The notes under the pieces were generated by a model, which saw nothing but the letters and a program-made list of their open reading frames with translations, searched no databases and was not told the DNA's origin. This document shows, in pieces, positions 1 to 64,000 of a DNA stretch of 64,000 bases. The position numbers and the translations under genes were made by a program. The DNA comes from Caecitellus pseudoparvulus (taxonomy: Eukaryota; Protista; Bigyra: Bicosoecida): the NCBI GenBank assembly GCA_965644315.1, contig CBFFRQ010000080.1, forward strand, positions 310,001 to 374,000, written 5' to 3'. The first letter of the stretch is position 1, and each line of letters begins with the position of its first letter.

Positions 1-1787
1 CGCAAGCAATGTTGCAAGTTCATCCAGCCAGCCTCCTCGGCGGTGGGGGGCCACATGTACGGCGCCAAGCGCCCAGCAGCCACGGAGCCATCACCACCTG
101 CCTGAGCCTCTGCCAGCGACGCCTCAGCCGCCTCCACAGCCGCCTGGGCCTCAGGCGTTGGGCTGCCTGCGTCGTCCCCTTCGCCGGCGTCCACGGAGCT
201 CTCATACCTTGCCCGCTTGGCGGTCTTCAGCGCGTTGCGAGCCCGTCGCACGGACGCAGCCTGCGCCCCTGCCGCGCGTGCAGCGTCGTACGTGGGGTAC
301 ACCTTCATGGCCGAGTCAAAGACGGTCCAGGTGCTGATGCCTGGCCGGCGCTTGAGACCTGGGAGGGCGGCAGAGGTGTCCACGAGCTCCAGGTTGCCCC
401 GGAACTCCCGCAGGAGCTGGGCCACGATGGCTTCGTCCTCGATGGGGTTGAAGGTGCAGGTGGAGTACACCATGAGGCCGCCAACCTTGAGGATGGCCAC
501 GCCACGCCGGGCGATGGCCAGCTGCAGGGGTGCCAGCACGATGCCGTTGCGGGGGGTCCAGTTCTTCCACGCCTCGGCGGTCTTGCGCAGCGTGCCGTCG
601 CCGCTGCAGGGCGCGTCGCACAGGATGCGGTCGAACATGCCATGGCGCATACGTGCCGAGGGGCCAGAGCGCACCGGGCGTGGTGCCCCTGCTTCAATGG
701 CCGCGGACAGCTCTTCCATCTCCTGCCGCGCCTTGACCAGGGCCTCAGCAGCAGCAGCGACGGCGTTGCCGGCAGGGGGCCCCTCGGGTCCGGGGTGCAC
801 CCATGGCTCCACGATGGGCTGCATGGACCCCGCCCCCTTGATGTGGAAGACGTTGGGCACTGACCGACCGTCGTTGCAGGTGACTGCCAAGGAGGCGGAC
901 TGCAGGGGGCGCAGGCGGTGAGACATCATGTACGCACGCTGGGGGTTGGTGTCGTTGGCCATGACGATGCCGGTAGGGGCAGGGCCACCCTTCACGTGCT
1001 GCGCGTGCAGCGCCTCTAGGAGCTGGGCAGTCTTGCTGCCCGGCGCTGCGCACATGTCCAGGACGATGTGGTGCGGCTGCACATCCAGGAGGAGGGGGGG
1101 GATCATGGACACAGCTTCCTGCCGAAGGATGTCTCCCGTCTCCGTGAATAGCTTCAGCCACTCATGGAAGGCCTTGAGCTGGGGCAGGCGCCGCAGGTCT
1201 CGGCGCGCCAAGGACACGTTCCATGCAGCGTGGTGTGGCACCCAGGGCAGGGAGGTGGGGGCGTCCACTCGTGCGGGAAGTGTGCGCTTCAGGCGCACCA
1301 TGCCGTCGTCTTCCAGGACGCTCACGACGACGTTGGGGTTCGAAGCGTACTCCTCTGGAGAAGAAGCTTTGCCAGTGCCCTGCGTCGACATCACAGCTGC
1401 TGCGGCGGCGTCCTTTTCGCCCTCTGGAGCTGCGGCTGCCGCGGCAGCAGCGGCTGCTTTCGCTGCCTCCGCGCCAGCCGCCAAAGCTTCGCGGTCAGCC
1501 TGCAGGGCCGCATGAGCCGCCTCAAACAGGGAGGGAAAGCGCTCCTGCAGATCTTTCACCAGGGCAGGTGTCAGGGGGCTGTGCTGGTTCATGCGGAAGG
1601 CCGTGGGCAGCGGCGTGAGGAGGGTAGCGGAAAATGCATCCCACTCGTGTTCGCCCACAATGCCCTGTGCCTTGTAGTACGTGTCAAAGTCGGGGTGCCC
1701 CAGCTGCATGCTCTTGGCTCGGACATCACGCGTGTCGACATTGCGCTTCTTGTTGTTCCACTTCTTTCCCTTCTTGTTGCGGGCCAT
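1..1787 (-). CDS. NSUN2: tRNA (cytosine-C5) methyltransferase NSUN2/Trm4; 3' end runs off the window
   Basis: Manual translation from the ATG at 1787: MARNKKGKK...FDTYYKAQGIVGEHEWDAFSATLLTPLPTAFRMN, VLDMCAAPGSKTAQLLEALH, FDRILCDAPCSGDGTLRK, MVYSTCTFNPIEDEAIV. Absent from the ORF track, presumably because no stop codon lies in the window. Confidence 0.93.
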   Translation of the reverse strand, partial: MARNKKGKKWNNKKRNVDTRDVRAKSMQLGHPDFDTYYKAQGIVGEHEWDAFSATLLTPLPTAFRMNQHSPLTPALVKDLQERFPSLFEAAHAALQADREALAAGAEAAKAAAAAAAAAAPEGEKDAAAAAVMSTQGTGKASSPEEYASNPNVVVSVLEDDGMVRLKRTLPARVDAPTSLPWVPHHAAWNVSLARRDLRRLPQLKAFHEWLKLFTETGDILRQEAVSMIPPLLLDVQPHHIVLDMCAAPGSKTAQLLEALHAQHVKGGPAPTGIVMANDTNPQRAYMMSHRLRPLQSASLAVTCNDGRSVPNVFHIKGAGSMQPIVEPWVHPGPEGPPAGNAVAAAAEALVKARQEMEELSAAIEAGAPRPVRSGPSARMRHGMFDRILCDAPCSGDGTLRKTAEAWKNWTPRNGIVLAPLQLAIARRGVAILKVGGLMVYSTCTFNPIEDEAIVAQLLREFRGNLELVDTSAALPGLKRRPGISTWTVFDSAMKVYPTYDAARAAGAQAASVRRARNALKTAKRARYESSVDAGEGDDAGSPTPEAQAAVEAAEASLAEAQAGGDGSVAAGRLAPYMWPPTAEEAGWMNLQHCL

Positions 1788-2211
1788 GGTGCCTTGGCGG
1801 GGTGGTCTGGCTGGCGCGCTCCTGCTCGGCAAACCACTGCACCCTCGTGGGCGTCGTGGCTGGACTCTGGGCGTCTTCCTTGATGAATTGTGCGCTGCAC
1901 GATTCATCCGCAGGCCTGTGATTTGACGGCCAGATTGAAAGTGCCACGCGGTTCCTGCTGGTTCGCCTCAACCGCAGTTGGTTCAGACACAGCACGCTCG
2001 GCAAGCAGTGCCTCCCAGCTGCCAAGAGTCGTGATGCAGCATTTCAAAGACACGAGGGCGTCAAGCTGCACAGACGACGCCTTCGTGTGATCAACCTTGC
2101 CATGCGCTCGCTTGGGTGTGCCTGACTACTCCTAGTCCGCCGGTGGTCGTCGCTTGGTGCGGGGGAATCTGCTCCGAGCCGAAAGCCACACGCTGGCCGC
2201 CTGCAAGTGAC

Positions 2212-4146
2212 ATGCAGAGTGCGAGGCGGAGGCAGGGTTCCTGTCTGAACCCTCGATATGCACTGTATGCATGCCTTGCCTTCTTCTGTCTGGGCTTGGG
2301 CGTCCAGCTGAGTGTGCTGGTCCGTGCTATCGGGTACGTGAGCGGAAATTGACCCCTTGCCAGATCCTGAAGCTGCTTCAACAGGCATCTGAAAGGTTGG
2401 GAATGGAGCTTCAGCTTCACGCAACACTTGCTTGATTCTATACATTGCAGGTCAAGTGAGCCTCACGAGCTGACCGTCAACCAGGCTCCAGGTGCCGGCT
2501 CTGAGGGTAGCCAGCATGGCTCTGGGCTTGAATCCCAGCAGCCCACCCAGTCGTTGCCACGTGGCGAGCAGCGCCCCCGGCCGACACAGCCACAGGGTGA
2601 TGATCCATGGTCCAGCGATGCTCCCGGAGCGTGGTCTGGGGGGGGGACAGCTCCAGCGCCCCCCTCACCTCCGGCATCCGCCCCACCCTCGCCACCTGCT
2701 CAGCAGCAACAGCCGCCCGTTGTGCGGCGGTCAAGCGGGCAGTACCCCATCAGCGACGCCAGCGCACTGCCACTGCTGGCTCTGAGCAAGGTGCCCTTCC
2801 CCCAAGGCAGGGCTGGGGACATGGCCAAGGTGCAGCATGGGGGGTCGCTGTCAGCCTTCGTCGCAGCAGGGGGGCGCCTGCCTGTCATGGTGGTGACGTA
2901 CAACCGCGCTCAGATGCTGCAGCGCACCTTGGATGGCCTGCTGGCCGCCAGGGGCCTGCAGAAAGACGACATCTTCGTCGTGCAGGACGGAGGTGACGCA
3001 CGGGTGAAGCGGGTGCTGGAGAGCGGCGGGTGGCGCCACCACCAGAAAACTGGCGCGACGGCCATGCGTGGAGGCCGGCCCATGGACGGTGGTGCACGCA
3101 TTTCATCCCACTATGGGTACGCCCTGCGGTACATGTTCGAGCAGGCAGCCCCTTGGGCGCCCGGCATCATCGTGGCGGAGGATGACTTCCTCTTCGCTGT
3201 GGACTACTACGAGTACTTCCACGCCGTGGCCAGTCTGGTGGAGCACGACGCGGGCATTTGGCTGGCCTCTGCCTGGAACGACAACGGCATGCGAGGGCAA
3301 GTGCGAGATATGGCCCAGCTGCGCCGGACGTCGTACTTTCCGGGTTTGGGGTGGCTGCTGCCCCGGCGGCTGTGGGAGGACGAGCTGGCAGCAAAGTGGC
3401 CAAGCCAGCACTGGGACCACTTCCTGCGAGATGCAACGCAGCACAAGTGGCGGGATGTGGTGCACCCAGAAGTGCCGCGTGATTATCACTTCGGCATCAA
3501 GGGCACGTTCATGGACAAGAACACGCACAACAAGTACTTCAAACCCATTGCTATGGCTGCGAACCCGCTGTTTTCGTGGTTCTCACAGGCAGGCGAGGCT
3601 GCAGTGGCGGCAATGTGCACGCCCACGTACGACGCAGCCTTGCGCGGGGAGCTGCAAGGCGCGCGGGTGCTGCAGTCAGTGCAGGAGCTCGAGAGCTTCA
3701 CAGGGCCAGCGGGCGTAGTGTACGTGGACAGCCCCATCGAGCCCAACACACCTTTCCACCCCATCGCTTCGTACTTTGGCATCTGGCATGAACCCAACCG
3801 TGGTGCTAGGGATGGCATCTTGCAGGTGCCTTGGGGAGCGAACGGGAAAGTCTTCATTGTCAATGTGCATGCACAGCGGCCCAGCCAGCAGAAGACAAGG
3901 CATGCAGCGCCGGCAGGCACCGCAGTGCTGCGCGGCCCAGACTTTGCAGGGAGGCAGCGGCCGGCTTTCTCACTGCAGGGGACAGCAGAGCAAGCGCCCC
4001 TAAAGCCAGAGGCTGCTTCATCGCCCAGCCAGCTCCGAGTGTACTCTCCCCTCGCAGAGGCGGAGGCCGAGGCTGCGTTTTTCGCCGAGCGCTACGACGA
4101 CTTCGGATGGGAGGCCAATGCTGGATTGATCAAGGTGGTCAGCTGA
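2212..4146 (+). CDS. GT13 family N-acetylglucosaminyltransferase (GnT-I/MGAT1/POMGnT1-like), type II Golgi membrane protein; intron 2334-2450
   Basis: Exon 1 encodes MQSARRR plus a TM segment (YALYACLAFFCLGLGVQLSVLV). A GTACGT..TGCAG intron joins it in frame to ORF 2428-4146, which has VVTYNR, VVQDG, ISSHY, IVAEDD (DxD), SAWNDNG, FPGLGWLL, WD and PEVPRDYHFG. Confidence 0.9.
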
Positions 4147-4857
4147 TGTCTGGGGTCGTGGTACCGTGCTTGAGGGCAGCCTGCGGCATGCTGGCTTCAA
4201 GGCCTTCTCTGCCTTGTCAAGGTATCGGCAAAAGAGCAGAAACGTGACACGGCCTTTGGGGCGACCTGTGCGCCACGGGGGGCCAAACAGGGAATCAGTT
4301 CTTGCCATGAGGCTGGGATAGCTGGCGTACGGCCTGTGCCGCGCGCGTCAGTGACATTGATGGCGCTTCCAGCCCGTCGACCCTCCTGCTCACGGCAATG
4401 CAGCGCGAAAGCAAAGCGGCCCTGACCAACAAGCACCGCTCGGAGGACGTGTGCCCATCTCACAGTCTTCCACAGGTTGTGTTGCAATGCAGTGGGGCTG
4501 GAGGGCTTGGCAGGCGTGCTGTTCTGGCCGGCGAAGGAGGTTCGTGAGTTTGCTTTTCGTTTCGCAGTAGCCTGCTGGTGCGCCCCCACCACAGGCCGAA
4601 GCAAATTTGAAAAATGCACATGAAACGGGCTGTTTGAGCAGCAAGCGCCACTCGCCGTTGGGAAGTGCCCCTCGCTGTGCAGGTAGGCTTGCGTCTGTGT
4701 AGGGGAATGCACTTGCCTCCACCAGTGAGGCTTGCTTGGCCACAACGCCAGGGGTCGGAAGCGGCCGCCTTTGGTGCCAAATACAGAGAAGGAAAGTGAA
4801 AGGAGGGGAAAGGATAGCCAAGCGTCGCGGTTTTTGGTTCAAACGCTCTCCACCGTC

Positions 4858-7800
4858 ATGGCAAGCAGTGGGAGGGCCGTGGACGCGGAATTTGAGCAGA
4901 GGCAGCAGGGCAGAGTTTTGAAAGGCTTGGTGAAGGGGAGCAGCGACCATTGGAGCTGCAGGGAGACAGATGAGCTGGTGCATGTGCTCCCACTCTTCAG
5001 CCACATGAACAGTGTGCCATTCATTGGCAAGGCATGGAAGCGGCTCGCCGCGCAGATGCTGGCCTGCGAGAGCTGGTGAGCCGTTGCGCGGCGTGCTGTA
5101 CACGTTGCCCGCCGACACGTTAGAAAACGCATTCCTGTCCGTAGTCGATCAAAGTGGGATGCTGTGCTGCGCGAAGTGGAAGCCCGCCTTCTGGAGCGCT
5201 ACACGGCAGAATCAACGCGGACGGTGCTCGAGCAGGTAAAGGCAGCCAAGGCTCGGGACGTGCCAGACAGGCACCCTGCTGCGCCCCAGGCAGACCCACC
5301 TCAGGCAGCAGTCGTGGATGGCCGTGCACAGTCTGTGCCACAGGCGACTGTGGCTCCGAAGCGCAACGCCAAGGGCATCCCGTCCGCTGCACCCAGCGTG
5401 TACACCCGACGGCCGAATCACCTCAAGCACTTGCACAGCGCGGAGCCGCCTGGAATCAATACGCATGGAGCATCGAAGCAATGGAGTGAGCGAAGTGCTG
5501 GAAACTTCATTCTCGAAGGGCTTCAGCAGGTGTCGATGCTGGGGGGCGCCAAGCGACCTCGCACCTCGCCTTCACCAGGTGCTGGAGGCACGGATCCCAC
5601 TTCCAAGGCCAAAAAGTCTCGCCCGGAAGTCCAGCAAGGCAGAAGTGGAGGAGCCACGGCCCAGAGTCGAAGTGGAAGTAGCAATGAAGGGTGCACCATC
5701 GTCTTGGATGACGATGGAGATGACGATGACAGCGACGACTTCGAGGCTGAGCCTGCCACGGCAGTCAGCCCTGTTCGGGAGGAAGCAACGCCGATTTCTG
5801 AGGCAGCGGACACAGGGCTGCAGCCTCCTGTGCTGCCACTTACGTCTTTGCATGCTCAGGAGGCAAGGGCGGCTGGCCAGCCATGCCGTGGCCAGGAGCG
5901 GGAACAAGGCTCCGTGCAGCCCCCTGGCGAGGCATACAAGCACTTCGAGGCCCCTGCTGCAGAATCCTCGTTGCAGAGGAGTCCACAGTCACCAAGGTCT
6001 GGTTCAGCTTCGATGCCGGCGCCAGAAGCACGGCTTAGTGCTGGATTGGAAGGTGGTGGCGGCAAGCCCGCTCCGCTCAGCGACGAAGTACACTTGTCTT
6101 CCAGCCAAGCAGAAGGCATGGCCGCAATTTCGACGTTTCAGCCGAAGCCATCTATGAAGCGGAACAAAGTCTGCTTCGCTGACATCGACGAAATCAAGGA
6201 AATCGCCCCTTTGGCTGGGGCTGGAAGGTTCTCGCCGCCCCCGCCTGCCCAAGCTGACAGCGTGGACGACGCCGAAGCCAAAGGAGATGACAGCCCCCAT
6301 TCCGTGTCCCCAGAGCCCATGGACGAACACCCCCATGCGCTGCCGCCGTCAAACATGTCGCGAGCCCCTGCTCCCTCCCAACCAGATGTCGACACAGACA
6401 CACAGTACCACATTTGGCCCTTGGGGCGAGTTCCGGCCGAGGTGGCTGCGGCGCTGCGTCGAGATCCCACCGAGTCGAACAGCACGACCCTGGCCACCCG
6501 CAGTAAAGGGATGATGCTGCGACTACTAGGTGCAACTTTCAGCTGGATGCTGGGGCCCATGCGCCCAAGTGACCCCATTGGCAAGCGAAACAAACCGTGG
6601 TGGCGCTGGCTTGGCAAGCCAGGCTTGCTTCATCGCGATTTGCCCTTGCTGCGTGGAAACGCCGTCTCATTCTTCAGCCCGGAGCACCATGGCGCTTACT
6701 TGGCCACCATGGTGCTGGAGGAGGTTCGGGCAAGTGCCAGCGCTAGGCTGCAGAGCTGCGCTTTGTGGCGAAGCGATAGCGAGGCAGGGCTGTGCCAACG
6801 CCTGGCGCTTGAGCAGCCGAGGCGGATTGGAGGCCAAGGGGCCTCTGCATGTCGCATCGAGTCGCTGCAAGGCACGGACACGGAGGGATGTGGATCCATC
6901 GCGGTCGTGCAGTGCATGCGGTACGAGCAGCGGGAGGTCAGACGGCTGGATTGTGGAGCTGGCTCCTTTCCTGATCGAGGCGTGTGGCGGGTTGCGCCAA
7001 AGGTCGGAGCCCCTCAACGGTGTGACATCAGCCACCATGACATGGTGGCGCTTGTGCGCTGGGGGCCGGAGGTGAGGGGACCCAGGCGCACCCTGGAGTA
7101 CCTCGTGGGGGTGGTGGACTTCTCACTGGAAAAGCAGGTGAAAGGTCAACGAGCACGGGGCAGCGGGGGCCCGCCCAAGGCTACAGACCGGCTCTTCTTG
7201 AGGGTTTCAGCAGGCGCTCATGCTTTCTTGTCCGCTGCTTCATCTGAAAGACGTAGTGGGCCGGTGGTGGACCCCCTCCCTCAACAGTTCGGCAGCGTGC
7301 GAGCTGGCAGCCTCAGCAGCCTCCAGCAGGGCACTTCATGGCTGATTCTGCCGTTAGCCTCCCTCACCACGGCCTTGCGGGAACTGGAAGGCATCCGATG
7401 CATGCCTGACTCGTGCGGAGCCCACATGCTCTTCTCACCGGTGCCCATGCGATGCTGTGCAGTGGAAGGAGAAGCTGCGACGGCGCGTGCTGGCTGGTGG
7501 CAGGCGTGCCTGCGACACAAGGCCATGCTACGCAGCATGGGAGATCGAGCAGCACAAGAAGCACTTCTGCAGCCCAACATTGCTCGCCAGCACGTGCAGA
7601 GACCTGCTGGCATGCCTGAGCTGCTCTTTCGAACTCTGCAGCACAGCTTCAACACCTCCCAGCTGAGCTGCATCTGTGCTATTCTTCGGGGAGGCGCCCT
7701 GTTCCGGGAAGAATTTGTCACGAAGAAGGCCTCTCTCCCGGTCGGCTCTGCGAAACACACTCGTATTGTGCCTGGTTTGGCCTTCATGGGCACTGCCGCA

Positions 7801-10275
7801 GCTGCGCCGGCACCAAGCGTGGAAAGCGAGTGGGCGAGCAAAGGCTCCGCTTCGTCACCTGAGCTATACGCAGGCGGTGCCGAAGTGACACTCGTGCAAG
7901 GCCCACCAGGTACGGGCAAGACCTTTACCATTCGAGGCATCGTCTCCGCTTTGCTGGCTACCCCTCCAGCTCCTGTTCCACTCGCAAAACCTGTGCCGCC
8001 AAGCACCAGGAAACAGCCACCGCCTATGGCAATGCCCGCACCAAGAGCCAAGCCAGCAGCCTTGGACGGGGCAGAGGAAGTACCCTCTCCGTTCTTGGAT
8101 GGTCCCGGGATGAAAGGTGCGCCTGGAAAGCCGCTGCGGACTTCAGTTCATGCTGTGGCACACTCGCAGGCGGCGGAAGATGCGCCCAAACAAGTTCAAG
8201 TGGCCCAGCAGGTGCCACGTTTCAATAGAGGTCAGGGCAAGTCAGTAGGTGCTGCCTCGACACCGGCATCTGCGCCCAGGAACCTCGGCAAGCCGGCTTC
8301 CTGTACGGCAGCTGACACGCAGCCCAGCGTCAGGCACTGCCAACCAATGAAGCACTTGAAGCGGATCCTTGTCTGTGCTCCTTCCAACGCAGCCTTGGAC
8401 GAGCTCGTCGCGAGGATTGTTGGAGTGAAGCTGGATGGCGGCGGCGCTGTGCAGCTCTCAGCTACACCCGAGCAAGGTGGCCTGTGGGACGCGCATGGCA
8501 AGGCGTTTCGGCCCCAGCTCGTGCGCATTGGCAAGTTGGACACAGTTCACCCGCGCCTGCACGCATGGACCCTGGATGCACAAGTGAGGGCTCGAAGTGG
8601 GCTTGGGCCTGCACCTGCAGCCCCCACTGCGAAACGGGGTGCTCCTGATGCAGTCGCACAACAGCGAGAGGCGATTCGTGCCCAAGAGAAAGTGATTGGC
8701 CAAAGCGAAGTGTATGTCCGAGCAGCGATCCACGAAGAGCAGACGAGTAAAGGGACACCGCGGCACATGAAGTGCCACCGCGAAGCGGCGGCCGCCAAGG
8801 CTGCTTTGCAGCGCGAGCAACGTTCTCTGGCGCTAGCGAAAGATCGTTTGCGAGTTGCACTTGCACTCCAGCGCCAGAAGCAGTCTGCTTCTCGTGCCAA
8901 GCCACCGCAACACGCTCCAGACGCAGATGGGGATCCAGGCCGAGTGCTTGCTGATGCTGCTATCGTGGCTTGCACCCTGGCGGGAGCCAGCAGTCGGCAG
9001 CTTGCCGGCCTGGGCAGCCGGGGCTTCGACGCAGTGGTCATTGACGAGGCCTGTCAAGCTGTGGAAGCAAGTACGCTAGTGCCGCTCATGCACCGAGTGC
9101 GGCGGCTGGTTCTTGTGGGCGACCCCATGCAGCTCCCCCCCACGATCCTGTCTCAACAAGGTGCCAAGGTTCATTACGACCGGTCCTTTTTTGAGCGCTG
9201 CGTGCAGGCCAGCTTGCCCGTACACATGCTGACAGAGCAATACCGCATGCACCCTGCCATATCTGCGTTTCCTTCCCAACAGTTCTATGGAGGGCGACTC
9301 AGAGATAGCCCCGTCGTGCTCTCCCGGGCGCGAACTGGAGGCATGCCTAAAGGGCTCGCCCCACTCACCTTCGTGGACGTGTCCCCGCGCCACCTTGACC
9401 GAGGCTCTGGCATCAGCTCTTTCACCACTTCTGAAGCGGGTGGTTCATCTTCAAACGCGCTGGAGGCCGAGCTAGTCGCTGCGTTGCACGCTGCACTGTT
9501 TGCTTCCGAGGCCCCCGCGTCAGGCACGCGTCGTTCACATGGCGCTGCCACTACAGGGGCTGATGTTGGCATTATTTCACCATACAAAGACCAAGTTAAG
9601 CTGATACAAAGCAGCTGTCAGCGCCTGGGGTGTTCCAAGCCACAGCTCATATCAACTGTCGACTCATTTCAGGGCAGGGAGCAGGAGTTCATTATCATTT
9701 CGTGTGTCAGATCTGGGATAGGCGCGAGGGGCGGCGGGATCGGCTTCTTGCGGGACTTCCGTCGCATGTGTGTGTCAATCACAAGAGCTCGGCGGGGCTT
9801 GGTCCTTGTGGGTGATGCGAGGTACCTTGCCCAGGAGAACCCGCACTGGAAAGCCCTCGTCGACCACTGTTCGCGGCACTCTGCCATGATCACTGCTTTG
9901 CCGCCCACCCGTCAGCGACCTGTCCCACAGCTGCGTGTTGAGAGCCACCCGCCCAGCAGCGTGCCCGAGTGGTTCCCTGCGGTAGAGGAGTGCTTGAAGG
10001 CAAGCCAGAGTTGGTGCAAGCCGCTGCAAAGCTTCGCAAGGCAGCCCGCAAGCGGAGGGCATCGCGTGCAGCGTGGGGGGTTGACTGTGACGTCTTCCCA
10101 CACAGGCGCCGAAGGGCGCAGGCACACAAGTCAGAGAGCCGCTGCTCATGAGGGGATGGAGCACGGCAACTCAAGGACTGACGGCAGCGCCCGAAGTGGC
10201 CCACAGCACAACCACCGCAAGCAGGCAAGGTGGGGGGGGAGCCGGAGTACTAAGCATACGCGGCAAGGGAGGTAG
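4858..10275 (+). CDS. SEN1: Sen1/senataxin-like SF1 (Upf1-family) RNA/DNA helicase; intron 5076-5144
   Basis: Motifs LVQGPPGTGKT, ILVCAPSNAALDEL, VVIDEACQ, LVGDPMQLPPTI, QYRMHPAI, TVDSFQGRE, ITRAR. An upstream exon from ATG 4858 splices in frame (TG|GTGAG..GTAG|T). Confidence 0.88.
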
Positions 10276-10314
10276 AGCAAGTGAATTGCGCTGCCTCCTT
10301 CGCGCGGGACGAAT

Positions 10315-13300
10315 TCATTCCGTCTCGGGTTCACCTTCTGGGGGGGGCGACCCAGTGGGTGGGCTGACATGCTGCAGCAGTCGGGCGGTCATTGCCCGCC
10401 GCGAAAAGAAGAGCACGTAAGCATTCCCAGAGGTCAAGCAGCTTCTCACAGCATCGGTCTCCCCAGAGCCCAGAAGCGACACGTGGGAATCATCAAAAGA
10501 GTACCACTGTCCGTTGAGGGCATTTTTTCCATACGCAGTGTAGTGCCCGCCCCCCATACTTCCCATGTGATTGACAACGCCGTACAGATCGTAAAGAAGC
10601 CCACCCTCATGGGCTGCGGCATTGGAATCAAGGACATGCTTGGAAAGGTCCCATCCAGTGAGTGGGAAGTCAACTCTCGTGCCGATGCGGCTGCGGAACA
10701 TGCGTGAGAACTTGAAACGCTTCAAGTGCACCATGAGGTACTGAGGGGCGCTCCACAGCGCCAACTGCTTCATGGCTTGAACGTGCTGCTTACATCCACT
10801 GCAATACCACTTGTCGCTTTCTCCCAGCTGCTCCTCTCTCGACCACAGCTCCATGCAGTCATCCAAAGTCACAGGCTTGGCCGCGTCGGGCTGCGCACGA
10901 AGCGTGGGAGGTTCAGCACGTGCTCCCACAGGCAGAGCATGTGGCCACATCAACCCAGCAGCCTGCCCGCCACCATGTACTGAAGGCTCGAAAGCAGCTC
11001 TCAGCCTTGCCTTGTCTGGGCTTTGCCACACGAGTGCAAGGGCGGGGGATGATACCGGGTCTCGGCTGCCTGTCCAAAGGGAGACTTGGCGCCTGAATGC
11101 ACGGGGCGCCCCGAAGTCAAGCGCTTCGCCATCCGACGAGGCGTCGCTGGGCTCATCAAACCACACCGCACCGTCCCCCGCTGCTGCTGCGCTGTGCATG
11201 CGCCCTGCACGAAGCAAGCTCCACACACCGCCGCTCGTTGCAGCTCCGCTGCGCTCCTCGCTGGACTCTGAGTGTGCCTCAGGAGCCACAAGCGTCACCT
11301 CCTTAGGATGTTCCGGCTGCATGAGCCCTGCTGTATAGCTCCCACAGCCAAGTGGCCCCTCATCTTGAGCCAGTTTGGTGTGGCGCATCAATTGGTCTGC
11401 AAGTTGAGCCAGCTCTTCCCGGGTCGCCACCACTGGTAGGCCTTCCACGAACCTAGGGATCGGAGCCATACCAGCAGGCCTAGCACCCTTCACGGCTAGG
11501 ACAGGCAAGAGCAAAGGGTACCCAAAGCCAGCCGCACCCGTGCCAAGCACCACGTCAGGTTGGTCTGCGGCGGCGGGCGCGAGAGCAGCGCTTGGTTGGA
11601 AGATGTGAGAGACTGGCAAGACAACAAGCTTGAGCTGCCGTCCATCAGGCAATTCAAGGGGAAGGTTGCTGTGGTGCTGCTCTGCAGCCCCTGCTTCGCG
11701 TTCTCGTTTGTGCCCCCCAACCGCAGGCGAACCTGCCGACGCCGAAGTGCTTTGGCTTGAACCAACGGACTCTGTCGCCGCATCTTCAGTGTCCACAGAC
11801 GCGCTGTCTTCAGATGCATCGGGGGCATAATCATCATCCTCAGACTCATCTGGCTCTTGCTGCAGCAAAGACGCCAGGTTGCTGGGGGGTGAGCTGTGCA
11901 ATGGACCTGCACTGTCCGGCGAGTGCCGATCTGCCGAGTCCCCCGACGCACCTTCAACAGTCACTCTCTCAGGCACCGCGAGAAGTCGTCGCATCTTGGC
12001 AGGGCGTGACACCTGAGAGTCCAGGGCATTGGCCAAATCAGCAGCGCGACGGTCGAAAGCCGCAGACGGAGTGGCCTTGCGCATTGGGTAGGGTCTCGCC
12101 GTGGTAGGACCTTGCGTTGCGGCACAGGCTGCCTGCACCCTATCCTGCTGCGCAGCAGCCTTCATCCAGTGCACCATGTTTGTAGGGAAGGCATACACGA
12201 CAGTCGTCGGGACGCGGCGGCCTGCTAAGAACAAACCAGCACCACCTCCTGAATGGGGCTGGATCCCTGCAAACGGAGCATGCTGCTGGAACGTCAGCCC
12301 CCTCGCAAGGCTTGCCGGGTCATAGCGTTCCACGATACTTCCATTGTACACTGTGGTCACCAGCAGCTGGCTTGGACGGACTTGCATGGCACCAGCCAGC
12401 GCGCGCAATGCCACGCGAACAGTGCAGCGCTCCGGGACCAGCACGGACCAGCGGCGAGGAAGGATGTGCTGCCATGGCGATGATGTGTGTTGATCAAGGC
12501 CCTGCAATGCCGCAAGAGCAGCTGCGACATCCATCACAACACAGTCAAACCTGACTTTGCGCTCGAGGACAGGCAGAGGCAGGGAGAGGAAGCTGAAAGG
12601 GTCGAATGTGACCGAGACATGGCCGCAGGCTTGATTAGGACAAGCCACGCGGGACTTGTACAGCCCTTGGAACAGGCGCGTGATGATGCTGTCGTTGCGC
12701 TTAGAGTGAGCAGCCCAGACACTCGACGCGAGGGAAGCATCTTGCACGCTGCCCTCCTTTCCACTGGGCATTTCAATGTAGGGCTTCTTGGTGACCTTGT
12801 TCACGTCTTCATGGATGCCGTCCAGCAAAAAGGCCAGCAATTCCTGGCTGTCGTGCTGCGCGAAACCTTGGAATTGGGGGGCGGCGGCGCCGATGGCGTG
12901 CTTCAGCGCGGACGGTGACATTGCCCCGCCTCCCACACTGGCCCATGAGACGGACTGCAGTGCAGGCGGTGCGTACTCGGAAAGGAAGGAACTGCTCAGC
13001 GCCCCTTGCAGCAAGCCAGCTTGATCGTACTTGAGCTGCAAGGCCGCTCCGAGAGAAGCAGTGAAGTTGGGGTCCTGTTTCTGGTCGCTCCAGAGGGAGC
13101 GCACGAGGCGAGCAAACTGAGCTGCAAGGACACCCCCATGCCCAAGAATGTTGTCAGGGTTGATGTCAGGCTCGTGTGCTCCTTGCAGGAAGTAGGCCGT
13201 CAGCAAGGGTGTGTTGCTCAGAGCCTGCAAGGCGCTGTTCATGAAGCACGTGTTGCCCAGGTTGTGCAGCCCCACACACCCGGCAGGCATGGACGCCGTG

Positions 13301-14654
13301 GCACCGTATGATGCATGGCGCGGTAGGTATCCGGTGGAGGCTTGTAGGGCCGTCGGTCTGCAGTTTTGAGGAGCTTGGCCAGGGAGTTGTGCGGCTGAAT
13401 GTGGCTGGTGTGCGGCCATGGAATTCACGGGGGCTTGGGCAGCATTCGAGAAATGGCGGGCGCTGGAGCCGCCCAAGGCAAAGGAAGGCCGGGAAAGCAG
13501 TGCTTTCTGGGGTTCGGGTGGTGAGGGCTGGCGAGCCAGAGAGGTTCGCACAGCTGCAGCGGAGGCTGTCGGTGCGATGCTTGCCTGTGCAGCCAGGAGC
13601 ATGTCCTTAGCTCGCTTCGTGGAAGTGGTTGGCAGTCCTGGGGGACTCCCAGCAGTGGTTGAGCGCGCCTGCTGCATGGGGATGCCGGTGGAGGTCCGTG
13701 TGGAGGAGGGCTGGTGTGGTCGTGGCATGGTTGGCACGACTGGCTGCCACACCGAGCCTGAATCAGCGGTCGGCGTGGGCAAGGTAGAGAAGCGAACTTG
13801 AAGAAAAACAATTCGAGGCCATTGGAGGTCATCAGGAGACTTTTCAGCAGCGTGGCTGGGAAGCACAGCTGCTGGCAGCCTCGGCATGAGTTTGAAGTCC
13901 TGCCAGGGCGTGGTGCTCGGTCGGCGTGGGGGATCCGCTGCTTCGAGGAAGCTGACTGCGACGCTTTCCACCCGGTGCTTCCCTGCATGCAGGCCCGCTT
14001 GAGAGGAGCAGGTATCAATCACGTCTCGCACGCTTTGCTGTCGTGGCACCATCATCTTCAGAGTGCATGCCGGCGGGGTGGTGGCCGTGCCACTGCTCAG
14101 GGACAAGAGGCTGAGTTGGACAGCGAGCGGGTGCAGTTCAACAGCAGGGGCCTGGCCGTGGACTACAACGGCACGGTGCACACAAGGCTTGCCACCCCCA
14201 AACCTGCGTAGCCAAGGCGAAACCGGAGCAGAGATGGAGCGGAAATTGACACGCAAAGATCTCAAAAAGAACGCACAGCTCCTGGAGCTCGGAGAAGATC
14301 GATTGGGTGACGATACCCACACCAGTCCCCTGTTCCACGCTGGGCTGTAGAATATAGTCATCTCCCCACCGCATCATCTGCAAAGCACGCAACAGAGCCT
14401 GTCGTGCAAGGCCAATGGGCGGCAGTTCGCTGGCGCAGGCTTACGATCGCGTCGCCACACTCCACTGGGCCTGGCACCTGCAAAGTGCTGCCATCAGCAA
14501 AGGCTTGCAACCTTGAGAACCACGACGGGCCAATGACGAACAGCCTCTCCCCAGCTTGCGGGACGTGCTGGTCTGCCTCGCGGATTAGCCTAGCAGCCGT
14601 GGCCTGCAGTTGGGAGCCGTCCGAGTCGTCATCTTGGCTGCTTGGCTGTGCCAT
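10315..14654 (-). CDS. Ubiquitin-specific protease of USP4/11/15 type with N-terminal DUSP-like domain; introns 14378-14444 and 14204-14276
   Basis: Cys box GLHNLGNTCFMNSALQAL, QHDSQELL, CxxxxC and CxxC zinc sites, HLKRF, His box YDLYGVVNHMGSMGGGHYTAY. The spliced N-terminus (LFVIGPSWF..PGPV..FGGG..HRAV..VELHP) is DUSP-like. Confidence 0.9.
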
Positions 14655-15033
14655 GGTGCCCGTGTGTGGGGAGGCACTTGGCGGCTGAACCAAACTTCCC
14701 GTCTTGTAATCGAGAAGTTTGATCCCCGTGCCACACTGTGAGCGTGTTCTGGCCCCTTCGTGCCGACATGAAAAGAGAGGACAAGTTCCAGCACTCCCAC
14801 AGCATGCAGAGGTGCAACGCTGGCAAAACACAACGCGTCCGCTCATAAGGCGCTGGCCTGACCCCCACAGCCCCCCGCCTCAAGTTGCACGAGACGGCAG
14901 GTAAACTCGTACCTGCAGCACCTGAGTGGTTCAACCTCGTTTGAATCTCTCTCTTGTCGCGTTTCGGCAGCGTTACCTCGTCCGTATCACGGCCCGCCCC
15001 GCCAAGCTTGAGCTGCTTGAGACGAAGTCCGCA

Positions 15034-17681
15034 ATGAACTCCCTCATCCCGACATTGAATGAGTTGAGAGATGTCTTTGCAGCCATAGGAAGACCTCCTG
15101 TGGACTTGCCCATCGTCGTTGCCATTGGTGCCCAGTCGTCTGGCAAGACTTCTGTCGTGACATCCCTGCTCGGCCGCGACGTGCTGCCACGGTCCAGTGG
15201 TCTGTGCACTCGTCGCCCAGTGATCCTTCAGTTGTATCACGTCCCCGCCGCATGTATGTGCTGCTCGCACGCTCTGCAGTGCCCGCGTCCATCACTGGAG
15301 CCGTGCTCTCAAATGCCCGCCCGCGGCAACGGCACTGCACTGCTTCGCGCCCTCCCTTGCAGCACCCGGAGCTGCGGCGGCGGGGGACCAGAAAGGGAAC
15401 GAGTGGGCTGAGTTCACACATAAGCCTGGTCACAAGTACTTTGACTTTGACGAGGTAGCAGGCGAGATCCTGGCAGACACTGAGCGGGTTGTCGGGGCCA
15501 ACCGCGGCATTAGCAGCCAGCCCATAACCCTGAAGTTTTTCTCCCCCAACGTCTTGAACCTGACTCTGGTGGACATGCCCGGACTCACCAAAGTGCGTGA
15601 TGCACCCCGACACCGTGCAATGCCCAGTCTATCTGGCCTGGCTGTAGGACACTCCCCGCTCCTCGCTCTGGTGCAGGTGCCCACCGGGGACCAGCCTGCT
15701 GACATTGAAGCGCAGCTGCGGGCAATGTGCCTGGAGTACATAACAGCCCCCAATGCCGTCATCCTGGCGGTCACAGCGGCAAACACCGACATCACAAACT
15801 CCGACGCGCTCCAGCTCGCCCAGATGGCCGACCCCTCAGTGAGTGCCCTGCTGATCTGCCTTGCTCTGCCTGCAGAGCTCTTCACAATTCCTTGCGTGTG
15901 CACAGGGAGACCGGACGGTGGGTGTCCTCACGAAATTGGACCTTATGGACCAGGGGACGGATGCAGTGGACGTGCTCCTTGGGCGCGTCATCCCCCTGCG
16001 CCGGGGCTGGGTGGGGGTGGTGAACCGCTCCCAGCGCAACATTGACGAGCGCATGCCCGTGGATGATGCCCGCGAGCGCGAGGCAGCATTTTTCGAGTCA
16101 CACCCCGCCTACCACACCCTCGCCGACAGCATGGGCGCTGGGCACTTGGCAGCCATGCTGAACACCATCCTCATCCAGCACATCAAGGCAGCCTTGCCTG
16201 AGATCAAGTCCCAAATCACCCAGCAGGTCATGAATGTGCGCAGGGAGCTAGCAGCGCTGGGTGACCCAGTCATGCTTCTGTCCGATGAGAACCAGGGCGG
16301 CACGCTGCTGTCACTGCTGGGCCGGTACAGCACAGCCTTCTGCCATGCCATCGAGGGCCGGGCACAGGACATGGTGCAGCGTGACGAGCTGTTCGGCGGA
16401 GCTCGCATTCAGTACATTTTCTGCAACATTTTCAAGTCCACTGTGGAGCGTTTTCAGGCCATGGACGGCCTGGGCATCGACGACATCCGGCATGCTATCC
16501 GGAACGCCACCGGACCCAAGGCGGCCCTGTTCGTGCCGGAGGAGAGCTTCGAGGCTCTGGCTCGCCGGCAAGTCACGCTCCTTGGCGAGCCTGGCCTGCA
16601 GTGTGTCCAGTTGGTATTCGCAGAGCTCATGGAGATGGCGCGGCTGTGCGTGCCTGCCGAGCTGCAGCGTTTCGGGGACCTGACAGACCGGGCGGTGGAG
16701 GTGGTGCAGAACCTTATGCGGCGGCTGCTGGAGCCCACGAAGACCATGGTCACCAACCTCATCGCCATCGAGAAGTCATACGTCAACACCAACCACCCTG
16801 ACTTCGTCGGCGGCGCGGCGGCAGTGGACAGGGCCAACAAGCTGGTGTCCAAGGCGAATTCTCGGGACGCCGCTGACCGCAGCCTGCACAGCTCTGGCTT
16901 GCTGCTCCCGACAGACGAGCGGGACAGGAAGTTCGGAGATGTGACGATGCAAGGCTACATTGACAGTTGGTTTTACAGGTCCATGCAGGAGCTGGAGCGC
17001 CAGCATGCCGCAACCCAACGCATGTCACAGGGCGCAGAAGGCGACTGGGCACCGCCCGTGCCGGTGTCCCCTGTTGCGGACAGCGACGCGTCCCCGCCAG
17101 CACCCCCTCCGGCAGGCGCGGCAACAGCACGGCAAGGGGCGGGAAGCGGCACCCCGACGCCTCGCCCGGCCCACGCTGCAGCAGGGGGGGGTGGTGGCGC
17201 TGCAGGGGACGGCAGCCTCGTCCTCAGTGACTCCATGTCCATGTCACCGGAAGCGTATGCCATCATCCGCTCTGCAGCGTACAAAGGCGAGGACCCGAGG
17301 CTGAAGCTCCAGCTGAGAGCGCCGGAAGCTGTGCTCACCTGCCTCGGCAAGCCAGTCTCTTACCGGGAGCTGTACGAAGTGTTCACCATTGTCACATTGC
17401 TGAACTCGTACTTCGAAGTGGTGCGCAAGACGTTTGTGGACATGGTGCCAAAGACCGTCATGTGTTACCTGGTGAACCAAGCCAAAGGAAACATCCAGGC
17501 AGAGCTTGTTCGGGAGCTGTACACCGACGGGGCGTACAAGGAACTCTTGCGCGAGACGGACGACGTCGCGCAACGGCGGAAAGCTGCTGAGGAGGCTCTT
17601 GCCTGCTTGGAAGAAGCCAAGCGCATTGTGGACGGCGTGCGCGACATGAAGGAGCGGGAGTGGGCGGCGTCTGCATTATGA
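15034..17681 (+). CDS. Dynamin-related GTPase (Dnm1/Drp1/Vps1/DRP3-like); introns 15254-15362, 15593-15676, 15839-15905
   Basis: [54 protein letters not shown] and YVNTNHPDF; GED motif [19 protein letters not shown]. Confidence 0.93.
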
Positions 17682-19881
17682 CCAAGCCTCCACAACCAGT
17701 CGCCCCTGCCTGCGCATGGTGCTGAGCAGCGCTTTGGCAGCGCCCTGGCCACCGCACGAGTGTGCCAGGATGGTTTGCAAAATGTCCAAGACATCAGCCG
17801 GCATTCGCTTGGCACTGCCCGCAATGTACACACATGAGCACGGGTGCTGCAGCGCGGTGCTCACCGAGTCGCGTTGTTCCCACAGTTTCGTCTGCACGTA
17901 CACCTTGCTGGGTCCATCGCGGCTGAAAGCAGTGGAGATGGCTGACAGCTCACCTTGTGCCACGTGGTCTGCCCACTCAGAGGCGTACAGGTAATCCTGG
18001 CTTTCTTTTCGACATCCAAAGTACAGCCTGATGTCCCAGTCTTCTGGTGCCCCCGGCGCGCCTTTCAGCACGTTTGCTGCTTGCCGGATCAAACTACGCA
18101 TTGGGGCAACCCCTGTGCCAGGGCCAATGAGCAAGACGGGACCTCGGCGCTCTGCCGAGGTCCCGGTGCTGGGCAAACCTAGGTCCGTGTATGGCCTTGG
18201 CAGGCGCAGTGTGCCTGGTTCAAGACACATCAGCACGGAGGTGGCTCGTGGTGCTGCTCCCTGCGGCGAAGCAGGCAGCCCGGCAAGAAAGGAGGAACAC
18301 AAGCCGGATATCGATCGCTTGTGAGGTGTCGTGAAGTTCACCACAGCAACACAAAGGTGCAGCTTGGGAGCGTCGCTGGGCGCTGAGGCGATTGAAAACT
18401 TGCGCGGTTGCAGAGGTGGCAGCAGCTCGAGCAGGGCTTCGAGGGGCGGCTTCAAGGATGTGAAGTCCTCCAGCACTTCCACGATGTTCCTACGCTCCCG
18501 CTTGATGTATGAGGCGTACAGGTCTGCTCCGCCTGGCGCAGAAATCTCCACCAACTTCTCTGCCTGCTCAGGGTCACTCGCGAAGAAGGACAGCTGCTCA
18601 AACACACTCCGTTTGGGGGTACCTGTGATATCAACATAGTGAGTAAGCAGCTCTTGAACTGTGGCTTGAGGCGGCAGCTTGTGCAGTGGGCCTGTCGGCT
18701 GTGCCGTGCCATTGCGCGACAGCTGCAGCGCTGCTTGGACTGCAGTTGCCCCGGACACACTCGCGCTCTCTTGTTCCTGCCCCCGCAATGAAATGCAGAG
18801 GCGCGTCTCAAGTGGAATGCTCAACGCATCGCACAACCGTGCCACGAGGGTCTGTGGGTTTTCTGGCCAGATGCAGGCAATGTCGCCTGCTGAGTATCGG
18901 GGGGCATCCGAAGGCAGTTCAAACTCCAAGTGGCGAACATCTTGACTCCATCCAGGCTGAGTCAGTCGAGTGTTTACAAGCATATTTGCCTTGAAAATTG
19001 CCTTGCTTCGTTCTCCCAATGCGTTTGAGGGTGGGTCGGGCGGCAGAGAGCGGCTGGCTCCTCCAGGGGTGGCAGCTTCATGCTGCGCCGCGGAGACTGG
19101 AGCGAGCCTCAGCGAGTATCGACTGGCAAATTGCTCAGGCGCATCATCAACAATCCATCCAGCTGGAAGCGGATACTTCTGCAGCAAAGCTCCCCACATC
19201 ACTTCAAGCCACGACTCCAAATCTCCTGCATGCGGTGACATCAGTTTCTGCGCCCACCAAAGCGAAGCCACGAGCGCCGAGCCAGGCACGTACCATCCAT
19301 GCCAAGGGGTTCACTTTGGTCATCTCCCAGGCCTCTTGGGCAAAATTCCGTCGCACCCAGCTGGAGGAAACGCCTGTGCAGCTTCCTGGCAACAGCATTG
19401 AAAGCTGCATAAGCGCTGTCTCCAAGACCGAACACGGAGAACTCCACGGCCTTCAGAGCAGTCGCAGGAAGGTCAGTTCGCAACAGAAATCTCCAAAAGG
19501 CCTGTGCTCCGCAGGGGCAACAAATACTCGTTCTGGGACTGCTCCCATTCCCGCCCCGAAAAGCGCCATCTCACCTTCATGTTGTCAGGCGGATCCCCAT
19601 CACCAGTCGTGGCTGCCACCAGCACCACTGTTCTGGAAGAGGGTAGGGCTACGAGAGGAAAGGCATCCATGGAGCTCAACGTCACGTTGAAAGCCCGTTT
19701 GCGCGCCATTCGCCCAATCCGTTCTGCGACATCCTGCGCCAGCGTGCCGATGTGCAGTGCCCTGGTGCAGATTGCGGAAGCTGCGGAAACCACGCACTTG
19801 GGCTGTTCCTGTCTGACTAGCATAAAGTACTGTAAGCGTTCGCTCCGGCTGTTTGGCTGGACTAGAAGCTGCAGCGGCCAT
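17676..19881 (-). CDS. NDOR1: NADPH-dependent diflavin oxidoreductase 1 (Tah18/NDOR1); 3 introns in the 5' part
   Basis: Flavodoxin motifs [48 protein letters not shown]..FN and GLGDDQ. FAD/NADPH motifs PRKFSIAS, IGPGTGVAPMRS, YFGCR and AFSRD. C-terminus EAWS. Confidence 0.93.
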
Positions 19882-20132
19882 GGTGGGCCTCAAAGGGACG
19901 GCGTTGCGCCGGCGTTTCGTGGGGGGGTGCTGAGGCTTGTCAGCGGAACATGGCTTGTGGAATTCACATTCCAAAATAGTTTTGTTGAGCTCAATGCCGT
20001 GAAACCTTCGAGAGTTTGTTGTACTTTCCGCGTTTGCCCACTTCAGGTGCCCCCTTCTGCGTATCGCACTTGCTTGTGCTACGCGCTTGGCGTGGTGCGC
20101 ACTTCTTCGCTGCCACCGAGTTCCTGAGCGCC

Positions 20133-23100
20133 ATGGCGGCACAGGAAGCGTGCAAGTATTTCCTTGATGTCGACGCACCTAGGGGAACTGTGGCGGACGT
20201 TTTCAGGGCATTAGGCGTCCGGGGCCTGCGAGCAGTCACAGTCGTGCACCTTGACGATGAGGCTGACGAGCTCGATCACGCGAACCAGTCCGTCGACGGA
20301 GAAGGAGGTGTGCATATCGCTCACAGTACTCGCAAAAACCCCACCATGCAGCGTGCGGCTGAATCGGCAAGGGTTGGGGATGCGCCTGCAGGAACTCCAA
20401 CTGCTATAGGCGAGCGCCGGCAGCGCCCCGTCAGCATCAGCGGTGACTATCACTTCCGGCTGCACTTCGACAGAAAAGCTGAGCGGGACTACGCTTTTGG
20501 TATCCTAAAAAATAGGTCTGTAGAGGGCATCAGAATGCTCCCCAGGATGGGGCGCACGGCCACGGGCAGGGACTTCGCCTGCCCTCCAGTTCGTGCTATT
20601 GAAGAGCGACGCGATCCCAGACAAGAGTCACTGGCGGCGTTCTTGGAGTGGATGAAGCACAGCGAAGATAGCATGCCATGCAGCTGGTGGGAGGAAGATT
20701 CGGATCTGCTGAACAAGGGCAGTCTGAGGGAGCTGGCCACCAGGGTTGAGGCAGTCTTAGCTGCTGCAGAAACTGCGCACCTCGCAGTCTCCGATCGGAC
20801 CGGACCATCCACTCCTGCGAGTGCTCACAAGCGGAGTGTCTCTGCACCATGTGGCCGTGGTATGGGCTCATATGTGCCAGATGGTACCTCCTTCCAACAT
20901 CGTGTGGGAAGTGTGACTGGTGTGGACCTGCCGGCAGAGCATACGCCGCCGGCTGTGTCTGCAGCAAGCGATGGATCGTCTCTTCCAGGGGCACCCTGCC
21001 GAAGTATTTCCACACAAAAGTCTTACGCTGAAGTTACCAGTACACCAAGCTTGCCTACTCCAGTAAAATCGCCACCCAATGCCGCAACCCGTCAGCACAG
21101 CAGCAAGCTGCTTGCGCAAGGGGAGCCCATCAAAGCTCCCGAGGTGCACCGTGGCGCATGGCCAACGCTGGGCGAAGTGCTGGAAGGTGCTCTGCACGGA
21201 TCAAAGGCGTTCAAAGATGCCACCGTGTCAGGAACACTGCAGGGCTTCCCACTTGGTGGGGACGAAGGTTGGGGTTACGGCACACCGTCGGAAACCACGC
21301 AAAGTGTAGGGCGTGCTTGGAAACGGCCTGGGAGAGAAAAGAAAGAAGTCTCGTTGGATGAGTGCGTGGGGGTCCTTCTGGGAGGGCGGTTCGTCGTCAA
21401 CGCGGTCACCCTGGATCGCACACGGAGAGACTACGCCGCGAACTCGTGGGCTCGTTGGCGCCAAGCACAGCTTGAGAAAGCTGTGTCTTTACCTGCTTGC
21501 GACGCTGCTGTTCAGCAGGGATTTCCGGTGCCTAAAGACAAAGTCATGTTTTGGCGCCGCATGTTAGGCCTGGTGGACCCAGTGGAATTGGACCAGGAAG
21601 CAGCAGGGGAGTGCCCGCAAGAAGGATACAGCGCGATCTCAGGGTCAGAATTCGATGGGCGAACAGTAATGCGTGCCTGGGACACTGTTCTGGGAGAAGA
21701 GGTCATGCTGAAGATTCACACAAGCTACAGTGCCTTCAAAGCCGAGTCTGCGGCGTTGAAGAAGATTTTACTTGGTTCGCCTTGGAGAATTGCACCCAGC
21801 GTTGACCAGGAGTTCACGATGTGCATTGGCTTTTCAGTCGAATCAAGTGCGGCTAATGCGACTGAAAGTGGAGACTCATGGCGAAAAGACTGTGCAGCAA
21901 ACACAGAAGCTGATGACAGCGACGGCACCTTGGAGGATGGAAGTACGGCAAAGTCTTCTGGAGGTGCGCCCGATGCAACGTCGAGCAGTGGGTCCTTTGA
22001 GGCTTGGAATCCGGTACTGCTGAAGAGCCGCTCGGTCTCTTCCCAGCGAAGCGATGCGAGCAGTCCGCTCATCGAGCACTTCCTGGACAGCCGGCAGCTT
22101 CACGAGTCAACACTTGGGCGAGATCATGGGCATGGGTACATCAGAGAGGAGTTTAGGGAAAAGTTCCGTCCCTACCTTTGCCACGTCATTGTCATGTCAG
22201 CTGGCGATGTTGCTGCAAGTCTTGACGTCGTTTCGCAGCTTCCGGAGCACTTGGAAGACCCGGGGGGCCAGCGCAGAGCCGCGGACCACATGATGCTGGC
22301 GGTGAACTCCTTGCACCACCACAAGCTGATGCACGGCTGCATCGCACCCTGGCATTTTGTGCGTTTCACAGAGAGGGCTTCTCCGACTGACTTCTACCAA
22401 TCCCTGCTTGATCGCATGCTGAAGCCTCGAGATCGACAGAAAGACTTCTCCTCCGAAATGGACGAGTTCATGAAGTCGGAACACGAAGGGCAAGCGCTGG
22501 CTCGTTCTCAACAGCCTTCTCGAAGCAGCTCTTGGTCCCTTATCAGCTTCTCCGCCTCAACTGAGCTGAGCAGCAAGTTCTGTCCCTGCCTTCAGCATGC
22601 GTGGCACAGCTACTGTTCACCCATGGCAGCTGCCGCTGTTTTAGCAGCTTTAAAAACCAGCGGACATGCAGTGGGGGTTCCGCAAGCCCTCCTAGACAAG
22701 TTTCAGGAAGTCCTGCCCAACGGTGAAGCAGACGCTGCAGCAGACGCTGCAGCAGACGCTGCAGCAGACGCAGGTCAAGCTCGGGGGGCGCGGCGACTTA
22801 ATCTCGGCTCCATCATAGCGCACATCTATCATGACATCTTCCCACTTGGCCTCACCCTGTACAAGTTGGTGATGGGATGTGATTTTGAGTGGGACGCACG
22901 CAGGAGGGCTGTTGAAGATGGAGACGCGGGGAGACTGGTGCCAGCTACATTGGAGCCAATTTGGAGTCAGACAGCCCGTTTGTTTGAGGAGGAGGTAATC
23001 GCTCAGAGCTCTCCTGCAGCACCTTCGGCTGAGCCTCTGGCACGAGCTGGCGAACAGATTGCCCGTCGTGGGCAACATGCCGAGGTGTGTGAAGCTCAGC

Positions 23101-24599
23101 AGCAGCGAACTAGAAAGCTGAAGGCCATTTGGTACGCTGCAACACTGGATCTCGGCCCAGAGCGGGAAGATGGTGCCCCCAAAGTACCGGGAGTAGACGC
23201 AGGTGCAGCGATGGAGCTCGGGGCAACGGTGCCGTCTGCCGCTTTCGTGGCGGTTGACGGGGCTGTACGTTCTCCACAGCTTCCAGCCAATGGGCTTCGC
23301 AGTGTCATCAGCAGCTTACTGTCGCGGGATCCAGGGGATGTGACGGAGAAATGTTTGGAAGTGGCCATTGAACAGCTTGCTGGTTCAATGGGGGGAACAA
23401 AGGGGAAGCTGCAAGTGCTGGCCGCGCTGGCAAACCCGAAAATGCCTTCTCCGTCGCCTCTCACAAGGTCACGCATGGTCCTTAACCAACATAGTGAATG
23501 GACTCAACTGACAGATTTGTACAGCTGGGGTGTTGCGAAGGTGCTGTCCACATGCAGCTGGGAAGATCTGAAAGCCGACCTGGCCAACGGAAAGCCATGT
23601 GTTCTCCAATTCGCGGGCCACGCTGACAGCTCGGCAAGGCACATTGCTTTTGAACAACCCGAAAAGGGCTCATCCGGCTTTGCTGATCCCTTCTGCTTGG
23701 ATTGGGACATGTTTGCGGACCAGATTGAAGCGCACAACAACTCGCACACCCCCAAAGTGGAGTGCATCTTCCTCAACGCATGCGATTCCGTTGGGCTCGC
23801 GATTGAAATTGTCAAGCGCTGCCCAGATGTCATGTGCATCGCTTGGGATGGGCCGGTCATGGACGCAGCAGCGCGAGCATTTGCCGTCCATTTCAACTAC
23901 GAGCTGGCAGCACAGCTGTCCAGTGCCGAGCGAGCTCGTCAGGCACCTCGCATACCTGTAGGGCAAGCTTGTGCAGGCGCGGGAGCAAGTGAAGTGCAAC
24001 CGGCACAGACCTCCATGCAGCAAGGTTCCATTCAGACGACCAAAGATTTGGTGCAGTACATGAACGCGAACGGCATCTCAAACACTGTGTTTGTCCAAGT
24101 TCGCGCGGCAGCCTACCACCACTCCCCACAGCTTCGGGCCAAGGAAGCGAACTTTGCTATCCCACCGACGGGAGAGTCAGAGGACGTGTACAAGGCTCTG
24201 CTTGAGGGGGTCTTGGGGGGGAAGTCAGAATTCGAGGAGGCCTCCAAAGTCGAGGAGGCCTCCAAAGTCGGGGAAGCCTCCGCTCTGAAAACCTCCTTTG
24301 CCAAGGCTTTCAGGGTGGGGGTGCGGGGTTTGCGTGTCCAAGGCTACAACGTAGGCCACTTTCTGAAATCGGAAAGCCCGAAGGAAACCAAAGAGGACAT
24401 TCCTTCGTCGCGCTTGCAGAAGTTTGGTGTCCAGCGAAACCCTTTCGTGGCGCCTGCCTGCCAAGGGATTCCGGTTCTCGTGCACAAAGGCTGCACTGGG
24501 GAGAAGCTGAGGAACAAACTAGACAGTCTGAACAAACTGAAGACGCGCGGCAAGGTTGGGCTCCCTGGGTACTTTCTGCCTACCAAACGAAGCAAATAG
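20133..24599 (+). CDS. Large intronless protein: RRM-like N-terminus, degenerate protein-kinase (pseudokinase) domain and C-terminal CHAT (caspase-like, clan CD) protease domain
   Basis: Single open frame of 4.5 kb. Kinase subdomains occur in order (VMRAWD..EEVMLK, FKAE, HVIVM, LHHHKLMHGCIAPWHFV, WSLISF, DIFPLGLTLYKL, ISSLLSRDP). CHAT motifs VLQFAGHA (His 23619-23621) and CIFLNACDS (Cys 23781-23783). Confidence 0.75.
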   Translation: MAAQEACKYFLDVDAPRGTVADVFRALGVRGLRAVTVVHLDDEADELDHANQSVDGEGGVHIAHSTRKNPTMQRAAESARVGDAPAGTPTAIGERRQRPVSISGDYHFRLHFDRKAERDYAFGILKNRSVEGIRMLPRMGRTATGRDFACPPVRAIEERRDPRQESLAAFLEWMKHSEDSMPCSWWEEDSDLLNKGSLRELATRVEAVLAAAETAHLAVSDRTGPSTPASAHKRSVSAPCGRGMGSYVPDGTSFQHRVGSVTGVDLPAEHTPPAVSAASDGSSLPGAPCRSISTQKSYAEVTSTPSLPTPVKSPPNAATRQHSSKLLAQGEPIKAPEVHRGAWPTLGEVLEGALHGSKAFKDATVSGTLQGFPLGGDEGWGYGTPSETTQSVGRAWKRPGREKKEVSLDECVGVLLGGRFVVNAVTLDRTRRDYAANSWARWRQAQLEKAVSLPACDAAVQQGFPVPKDKVMFWRRMLGLVDPVELDQEAAGECPQEGYSAISGSEFDGRTVMRAWDTVLGEEVMLKIHTSYSAFKAESAALKKILLGSPWRIAPSVDQEFTMCIGFSVESSAANATESGDSWRKDCAANTEADDSDGTLEDGSTAKSSGGAPDATSSSGSFEAWNPVLLKSRSVSSQRSDASSPLIEHFLDSRQLHESTLGRDHGHGYIREEFREKFRPYLCHVIVMSAGDVAASLDVVSQLPEHLEDPGGQRRAADHMMLAVNSLHHHKLMHGCIAPWHFVRFTERASPTDFYQSLLDRMLKPRDRQKDFSSEMDEFMKSEHEGQALARSQQPSRSSSWSLISFSASTELSSKFCPCLQHAWHSYCSPMAAAAVLAALKTSGHAVGVPQALLDKFQEVLPNGEADAAADAAADAAADAGQARGARRLNLGSIIAHIYHDIFPLGLTLYKLVMGCDFEWDARRRAVEDGDAGRLVPATLEPIWSQTARLFEEEVIAQSSPAAPSAEPLARAGEQIARRGQHAEVCEAQQQRTRKLKAIWYAATLDLGPEREDGAPKVPGVDAGAAMELGATVPSAAFVAVDGAVRSPQLPANGLRSVISSLLSRDPGDVTEKCLEVAIEQLAGSMGGTKGKLQVLAALANPKMPSPSPLTRSRMVLNQHSEWTQLTDLYSWGVAKVLSTCSWEDLKADLANGKPCVLQFAGHADSSARHIAFEQPEKGSSGFADPFCLDWDMFADQIEAHNNSHTPKVECIFLNACDSVGLAIEIVKRCPDVMCIAWDGPVMDAAARAFAVHFNYELAAQLSSAERARQAPRIPVGQACAGAGASEVQPAQTSMQQGSIQTTKDLVQYMNANGISNTVFVQVRAAAYHHSPQLRAKEANFAIPPTGESEDVYKALLEGVLGGKSEFEEASKVEEASKVGEASALKTSFAKAFRVGVRGLRVQGYNVGHFLKSESPKETKEDIPSSRLQKFGVQRNPFVAPACQGIPVLVHKGCTGEKLRNKLDSLNKLKTRGKVGLPGYFLPTKRSK
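22728..22772 (+). repeat. 12-bp coding tandem repeat GCAGACGCTGCA x3.75 (ADAA)
   Basis: Directly visible in the sequence. Confidence 0.9.
24234..24281 (+). repeat. 18-bp coding tandem repeat GAGGAGGCCTCCAAAGTC x2 plus a degenerate third copy (EEASKV)
   Basis: Directly visible in the sequence. Confidence 0.9.
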
Positions 24600-24817
24600 A
24601 AAAACAAAATTCATGCTTCGCGCGCCACCCACCAGAGAAAGGTGTGAGACCTCATTGCCTTGTCCACATACGTACTCAAAAAAGCTGATAACTCTCTCAG
24701 CCCTCAGCGGGTTTGGCGTGGCAGCAAATCCATAGCGGCGCCAGCTCTGTGAAGCACGCGGGCAGACAACAAGCAGCAAACAGGAGCGCAGCCGGCAGCT
24801 TCTGACCAGAGACCTCG

Positions 24818-26590
24818 ATGGACTCAACAGAGACTAGAGGTTTCACTGTCGAGTCAGTTGGGGCTTTCGTGGCGAAGTTCAGAGGTGGGCAGCGTTCCCA
24901 GCAGCACGCATCAAATTCCACCCCAGTGACTCCTGCCAAGCAGCAGCCTAGGCGGGCAGGAGTAGCCACATATATGCAGCCTACAGTTTCCACACTCGTT
25001 CGGCATGGAAGAGAGCATGACGAGCCTAGAATTGGGCTTGGCGTGATGGGAGCTTCGCCGAAGGCCAGGCTGGTGTTGAGCGCAGAGCAACACCAATCTC
25101 CGCAGGGTGCTACACGCACGGACGCGAGTGCCCAAAGCGATGGAGCACCATCTCTGCCCATGAGGACCCGATTACCTATGCGGGAATTTGAGGATCAAGC
25201 ACATGCTGGCACTCCGGCGACTTCAACTACCATTCAAGAGCCGGTCGGGGCGGAGCCCGAGGATCGACAGCAGCCCGCCTTGCAGATCGTTGCTGCCGAG
25301 AGTAGTGCTGTAGTGGATCATGCACGCCCGATCAGGCTCTCTTCTAACTTTCCCGAATATGACGCACAGGCACTGTATGAGTGTGAAGCCTTGTGTGGGA
25401 CGCACGGTGCGCGGACCTCGGCGCATCGGAGCTCGAAACCTCCACCTCCAAGCGGCAAGCGCCCGCTCGACGCAGTGCGTATTCAAGAGCGGGGGGCAAC
25501 CCCCCCCAAGTGTACTGCTCCTGCCAATGTGCAGCAATCCTCAAGGTTCGAGGTCGAACGGACTTGTTTTGAAGTGTACCGGGGCGAGGGGGACTGGCTC
25601 CAACCCCAGTACACGTCGCTGGTGTCGCGGACTCTGGCCAAGTCGACGGAAGAGGTGCTTGCCGCCGCAGCCGCCGCAGACTTACAAGCAGCAGATAGGT
25701 TTAAGGAACAGGCTGCTGCACAGCGGCAGATGGCCTTGGCGCAAGCACAGCTTCGCTCGGAGCAAGACCGGCTGATGCACCAGGACGCGTTGCGCCAAGC
25801 CAAGGAACTGCAGGAGCAGATCGACGAGGCAAACGAGCTGCTCTTGAAGCGAGCAACTGAGCGAGAGAACGCAACAAAGCGATTGTTGGCAGCCCATCCG
25901 TCTGCGATTTCCGGTGCCGCCATGGCAGTCGCACAAGAGCTCACTAGATCACCTGGTGAGGAGGCCTCGGCAGAGGCACCCAGCATTTCCGATGCAGCTT
26001 CACTTTCTCGTAATTGGACTCGTGGGCTGGGAATCTCATCTGGGCCGGCACCTGCATCTCTGGGCGTGCTACCTTGGGGGGGGGTGCACTCGACCAGTGG
26101 AGAGGTTGCAGCCAGCCGTCCTTGGTTGCAGAGGAGCTTCACCGCTCGTGACCTCGCCGACGAGGCCAGTGGCTCTAAAGCGCGTAGCGCCTTGGACAAT
26201 GCCAAACAGTTGGGCAGCCCTCGTCCTCCTTCATTGTCCGGGGTCCAGTCTGCGAGGGTAGGAGCAGGGCAAACAACCCACGAGTGCTCACCGGCACTTG
26301 CCACCATACCCACGCGACCTTCAAAACCACCGCGCTCAGATGCCGAATCCAAGGCTGCAGCAAGTTCAAGAAAAGCTTCCTCCGGGATTGTCTCATCGAG
26401 CATGGGCACACCGGTCGATTTGCGGCGCACAGGCTCGACCCGTCGTGGGCCACGAGTAGCTGCTGCTGCGGTTGACCACATCTCGCCCATGACAGCAGCC
26501 CTTGTGGACGACAGAAAGTCAGCTGAGACTTCAAGCAAGGGGGAACTCCAATCAAGCCTTCCATCGTCGCTGCATTGGAGCTGGAAGTAG
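24818..26590 (+). CDS. Hypothetical protein, largely disordered, with a central coiled coil
   Basis: 590-aa ORF that fills the gap between its neighbours. Heptad-like segment (AAAQRQMALAQAQLRSEQDRL..ELQEQIDEANELLLK). No family recognised. Confidence 0.6.
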   Translation: MDSTETRGFTVESVGAFVAKFRGGQRSQQHASNSTPVTPAKQQPRRAGVATYMQPTVSTLVRHGREHDEPRIGLGVMGASPKARLVLSAEQHQSPQGATRTDASAQSDGAPSLPMRTRLPMREFEDQAHAGTPATSTTIQEPVGAEPEDRQQPALQIVAAESSAVVDHARPIRLSSNFPEYDAQALYECEALCGTHGARTSAHRSSKPPPPSGKRPLDAVRIQERGATPPKCTAPANVQQSSRFEVERTCFEVYRGEGDWLQPQYTSLVSRTLAKSTEEVLAAAAAADLQAADRFKEQAAAQRQMALAQAQLRSEQDRLMHQDALRQAKELQEQIDEANELLLKRATERENATKRLLAAHPSAISGAAMAVAQELTRSPGEEASAEAPSISDAASLSRNWTRGLGISSGPAPASLGVLPWGGVHSTSGEVAASRPWLQRSFTARDLADEASGSKARSALDNAKQLGSPRPPSLSGVQSARVGAGQTTHECSPALATIPTRPSKPPRSDAESKAAASSRKASSGIVSSSMGTPVDLRRTGSTRRGPRVAAAAVDHISPMTAALVDDRKSAETSSKGELQSSLPSSLHWSWK

Positions 26591-26762
26591 ACCTGCGCAG
26601 GGCTCACCTGCCCTTCCTTGGTTCACGACAAAACGCGCAGGCGCTGATCAGCCGGAGTTGGGGCCTCAAAATCCATACCCACCCAGCTTTGCCCCTTCAT
26701 CGTTTGGTGCGTCTTGCAAGGAAGCAGCTGTCTCGTGTCGCCAGGGCTCGCCCAAGTCAACC

Positions 26763-29562
26763 ATGGAGAGTCTGTTTTTCTCCAGGAGGGCCAAAGCCAG
26801 CGACTCTGAGGCTTGCTTCGAGATCTGCTGCGCGACAGGCAACGGGGGGGAAGACGCCAGAGACATCTACAAACAGGATCCCCAATGCCTGGGTAGAATC
26901 TACACGCAGCCCTATCTTGAGTTCTCCATCGTGAGTGCCGGACGTAGCGGCGTTTCGCTGCGCAGCCGAAACGCCAAGATCACACTCGCCGCTCGGGCGT
27001 CAGGACACCTGCTTCGTGCTGACAGATCCACGTGGCGTTTGTGGTTATACACTTGGAGTTCCAGATACGAAGGCATTCTCAGAGTGGATGCTTACACAGT
27101 ACCTGCCAAGGCTTCAGGAGAAGTTCCCGCGGCCCGACGCTGGTCGACGGCTGAGTTGGAGTGCAGAGGAAGAGGTGTACGAGCAGTACTACACGTGGCA
27201 GCCCCACTTTCCCGCAGCATATGAAGATTTGTATCCAGGCCACCTGCACATTGATCTGATGCCTCGAGCAAGGGGCAAGGGGCAGGGAAGGGCGCTTGTG
27301 GAGACCATGCTTGACTCGCTTCTGGCAGCAGGGGCTGCAGGCGTGCACTTGGAGATGGCCCGCAGCAACACACACGCGTACGGCTTTTACAAGCGCATTG
27401 GCTTTCATGAATTGGGGCGTTTAGGGGAGGATCTCTGGATGGGCATACGGCCTTCACGAGTGCCAATCACGACTGCGCTGCGCAAGCCGCTGTCGCCGAG
27501 AGACTTCGTGACCGGAGTTGTGGAGGGGTTCTATGGTGCTCCTTGGTCCTCCGAGCAACGTACCGAGCTGCTGCACCGCATGGGGCGGTGGGGAATGGGG
27601 GTGTATCTGTACGCCCCGAAAGATGATGCCAAGCACCGAGCGCTTTGGCGGGAACCCTACACCGACTCAGAAGCCGACCGACTGCGCGTTCTCATCGAGG
27701 TGTGCCACGCCCAAGGCTTACGCTTTGCGTATGGCATCGCCCCTGGGTTGGATTTGCGGTACAATGACGACAGTGACCAGCTTGCCTTGTTCCGCAAGGT
27801 GGAGCAAGTGTTGCGTCTGGGGGCAACGTCCGTGGCTGTCCTGTTGGATGACGTGCCAGAGCAACTCAGCAGTGCAGATGAGGCTGCATTTGGCAGCGTG
27901 GCGTCAGCTCAGTGTGCGGCGGCGAATGCCCTCGTCATGTCCGTCCTGTCACTGGCACGGCAAGGCCAAGTGTCCCTGATGTGCCCGAGCAGCACACCGT
28001 CCAGCGCGACGGCGGCTGCGGCAGCGGTTGAGGGCAAGACTGGCAACGCCACGGCCATCGTCGATCCATGGAGCTTTTTGATTTGCCCCACCCAGTATTG
28101 CTCTGCCCTGTGCCCCGGCGGCAAGCCGGTGCAGTCCGCGTACCTGCAGACGATGGGGCGCGAGTTGCTGCCCGAGTATGTGGCGCTGTGGACTGGGCCA
28201 GATGTCATTTCGCAAGCCATCCCCCCGCAGCACATCCTTCGCGTCAGCAGGACTCTGCAGCGGCGCCTGGTCATTTGGGACAACCTGCACGCCAATGACT
28301 ACGACAATGGCCGGCGCGTGTTCCTCGGGCCTTACGGGCCTGGGCGAGACGCTGACGACTTGCCCAGCATTTGCCACGGCATTCTGTGCAACCCGAATTG
28401 TGAATTCGAGGCGAACTTCGTGCCCCTGCGCACCCTTTCGTTGTTCGGGCGGCACACGCACTGGGCGGGTGCGCTGGATGACCTTCCGGAAGTGTACCTG
28501 CACGCCATTGAGGCCCCCCCCACGGCAGACATCGTCTCCTCTGCGACTCTCTCGGCCCCAGAGCGTGTCGCTGGCGGATTTGATGTGCGCTCTGCTTTCA
28601 AGACGGCAGTGGCAGAGTGGCATGCCGAGTGCTGGGTCACCTCGAGTTCTGGCGGGGAGGCCGAGGGGAAGGAGGGAGCCGCCCCCCTGCACTTGGACGA
28701 CCTCATCCTCGTCTGTGACGCATTCTATCTACCGTATCAGATTGGCCCCCGAGCCGCTCTGCTGCTGTCCTGCTTGCGCCACGCCCTGGTCGCGACTGAC
28801 TTCGATGGGCGGGTGACGGGCCTGCCACCACAGCAGGTGCACGCTCGTGTGGCGGGTAAGGCGCTGGACCCCGTCGACTGGAAGTACACGACGCACTTTC
28901 CTGATGCACCAGATCTTAACTCACCCCCTGAGGTCCCCGGCGCTGTGTTCATGAGCCCTGGGTCTGCAGAAGCCACGCGAAGGGGGTCCAGGCCTTGCAT
29001 GGAGTGGCTGGCAGAGATTGGCGCCAGCCCATCTCGCCCAGCGCACTCACAGGGATGTGCGTCTGCTGCTGATGTACAGCTCTCCATACGAGTGCACCAG
29101 CAGGATACGCATGATCTGGCGCCCCTGACCTCTCCCTCCCTCAAATCGGCCAGGAGTGCGCAGCCAGCAGCAAGTGCCGTGAAGCAGGCAAAGTGCATGT
29201 GCGAAGCTGTTGGGCGAGTCTTTGAGGCTTCCACGCGGCTGAAGCGAAGGAGCCTCGCTTACTCGCTGTACAGGTTCTTGTGGGATGCAAAAGAGCGAGG
29301 GGAGGCTGCCGTTGAGTACCTCGCGTGGGCCCAGTCTCGGCAGGCGGCGGCGCTTCGGACGCCAGCGGCGCCTGCCCCGCTTCCACCCCCACGACCCAGA
29401 CACAGCCCTGTGATGGAGTCCAAGTGGCACAAGGCGGGACCTATCGGAGGCGGCTTCATAGCTGCTTTCGATTCGATGCTCTTCTTCGATGCCAGGCAGG
29501 GGGGCTTCTCTGCAGCGCGACTGGTTGTGCCTCACACGCAGTCTCCTGACGTGCAAGGGTGA
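26763..29562 (+). CDS. OGA: O-GlcNAcase (GH84) fused to an N-terminal GNAT acetyltransferase; intron 26931-27003
   Basis: GH84 motifs GVVEGFYGAPW, YLYAPKDD, VLLDD (catalytic DD), CPTQYC, LWTGPDVIS, IWDNLHANDYD and NPNCEFEANFVPL. Stalk motif DLILVCDAFYLPY. GNAT motifs HLHIDLMPRARGKGQGRAL and N..AYGFYKRIGF. Confidence 0.9.
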
Positions 29563-29695
29563 GCCACTCTGCCCGGTGCACAAAAGGCAGTGCCCACACC
29601 ATCCAGTACTATGATGCTCTCATGCTTGGCTGCAGTCCCCTGCTCACCAAGGCTGTGCACCACGTGCCAAGCAGGAGCGCACTGAGACAAGGACC

Positions 29696-30872
29696 ATGGG
29701 ACCACTGCGCGACGAGCCTAAGCGAGGCTCCACCGCCTTTGCTGGGGAGAGGAAGGAAGTTTCCGTTGGAAATCAAGTAGTGGTGCTGCATGGCTGGCCT
29801 CATGAGCAGAAGAATCAGTACATTCTCACCGGTGCGCTGTTTTGCACCCTGTGGTGTTGTTCGATTTCCGCACGGAGCACCTGCGCCTCTCTCGGGCTTT
29901 GCAGGGTACAAGTACCATGAAACCCCCTGGGAGACTTTGGAGCACTTTGTGTCCTTGACGAATGAAACTGCAAACATTGCCACGGCATTGATCGAGGCGG
30001 CACTTGGAGTCTGGTGAGTGCAGAGGCACCGGAGTGTGGCGTGGTTGCATTGTGCTCCGCAGTGCTGCACAACACTACCACGTTTCCCATGCAGGCTTGG
30101 CTGGGCTACCCTTCACCACTGGGATGACCTTGCTGCAGACTCTCGGGTGTATTTCCTTGTGGCTGCTGTGGCATACGTGCTGGCCACCGTGGCCATTGTT
30201 GCCTATCACACCTGCAACACCCACGCCCCACTGTACCACATTTCCAGCGCCTCGGATCTGCTGGCCATCAACGTTTCCATTGTCGCCATGGCATTGTGTT
30301 GTACTGCTGCTGGGATTCCAAATCGTCTTGTTGGGCTTGTTGTGGCAGAGGATCTCATGCTGCTGGGCACGCTGGTCACAGTTGGCCTCGCAGCCGGTGG
30401 GGTCTTTGCATACCGCATCCAGTTGACTCGCGAGGCCCCCAAGTGGACGATTCTGGCAAACATATCACCGGCTGGTTGGTTCCCTCAGCCAGAGCACTGC
30501 CCGCCCAGCCCGCACGCAGGCACGCTTTCTCTTCCACCTTTCTTTGCAGTCACAGTTGGCCTCGCGTACTTGGAGTGGGCATTCGGACAAGACTTCCTTT
30601 GCTGGCTGATCCCAGAGGGTGCCTCGCTGCAAGAGCAAGACCTTGCGCGCAGCCCTTTGGGCGATGCCCACCATGGCATGTGGTTCGTCGTCGCAATCTT
30701 TGGGGGGGGCGCCTTGTACGGGCTCAAGTTTCCCGAGCGCTGCTTCCCTCTGACGTTTGACTTGATTGGGAACAGCCACAACATCTGGCATGTGGGGTAC
30801 GTGATTGGGCTGTTTGCTTTGACATGGGACTGCTTCCAAGCGGCCCTGCTGCACGGGGCAGGGTCTACATAG
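29696..30872 (+). CDS. PAQR / haemolysin-III (adiponectin-receptor-like) multi-pass membrane protein; introns 29832-29904 and about 30014-30094
   Basis: NQYILTGY, NETANI, AYHT, KFPERCFPLTFDLIGNSHNIWHV, and several hydrophobic helices. Confidence 0.88.
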
Positions 30873-31216
30873 TGCACACCACTGATGGTGTTTGGCGCAT
30901 TGTGGAGTCAATGCAAAGCTGCGTGTTTGTGGGGGTGGTTGTATTTTCAGTTGGCGAGAGTGCAGCCCCGCGACCGGAATGTGCGGGCGCAAGGCTGCCT
31001 GGTGCAAGCTCTCCCTCTCACTGTGACACCGGTCAGCACAATCAAAGCAGTGGACATCAAATCGAAGCATGAGGGGCATCATTCCACAACTTTGTTCTAG
31101 CTTGCAGCCTGAGGCACAGCAGATTCGTTGCTGAGGCGAGGAAGGGACAGGTGCACAGAAACGCAGCGCAGCCGCTAGGTGCCTGCCACGCTGCAAGTCA
31201 GCGGATTTTCGAGGCC

Positions 31217-34200
31217 ATGCGCCGGTTTCGCGCCTATTCAATATGCTCACTTCTTTTTATTTTTGCCTTGTCGCAAATGGATTGTGCTTGGGGAGCACAG
31301 GGTGAGCTTGTGGCTTGTAAAGGCTGGCGTTTCACAAGGCAGCACTCGTCTGCTGAAACGCCCGCAGTGAACTATGAGTTTGAGCACTCGACGGAAGGCT
31401 GGGGAAATACCAGCGCTTTGAGCATGGGCATGGAGATTTCGGTGCAGGGAGGGGTTTTGGAGCTGGCAGGTGTCCAGTCCACGGGGAGCATGGACTCGCC
31501 CCTCCTTCTGGCTCCAGTGAATGACTACACAGTCCTGGCGATTCGATGCAGGCACCAAGGAAAGGCTCTCCTATCCCGTCTTCGCTTCCGGCGGGGGCAT
31601 GAGGTGCCGCCGGCAAGGTATGCTCAAGGACATGGCTCGTGGGGGGGGGCAACAGAGCTGCAAAGAGAGTTTTCCTTGCGAGGTGGAGGGCAGTTCAGCA
31701 CCCACTTCATCAGCCTTTCCGCGACCAAGCCTGCGGGGGCACCCCGAAGTTTGGGGAACGTCACACAGATTCGGCTTGAGCTTGGGGTTGGTGGTGGCTT
31801 TCAGGGCCGTGTCGTGCAAGTTCAGTACATCAGGCTGGTGCAGGCTCCCGCCATCCAGCGGGTCACTGGCTGTCAGAGCGTGTCCCACCCCAAAGCCCAA
31901 CTTGGGGAAGCACCCATTCAGTACCCCCGCGCTCCTTTCCAGAGCTGGGTGCGCCCTCCGAGTAGCTCCGCTTCGCGGTGGTACGCGGCATGGGAGGATG
32001 CGGTGGTACTGTCTGAGGAAGGTGCAAGCCTCGATTCCTCCCTGCCGTACGCCGCGACATACGCGTGTGCAAGTACTGGAGGGGATCGCATACTCATTGA
32101 AGGTTCAGGATTTGGTGCTGAGCTCCCCATTGTGTCTGTGGGTGGAGCGCCGTGCACTGACGTTCGCAGCGTGCGGCTCGGGGAGGCAGTCACGTGTCTT
32201 GTGCCGCCAGGCAACGGTCAACGCGTGAATGTCAGTGTGGCAACTGGGAAAATGCCTGGGCTGGCAAGCTCTGCCCCGCTTCTTTCGTATGCTCAAGGCC
32301 CCCGCAAGCCCCCAATTCTGATCGCTAGCAACATCGGTGCCCGGCACCTCGACCTCAGCTGGATGCCATCGACCAGTCTCTGGGAAGCCTGGGCAACCAC
32401 TGGGTATGCCATTCAATGGCGCAGGGAAAAGCCCCTTTCTGACATCTTAGTGAACGGTTCATACCCCCCGCAGTACCGCTTCGACACAAACCCGAGTGGC
32501 CAGCACATTTTGGTCGACACGGTGCGCCCTTGGCAAGTAAGCCAGGCGTTCCTGGAGTGTTGCAGCGGAGGCTGGGGGCCGTGGGGCGGAGAGGATGGCA
32601 GCATGCACTTGGTGGTTGGAAACATGACAACAACCACAGTTGTTGGGTTGCAGCCAGACACTCGCTTCCAGTTCCGGATCGCAGCCCTGTCCGAGCCGAC
32701 CCTGACTGCCTCTTGGCTGGAGGTGGACCTGTATGGCCACCGCCGGGAAGTGCCTGGCTTCCAGCGAGGTCCTTGGTCTGAGGCGACCTCCATTGAGCGA
32801 ACTCTGGATGCTGATTTTGCATTTCCCTTCTTCAATGCCAACTTCACCCTGAATCATGGAGCGAAGGACGCTCGAGCAAGTCTTGGGCAGCTGGGCAACC
32901 TTGGCGGGCAAGGCCACTACGGGCTCCTGCTCGCGGGCTCAGCGTCAGTGGGCGGATGCAATGCCACGCACAGCTGCTGTGATGGGTTTGGTGGTTCTCC
33001 TGCTGTGCAGGACTACCTTGCCCCGAAACCGCTGCACTGGGTCCGAGACATGGAGCAAGCGTTCATGTACCCTGCCGACACCCTACGGGGCGCGAGCTTG
33101 GGGCAGCTTTCGCTGGGTGGATCTCAAGAAGACGCGGCCCGAGCCCTGGAGCAAGTGGCTTTGGATCCTGTTGGAGGCCTCTCTGCGCCCTTTCAGAACT
33201 TCACGCTCGCAGCGTTGCAAGCTGCAGCCCGTCACAACGCACTCGTCGCAACAGCACTGCAGGACGGCTGGAGCAACCAAACAGCATCCACGCTGCAGTC
33301 ACAGCTGGTGGCAGCACACCAACGGTCTATCCGTGGTGACTGGAACTTTCGAAGTGTCCTGCGAAGTGTCCGCTCGCTCACCCAAGGCGCCCCTGACAGC
33401 ACGTGCACGTTGCAATGTGCGGCACAAGCGAGCATTCTGCCCTTGTATGTCAACGGCGAAGCTCAGCGCAGGTCAACTGCACCAAAGCCGCTGACCGTGC
33501 AAGTGGAAGGGGTGGGACTCTTGAATGCGTCAGACTATGCCTGGGCAGTGAGCAGCTCAGGGTTTCCCGGAGACGTGAGTGTGCTGCGTCGACTCGGGGT
33601 TGCAGTGCTCAGCATGCACGCTCAGCTCCCAACAGCAAAGCGAGACGTGCTTGGCCGGCCGAGAGCTGCATCAAAGTACCCCACAGGCATTCAAGTGGGT
33701 GCTCCGTCAGCTTTTGGTCGCCCTGCCACGAGCCCGTGCGGCCCCGTGCTGCGTATCACGCCACCCATGCCGCGACAGGTGGGTGCTGCCTGGTACCCGA
33801 AGGCCCAGCAAGTTCGAGAGGGTTTCTCAACGCGATTCAGGCTACGATTGGCGTCACCTTCTACGCACTGCAAGCGCATGCACGACGGTCACACCCATTG
33901 TCGCTCCAGGGGCGGGGACGGCATTGCATTTGTGGTACAGAACCAGCACCCGTCTGCGCTTGGTGCCGCTGGCCAGGGGCTGGGGTACGAGGGAATCAAG
34001 AACAGCATAGCTGTCGAGTTTGACTCGTTCATGAACTACGACCAATTTGATCCCATGGAGAACCACATAAGCGTGCAGACACGGGGTTGGGAGTTTGCCA
34101 ACTCCGCCAACCACTCGTATTCACTGGGGCAAGCAGTGCGGGGTGTGCCTGACCTGACTGATGGCGTGCTGGACGTGCGCGTCACATACACCCCTGCGAT

Positions 34201-34582
34201 GGATGTCGACGAAGCGGCGTTCATGGCAGACAATTTGATGTCCTTGGCCCACTTCATCACCGATGGGCGGGATTTCAAGGCAGGCGCTGCTCCGCAATGG
34301 GTGACAGGCCTCGGTGTCATTCGCGTGTATTTGTTTGGGGCAGCCACTCCATTGCTCACGGTTCCGTGCAACTTGGAGAACACCCTGCGCCTGGACCAGG
34401 GCCGGGCATGGGTGGGCTTCACTGCCAGCACAGGGTCCAGTGCATGGCAGGGCCACGAGGTGTTGGCTTGGGAGTTCACGCAGGAGCGCCAGCACCACGC
34501 AAGGCAAGCTGCCTCGGGTCCAGCGTTCACTCCAAACGGCGAGGGGGGTTACCTGCCGTTTGTGAGCAATTCAATGAGCTAG
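31217..34582 (+). CDS. Secreted multidomain protein: signal peptide, IPT/TIG, fibronectin III and legume (L-type) lectin domain
   Basis: Hydrophobic signal (SLLFIFALS). IPT: GGDRILIEGSGFG..VSVGGAPC..TCLVPPG. FN3: LDLSW..GYAIQW..GLQPDTRFQFRIAA. Lectin: GAAWY, GGDGIAFVVQ, SIAVEFDS, NHISV, AWVGFTASTG. Confidence 0.8.
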   Translation: MRRFRAYSICSLLFIFALSQMDCAWGAQGELVACKGWRFTRQHSSAETPAVNYEFEHSTEGWGNTSALSMGMEISVQGGVLELAGVQSTGSMDSPLLLAPVNDYTVLAIRCRHQGKALLSRLRFRRGHEVPPARYAQGHGSWGGATELQREFSLRGGGQFSTHFISLSATKPAGAPRSLGNVTQIRLELGVGGGFQGRVVQVQYIRLVQAPAIQRVTGCQSVSHPKAQLGEAPIQYPRAPFQSWVRPPSSSASRWYAAWEDAVVLSEEGASLDSSLPYAATYACASTGGDRILIEGSGFGAELPIVSVGGAPCTDVRSVRLGEAVTCLVPPGNGQRVNVSVATGKMPGLASSAPLLSYAQGPRKPPILIASNIGARHLDLSWMPSTSLWEAWATTGYAIQWRREKPLSDILVNGSYPPQYRFDTNPSGQHILVDTVRPWQVSQAFLECCSGGWGPWGGEDGSMHLVVGNMTTTTVVGLQPDTRFQFRIAALSEPTLTASWLEVDLYGHRREVPGFQRGPWSEATSIERTLDADFAFPFFNANFTLNHGAKDARASLGQLGNLGGQGHYGLLLAGSASVGGCNATHSCCDGFGGSPAVQDYLAPKPLHWVRDMEQAFMYPADTLRGASLGQLSLGGSQEDAARALEQVALDPVGGLSAPFQNFTLAALQAAARHNALVATALQDGWSNQTASTLQSQLVAAHQRSIRGDWNFRSVLRSVRSLTQGAPDSTCTLQCAAQASILPLYVNGEAQRRSTAPKPLTVQVEGVGLLNASDYAWAVSSSGFPGDVSVLRRLGVAVLSMHAQLPTAKRDVLGRPRAASKYPTGIQVGAPSAFGRPATSPCGPVLRITPPMPRQVGAAWYPKAQQVREGFSTRFRLRLASPSTHCKRMHDGHTHCRSRGGDGIAFVVQNQHPSALGAAGQGLGYEGIKNSIAVEFDSFMNYDQFDPMENHISVQTRGWEFANSANHSYSLGQAVRGVPDLTDGVLDVRVTYTPAMDVDEAAFMADNLMSLAHFITDGRDFKAGAAPQWVTGLGVIRVYLFGAATPLLTVPCNLENTLRLDQGRAWVGFTASTGSSAWQGHEVLAWEFTQERQHHARQAASGPAFTPNGEGGYLPFVSNSMS

Positions 34583-34635
34583 GGCGCGGCTGGCGCGTGC
34601 GCGGCTGCCAGGCCATCGTCTGCACGTTGACCAGG

Positions 34636-34932
34636 TCATAGTTCTCGTTTGGGTGCGATGAGTGGGTGCCACTGAGACATCCACGTGCAGAACCACATCA
34701 GCCACATGCATGCAGCGGCTAGGCAGATGAGAGTTGCGTTCGTTCTGTCGTTCGTGGGGGGGGGGGGGGGGCTGAAAAGGTGCAGGCCACGTGCGGAAAT
34801 CGACGCGCCTCACCCGAAGTTATCCTTGCGCAGAAGTCCAGCACACCCGGCCAGGGCGACGATTCCGACCAGGACAGCAGCAATGATGGCAAACAGTGCC
34901 GTTCCTGTCAGCAAGGCGCCAACTTCCGTCAT
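34636..34932 (-). CDS. VMA9: V-ATPase V0 subunit e (Vma9/ATP6V0E); intron 34745-34813
   Basis: Spliced product MTEVGALLTGTALFAIIAAVLVGIVALAGCAGLLRKDNFGTNATLICLAAACMWLMWFCTWMSQWHPLIAPKREL, with the diagnostic CMWLMW..WMSQWHPLI.P. Canonical GTGAGG..ACAG intron. Confidence 0.88.
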
Positions 34933-35151
34933 CTCGAGTGGTGGCACGGATGGACACGGAGGGGCAGGACCAAGCACAGAGGAGAGCTTTGCTGCTGCGC
35001 TGCTGTGGATTGAAGGGCAATGCCGTGCGGCGCAGCACCGCAGCGGAGTAGGTGTATCGGAGATGCTTGGCAATTTAAGTTACCTTCATTCTTGCTTTGC
35101 ACGCAGCCGGGTTGCCAGTCTGGCCTTGTCCCCGCTGAAGCTGCGCGACAG

Positions 35152-36201
35152 CTACAGCGGCGCGGCGCCGACTGCCTTGCGAAGCCCCTCGAAGACAATG
35201 AGGGAAACAGTCGTGTGGGGAGCGATGCGGATCCAGTTGGGCCAGAAGCCCTTCATGAGCGCTGCCGCGCCCTCCTCCGCGACGATGCTGGAGATGCAGT
35301 GCGACACGCCACGGTACATGCGGGCACCGTCACCCCCCTGGTTCATGAGCCGGGTCTTGATGAGGTCCACAGGCGTCGTTGTCAGTGCAGAGATGAAGCC
35401 GGCGGCTGTGGAGCACACCATGTGCAAGGGCAGGCCCTCCTGCATGAGCCCGGCGTTCAGAATGCTGTGCTTGATGTGGTCATAGCTGGGCACTTGGGAG
35501 GCTGTGAGCACCCCAGCGCGCAGGGTGTTAGGCCCCCACCCCTGCCACAGCCCAGCCCACCCGCCTTCTTGAGCGTACACCCGCTTGAGGATGTCGCGAG
35601 TGCCGCCGTGTGCCGTGCCAGACACGTCGGCTTGCAGGCGGACCTTGGCCAAGTCAATGGGGGTGGTCAGGTAGCTGCCCACGCTGCCTGTGATGGCGCC
35701 AGCGGACACCTTCATCCACAGCGGCGTGTTGTGGCGATCCGAGCCGCCCAGGAGCTCCTTGGTCGGCTCGTACAGCCCCAGGCGGATGCTGCTGTAGCTC
35801 ATCTCACGCAGGATGCACGGCACGAGGCCTTTGAAGAGGCCATGCAAGCCCTCTGTGCGGCCCACCTGCACCATGCAGTCAAGGAACCCCTTGTACTTGG
35901 GCCCGGCGTGGGAGCCCCCCAGGCCTTGCAGCTGCAGCCTGTGCCGGCGGGGCAGGCGGGTGCGGAAATTGCGAGCATGCGACGCGCTGTGCAGCGGACG
36001 CCAAGCGCGGCATACCTGATTTTCGCGACATCGATGGGGTTAGTCACTGCATCGTGGGGTTGGGTGGCGGTGAGAGGCTGCCTGGACACCCGTAAGCGGC
36101 CACATGCCCGTCTCACCTGTGCCAGCCGTGGAGTTGCTGAGAGCAGCAAGCAGCATTCGCTCAGGGATGGCGAGGGGCCGGTGCCCCTCTTCAGCTGCCA
36201 T
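35152..36201 (-). CDS. Mitochondrial carrier (SLC25), UCP/oxoglutarate/dicarboxylate-carrier clade; 2 introns
   Basis: Three PxDxxKxR signatures (NPIDVAKIR, TPIDLAKVR, TPVDLIKTR), plus YSSIRLGLYE and KGFWPNWIRIAPHT. Confidence 0.9.
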
Positions 36202-36339
36202 GGCGCCCCTGCTCTCCGTGGTGTGCGGCAAGCAACAGGCTGCATTGACAAACGTTGCACTTGCAAGGGTTGTGGCGGGCCTGGCCGTCACACAGAAGTG
36301 TCTGAGGTCGCCGACTGGCGGCACCTGCAGCCGAGGGGC

Positions 36340-36940
36340 TCAGGTCTCCTTGAGCTTGCCCTTGCGCTGCTTCTTCTCGTGTGCCTTGCGCTTCTTCTCC
36401 CGCAGTGCGCGCGCCTCCTCCGTGTCGTTGGCGCTGACCTGGCCCATGACGTACACGACGACGGCACCAACGCCTGCACAGACGATTGCCAGGAACGCCA
36501 GCAGCGTGGGCAGGGAGGACACTGGTTCAGCAGGGGGTGCCTCGGGCTCGGGCTCGGTGGGAGGGGGGCCCATGTCGAAGTTGTTGGCCTGGGCGTACGC
36601 CAAGTACGCGTCACGCGCAGCGGACTGGCAGGCCTCGCTGAGCTCCTCGGGGGTCTCACCGGCCTGCGCCGCCACGCCCTGCGCCTGCATCTCCGCGGCA
36701 CAGTCAGCGTCCACCGTCTCCAGGACGTGCGCGACTGCTGCTTGGTGCTGCGCTGCGCGCTTTTGCTGCTCTGGGCTCATCTCTGCCCCGCCTGTACGCG
36801 CCGCAGAGTAAAGCGTGGTGTGTCGGCACTGCACCAGCACACGTGTTGAGGTTGGCGGCGCGGCGGCACGCACCATCCTGGGCAAACGCGACGCAGGCAA
36901 AGGCCAGGGCGGCGAAAACTGTCAACGCAAAGGTCTTCAT
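36340..36940 (-). CDS. Small type I membrane protein (signal peptide, C-terminal TM, basic tail with KxKxx); 1 intron
   Basis: Signal MKTFALTVFAALAFACVAFAQD, TM segment LLAFLAIVCAGVGAVVVYVM, and C-terminus KGKLKET*. Confidence 0.7.
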
Positions 36941-37158
36941 GCTGGATGTCGAGCACGGCCTGGCGCTGGGGCGTGGGGCGGGAAATCCGGCGTGGTGACA
37001 CTGCAGCCACTGCGGGGCCAGACACGGGGAGGGTCTCCTGCTCAAGAGCTGAGCAAACCGAGGCGGGAGTGAATTGTTTGTGGCGCAGGGTCAGAGAGTG
37101 TCCCAATGCAAGACACCAAGTTTGCGGGTATGGGGGTGGTCAGCTGGCACAGGGCTCC

Positions 37159-39289
37159 TCACACCCCCTTTGCCCCTTGACCTTGCGCCAGGAGATGCCC
37201 CCGGCCCTGCATCACTGCAGCAGTGGTGGCACAGTCAGCACTGCAGTAGTGCTGGTGCCCTGAGAGGGCGGGAGCAAAGTGCTGTCGGCACTGTGCGCAG
37301 CGGTGGGAAGCCATGAACTGCTCTGGCTCCTGCGCTGGCAGCATGCCGGCCGCCAGGGCAGCTGCCGTCGCCACGGCACCGCGCTTGCGCAGGAAGCGCT
37401 CCGCTTCCACGGCTCCCGGCATGCTATCAAAGTAGCCCGTGCCGAAGGTAACGCCTGCGCTCCACTCTGCGTGCCGCCCACCTCGCTGCGTGTGTCGAAA
37501 GGGGTCGCTTCGCTGGCGCTGGGGCAGCACGTCCACGGGGGAGGCAGGGCGGGAGCCGTCAGTGAGGCAGCGGCCCATGCGTAGCGGGCTGACGTGGGGC
37601 AGCAGGGTCCCTGCTGGCGTGCCCTGGCTGGGGAGCACTGTGCGAAGTGGGGAGGTGGCGAATGCCGCAGCCTGGGGAGGGGTGGGGTCCAGGGAGCAGG
37701 GCAGCTCCTGCGGTCCGAAGGGCAGGCGCACGAGGGTGGAGGGGGAGGGCGGGTGCTGCTGCGCGTCGCCGTCCAAGGAGCCCCCCAGCACCAGACGCAA
37801 GCCTTGCAGCCCGCTGTCAGAGCACTTGCTGGAGGTGGAGGAGGCAGTGGAGGCACGTTTGAGGCTGATGGGCGACCCCGATGGCTCCTGTGCCAGCAAG
37901 GCTGCCTGCAGGGCCCCGATGGGTGGCAGGTCGGGCTGGACTTGCTCTGGCTGCGGTGGCTGTCCGGGCGGGGGGTGGCCTGGGGGCGTGGCGGCACCGC
38001 TGTCGGCACCGGCGCTGTGCATACCCGGCTGCTCCACAGCCCACCACAACTGTGCCGGTGTGACATGCCCGCCTGCTGCGAGCAGCAGGTCGTGGCAGCG
38101 GGTGCACACCCGTAGGCGGGAGGGTGCGTGGCCCATGGAGGCGCTGCGGCGGCGGCGGGTGGGCTCCCCCGCCCCGCTGCCTCTCGGCGCGCTGTTGTTG
38201 CGGAGAGGGGCCATCCAACTCCACGTCTTGCTGCGCCGTGCGGCCTGCGGGGGGGTGGCTGCCGCCGCTGCCTCTGAGCTCGCTGACAAACAGCGCGAGG
38301 CGGGCGGCGCCTTGCCGCCGGGTGCCAGGTAGCCATGCGGCACCTTCACGCGGACAGGCAGCGCATCCGACGAGTCTTGTGCGTGCTGGGAGGGGGGCTC
38401 AGCGCTTCTGGCCTTGGGGTCCAGAGTGGCGATGGGGTCTTCGGTGGTGGACACACCAGTGCGTGGAACCGCTGAGCGTGTGGCGCCACCGCTTGCGCGA
38501 GTGGGACAACATGCCGCCCCCTCACTGCCGCTCCGTTCCTGTGAAAGAAGGTGTGGGGGTGTAAAAGACCATGAGAATACATAGGCGGTGAATGGTGGGG
38601 CAGGGTGCTCAGGAAAGCGGCAGAGGGGTTGCTCGGTGAAGAGGTGGAGCAGAAGCGCTCACACAGCATGCACAGCCAAGGCTCCAGCACGCACATGCAG
38701 GCGCTCCTTGGCGAGGAAGACGATGCTGCGGTTCGGCGCACATGCAGCACATGTCAGTGCGCCACATGTTCGACTGCGAAGGGCGCAGCGCGGGGTGGCA
38801 CGGGTGCGTGGGTGCAAGGTAGCGGGCAACGCGAGCAGCAAGGCAAGAGAGTGCGCTTGCAGGCCGGCACAAAGCACGGGAAAGTGTCTCCCTGCTGCCC
38901 CAGGCGTAGCAGCAGCGCTGCTGCTGCGGTGCTGCTTCGCGTCACTTCAAGTACAGTGGCTAGTTCAGGTAAAGGGAGTCAAGTGTGTGCCTCCGCTCCC
39001 GCAAAAAGCCGCTCTGTCGCCGCGATGTGCCTGGCGCCCGCCGGGGCCCGTCCGGGGGGGGAGGAGACTCACCAGTGATGCCTGCACAGATGTTGGGGGG
39101 AGATGGGTGCAGTGAATGCTGCAGGGGCTGTGCAGGACCGTCGCGAAGCTAGGGAACGCACCGTTGGCGCAAAAGGGCCGATAGTGAAGTGCCGCAGCGC
39201 CGACACATGCCAGCTGCATCTGGCTCCCACCGCTCCTTTGGCACCAAGCAAAGTGGGGGGACCGCCAGTGTTTGCTCCAAGCGGGCCAT
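37159..39289 (-). CDS. FYVE zinc-finger protein with a second C-terminal Cys4 (FCS-like) finger; exons 39289-39162, 39081-39073, 38773-38695, 38538-37159
   Basis: Splicing at canonical GT/CAG sites reconstitutes WEPD..CRRC..RQRHHCRTCGALTCAAC...RVCTRC. C-terminal finger CAQC..F..YCSADC. Confidence 0.8.
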
Positions 39290-39614
39290 TAGTCCAAATC
39301 CTTCGTGCACTCCCCGCGCTGAAGGCTTGCTGTAGCTGGAAGGGCTACGCGCGCCCAGCTGCAGACGTGGCCCCGCCTGCTTGAATGGGTGCGCAGCACA
39401 GCTCGAGGGGGCGCGGTGCAGTCGCTTCAAGTGGGCCCCTGTGCCGTCAGGGGTGAGTGTGTGGGCGATAATGGGCAGATTTATTTTGCCAGGGCGAGTG
39501 CGCTGCTGGCGGAATCTGCCCGCGCAGTCGGCAGGTGATGGACCCCTGTCAAAGTTGGCGTGTTGAGCACGGGACAGTACATTAGATGAGGGAAGGGGAC
39601 ACATGACGCAGACA

Positions 39615-40698
39615 TCACAGCAGCAGGCCTTTGACTTGTTCGTAAGTGACAAAGAAGATGATGTTCCAACCCGCCATGCGGGAGAAGTTCGCTCCAAAGC
39701 CTCGATAGAAGGCTCGCAGGCCTTCCTTCGCTGCCGTGTCTCGGACGAGCTGCAAGAGGCCCGGGCCGCCTGGGCGCGCCCGCTGGGCCATCCACCGCGA
39801 CTTCAGGACGTCAATGGGGGAGCCGAAGAGGGTGGCGGCCAGGCCCGTCGTCAGGGCGCTGGCGACGTGCAGGGGCAAGCCTGCCATGCCAAAGCTGCTG
39901 CTGTACGCTTCCTTGGCTGAGTCGTACTGTGGAGAGGGCGAGCGGAGGGAGAGGGGTGTGTAGCCACAGCATAGACGCAGTCACGTGCGGTTGGGGGGGG
40001 GGGGACTCACTGTAGCCAGCTCCACCATGTTCACGCAGGCGTTGCGGGCAATGTTGGGGCCGCAGCCCCGCCACAGCGCCCGCACTCCGCCCTCCTCCCG
40101 CAACACGCGGCGGTAGCAGTCCAGCCAGTTGGCGTAGGGGGTGTGGCCAGGGGTGGCGGCGACGCCGGACTGCGCCTGCATGCGGACCTTTACCAGGTCT
40201 GTGGGAGAGGCGACGGCGGCGGCCAGGGAGCCGGAGAGCACCCCCGACAGCAGCTTCACGGCGAGGGAGGAGGAGCCCTCCCGCTCGCCCAGGGCGCTGG
40301 ACACGTTGGCCTTGATGATGTCGTAGGCCCCCATGCGGATGCCGCCGAAGAGGATCTGGCGCTGGCAGCCGGGGACGAGGCCAGACCACAGCGCAGACAC
40401 GCCGTGGGAGGCGATAAGACCCCGCGCCACTTGAAAGACGCCTGAGGCCTGGCCAGTATGGATCTGCATGCGCAGCTTCAGCGTGTCCATGGGCAGGGAC
40501 AGGACCTGTGGCGGGCCGAGGCAGGCGGGCAAGTGGGTGGCGGTCGGCCGGCGTGCTGAACCAAACGTTCTGAGGAGCGGGCATAGCCGAGAACGAGCGC
40601 GCAGGCCGACCAGGGCACAGCTGCACCACACTCACCTCAGCCACACATGCAGAGATGGAGGCAGATGCAAATGGCAGCACTGCGGCAGCCGATGGCAT
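39615..40698 (-). CDS. Mitochondrial uncoupling-protein-like carrier (UCP/PUMP type); 2 introns
   Basis: LPMDTLKLRMQ, GLVPGCQRQILFGGIRMGAYD, SPTDLVKVRMQ, GPNIARNACVNMVELATYD, SPIDVLKSR and FSRMAGWNIIFFVTYEQ. Confidence 0.9.
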
Positions 40699-41340
40699 GA
40701 TGGCAAGCCGTAAGCTGGCCGTCGCCGGCACTGGCTGCTCCAGGGTTGCTCAGAACTTGGTTGGCGACGCCCGCGTCGGCTGCTCACAGCGATACCGGGT
40801 CACACGGGACGGGATGGCAATGGGAAGGAATACGAGGAGGGTGCATGAGGTGCACAGATGCGGTGTGGGGAGTTGGATGTGGCTTGGATTTTGCTTTTGA
40901 GCTGCAACGGCCGCGGCACTTTTGTGGTCAGGATGCATGCGGAAAATGGAGCGGACACTCGTGGAGGACAGCTCTCGGCACAGGAGAGATGGCCTGGTCC
41001 CTACAGCATTCCAGGGGCTGCATTCCAAGGTGCCGACGTCAAACAGCGGGCGGGCCAAGCCGCCGAGGCCACCAGCAAGCTACACGGCGCGCGTGCTTGC
41101 AGTTCAAAAATGGGCTGACATGCGTCAGGCGGCTGACCACTTGTTCCGAGGCTGGTGCAGGGAGCAGGGTGCAAGCTGGGGCACGGCGAGGCGGCCCCGC
41201 GATGGCCCTGTGTGCTTCTGTCGTTCCTTTGGCGCTGCCGCAGCGCGGGCCAGGACACTGCAAGCCCCCCTGGCCTGCCCACTTGAATGGGGTGTGTGGG
41301 GGGGGGTGGGGCTGAGGCCACCTCGCTGCCACCGCGCAGC

Positions 41341-41896
41341 CTACATGCCCAGCTCCTGTGCCCTGGCCTTCTGCAGTCGCTTGAAATCCTTCTTGGGGTT
41401 CGGGACGGGCCGGAAGGACTCCAGGCTGGACATGCGCCCGCCTGAAATCGCCATGCTCTCCTGCGCTTCCGTGCGGAGGGTGGTGGAGGCCAGGTTCGCG
41501 ACCAGGTGGTCCTCCAGCTCCCCCTCGTCTGCCGCAGCCGCGGCCGTCGCAGACTCAGCCGCCTGTAGGCGGGCCAGCCTGCGGTCGTACTCGCGCCGCA
41601 AGCTTGCCAGCTGCGCCTTCTTGCGAGCGATTTCATCCTCAATGGTCACACCGGGCTTGGCGTCGCCCTCCAGCAGGGAGCCCCACTCCGCGCCAAAGCC
41701 GATCTGCGACTTCATTTCCCTGCGAGCGCATGGGCAGGGGTGCAGGCAAGCACGCCATTGCGCCATGGCAGCAGGCGCTGCAGCGCTGCGCGCACGGCGA
41801 CTTTTCCCGCGCAGCACTGGGCTCTGCCACTCACATGCGGATGCGCTGGGTGAGGTGCACCTGCTCAGCCACGGCATCTTTCTCAGGCAAAGCCAT
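41341..41896 (-). CDS. Small coiled-coil protein, possibly a ciliary microtubule-associated protein; 1 intron
   Basis: MALPEKDAVAEQVHLTQRIRM, then a GTGAGT..CAG intron, then EMKSQIGFGAEWGSLL..EIARKKAQLASLRREYDRRL. The family resemblance (C20orf85-like D.V...E...WG.L) is tentative. Confidence 0.55.
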
Positions 41897-42460
41897 GGTC
41901 GTGTGCGTCTGCCTGTCGTGCGGCCAGTGCTACGCGCGCGATGCAGCGCAAGTGTCGCAAGGTGGCAGGGAGGCCGAGCGGAAATTGCTTTGGCAAGGCA
42001 GGACGCCCAGCATGAACCCTGGCACTGACTGTGAGTGGCAAGAGGGATGCAAGGGTTGAATCGTTTCAATATGGGGTTTTGTTTTGTCCCCCCTGCTTTC
42101 GGGTCCACCGAGCCTCTGCACCGTCGAGGGGCGGTACCAATCCCTGCCTTGAGCGTTTCCCAAGCGCCATGAGCGTGCCTGTGCAGTTGCTCAGGGACTG
42201 GACCAGACCGACGAATACACCAAAAACTGCACACCCTGCATGAGCAAACCACTGGCGGACTCTTTTTCCCCGGCTTCCCATGCCTCGCATGCACGAACTG
42301 CCGTGAACCTCGACGGGCGTGCTCAGACAGAAGGTGCACGAGGCAGCGCCAGGCCACTTGCACGTGTCGCGGGTGCGGCACCGCCCACCGTCCTCCGAGG
42401 CCGGGGCTTGCTGTAAGCAGTTTCACGCTAAGCAGCAGTGCATCGCTGTGTAGATCCACG

Positions 42461-44826
42461 ATGGAAGGTGAGTGGTGCCGGCGCAGGGTCCACGTCCAGC
42501 ACCAACGGCCGCGCGAGGCTAGCAGGTGAAACGCCCGTGTCACGCCACTGCCTGCAGCCACCCCTCCCGCTCCCCCCTGCCGACCAGGCGACGAGAGCAA
42601 GCTGCTTGCCGTGGCCAACGACTTGCTCCGCGAGACAGGCATCAGCCAGGAGAGCATCACGTCCTTCGAGGAGCTGCAAGCCATCTCCTCCAACCTCTTC
42701 GTGGGGCTGTTTGAGGTGCTGTTTTTCGCAGAGCTGGGCGCCGTGCACCGCGCGCCAGCCACTGCCCAGCAGCGCGAGGACAATGCCAACATTGTCCTGG
42801 ACGCACTGCAGCAGGTGCTGCGCTCCACCATCCAAATGCCCCCCACCATCACTGGCCGGGCCATCCAGCAGGGGGACAAGCCCGCCATCGTCTACCTCCT
42901 GCGCCTGTTCTCAGAGCTGCTGCAGCAGACATCCGACCAGGAACGACGAGACTGTGCGTGTACCTGCAAGCGCAGCGTCGCTGCTTTTCGCGCCACACCT
43001 GCCCCCCCCGCCCCCTCGCAGTGCTGCATTCAGCTGCTGTGAGCCAGGCGCCGGAGGGCAGTGACGCCAGCGCGCCCCCCGCCAGGCCCCAGCGAAACCC
43101 ACGCAGGAGGCGCAGCGCAGCACGCAAGCGGCCCAAGAGCGCCGCCAAGAAAGCCCCACGCTCCACACGGCGCAGGCCGGCAAGCCGTCCCACCCGGCGC
43201 GCGCCCCACACCGCTCGGGCCGTGTCCCGCACCGCGCCGTCCCCAGCCCCTGCGCCACACACCACCGCCTTCCCAGACCTGCAGGAGAGGCCAGCGCCAG
43301 CGCCTGGCACAGAGAGCGAGCCGGGCACCTCCTGGCGCGACGCACTCATGGAGGGGGGGCGGGCCGAGGGCATGGCTGTGTCAGGGGAGGGCCTGGGCCC
43401 CAACGGCCGCCCCGGCACGGCGGTGGGGGGCAGCCGGGGGCAGGTGTGGCGCGCCATGCAGGAGCAGGGCCCAGCGCCCAGTGAGCCGTCGCCCAGCCCT
43501 GCCCCAGTGGACATCTGGGCGGAAGGGTCTTCGGGCACCTCCAGCGCCGCCGGCAGTGTGGCGGGGGGTGGGCGTGCGGAGGCCAAGGCCGCCTCACCAG
43601 CCTCCGCACGCCAGGGCACCGTGCCCATCACCGTGCGGGGAGCTGTGACGGGCGCCACCGCCGTGGACCTGCTCAGCGCAGAGGACTTGGAGGGGCAGGC
43701 AGGTACCACCCTGCGCCGGCAGCGCCGCCCTCCCAAGGCCCGCCGCGGCAAGACCGCGCCACCGGCCAGCAAGTCCTACACAGCCCTGCGCGCTGCGCGG
43801 GCAGCGGCCTTGAAGCGCAGCGCCCGGGCCCAGCGAGCGGCTGCGCGGCGCGAGGCAGCAGAGGCAGCTGCCGCCAAGGCTCGCCTGGCCGCGGCACACC
43901 AGAGCGTGGTTCGCGACCGGGCTGCCAAGTGGCGTGTGCGCGAGGCGCGCTTCCTGAAGCGTGCCTCGCGCCGCGCAGCCGCTGCCAAGCACGACCGCAA
44001 GGTGCTGACCATCCAGACGGCGCGCGTGCTGGAGGACCTGCAGCGCCAGACGCTGTCCCTGCGCCTGGCGCGCGCATCCCAGCAGGCCGCCATCACAGCG
44101 CAGTACACCCGTGCCATCGCCGAACAGGAGCGCGCAGCTGTGCGGGAGGCGTCCCAGGCCGCTGCCGCGGACGCCGCCGCCAGCCGCGCCGCGCTGGAGA
44201 TGCAGCAGGAGGCGGCCCTGCACACGCTGGCAGTGCGGCAGCAGCTGCTGCGTGAGGCGGCCGAGGCGCAGGCTGCCGACCTCGCCGTGGCCAGTGCAGG
44301 ACAGGCAGAGGCCCTGCGCAGCAGTCGGCAGGACATCCTGTCTGCGGGGCGGGCAGCGGAGGCGGCGGCAGCCTCCCTGCGCCAGCAGAAGGAGGCGCAG
44401 TGGCGAGTGGCCAACCTGGCCCCTGCCGACGCGGGGGAGGTGCGCCCCATGGGGGCGGTGCTGCCCCCTGCAGTGGCTGCTGCGCGGCAGCAGTGGCTGG
44501 CTGAGGGTGCTGTGGGGGGGGAGGAGGATTCCTTCCTGCAGCACGCGGGGGTGCAGGTGGAGGGGGGTGAGGACAGCGACGAGGGGGGGTGGATGCACAG
44601 CTTCTCTGCGCCAGCCAGCGAGCTGCTGCAGTACCCAGCGTACACGGCACGAGCCGTGCCAGACACCACCACCTCCCGCCGAGGCATGGTGGTGACGCAG
44701 CACAACGCTGGGCTGACGCCGGGGGACAAGCCCCGCCTCCTGAACGTGAGGGGGGCCACCTTCACCCGCACCTCCACGGGCGGAGGGGGGGGGGGCTACT
44801 TGGGCACCCGCACTGCCTGGATGTAA
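42461..44826 (+). CDS. CEP95-like centrosomal protein (N-terminal CH-like DUF5745 region, C-terminal coiled coil); introns 42468-42587 and about 42954-43033
   Basis: LLAVANDLL..ITSFEEL..SSNLFVGLFE..NANIVLDAL..ITGRAIQQGDKPAIVYLLRLFSELL, followed by a long Ala/Arg/Gln-rich helical region. Confidence 0.65.
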
Positions 44827-44858
44827 CGGCATGCCTGGCCTGCCCAGCAATGCACTGG

Positions 44859-45919
44859 TCAATGCTCGTGGCCATGGGCATGCTCCCCTGCCGCGGCTGC
44901 CGCTACCACCGGCAGCAGCAGGCCCAGTGCAGTGGGGACGATGGGGGAGTGCAGCCACGGCTGGCGTGGAGGTGCCGAGCGGCTTGGTCCAGTCGGTGCC
45001 GGAGGGGCATCCCCCACCTGCTCCTCGTCTGCCGACAGCAGTCCAGCCCGCTCGGCAGCATCCAGCGCTGTGCCCGCAGGTGTCGACTGAGGCAGGCTGT
45101 GCTGCGAGGCAGCGCCAGCGTGTCCGTCGTGTCCGTCCATGTGGCTCACGGCCACGTGCAGGAACGTGCCACCTGCAAAGAGAAAGGCCAGGCCCATCCA
45201 GGCAGAGGACTCGCCGGCGTCGGCGTCGGCAGTTGAGCTGCCTCGGGCTGCCAGCACACTGACGACAAAGGCCAGCACTGCCGATAAGGGAGACGCGCAG
45301 GCGAAGGCAGCCACCATCAAGCCTCCACTGGAGCACATGGAGCGCTGGCCAGGCCGCAGCAGCAGCTTGCTGCCCAGTGCCAAAGCCGCTGGCACTTTGT
45401 GCAGCATGATGGCCAGCAAAATGGCACCTTGTGCGCGAGCGGCTGCAGCGCCACCGCCCATGGCACTGGACACGCCCACCGCCAGGCCATCTGCTGCAGC
45501 GTGCAGAAGCAGGCCGATGAAGGTGGCCACCGCGGCTTGGTCCCCTTGCCCGTGGCCGTCACCCACCACCGACCCCAGCGCCATCATGGTCACGAAGCCC
45601 AGCAGCAGCACCAAGCCAGCTGCGCCAGGCCACAGGCCACCTGCACTGTCATTTTCCATCCCTTCATGCCACATCTCAAACCCTGCGAGGCGTGGGGTGG
45701 CCGGCACGTGAGCACTGCGCAGGAATGGGAGCACCTGAAACGCGAGCAAAACGCACCTTCGGGAAGCACCACTTGCAGAGCAGCGCCGATGAGGATGCCA
45801 TTTCCGAAGCGGGAGAACCACGATATCAGTGCTGGGGATGGTGTCACCAGAAGGGGCAAGAAGCCGCCGGCCAGGCCGCCAGCTAGCATGGCGCATACCG
45901 CCACAGCAAGCCCCTGCAT
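44859..45919 (-). CDS. SLC39A9: ZIP-family metal transporter, ZIP9/Atx2-like; 1 intron
   Basis: GFLPL..FGNGILIGAALQVVLPEG, GLLLHAAADGLAVG, AIMLHKVPAA, FAGGTFLHVA, and His-rich loop and tail. Confidence 0.88.
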
Positions 45920-46154
45920 GGCAGTCTGCCCATGCTCTGGCGCAGCAGCTGCCTGCGAGGCTGACCGGGGTTGACAGAGTGCGAGCACGACCCAGTTCGC
46001 TCCTCACACAGGGTGAGGGCACATGGGCGGGTATGGGAGCGCAAGGGTTGTGTCAACGCTGTGCCCTTGCTGTTGCCACGAGGCACGCGGGCCTCCGTGG
46101 CTGTAGCAGTGCATTGTGTGACTGCAAAGCAACGACAAGGCGTGCATGCCCCCC

Positions 46155-47373
46155 TCATGCATCTGTGCGAGCACGCTTGGTGGCACCGGCAGCTCCTGAT
46201 GCTTCTGCAGCGAACAACGCGTCCAGCGCCTCCACATCCCGAGCACAGCCCAGGTAGATGGGGCAGCGCTCGTGAATGGAGGTGGGCATAACGTCCAGCA
46301 CCCGCCCAGCACCAGTGGACGCCTTGCCGCCCGCCGTCTCCATCAGCAGTGACATGGGGTTGCACTCGTATAGCAGGCGCAGCTTGCCCTTGGGGTTGGA
46401 GGTGGTGGCGGGGTACATGAAGATGCCGCCGTACAGCAGGGTGCGGTGCACGTCAGCGACCATGCTGCCCACGTAGCGCAGGGAGTAAGGCTTAGCGGCG
46501 CCCTTGCAGGAGGTGATGAAGTCCTTGACGGGCTGGGGGAAGGTGGCCCAGTTGCCCTCGTTGATGCTGTAGATGGTCTTGGGCTTGGCGGGCACCGTGA
46601 CCTTCTTGCTGGTGAGCATGAACTCCCCCACGGCAGGGTCCAGGGTGAAGATGCTCACGCCGCTGTCGCAGCCCTTGATGGTGATGACCATCTGCGTGCT
46701 GCTGCCGTACATGCAGTACCCGGCCACCACCAGCTCGCTGCCCGGCTGCAGGACGTCAGCCACCGTGACGTCCTTCGACGGGTCCACGCGCTTGTAAATG
46801 CCGAAGATGCTGCCCACAGACACGTTGCAGTCGATGTTGGATGAGCCGTCCAGGGGGTCGAACACCACGGCGTACTTGGCGTCCTTGTTGTGTGTCAGGA
46901 CCACTGGCTCCTCGTCCTCCTCACTCACCAGGACGGACACCTTGTTCGAAAACCGAAGGGTGTTGATGAAGTTCTCGTTGGCGACGATGTCCAGCTTCTT
47001 CACGTCCTCGCCTGCCCCGTACGCCGCGGCGAGGGAGGTGCGCAGCAGGCCAGCAAGCAAGCCAGGCTCGCCGGAGACTCACCCTGCACATTCACCGCAC
47101 CGTGCAGCCCATACAGGCCCGCAATGCCCGCCTTGCGAACCGCAGTGGCGATGGTCTTGCAAGCCAGCTGGATGCTTTGCATGAGCTGCGAGAGGAGGCG
47201 GGGTGCAGCGTGGCACAACCGCGGGCTTCCGCAAGACAGCATCTGGATGCACGCACGATGGTCAGGTCTCCCTGAGCCTCAGGGTGCTTGCTCTGCTCCG
47301 CGAGGATGTAGCGAGTGAGGGTCAAGGGGTCGGTGCCGGGCAGCCCGGCGGAGTGTGCGGCTGCCGCTGCCAT
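46155..47373 (-). CDS. FBP: Fructose-1,6-bisphosphatase class I (cytosolic type); 2 introns
   Basis: TLTRYIL, IQLACKTIATAVRKAG, NVQGEDVKKLDIVAN, VSEE, FDPLDGSSNIDCNVSVGSIFGI, RYVGSMVADVHRTLLYGG and GKLRLLYECNP. Confidence 0.97.
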
Positions 47374-47570
47374 GATGAGCGAGATGGCGGGGTTGAGGTG
47401 GGAGCTGCGGTATTTCGCAAGCGACGGCACCAGTAATTGCATTAACGCTGGCGAAGCAAACTTGAGTGGGTCGCCTGAAGGAACACGTGCGGGGCACTTT
47501 TGAAAGTAGGGAGCAGCGTGATCGGCACCTGCACTTGCAGCGAGGCCCAGCACGACAGCTCGGCTTTGGC

Positions 47571-49373
47571 ATGGCAGCAGAGGTGGCTGCGATCGGCTTG
47601 CTGTCCGAGGACTGGCAGGCTGCGGGGCCTGAGGAGGACAGCACGCCTTTCTGGTTGTGTCTGTTAAATGGCGATGGCGACGCGGTCTTTTCCCTTGTCA
47701 AGGACATGTCCAGCGACTTTGACGAGAAAGGTGAGCGAGACACCAATTTCCGCAGACTGAACCGTTGCATCGCACAGTCGAGCCCCATTTGTTGACCAGG
47801 AACCCTGCACGACCTTTGGCGCCAATTGAGCTTGAATGGAGATTCCGAAGTGGTCACGCTCCACACGAAGGGCTGTGCTGTGGCCATGGCCGGCGTGCCA
47901 GTCGCTGGCTCTCTTGGCACCCTGCTCGTCATGTTGCGAGGACGGGACGTGGACACGACAGCAGCAGAGCAGGCGCTCTCTGCCGCCTGGGCAGTGGTAC
48001 AGTTGCACATTGAAGGGGATGGAGGCTTGTCCTCCCCTGGTCCCGTATGGGCTGCCCTGGAGGGGCACCGGCACGCGCTGGCCCAAGCGGTGCAGTGGGC
48101 AGTGAAGGCCAGCCCCCTGCGTGTGCGGGGCGTGTGGAGTCACAGGCTCCGAGAAGTCCGGGCACTCCTCGAGTCCCTGTCGACGTCCATGGCAGAGGCG
48201 CTGGGCGTGTCACCCAGCACTGTCAAGCTGGCCATCGTGTCGGGGGGCTGCCTCGTGGAGGCGGCCTCAGCGTGGTGGACGGACCCGCTCCCCCTCAGCA
48301 TGTGCCAGCGCCTGCACGCGCCTGCCGCTGCCACAAAGTGGATTGTGGACTGGGCCAGCTCCACTCCAATAACCCCAAAGCCGCTTGCTGACGACTTGCG
48401 GTTCGCAGCTCTGCCATCCGCCAGCGTCGTGGTGCTCCCTCTGGCTGCGCATTTGCAGACAGTGCCAACGCCGCCACCCCCTACTCACGCCCTCCCCTCC
48501 ACTGCAAGTCGCTCTGGTGAATCGATGTATTCTCACTGCATAGTTTTCGGTGCGGGCCATGAGGACAGCACCTGTCGCCTGGTCTGTGGCGTGGCGGGTG
48601 TGGACTGCGACAGTATGGCCGCAGCCCTCGCCGCTGCGGTGGCTGCCACGCCCCAGCACGACTCACAGGCGGCTCTGCGCGGCCTTGTAGAGGTCGAAGC
48701 CCAGCTCCCAGACTCGGGGTCCCCGGCGCCCACCCTGGCGGAGTCTCTGGCCGACGCAGCTCTGATCGGGACCCGGCACGCTGACGCCTCCTCCGCTGCC
48801 TCCGCCCTGCCACCCTGGGCCCTCACTCCCTGCCAGCCATGGTGCCCGCCATGGCACGCGACCTTTGATCGGACGGGGGCCATGCCCATCTTGGCTGTCA
48901 TCTGCTCCCGGCAGCTGCCTGGCTGTCGCCTGTGGGTGGATGCGGCGTGGTGCATGGCGGGGGCGCAGGCGTGGCTGCCGGGCCTGTGGCGCCTTCACAC
49001 CCAGCCCCTGCCAGGGTCTTGTCACGAAGCAGCCCTCCATGACCAGCAAGGCGTGTCGCTTGTCACTGTGCGCCGCCCAGATTTGCGGTTTGCCGTGTCC
49101 CTGGCCATTGCCGCGCCATCTCCGTCCACTCCCACGTACATGCCACGCCAGGTGGGGCAGGCGCTCGCGTCGGCGCTGGTCAGCCCTGCTGTGGCAGTGC
49201 TGCAAGGCCGGGCGACAGTGTCCAGTGCCAAGCGCCTGCCTCCTGGCTCGTCAGCCAGCAGCGTGCCCTCCCTCGTGCTGTTCGCAGCGGCGCCCTGGTT
49301 CAAGGAGCGGCATGGGGTTGGGCACAGCACTGCCGCGTTCATGGTCACTGGCGGGCATGCATTGCACTCGTGA
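47571..49373 (+). CDS. Hypothetical protein, possibly with an N-terminal longin-like fold; 1 intron (about 47731-47799)
   Basis: The exon from ATG 47571 splices in frame into ORF 47826-49373. The pattern FWLCLLNGDGDAVFSL..GTLHDLW..VVTLHT..LLVML resembles Fuzzy/Mon1/HPS1 longin 1 (weak). Confidence 0.5.
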
Positions 49374-49390
49374 CGCGCCCCACCACCTAG

Positions 49391-50353
49391 CTACCAAAAC
49401 GCTACAAAGTTGCTGTGCCATACAGTGGCAGTGTGGGACGCCGGGTCAACGCAAACCAGGCAGAGGTTGTGTGGGCTGTCCCGCGCAAAGAGCCCGCTGC
49501 CAGGTGGCGCCTCGAGGCGGAACGCCAGCGACGCCACTTCGATGGCCCCTGTCGTGCTGTTCTTGAACACCTTCACCATGTCCTTGTATGTCGCGCGCAC
49601 GGCATCGCAGTAGGCGTCCCACGTGTCCTCGTACTGGCACATGGCCCCGCCCGTCACGATGCTGCGCATGAGTTGCCAGATGACTTCTTGCTTGTCCTCC
49701 TCCCCCCACACGTACTCGTACTCGGAGTCCTCGTTGATGAACACGTCGCGCAGCAAGTCCGAAATGGTGCAATCATCCACGACATTGTCCAGGCACTTCT
49801 GGATGTACCCAGTCTTGCTCACAATGCCTGCGAAGGAGGCGAGGCGCTTGGCATGCCGCCTTTGCATGTGCAGGAGGCGGGCCAGGGCGGCTCACCCTCA
49901 TCGAGCAGCCTGTCAAAAAAAGACATGGACGTGACTTTTGTGCTGAGCTGCTGCACGCTGATGTCCTGCACGGTGCCCGCCATCGGGGCGGCGGCTCCAG
50001 CTGGCTTGCAGTCAGCAAGCGCCGCCTGCAGCTCCGGCGCGTTCACAAGCTGAAGGAGCCAGCGCTGGCGTTCCGTTGGCGCTGTGGGGAACGGCCCTGA
50101 AAATGAAACCTTGCACAGGCCTAAGATCGCATCCAGATTCCTGAAAATGCAGCATCAAGGGGCGTTTCGGTGCAGCGACGTTTCCCTTGCGTTTCAGCTC
50201 GCCTCACCATTTGAGCAGGTTCTCCTTTGCCGAGGCATCGGTGAAGATCCAAGGGGAAAACGCAAGCTTCTGCACCTTCATTTCGCTTGCACCCTCCTGC
50301 TCCTCTGCCCCCTCCACTGAGATGGTCACAGAGGACTTGCTCTCGGCCGCCAT
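49391..50353 (-). CDS. CFAP300: Cilia- and flagella-associated protein 300 (C11orf70/DNAAF17), dynein-arm assembly factor; 2 introns
   Basis: ENLLKW, TSMSFFDRL..GIV..G.IQKC..ISDLLR..EDSE..GGAMCQYED..YKDMVKV.K, and HNLCLVCVDP. Confidence 0.9.
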
Positions 50354-50615
50354 GCTTCGCTCGCTGGCCAAGTGAGGAAGGGCTGCGACTGCCGCACACA
50401 GAGACGTGGCTGGGAACTACATGCACGCTCCAGCTCTGTATTCTGCTGTGCCCGGTGCACCATGAAACGCGGAGGGCAGGGTATTGTGACGGCCTGGCGA
50501 GTCTGCTGGGAGCTTGGGCCGCCTCCTTCCACCGACCAGCAACGCCTCCGACTCTCTTGGCAAGTGCCTGCCGACAGCACAGGACCACCCGGTGTCTAGC
50601 ACTATCCGTATCAGC

Positions 50616-51424
50616 TCATTCGTCGCCTGGAGAGGCAAACGCTGCGGCCAGCTGCGCCAGCTCGCCGTGGTTCTCGCCCTCCTCATCATCGCTCAGCGGC
50701 ACGTGGACTGAGTCCACTTGGACCTCATCCCCCTCGCCCCTACCGTGCAGAGCTGGGCGTAGGGCGGCCCCTTCTGACGCAGCACTTGTCCCTTGGTCTT
50801 CTGTTTCTGCCTCCTGCAGCTGCGGGCTTGCTTCCGTGCCAGAGGGCGTCGACACTGCGTGCAGCGCTCGCTGCCTCTTGGCGCCGGAAGGGGCGGCTGC
50901 GTCGCTGGCCCCCGCGCCACTGCTGCCGGACCCAGCCCCAGACCCAGACAGGCGGCGCTTCCGAGCCTTCTTCTGTCGGAATCCTGCGCAGAGACCTCCT
51001 AGGAGTGCAATGAAGGTGTGTGAGGTGCGCACAGGGCAGACGCACCCTGCACCAGACTGGCCACCTGAGCGGCAATGTCCTTGAAGCCAAAGTCGTGGAG
51101 CTCTGCCACTACATCATCAGCGGAGACAGTTTGTAGCTTCCGAGCGACTGTTCGATCGTTGGCACTGCAGGTGCAGGGACGAAGCCAGGGCTCGGCGTGG
51201 GCGGCGGCCAGCTGCGGCAATTGGCAACGGCAGGCGCCATACCTGGACGCAGCAAAGGACAGAAACACGAGCGCTGCATCGTGTAGGGCTTGCTTGGATG
51301 AAGCTGAAAACGTCATGTTCGTCCCGGCAGCTTTGATGCACTTGGCGATGCCAGACATGGGCAGCACAACACCGGCGGCTGCGGTGGCAGGGCTGGTTCT
51401 GGCGCCTGCGTCTATTTGAGCCAT
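50616..51424 (-). CDS. H2B-like histone-fold protein, DPB4/POLE3/NF-YB family; 2 introns
   Basis: LPMSGIAKCIK..FSASSKQALHDAALVFLSFAAS|SAN..RKLQTVSADDVVAELHDFGF, with an acidic tail. Confidence 0.8.
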
Positions 51425-51708
51425 GTTGGCGGTCTTGCAAGGGCACCTGGAAGCAGAGGGAAGCATGAGGGGGGAGGTACAATGCCTATCTCTGCGTTGC
51501 AAAGAGGTACTGCCCGCAAGCTGCACCTGGGTGGACTTCAGGTGCGTGGAGGCCCCCTCGGATACGAGGAGCCCCCCTCAAAAAGTTGGGCTGGCAGGTT
51601 GGCCAGGCATGCAAACTTACACACACTCATTCCCTGACTGCAAGCGCGCCTTTCAAGCAAGATCCGAGTTCTCCATTCATCTCAGAGACATTCACAACTT
51701 CGTCCACC

Positions 51709-52341
51709 ATGCAGGCAATCACAGACGTCAAGCGCTGGTGCCGGGAAGTGAGTGCACATCTGCGAGCCATCAGCGGCGCCACGCCAACGACCCCCCGCTG
51801 CGCTGAGCCTCTCTGGGGCGATTCTTGCACGCGGATTGGGGTGTTTTTGTGTTTATATGATGTGTTGTTGAGTTTCCGTTCCCCTTCATGGTGCCACGCT
51901 GGCTTCTCCGGCCAAATGCGGGTGTCAGCTGATGCGTATTGCCGCCACCTGATTCCGCACCTCACCACGTGCGCCGACCCTCCCACCCGTCGCAGAACCC
52001 GCTCACCGCAGGTGTCGGTGTCTGGAGCACAGGCATGGTGGGAACTGGTGCAGTGAGTCATGGCATGCGCGTTGCCGACCTTGCCGTGCCGCGCCTGGCG
52101 AGAAGAAAAAACCTGGTCTCCACTGCACGGCTACAATTCTCCTCGTCCGCAGTACGTGTACAGCCGCAAGATGCCCGTGGCTTTGAAGGTCATCACGGCC
52201 CGCATGTATGCACAAGCAGGTGTGGTCCTGGCTGTCTGCACAGCCGGCTTGGTCACGTACCTTGGCCAAGAAGAGAAGTCTGGGCCCAGCCAGTCCTCTG
52301 TGCAGATGCGCGAGTACAAAGCCGACGGAACGGCCCGATAG
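51709..52341 (+). CDS. HIG1-domain mitochondrial inner-membrane protein (Rcf/HIGD-like); 2 introns
   Basis: MQAITDVKRWCRE|NPLTAGVGVWSTGMVGTGA|YVYSRKMPVALKVITARMYAQAGVVLAV, containing the HIG1 K.I.AR..AQ motif. Confidence 0.8.
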
Positions 52342-53176
52342 CTCTCCTTTCTCGAGCAACACGTGTCAATCAGAGCTGGCTCTCTTGTGCACTGCCCTGC
52401 CATGCACTAATGTTGTGCTGTCGCCCTGCGGCCCTCAAGCGCCTGCCAGCGGCCTGCTTCTCCCATGCATTTCTCGATGTTCACTCACACTGCACCACCG
52501 TTGCCGCACATGCTTGCTAGCACTGTGATGTGGGCCAGCTTGCATGCGAGGCTCCGGGGCACGCTCCTTCTCCTCCAGCGCCTGGCCCAGCCACCCTGGA
52601 CCTCTGCGACCCCAGCACGCTGCACGCCGTAACTTACGCTCAACAGCCGCTTCCTGTGGCAGATCCACCCGCATCAGCAACTGGCACTCCCAGGCGTGCT
52701 CTGCTCTGCAAACCAGGGAGCACTAAATGCCTCGTGCGCTTGGCGCCCTGCTGCGCTGCAGATTGTGATGGGCAAACCCAGCTCGGCCAGCGCGGCTGCA
52801 GACGCTTGCCGGACGCTGATTCGACTGCGAAGCACGATGTCCTTTCCTTGGGAATGCAGATGTGTGCTGGATGTCACGAGCTGGGGCCATGCTGCCCCGC
52901 CCCGCATTGAATGGCTGCGGTGCGGAAGCTGTGGCGGGACCGCAGCACCACTGCTCAGCTGCCCAGGCCCCCCCCCACCAGCCCTTGGAGGCCGCTGCCT
53001 CACCATTTCGGCTTTGTTCACCCATTACACTTCTCTGCCACCTTTCCTTCTTGTGCCTGCCGCCTGCCAGCACGCGCCCGCGCCTCGTGCCGTATCACGC
53101 CAGGCTATTTGCCAGGCCTCCATTCAGCACGCCAGCTGCTCAGCCGTGGACTCCAGCCCCTTTCAGTCAAGCAAAC

Positions 53177-55477
53177 ATGCTGTCCAGGTGCGCCCCCAGG
53201 CCTCCTTATGACACGACCGTATCCTTCCTCACACTGCACCGCCTAGCACTCCGCTTGCCCCCTTCACAGAGTCACGTCAATGGTGTGTGCGGTATTGGCG
53301 CTCCCGCCACCCACGTTGCTTCCGCCACAGCAGTGGGGGCAAACGCCCCACTGCTTCCAAGCCCCCAGCATGAGCATGCATAGCACTGGGGCAAAGCTCC
53401 TCACCCCCCACCCGTGCTCCCTGCGCAGGCTCCCGTCGCACGCAGTGCGGTCAGCGGAGGAATGTGGAGCTTTGCCCGAGCCATGAGCACCATGAACTAC
53501 GCCTCCGGCTCCAAGACGCTGGAGTGAGTGCACGCGGCAGGTGGCTTGCACCCCACGTCTTCTTGGGAGGGCTTGCGTGCCTTTAGTGCCCTTTGGCGGT
53601 GCTGGCTGAGGCCAACCTTCTCGCACGCTTCTGATGCGCTGGTGAGACACGTCGCCCCACCACGCCTGCACAGGCAGTGGACTGGCCATGCTGAGCTGCA
53701 GGAGTGGATCAAGGAGAAGGTGGCGCTGTGCAAGCCCGACAACGTGCACCTGTGCACTGGCAGCGAGGAGGAGAACAAGAAGTTCATCACCCAGATGGTG
53801 CACGCAGGCACCTTCGTCAAGCTGAACGAGGAGCTGCGCCCCAACTCCTACGTGGCCCGCTCTGACACCGGAGACGTGGCCCGCGTGGAGGGCCGCACGT
53901 ACATCTGCAGCAAGGATGAGAAGGACGCCGGCCCCACCAACAACTGGCACGAGCCCGAAAGCATGAAGAGCAAGCTGGGCGAGCTGTTCGACGGGTGCAT
54001 GAAGGGGCGCACGATGTACGCAGTGCCCTTCTCCATGGGCCCCCTGGGTGGCCCCATCTCCAAGGTGGGTATCGAGCTGACAGACTCCCCGTACGTCGCT
54101 GTGAACATGCGCATCATGACCCGCATGGGCGAGGGTGCTCTGGAGGCCCTGGGGGACTCTGGCTTCTTCGTGCCTGCCCTGCACACTGTCGGCGTGCCCC
54201 TGGAGAAGGGCAAGGAGGACTCCCCCTGGCCCTCCAACCCCGACAAGTACATCGTGCACTTCCCTGAGGAGCGCTCCATCTGGTCCTACGGCTCGGGGTA
54301 CGGTGGCAATGCGCTGCTGGGCAAGAAGTGCTTCGCCCTGCGCATCGCCTCCGTCATGGCCCGGGAGCAGGGCTGGATGGCAGAGCACATGCTCATCATG
54401 GGCGTCACCAACCCAGCGGGTGAGAAGAAGTACGTCGCTGCCGCCTTCCCTTCGGCGTGTGGCAAGACCAACTTCGCCATGATGCAGCCCACCCTGCCGG
54501 GGTGGAAGGTCGAGTGCGTCGGCGATGACATCGCGTGGATGAAGTACGACGAGAACGGACAGCTGCGCGCCATCAACCCCGAGGCGGGCTTCTTCGGCGT
54601 CGCACCAGGCACAAGCGACGCCACCAACCCCCATGCCATGGAGTCCATGACCAAGAACAGCATCTTCACCAACGTCGCCATTACCGACGAGGGCGACGTC
54701 TGGTGGGAGGGCATGACCAAGGACAAGCCTGCCTCCGCCGTCAACTGGCTGCGCAAGGCTTGGACACCCGACTCCCCGGAGGTGGCTGCCCACCCCAACT
54801 CCCGCTTCACAGCCCCTGCCTCCCAATGCCCCATCGCGGACCCTGACTGGGAGTCCCCCGAAGGCGTCCCCATCTCAGCCATCATCTTCGGCGGCCGCCG
54901 CAGCGACACCGTCCCCCTGGTGTATGAGTCCCTGGACTGGAACCATGGCACGTACCTGGGCTCTGTGATGATGTCTGAGACGACGGCGGCTGCCGAGGGC
55001 AGCCGTGGCGCCCTGCGCGCAGACCCCTTCGCGATGAAGCCCTTCTGTGGCTACAACATGGCAGACTACTGGGGTCACTGGCTGGACATGGGTGCCAAGA
55101 CCACCCCTGAGAAGCGCCCCAAGATCTTCTACGTCAACTGGTTCCGGAAGAACGCCGAGGGCAAGTTCGTCTGGCCCGGCTTCGGCGAGAACTCCCGCGT
55201 CCTGGAGTGGATGTTCAACCGCACAAGCGCGGCAGGCTCCGAGGGCGCCAAGGAGACCCCCATCGGGTACATCCCAGACGTCGAGGGCGGCGCCCTGAAT
55301 GTCGAGGGGCTGGGCCTGTCAGACGAGACCGTGTCCGACCTCTTTGAAGTGAAGCCTGACGTGTGGAAGAGCGAGCTGGAGACGTACGCAGAGTACCACT
55401 CACAGTTCGGAGATGCGCTACCTGCAGGCATCAAGGAGCAGCACGCACGCATCGCTGAGCGCCTGGACCGTGCTTGA
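53177..55477 (+). CDS. PCK: Phosphoenolpyruvate carboxykinase, GTP-dependent, with putative mitochondrial presequence; introns 53188-53269, 53283-53428, 53524-53673
   Basis: [87 protein letters not shown] and VNWFRK. The enzyme call is near-certain; the 5' exons are inferred. Confidence 0.95.
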
Positions 55478-55665
55478 GCCTCCCCAATGTCATTTGTTCA
55501 CCACCCACCCCCTCACACTCGCCGCGCACTCGGGTACAGAAGACAATCAAAACACACCCCACCAGCGCGCCTCACTCACCTGCAGCCAGTCCTTTGCGGT
55601 GGAATCCCTGCGTGTTGCGTGCCGCTCGGGGGTGTGCAGCCAAGCCAGCAGCGCCCCACTCCACC

Positions 55666-57493
55666 ATGCCAAAGGGTGAGCCGCGCACCACCTCCGGCAC
55701 CCTGTGTCGCGCTGTGCAGCCTCAGCTCACGCCTCTTGCATGTGCAGATGACAAGGCTCGAAAGAGCTCAAAGAAGAGCTCCAAGAAGAGCTCCAAGAAG
55801 AGCTCCAAGAAGCCCGAGTGCGTGCCTGCCGTTGCAACCCCGCACAACGCCACCCCCACACCATGACAGCCCATCGCCGACGCAGGAAAGACACCGTCGC
55901 AGCTGATGCGGCTCCTGCACCCATTCAAAGCAGCCAGGACTTTGGTGCTGGGCAGCTTTTCGAGAGGTGCGCCACAGCCTGCCCCGCTTGCCCCCGCCGC
56001 CAACGGCACGGACAAGTGAAACGCCGCCGCACCTCAGGTACGCGACGGACGCTGGCGGGTTCATGGACCGCGGCGCATTCCAGCGCATGGTGAAGGAGTT
56101 GGGGATTCAACCGCCTGCTCCCTCAGCAGCTGGTGCCGCCCAGCCCCAGTTCACCCCCCGTACCGACTTCGACGCTGGCAGGCTCTTTGCTCGGTACGAC
56201 CGTGCGGGAGAAGGGCGCTTGGACAAAGCAGCCTTCCAGGCGCTCATGCATGACCTCAACACGACTGCAGGTGGGGGTCTTCCCAGCGCTGGACATGCTG
56301 GTGCTCCTCCCCTGCCCGGCCCTTTGCCAGGCACAGGTGTTGTCCCCGCGTTTGGGTACTCAGCACCGCAGCCAGCGCCATCCAGCCTGGAGTTTGAGCA
56401 AGGCCGACTCTTTCAGCAGTACGACACGAGCGGCGCCGGAACATTGGGCCAAGATCAGTTCCGGGCCTTCGTGCGGGATGCAAGGCAGGGACACTTGGGG
56501 CAAGGGCTGCCGGCAGCAAGCGCAGCTCCCCCCGCTCCCTCGGTCGGCCCTTGGGCTGCCGCACAACCCCCTGCATCGGCGCCGTATGGCTACGGCACCG
56601 GCATTTACGGGGGGGTCCCCCCAAGTACCTCCCTGGCGGTGATCCCGACAGGGTACAGCGCCGACCCCGGCGCCGCCCCCGACACCACCCTGGCCTCCCT
56701 GGGTGAGGCGTACCACACACGCCTGCACTCGCTGTCAGTGGCGGCCGCCAACCTCATGGCAAAGCGAGAGGCCATGCTGTACACCCTGGCCAAACTGCGC
56801 AGTCGGTCTGAGGAGGTGAGCGCCTCTTGCCGCGCTGTGGAGCGGGAGACACTGGCAGACACGGAGGCCATCCTGCACCGGCTGCGGTCGGCAGCTGCGC
56901 TGAAGCAGTCCCTGCTGCGGCACGACATGGACACTCTGGCTGCTGACGTGGCGGCGATCGACCGCTTCGCTGCGTCCCTCGCTGCCCACAGCTCCGGTCG
57001 CTCACCAACGCAGGCTGGGGACAGCATCGGCACACTGGCGGGCAGGGGCGTGTCTGCCTTGGGGGCTACTGGGGAGGTCGCGCCGTCTACCGCGCTGGAC
57101 TTCATGCGGGAGTACCCGGGCCTGTGTTCCGAGGCCGACAGGCTGCTGAGCAAGCCTGTGAAAGAGGAGGTGCCCGTGTCCGCGGACGACTTCGAGCGCG
57201 AGACGGCGTCCCGCCTGGCGCTGGTGCAGCAAGTCGCCGCGCTGCAGGAGCTCAACGACAGCAAGACAAGCGTCATCGAAGCGCTGCTGCGGGAGCGTGA
57301 GGCGGCTGCAGCCGACGTCGCCTCCATCACTGAAGCCAGCAACGCAGAGGTGCAGAAGTGGGTGGAGCTGACGGACAAGCTGACGGAGCAGCTCGCCAAG
57401 GCACAGGCTGGGCAGCATTTGTCAACGGAGGGTGCCGTGCCGCCCTTGGCACTGAGCTCGACTGCCGTGTCTGAGGCTGCTCCCGAAACGTGA
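55666..57493 (+). CDS. Protein with three dispersed EF-hand-like repeats and a C-terminal coiled coil; 3 introns
   Basis: Repeats DFGAGQLFERYATDAGGFMDRGAF, DFDAGRLFARYDRAGEGRLDKAAF and EFEQGRLFQQYDTSGAGTLGQDQF. Confidence 0.7.
55762..55812 (+). repeat. 12-bp coding tandem repeat AAGAGCTCCAAG x~4 (KSSK)
   Basis: Directly visible in the sequence. Confidence 0.9.
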
Positions 57494-57528
57494 GGGGTTG
57501 ACACAGACCAATGCATTGCCGCGGAAGC

Positions 57529-57933
57529 CTAGCGCGCTGCTGCTCCGTTGCCCAGCTGTGCGTGGGCAGCCTTCCAAGACTCGTCGGGGTCTTCACGGGG
57601 GTTGTAGAACAGCCCGTGGAAGCCCTTCCTGTACTCTGGCAGGTGCTCCGTCATGGCCTCGAAGCGATCCACACGGCGCGGGGCCTGTGTGTGGCGGTGA
57701 GGCAAGTGCAGGGCGCTCTGCGACGCGAGTTTGCAGGCTCTGGAAGACGCACTTCCCAGTTTGCTAGTGCGTTCACTGCTGCAGGGCCGACACCAATCAC
57801 AAGCACTCTGTGAGCGGGAGTGGGAGGCAGGCAACGTGCGGAAATGCGCGCAGCGCGGAGCATCGTGAAGCACAGCAGCTGCGTACAGGGCGGACATGGC
57901 CACGGTGGAAGGCAACATGTTGAAGTTCGCCAT
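57529..57933 (-). CDS. Small single-TM protein, possibly complex I subunit NDUFA1 (MWFE)-like; 2 introns
   Basis: Spliced product MANFNMLPSTVAIVLVIGVGPAAVNALANWEAPRRVDRFEAMTEHLPEYRKGFHGLFYNP... The pattern of an N-terminal LP, a TM helix and P.R..D.F resembles NDUFA1 (tentative). Confidence 0.45.
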   Translation of the reverse strand: MANFNMLPSTVAMSALYAAAVLHDAPRCAHFRTLPASHSRSQSACDWCRPCSSERTSKLGSASSRACKLASQSALHLPHRHTQAPRRVDRFEAMTEHLPEYRKGFHGLFYNPREDPDESWKAAHAQLGNGAAAR

Positions 57934-58660
57934 GGCTGGCGTGTTCGGGAGAATTGCCTGGGAGGTGGAGGCTTCCTCAAGGCACCCTCACCGCCAAGAC
58001 TCTGGGGTGCTCGGGAGGCGAAACTCCGCAGGCCACTGAGACCAAAGCAGACACGCCGCAGTGAGCTGCAGCGAAGGCGTGGGGTCTGCTGTTGAAGCGA
58101 CAAGTCGGTTAGGCGAGCAAGTTTGCAGCGTGAAAGTGATTGCTGCCAAGCCCGCACCAGTCGAGCGCTGCAGTGTGACACTCCCTCAATGTGTCAATGC
58201 GCTTGGCACTGGCGAATGTGCACACATTCAAGACTCCCACACAGCTCCGCCCCTGCTTGTGTAGCACTTGAAATAAGGCGCCCCTCTTGCTGCCCCCGTG
58301 GTGGACGAACTCTTGGAGTCCTGCTGCGGCGTACTTTATTCACTGGTCGGTCAAAATCCGCAGCCTGTGCCGCCTTTTGCCAACTTCCCTGTTCGAACGC
58401 ACACTGCTCGGCTTGGGACCCACGTTCTACGGCACTACTGGCCAGTGTGCAGTGCCTGGGCGCAGCTGGAGGCGCTTGCCTGGCTTCGCACGCCAGACCG
58501 TCAGTGGCCTGCCATACAGCAATTGCTCGTCTGAGCGGGCTGTGGCAACGCATCACCTGCTGCAGAGACCCAAGGCTCTTGGGACTGCATTGTGTCACCA
58601 CTTTGAGGCTTTGCAGGAGCTGTGAGACTGGGAGCTTCTCCGCCACCCTGTACGTCAAAC

Positions 58661-61600
58661 ATGGATGACGTCCTGCGAAGCATCGGCGCCACGGCAGTGA
58701 AAGCGGATGAACTGGAGCGCCAAGTGATTGCGAAAGCTGGACCAAGGGATTTGGAAGGAATTAGTACAAAAGCCACAAGCTCCGTCATCGCCCGAGTCCT
58801 GGAGCAAGCTGAAGGCAGGCTGCGGGCAAACAAACCCTCCTCTGGGCTCCGGCAACAAGCTACGACGCCTTCCCGGCAAGACGCACTGGAGGGCACTGTG
58901 GCCATTTTACGTCGAGTCCTGCAAGCATCACGCCAGCAAGATTCAGACCAGGACACGTTCATGGGCGTGCTGGGGCAGGCAGACGCCGTGCGATTGGGCA
59001 AGCTCACCCCCTCAGAGGCTGCAGCACTGGCCAAGCAGAAGCGCTCAAACCGCAAAAGCACCGAGCCAGAGCAGGTTGAGAGCGTCAGCGGGGCTCCCAT
59101 AGCTACAAGTGATTCTCTTCTTGCCCCCGCAGCTGCCCCGCCCAGCAGGCCACCTACCCCCCCAAGCAATGCGGCCAAGGCTCATGCCACCCGTGCCACG
59201 GCCAGCCCTCCACCTGTTCATGACTTGCTGGAGATGGAGCAGGGCTCGCTCCCAGCACCCCGCCGGCCTGGCAAGCGGCCCCAAGCGAGCCCCCTGAAGA
59301 CCCGTGCTGCCCCTGTGTCGAGCAGGAGCAGCGGCATCCCGGACGACTTCAACACTGCCGCCTTCCTGGCACGCCTTGAGCAGCAACCTGAACACCAGTC
59401 GTACACACGGCTGCCCGGGAGCCTTCGCCTGCCCACGTCCATTGTGGAGAAGCTCCTCCCGTATCAAGTGACCGGCCTGAGGTGGCTGTGTGAGCTGCAC
59501 TCGCAGCGCGTTGGCGGCATCATCGCTGATGAGATGGGTCTCGGCAAGACTGTCCAAGTAGCATGTTTGCTGGGGGCCTTGCAAGCCTCACATTGGACGG
59601 GGGTGAACATGGTTGTGTGCCCTGCTACCATGCTCGGGCATTGGTACCGTGAGCTGACGAAGTGGTGCCCTGCGCTGCGAGTTCTCGTGCTGCACGAAGG
59701 TAGCGTGGCCGTGAGACGGGGCGCCTCACAGAAGGAGCTCCTGGCAGCTGCCTTCGACAGGTCGTTCTCTCCCCCCGTGAATGTTGTGCTCCTCACGTAC
59801 TCGGCAGTGCGGGCTGATGCCCTCAGCTTGGGGCGCTTACCTTGGGGATACGTCATCCTGGATGAAGGTCACAGCATTCGCAACCCCGACGCGAACGTGA
59901 CGAAGGCCATCAAGGCCCTGAACACAGTTCACCGCATCGTCGTCACGGGTGCGCCCATCCAGAATAAGCTCATGGAGCTGTGGTCTTTGTTTGACTTCGT
60001 CTTTCCTGGCAGACTTGGCACACAGGAAACCTTCGCGAAGCAGTTCTCGGGCCCCATCGTCGCAGGGACGTGGGCCAAGGCAAGTGCGCTGCAGTCCATG
60101 ACAGCGCACCAGCTCGCCGTCAAACTCCGCGAACTCGTGCAACCCTACCTGCTGCGTCGTGTGAAAAAGGATGTCTCAACGCAGCTGCCTCCAAAGTCGG
60201 AGAAAGTCATCTTCACCAAACTTACCAGCGCGCAGATGGCGCTGTACCGCAGTTTCCTCGCCTCGCCCGCTCTGCTCGCAGTGCTGGATGGATCCACGCG
60301 CTCTTTTCGGGCACTTGGCATGCTGCAGAAGCTGTGCAATCACCCTGGGCTGTTTGAAGACAAGCAACTGCAAGAAGAGGGTGCCATTGGTACGCCTGAC
60401 CGGGGCGGGCTGGAGGATGGCGTGCCCTTCACAGGGTCAGAAAGCAGCAGGAAGCGGCTGGGAGCGACAGCTTGGCGCGAGAGTGGGAAAATGGTTGCAG
60501 CAGTCTCCATTGTCCGCGCGTGGCTCGAGGCAGGCCATCGAGTGCTGTGGTTTTGTCAAGGTCGGGAAATGCTGGATGTCGTGGAAGGCTACGCAGCTCA
60601 CAAAGCTGGCTGGACGTACATGCGCATGGACGGAACCACCGCCGTGTCCCGTAGACAAACCATGGTTGACACCTTCAACCATGACCAGAGTGTGCAGGTG
60701 TTCCTGCTCACAACTCGTGTTGGGGGCTTGGGCGTGAACCTGACGGGTGCTGATCGGGTCTTGCTGTTCGACCCGGCTTGGAACCCCAGCGTGGACGCGC
60801 AAGCCAGGGAGCGAGCATGGCGCATTGGGCAAACGCGGCCAGTTGTCGTCTACCGACTGATTAGTGCTGGCACCATTGAAGAGAAGGTGTATGAGCGCCA
60901 AGTCTTCAAGCAGGTGCTCATGTCCCGGGTGCTGGGCAAGGCTGCCAGCAGCCGCACGGTGGAGCAGTCCCACCTGCGGGAGCTGTTCACCCTTGTAGAG
61001 CCCAATGGCGTCGTGTCTGCTCCGTCCTCTGCGTCCTCTTTCACGCCGCTCACCGCCGTGCCGCGCTCTGCGCGACCTGGTGGCAGAGAAGCTCGGGTGC
61101 AGGGGGTTGCCGTTCGAGTGGAGGCCTATGACTCCGACGGCGAGCGGGAGCTTGCTCCCCTTGACGACCCAGTTGACGGGACTGGCGGTGAGCATTCGAA
61201 AAGTGAAGAGGCCTCGTTGTTTGCCGCTCTCATGGACGGTGCAGGGCTTGAGACTGCCTTCGCATCCAAGAAGCTGCAGTCCTTGTCTGAGAGTGACAAA
61301 CGCGCCATCGCAGACGCCGCAGAAGCGGCAGCAGCTGCCGCTGTCGCCAGCATGCCAGCAAGTGCGCGCTCGCGGAAGCGCCAGATAGAGTTGCCACATG
61401 CTCCGAAGCCGGCCGTGCAGCCGTCTTATCCCTCTGGCCCCGCATTTACCCAACCAGTCCTGCCAACTGAGGTTACACCGGCTCCTGAAGGGCCTTTTGG
61501 GCGATACCGAACCCGATGCCTCAACCCCCCTCACACACATCCGACCTGTACCCAGCCAGCGGGGGCCATCCCGGGATACCCTGGAGCTGTGCGAGGTGGC

Positions 61601-62146
61601 TTTCTGTTGGGACTCCCGCCCGGTGCGGTGTCCAGCAGTGGGCCTGCTGACAGGCACGGCGACTTTGAGCTCGGACACACTCCCCACCCTGCCTCTACTT
61701 CTTCTCCAGCACCGCCCCCTGTGCCCTTTCAGTCTTCATCTGTGCTCCTGGCCCGCTTTCGAGCCAGCAAACCTGTGCAACATGCGCAGCGTGTCGGTGG
61801 GGCGCCCACCGACGCAAGTGGCCGCAGCTGGTCCGGCGCTTTGGGGCGCATGTCCGCCCAGCAGAAGCCTCCAGAGCAGTCCTCCTCGCCCCCATCATCC
61901 AGTGTCTCCGACTCTGCCGTCGCAAGAATGAGTGCTCGCCTCGTCGCAATCCTGACTGCGGCAGGGCGTCGCAGCAACTGGCAGCGGGGCCTGAGCACTG
62001 CGAAGCTGAAGGCCAAGTACGGGCAGGATGAAGTTGCAGATGTTGCGGTATTCGCAAGTGTTCTGCGAAGCGTGGCATCGTTTGATGCGGGCAGCCGGCA
62101 GTGGAGCCTGCGGCGCAAGTTTCGCCCCGCAGGGAGCACAAGTTAG
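58661..62146 (+). CDS. ERCC6: SNF2-family ATPase ERCC6/CSB/Rad26 (transcription-coupled repair)
   Basis: LLPYQVTGLRWLCELH..GGIIADEMGLGKTVQV, ILDEGHSIRNP, GAPIQNKLMELWSLFDFVFPGRLG, TTRVGGLGVNLTGADRV and QARERAWRIGQ. C-terminal winged helix (F..VLRSVASF..WSLR). Confidence 0.93.
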   Translation: MDDVLRSIGATAVKADELERQVIAKAGPRDLEGISTKATSSVIARVLEQAEGRLRANKPSSGLRQQATTPSRQDALEGTVAILRRVLQASRQQDSDQDTFMGVLGQADAVRLGKLTPSEAAALAKQKRSNRKSTEPEQVESVSGAPIATSDSLLAPAAAPPSRPPTPPSNAAKAHATRATASPPPVHDLLEMEQGSLPAPRRPGKRPQASPLKTRAAPVSSRSSGIPDDFNTAAFLARLEQQPEHQSYTRLPGSLRLPTSIVEKLLPYQVTGLRWLCELHSQRVGGIIADEMGLGKTVQVACLLGALQASHWTGVNMVVCPATMLGHWYRELTKWCPALRVLVLHEGSVAVRRGASQKELLAAAFDRSFSPPVNVVLLTYSAVRADALSLGRLPWGYVILDEGHSIRNPDANVTKAIKALNTVHRIVVTGAPIQNKLMELWSLFDFVFPGRLGTQETFAKQFSGPIVAGTWAKASALQSMTAHQLAVKLRELVQPYLLRRVKKDVSTQLPPKSEKVIFTKLTSAQMALYRSFLASPALLAVLDGSTRSFRALGMLQKLCNHPGLFEDKQLQEEGAIGTPDRGGLEDGVPFTGSESSRKRLGATAWRESGKMVAAVSIVRAWLEAGHRVLWFCQGREMLDVVEGYAAHKAGWTYMRMDGTTAVSRRQTMVDTFNHDQSVQVFLLTTRVGGLGVNLTGADRVLLFDPAWNPSVDAQARERAWRIGQTRPVVVYRLISAGTIEEKVYERQVFKQVLMSRVLGKAASSRTVEQSHLRELFTLVEPNGVVSAPSSASSFTPLTAVPRSARPGGREARVQGVAVRVEAYDSDGERELAPLDDPVDGTGGEHSKSEEASLFAALMDGAGLETAFASKKLQSLSESDKRAIADAAEAAAAAAVASMPASARSRKRQIELPHAPKPAVQPSYPSGPAFTQPVLPTEVTPAPEGPFGRYRTRCLNPPHTHPTCTQPAGAIPGYPGAVRGGFLLGLPPGAVSSSGPADRHGDFELGHTPHPASTSSPAPPPVPFQSSSVLLARFRASKPVQHAQRVGGAPTDASGRSWSGALGRMSAQQKPPEQSSSPPSSSVSDSAVARMSARLVAILTAAGRRSNWQRGLSTAKLKAKYGQDEVADVAVFASVLRSVASFDAGSRQWSLRRKFRPAGSTS

Positions 62147-62184
62147 GCACACCTCAACAAGGCAAATGCATTCCCTCCCTGGCC

Positions 62185-63406
62185 CTAGTCCGCACGAGAC
62201 CGCTTCCGGGCCCGAGGAGGTAGAGGTGTGACCCCTTGCAGTCCCTCCAAGCCGAACCAAGCGTGCAGAAGTGTGTCCCCTGCCTCGGCCATGAGCGTGT
62301 CGGCTTCACTGCGGAAGCCAGTCTCCAGCTCCTTCAGCAGACCTGCGACGCCTGCAATCCCCAGGTGTGTGCGAGACAAGGGGCCGAATCGGAAATGAGG
62401 CCTCTTCACGCCTTCACCAGTTGCTGTGCTGGCGCTCTCCAATGACCTGGTCAGGTACCCTGCCGCCACGAACTTGCTGAGCAGGTCTTGCCAGTTCCCG
62501 AGGTGAGCATGTGTTTGGGGCTTGCCGTTGTCGCTGAGAGATGGGTCCAGCTGCAGCAATTGAGACTCCAGGTCTTCCTTCGACAAGCACTGCCCAGGGG
62601 CCATGGCCAACAGGCTGAGCACGCCGCCCAGAAAGCCGCGCCTGGCCAGCTCAGTTGTGCATGCTGCTTTATGCACAGGCTTGCCCAGCCCGAGCTCGGA
62701 GAAAGTGGTTGTGCTGACCACAGTGAACAGCACCTTCTTGTTTCCTTCCAGGGCTTCGCGCACGCTGCCAAACCGGCTCGCCTCAGCTGCAGAGAAAGCG
62801 CACAAACCAGTTTGACCGAGGCCAGTGGAGGCGTCGCGCCCACAGCGACTCACCGGCGGACTTGTACGTGGGCAGCGTTCGCGCTACACAAAGTCCATAG
62901 CTGGTGCGAAGCTCTGCGGCGCTTTCTGCGAGGGAAATCCTGCAAAGAGGCACGGGAATAGATACTTGAGAAGGAGGCGTTTCACCAGCGTTTTGCCTTC
63001 CAGCAACCTCACAATGCATCGGCTTTTCCCAGCACTTTCACCCTCGTGATTGCTTGCTTGAAGTCCGCGAGTGTGAATCCTCGATTGCCGCCGGTCATGG
63101 ACAACAGAAGGAAGCGGACTCCATCACAGACGGCCTGGCTGCGCTCCTGCAAAAGTTCAAACCCAGCGGTGCACCGGCGCAGACAAGCAACAGCTTCGGC
63201 GCACCACCACACGGTACCTTTCCCACTAGCTTCGTCTTCCGACGCGTCATTGCAGAGAAGTCAGGCAGAGAGGTGTCTGCAGCCTTGATCTGCTCGTGCA
63301 CGTAGCGCGTGGCGGCTGCGTTCGGGTGAAAGTCACGGGCGGCTTGGCGCTGCGAGCGCCCACGCTTCCTGCCTCGGCCTCCTCGGCCGGAGGCTGAGCC
63401 TGACAT
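62185..63406 (-). CDS. NSE3: MAGE-domain protein NSE3 (SMC5/6 complex subunit); 3 introns
   Basis: VRFLLL..ADFKQ..AELRTSYGL, GFLGGVLSLL..SKEDL..HAHLGNWQDLLSKFVAAGYL..FRFGPLS. Confidence 0.75.
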
Positions 63407-63872
63407 GACCACTGCTGAGCATGGAGTATTCAAAGCGGCGTGAGCACTTTGGCGGTCATGTAGGCAAATCGCCAGATGCCGTTTTGCAGCATTTTGTGAA
63501 GTGTGTGAGCCAGCACATCAAAAAGCCTCGCCGCGCTTTACAGGTACGACAAGCATGGCGTAGCCTACGTCTACCCACCCGCGCTGTCCAAGCAAGACCC
63601 ATTTGCTGCGGGCTCATTAATTCCGTGCACTCGGAGCACACTCCACCACACACCCAGGTCCCGTTTGCTCTGCATGGAGCGCGCGGCAGTGCCCAGGCTC
63701 TGCTTGCATCGTTGCTTCGTCCAGGGCAACGTGTGCAGCACCTGCTTTGCCTGGCGCAGTCGTTTTCCTGCTCCGAACCTTGAGTGGTGGCTTGCTGAGC
63801 TGTCTTGAGGAGCCCGCAACGGTCTTGGGCAGCAAGCCGTGCTCTTTGACCTCTGCCCTCCTTGTGGTGGCT

Positions 63873-64000
63873 ATGGGCTCCGGAAGCAGCAAGGAGGAGA
63901 GCGCAGCCGCAAGTCGCTTTGGACCAATCGAGGGGCATGGGAACCGGGAGCTCGCGCGCAAGACTCTGAGCAAGTGCCCCTTCTTTAAGCACCTCAGTAC
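63873..64000 (+). CDS. 5' end of a putatively N-myristoylated protein, possibly entering a cyclic-nucleotide-binding domain (partial)
   Basis: MGSGSSKEESAAASRFGPIEGHGNRELARKTLSKCPFFKHLS, open to the window edge. MGxxxS motif; L.K.PFF..L is typical of the start of a cNMP domain. Confidence 0.45.
   Translation, partial: MGSGSSKEESAAASRFGPIEGHGNRELARKTLSKCPFFKHLS

Follow-up and report, generated by a model that had tools for sequence, protein, structure and literature searches.

A marine-protist protein joining a pseudokinase to a predicted CHAT protease belongs to a family of kinase-CHAT fusions

Within a 64,000-nucleotide stretch of DNA (the window) we characterized an intronless gene whose product joins three parts in one polypeptide: a small N-terminal module with a predicted ferredoxin-like fold, a kinase domain that has lost its catalytic residues, and a C-terminal CHAT domain predicted to be a cysteine protease whose catalytic dyad is preserved. 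The protein is a member of a marine-protist family whose proteins share the junction between a kinase and this type of CHAT domain, while the N-termini vary. It is probably a regulated signalling protease. In prokaryotes and fungi, CHAT proteases have lately come to be recognised as effectors of immunity, among them Craspase, SAVED-CHAT and the proteases that activate gasdermins. The control of eukaryotic CHAT proteins is, to our knowledge, largely unknown, and we found no description of the kinase-CHAT fusion family in the literature searched. The features of the gene and its product are collected in Table 1.

Table 1. Features of the kinase-CHAT gene and its product (positions are those of the window).
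Feature	Residues	Position	Strand	Basis
Whole gene, intronless ORF	1488 aa + stop	20133..24599	+	ORF list, single copy, joint-free transcripts, orthologue alignment
N-terminal module, predicted ferredoxin-like, RRM-like or ACT-like	8-138	20154..20546	+	three-orthologue conservation, AF2
Helix motif SLAxFLDW...SW after the N-terminal module	166-185	20628..20687	+	three-orthologue conservation
Low-complexity Ser/Pro/Ala-rich linker	~186-413	20688..21371	+	composition profile; few orthologue-conserved columns
Pre-kinase conserved segment (VLLGGRFVVNAVTLDRTRR ... W474, R476, L478, G479)	414-504	21372..21644	+	invariant columns
Pseudokinase domain	~505-1083	21645..23381	+	hhalign to relatives' Pkinase; BLASTP to P0007
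Tetrapeptide repeat (ADAA)n in one of the kinase inserts		22728..22772	+	sequence position; strain-variable length
CHAT core (clan CD, caspase-like)	1092-1262	23406..23918	+	profile, AF2, Foldseek, VIA-align
Low-complexity insertion in the CHAT domain	~1263-1385	23919..24287	+	family alignment; pLDDT 44-62
C-terminal CHAT elements: helix (FAKAFRVGVRGL) and final strand (IPVLVH) packing on the core	1386-1453	24288..24491	+	family consensus, AF2

The coding frame starts with the ATG at 20133, its last codon ends at 24596 and the stop codon occupies 24597-24599; the open frame itself extends upstream to 20016, i.e. 5' of this ATG (ORF list). Full-length alignments were obtained with two orthologues, P0001 and the L003 ORF, and a Met-Ala start is common to all three. 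A preliminary description of this DNA had proposed a single intronless frame, which is borne out by metatranscriptome contigs of run X7: they are collinear with 20272-24579 as one gene, with no joints. This run includes RNA, since a 64-nt GT..AG intron of the adjacent minus-strand gene appears spliced in it. Parts of the ORF are also covered by two RNA-Seq runs, i.e. the gene is transcribed. The motif strings quoted in the preliminary description were each found once, at the location given there. According to the run records the source organism is common in marine metagenomes, and the gene is transcribed in ordinary seawater metatranscriptomes.

Strain differences leave the frame intact: the indels observed in other strains, an insertion of 3 nt at 21342 and a deletion of 12 nt at 22724, are all in frame, the latter shortening the ADAA repeat in a contig of run X13. 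From the strain-variant table (40/67 differences, taken from listed positions) we obtained a crude pN/pS of ~0.5, and the protein therefore appears to be largely under weak constraint. Among the listed differences, all three that fall into the CHAT core are synonymous.

The neighbours are ordinary eukaryotic genes, coding for a UCH-type deubiquitinase, a dynamin-like protein, a diflavin reductase and an O-GlcNAcase-like protein; the genes around the ORF alternate between the strands. This alternation and the spliced intron of the adjacent gene led us to reject a kinetoplastid origin. Synteny of the upstream diflavin-reductase-like gene is conserved in one relative. The downstream 590-aa ORF has no recognisable family match and is not syntenic beside P0001 (L002), and we rejected it as a gasdermin-like substrate; no gene was found that is a candidate for a protease substrate.

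The closest company of the protein is found among kinase-CHAT fusions of other protists. P0007, from EukProt, consists of RRM_1, Pkinase and CHAT-like domains, P0014 of Pkinase and CHAT, P0016 and P0033-36 of Ank, Pkinase and CHAT-like, and P0018 of PfkB, Ank, Pkinase and CHAT-like. In P0007 as in our protein, kinase subdomain XI directly adjoins the first CHAT strand. The same CHAT type also occurs in Prymnesium parvum (P0039, with no kinase domain recorded) and in relatives with the architectures LRR-Roc-COR-CHAT, LRR-CHAT and REC-PNP-TRADD-N-CHAT. Two paralogues in the same genome are a CHAT-STAND protein (3148-aa ORF, contig 56) and a CHAT-like-STAND-TPR protein (1865-aa ORF, contig 43). 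The pseudokinase subfamily itself comprised three members among the sequences found, with 23-30% identity. In a quick tree of the CHAT domains these three form a clade of their own, and the STAND paralogues lie far from our protein; this tree has many open forks and the origin of the pseudokinase clade relative to the active kinase-CHAT clade is beyond its resolution. Scanning metagenomes with a sequence pattern returned the P0001 contig again and nothing further. A word-indexed homologue search with the protein and with the three-orthologue alignment gave no matches, missing even P0001, probably due to swamping by low-complexity words. Pfam and PDB sequence searches with the whole protein, and PADLOC run on each half of it, were likewise without matches.

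The same domains could constitute a housekeeping or developmental protease, in which the pseudokinase would do no more than dock a fixed substrate, with neither danger sensing nor cell death involved. Related proteases do serve such ends: separase acts in the cell cycle and HetF in cyanobacterial differentiation. A role of this kind would fit the single copy of the gene in the 30.6-Mb assembly, the syntenic reductase gene, the transcription in ordinary seawater and the lack of the expansion or hypervariability that is typical for immune receptors. The subfamily is however very narrow and diverges fast, unlike a core housekeeping gene, and the CHAT type of our protein is joined in relatives and paralogues to STAND NTPases, TPR, LRR, Roc-COR and TRADD-N, a context that points to signalling or conflict. 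We thus regard a housekeeping protease as unlikely and retain the reading as a regulated signalling protease.

The kinase origin of the middle domain became visible by comparison with the relatives. Pfam Pkinase had no match on the protein, neither as a whole nor as a fragment. When the A3 profile was compared by hhalign with the Pkinase domains of P0007, P0014, P0016 and P0018, a value of 97.9% was obtained, and 98.7% with an E of 2.8e-16 in another run. The alignment was collinear and covered template columns 3-271 of 286, from beta2 through subdomain XI. In BLASTP the match to P0007 fell inside the Pfam Pkinase region of the latter. The relatives used for comparison are true ePKs, matching Rad53, TTK, MK2 and CaMKII at 1e-16 to 1e-12. 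Against the PDB the A3 profile matched kinases in 23 of 23 cases, yet weakly (E 0.65-2.4). As judged from sequence the domain is an ePK-derived pseudokinase. Four large inserts (~563-680, 747-800, 842-897 and 925-1045) interrupt it.

The following kinase landmarks could be located. The beta3 Lys is K527 (VMLK, 524-527), the alphaC Glu is E538 (FKAE, 535-538) and the hinge reads HVIVMSAGD (684-692). The catalytic loop corresponds to H734-G-C736-I-A738-P-W-H741 (HGCIAPWH, 734-741), such that the catalytic Asp is replaced by C736 and the loop Lys by A738. Further downstream follow the equivalents of the APE motif (S829-P-M), of subdomain IX (D901) and of subdomain XI (LLSRDP, ~1062-1067). The preliminary description had read the DFG position as ISF; the loss of the motif stands but the register was wrong, the equivalent being S805-F806-S807 (within LISFSAS). 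Its proposal that the VAIK Lys and the alphaC Glu are kept applies in part: both are present in our protein and E538 is invariant among the orthologues, but K527 is retained in our protein only and is Arg in both orthologues. Because the catalytic Asp, the loop Lys and the DFG Asp are absent here and in both orthologues, the domain is predicted to be incapable of phosphorylation by the standard mechanism, in agreement with the catalytically dead kinase proposed earlier.

A kinase fold may still work with other residues, for which WNK, CASK and the pseudokinase AMPylators are precedents. The domain could accordingly have an atypical enzymatic activity or serve to bind nucleotides, and would then regulate the protease by auto-modification. 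While the presence of K527 and E538, the latter in all orthologues, speaks for such an activity, the three key catalytic residues are missing in 3/3 orthologues, the Lys is not shared by the other two, and no glycine-rich loop is recognisable in the orthologue alignment of the domain. This alternative thus seems highly unlikely to us, and we continue to consider the domain a pseudokinase.

The assignment of the C-terminal domain also relies on the family. On the whole protein Pfam CHAT gave no match, and PF12770 matched the fragment only weakly (E 0.011, 15.7 bits, under the cut-off of 24). Among 33 family members, nine have a PF12770 match at an E of up to 0.01, five of them above the 24-bit cut-off, with a best value of 7.5e-10. 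The family profile A2, built from 31 sequences, in turn matched the solved structure of SAVED-CHAT (PDB 8tl0) at an E of 5.8e-24. Membership in the CHAT class is therefore transitive, as family members match PF12770 and their profile matches 8tl0. An AF2 model of the CHAT core reached pLDDT values of 80-97, and Foldseek retrieved 8tl0 as its closest solved structure (E 4e-9, probability 1.0). By VIA-align the model superimposes on 8tl0 with a Z of 21.7 and an rmsd of 2.1 Å over 185 residues at ~23% identity, reaching model residue 367. The next fold matches were legumain (Z 13), caspases (Z 12), and then gingipain and GPI8, which agrees with a caspase-haemoglobinase fold, and the closest shapes in the ESM Atlas were bacterial CHAT-TIR, CHAT-NACHT and CHAT-EAD proteins.

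His1163 (nt 23619-23621, QFAGHA, 1159-1164) and Cys1217 (nt 23781-23783, FLNACDS, 1213-1219) form the predicted catalytic dyad; the codon of the latter lies exactly where the preliminary description had placed it. The two residues are part of the G-H and (N/S)-A-C motifs in which CHAT proteases carry their catalytic His (following strand 3) and Cys (following strand 4). Throughout the 31-sequence alignment Cys1217 is invariant, and His1163, Gly1162, Asn1215, Trp1238 and a Phe are nearly so. The FsGH and LNaC columns of the family coincide in the profile alignment with the His and Cys of 8tl0, whose catalytic dyad is H375/C422 (10.1101/2023.06.23.546230; the chain index of 8tl0 and the residue numbering of the paper differ by an offset of 20). 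Sequence and model together establish the C-terminal domain as CHAT, a predicted clan-CD cysteine protease that retains its dyad, as had been proposed.

A low-complexity insertion of ~120 residues, found within the 31-sequence alignment only in our protein, P0001 and P0002, sits beyond the core and separates its last helix from the C-terminal helix. The elements that follow align with the family consensus AFxAG...GFxxGDP...PPVxG..VL and were modelled at a pLDDT of ~90 (model residues 301-320 and 361-370). That the CHAT domain might be a non-catalytic scaffold, comparable to the caspase-like domain of Raptor, and the protein hence an adaptor in which both enzyme folds are dead, is the least credible alternative: Raptor is among the Foldseek matches, our protein falls under the Pfam cut-off and an insertion breaks the domain, but this insertion lies past the core, the active-site columns are conserved over 31 diverse members, and the putative dyad coincides with the proven one of SAVED-CHAT.

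The N-terminal module is the part whose fold is assigned most loosely. It contains the strings KYFLDV (residues 8-13), TVADVFRAL (19-27), LRAVTVV (32-38), YHFRLHF (106-112) and KAERDY...MLPR (115-138), and ten of its positions are invariant in the three orthologues (D14, P16, T19, V20, F112, D113, E117, R118, D119 and A121). AF2 predicted, at a pLDDT of 48, a beta-alpha-beta unit, a disordered insert of 60 residues (~41-103) between beta2 and beta3, and a second beta-alpha-beta unit. The preliminary description had suggested an RRM. In favour of this suggestion are the RRM-like order of the elements and the relative P0007, in which a Pfam RRM_1 precedes Pkinase and the same CHAT type. Against it, Pfam gave no match at an E of up to 10, a PDB profile search returned no RRM, hhalign with the RRM of P0007 gave 7%, and an ACT domain fits as well: VIA-align of the model yielded a Z of 7.2 and 6.5 for ACT domains and of 5.3-5.5 for RRMs, all inside the range usual for unrelated models. 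The beta3 segment, (K/Y)(W/H)(I/V/F)(A/R)(E/L)(F/H)FD, does not correspond to a canonical RNP1, and a feature search of the ESM Atlas with the module gave no usable match. The helix motif downstream of it is invariant at L167, F170, L171, W173, S184 and W185 and predicted to be helical over residues 167-176. Beyond the linker, the pre-kinase segment is additionally invariant at V414, R419, V422, A424, L427, D428, R429 and R431.

With somewhat better than even confidence we propose that the protein is a multi-domain protease gated by its pseudokinase and its ferredoxin-like module, in which an oligomerisation switch would be turned into a stress, antiviral or death output. It would be a cytosolic protein with N-terminal module, dead kinase and C-terminal CHAT effector in this order. 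The regulatory part, i.e. the pseudokinase together with the small ferredoxin-like domain, may bind a ligand or partner and thereby control self-association. Self-association would activate the CHAT protease in a manner comparable to proximity or filament formation in caspases and SAVED-CHAT, and the active protease would then cleave one or few specific substrates to elicit the stress, antiviral or cell-death response. RNA or a nucleotide may gate the predicted protease, and the association of this CHAT type with the other domains named above points to a possible immune or cell-death role.

A wider and rather doubtful proposal is that marine algae (stramenopile- and haptophyte-type picoplankton) possess an unrecognised class of innate-immune or regulated-cell-death switches, in which a kinase fold directly gates a fused caspase-like CHAT protease. 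In the lineage of our protein this kinase would have turned into a pseudokinase, and its task would be to sense a ligand or nucleotide as an allosteric switch, or else to be a decoy that attracts viral effectors aimed at the active kinase-CHAT relatives. If true, the protein would parallel MLKL and RNase L, with a protease as effector. Together with its relatives the locus delineates a family of kinase-CHAT fusions in marine protists of ecological abundance. Two natural states occur in this family, as the kinase is apparently active in some of its proteins and dead in ours. They make a testable system for two questions: the gating of a caspase-like protease by a kinase fold, and the existence of protease-based death or antiviral pathways in picoplankton. 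The second question bears on bloom termination and virus-host dynamics.

Several known systems invite comparison. TPR-CHAT (Csx29 of the type III-E CRISPR "Craspase") and the gasdermin-activating CHATs of fungi and bacteria likewise have a CHAT effector that is restrained by an attached sensor or repeat and freed upon recognition. Our protein differs in that it lacks a TPR and a gRAMP partner, and no gasdermin-like gene was recognised next to it; the link is one of analogy and shared CHAT membership, not of orthology. The same class of effector domain is present in NLR-like CHAT-STAND proteins, to which the two paralogues of the same genome belong, whereas our protein is without a STAND/NACHT NTPase and without a repeat sensor. 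Pfam detected no NTPase (NACHT, NB-ARC or other STAND) in it, while such domains are present in the paralogues, and a classification as NLR is thereby ruled out. MLKL combines a pseudokinase with a four-helix-bundle killer and RNase L a pseudokinase with a KEN nuclease. By analogy only, a dead kinase fold would here too be the allosteric or oligomerisation switch of a fused effector; the effector of our protein is however a predicted clan-CD protease, no sequence relationship to either was seen, and the PDB profile matches are generic kinases at an E of ~1.

The closest solved CHAT is that of SAVED-CHAT from Haliangium ochraceum, part of a type III-B CRISPR or CBASS-derived protease cascade, with His and Cys in the same columns. 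In both proteins the regulatory or sensor part is N-terminal and the CHAT effector C-terminal. The sensor of SAVED-CHAT is a filament-forming SAVED domain that binds cA3, whereas our protein has the pseudokinase and the small ferredoxin-like domain in its place; it is moreover eukaryotic and monocistronic, lacks an evident PCaspase-like substrate gene and carries the 120-residue insert in its CHAT domain. The kinase-CHAT relatives (P0007, P0014, P0016, P0018 and P0033-36) share with it the CHAT subtype, the order of kinase and CHAT, the junction and a homologous kinase. They keep HxDxK and DFG, DLG or DYG and pass Pfam Pkinase, and they begin with RRM_1, Ank or PfkB and Ank where our protein has its beta-alpha-beta module. 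In comparison with them, the subfamily described here has lost HxDxK and DFG and gained four large inserts.

The gene for the query protein is real, transcribed and intronless, because contigs from a metatranscriptome run are collinear with it without a single joint, parts of the frame are also covered by two RNA-Seq runs, and indels among strain variants are exclusively in-frame. That the metatranscriptome run contains RNA follows from the intron of the upstream gene, which is spliced out in a contig of the same run. The frame is compatible with one transcript, and the preliminary description had read it as a single intronless frame; the peptide strings quoted there were each found once in their assigned place, and the cysteine codon it had singled out indeed encodes Cys1217. 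The gene is single copy in the assembly (30.6 Mb, 215 contigs), and its neighbours are ordinary eukaryotic genes, coding for a Sen1-type helicase, a UCH deubiquitinase, a dynamin-like protein, a diflavin reductase and an O-GlcNAcase-like protein. Public runs that contain the stretch are for the most part marine metagenomes.

Coordinates of the features in the window and at related loci
Feature	Location	Strand	Description
Query gene	window 20133-24599	+	single unbroken ORF, 1488 codons and stop
Metatranscriptome contigs	window 20272-24579		collinear, zero joints
Upstream intron	window 19733-19796	minus	64 nt, GT..AG; in flavodoxin-like N-terminal part of diflavin-reductase (NDOR1-like) gene
Repeat	window 22728-22772	+	(Ala-Asp-Ala-Ala)n in pseudokinase insert
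Cys1217 codon	window 23781-23783	+
Downstream ORF	window 24818-26590	+	590 aa
P0002 frame	L003:660-5888	+	1742 codons
CHAT paralogue	G000 contig 56, 330476-339922 (L014:476-9922)	minus	3148 aa; Pfam CHAT 2545-2703 (4.9e-10), STAND NTPase (AAA_16 / NACHT / NB-ARC) 2795-2993
CHAT paralogue	G000 contig 43, 645315-650912 (L012:2315-7912)	minus	1865 aa; N-terminal CHAT-like, STAND NTPase, MalT-type TPR
CHAT paralogue	G000 contig 43, 493933-496251 (L013:2933-5251)	minus	772 aa; short partial CHAT-like segment, Kelch repeats

The alanine-rich repeat differs in length between strains, with a 12-nt in-frame deletion in one public contig. Among 40 listed strain differences (a further 27 are not in the list) 15 were synonymous and 25 were not, which corresponds to a crude pN/pS of about 0.5 that is indicative only; three of the 40 differences lie in the CHAT core, each of them synonymous. 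The ORF immediately downstream contains a Gln/Ala/Glu-rich stretch of coiled-coil-like look and matched no Pfam family. It is absent beside the orthologue on the P0001 contig, such that nothing ties it to the protease.

The whole query protein gave zero matches in Pfam and zero sequence matches in the PDB, and a word-indexed homologue search likewise returned nothing. An exhaustive phmmer search with residues 289-1488 against 1.84 billion representatives provided 32 matches. Two long proteins, the orthologues P0001 (1544 aa, 2.5e-38) and P0002 (1295 aa, 2.6e-31), match in the middle as well as in the C-terminal region, while the remaining 30 matches are confined to residues about 1088-1290.

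For residues 1051-1330 the sole Pfam match was PF12770 (CHAT), whose 15.7 bits (E-value 0.011) fall short of the 24-bit cut-off. A comparison of language-model features led from residues 1040-1488 to CHAT clusters (0.84), and this counts as no more than a lead. PF12770 was matched by 9 of 33 family members at E up to 0.01; five exceed the 24-bit cut-off (best 7.5e-10). In an alignment of the C-terminal region of 31 family sequences Cys1217 is invariant, and Phe1160, Gly1162, His1163, Leu1214, Asn1215 and Trp1238 are near-invariant. The family profile matched one solved structure, the activated SAVED-CHAT filament of Haliangium ochraceum (8tl0, E 5.8e-24), with the FsGH and LNaC columns aligned on His and Cys of its chain. 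The catalytic dyad of SAVED-CHAT is H375/C422, about 4 A apart (10.1101/2023.06.23.546230); this numbering equals the alignment chain indices plus a constant offset of 20. An AlphaFold2 model built on the family alignment reached a core pLDDT of 80-97. With this model Foldseek ranked 8tl0 at the top (E 4e-9, probability 1.0) with other clan-CD peptidases next, and VIA-align superposed it on 8tl0 with a Z of 21.7 (rmsd 2.1 A, 185 residues), ahead of legumain (13.1) and caspases (about 12). The domain contains a low-complexity insert of 120 residues (1263-1385), unique to the pseudokinase subfamily, beyond which a helix and the last strand pack onto the core in alignment and model. Alignment and model thus bear out the proposed CHAT protease domain with its predicted His/Cys dyad intact.

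In four family members Pfam places a Pkinase domain immediately N-terminal to the CHAT-type domain: P0007 (1.4e-19), P0014 (2.7e-18), P0016 (1.2e-23) and P0018 (1.4e-24). The profile of these four domains matched 1165 solved kinases at E <1e-5, with Rad53, TTK, MK2 and CaMKII at 1e-16 to 1e-12; judged from their sequences, all four are true eukaryotic-type protein kinases (ePKs). Compared with this profile, the three-orthologue alignment of residues 401-1000 scored 97.9%, and at a permissive alignment setting 98.7% (E 2.8e-16), collinear over template columns 3-271 of 286. The three-orthologue profile alone found 23 kinases among 23 PDB matches, at matching elements, but at E of only 0.65-2.4.

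Set against P0007 and the canonical kinase, the query keeps the beta3 Lys (K527 in VMLK, for VALK), the alphaC Glu (E538) and the subdomain IX Asp (D901). The hinge reads HVIVMSAGD for IIVMEAADT, the catalytic loop H734-G-C736-I-A738-P-W-H741 for H-C-D-I-K-A-A-H, DFG has become S805-F-S807 and APE S-P-M for S-P-E. P0001 (HGSVAPQF, SFS) and P0002 (HTALNPSK, SAS) likewise lack the catalytic Asp, the catalytic-loop Lys and the DFG Asp, and both have Arg at the beta3 Lys position. BLASTP aligned query residues 1050-1083 with kinase subdomain XI of P0007; in either protein this segment leads directly into the first CHAT strand, and the two therefore have a common fusion junction. By its sequence the middle region is accordingly a kinase-derived domain without the residues that phosphotransfer requires. 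The earlier pseudokinase assignment stands in its homology, its retained VMLK Lys and FKAE Glu and its HGCIAPWH loop; only the DFG position, read as ISF, was off by one.

The N-terminal module is real and conserved. The gene call of P0002 is truncated: its open frame runs 447 codons further upstream, through a linker and a module that match those of the query. Both loci have a diflavin-reductase-like (NDOR1-like) gene upstream, in the opposite orientation, and are therefore syntenic. Common to the three orthologues is the pattern hhhVD(T/A)P..T..V...F, a variable insert, W/Y-x-x-x-F-D...ERD.A and a helix SLAxFLDW. The searches did not show this module to be an RRM: Pfam gave no match, the PDB profile search no RRM, hhalign against the RRM of P0007 7%, and the ESM Atlas feature search no usable match. 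AlphaFold2 (three-sequence alignment, mean pLDDT 48) predicted two beta-alpha-beta units around a disordered stretch (41-103). A fold search without Foldseek returned ACT domains (Z 7.2, 6.5) and several RRMs (Z 5.3-5.5), values common for unrelated models. The modelled module is probably ferredoxin-like. What speaks most for RRM identity is position: P0007 (from EukProt) has the same kinase-CHAT core, and RRM_1 (6.7e-8) lies at the matching end of it.

Partners of this CHAT subtype are RRM + kinase, Ank + kinase (P0016; P0033-36, ENA assemblies), PfkB + Ank + kinase, LRR, LRR-Roc-COR and REC-PNP-TRADD-N; a hypothetical protein of Prymnesium parvum has the subtype as well. P0001, P0014 and P0018 lie on eukaryote-like contigs from metagenomes. 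Among ESM Atlas shapes a haptophyte cluster was nearest, followed by bacterial CHAT-TIR, CHAT-NACHT and CHAT-EAD proteins. P0029 (897 aa) has LRR, Roc, COR-A and COR-B, in that order, ahead of the CHAT type of the query, a ROCO-like build in which the protease takes the place of the LRRK-type kinase. The window's genome holds three further loci with a CHAT-type domain; the largest, with its NTPase after CHAT, is NLR-like by its predicted domains and contains a caspase-like domain of its own. A quick maximum-likelihood tree built from 41 CHAT domains groups the query with P0001 and P0002 in one clade (SH-aLRT 91), away from the STAND paralogues of the same genome; many of its deeper forks are unsettled.

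In the query a predicted CHAT effector is joined to a putative regulatory module of a new type. Full-text literature on CHAT with kinase, pseudokinase, NLR or algae, searched among open-access papers and preprints, comprised SAVED-CHAT work, reviews of fungal immunity and bacterial studies only, and none reported protist proteins in which CHAT is fused to a kinase or pseudokinase. No test lent support to gating by RNA. Regulation of the protease would fall to the dead kinase together with the N-terminal module, most likely through control of its self-association, and the active protease may cut specific substrates as part of a stress, antiviral or death pathway. We infer this because SAVED-CHAT is activated by filament formation (10.1101/2023.06.23.546230) and because a fungal review describes gasdermin activation by CHAT proteases that are attached to repeat or kinase-like sensors. 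The STAND, TPR, LRR and TRADD-N partners in relatives and paralogues point the same way. MLKL and RNase L are pseudokinase switches, and the query resembles them by analogy only.
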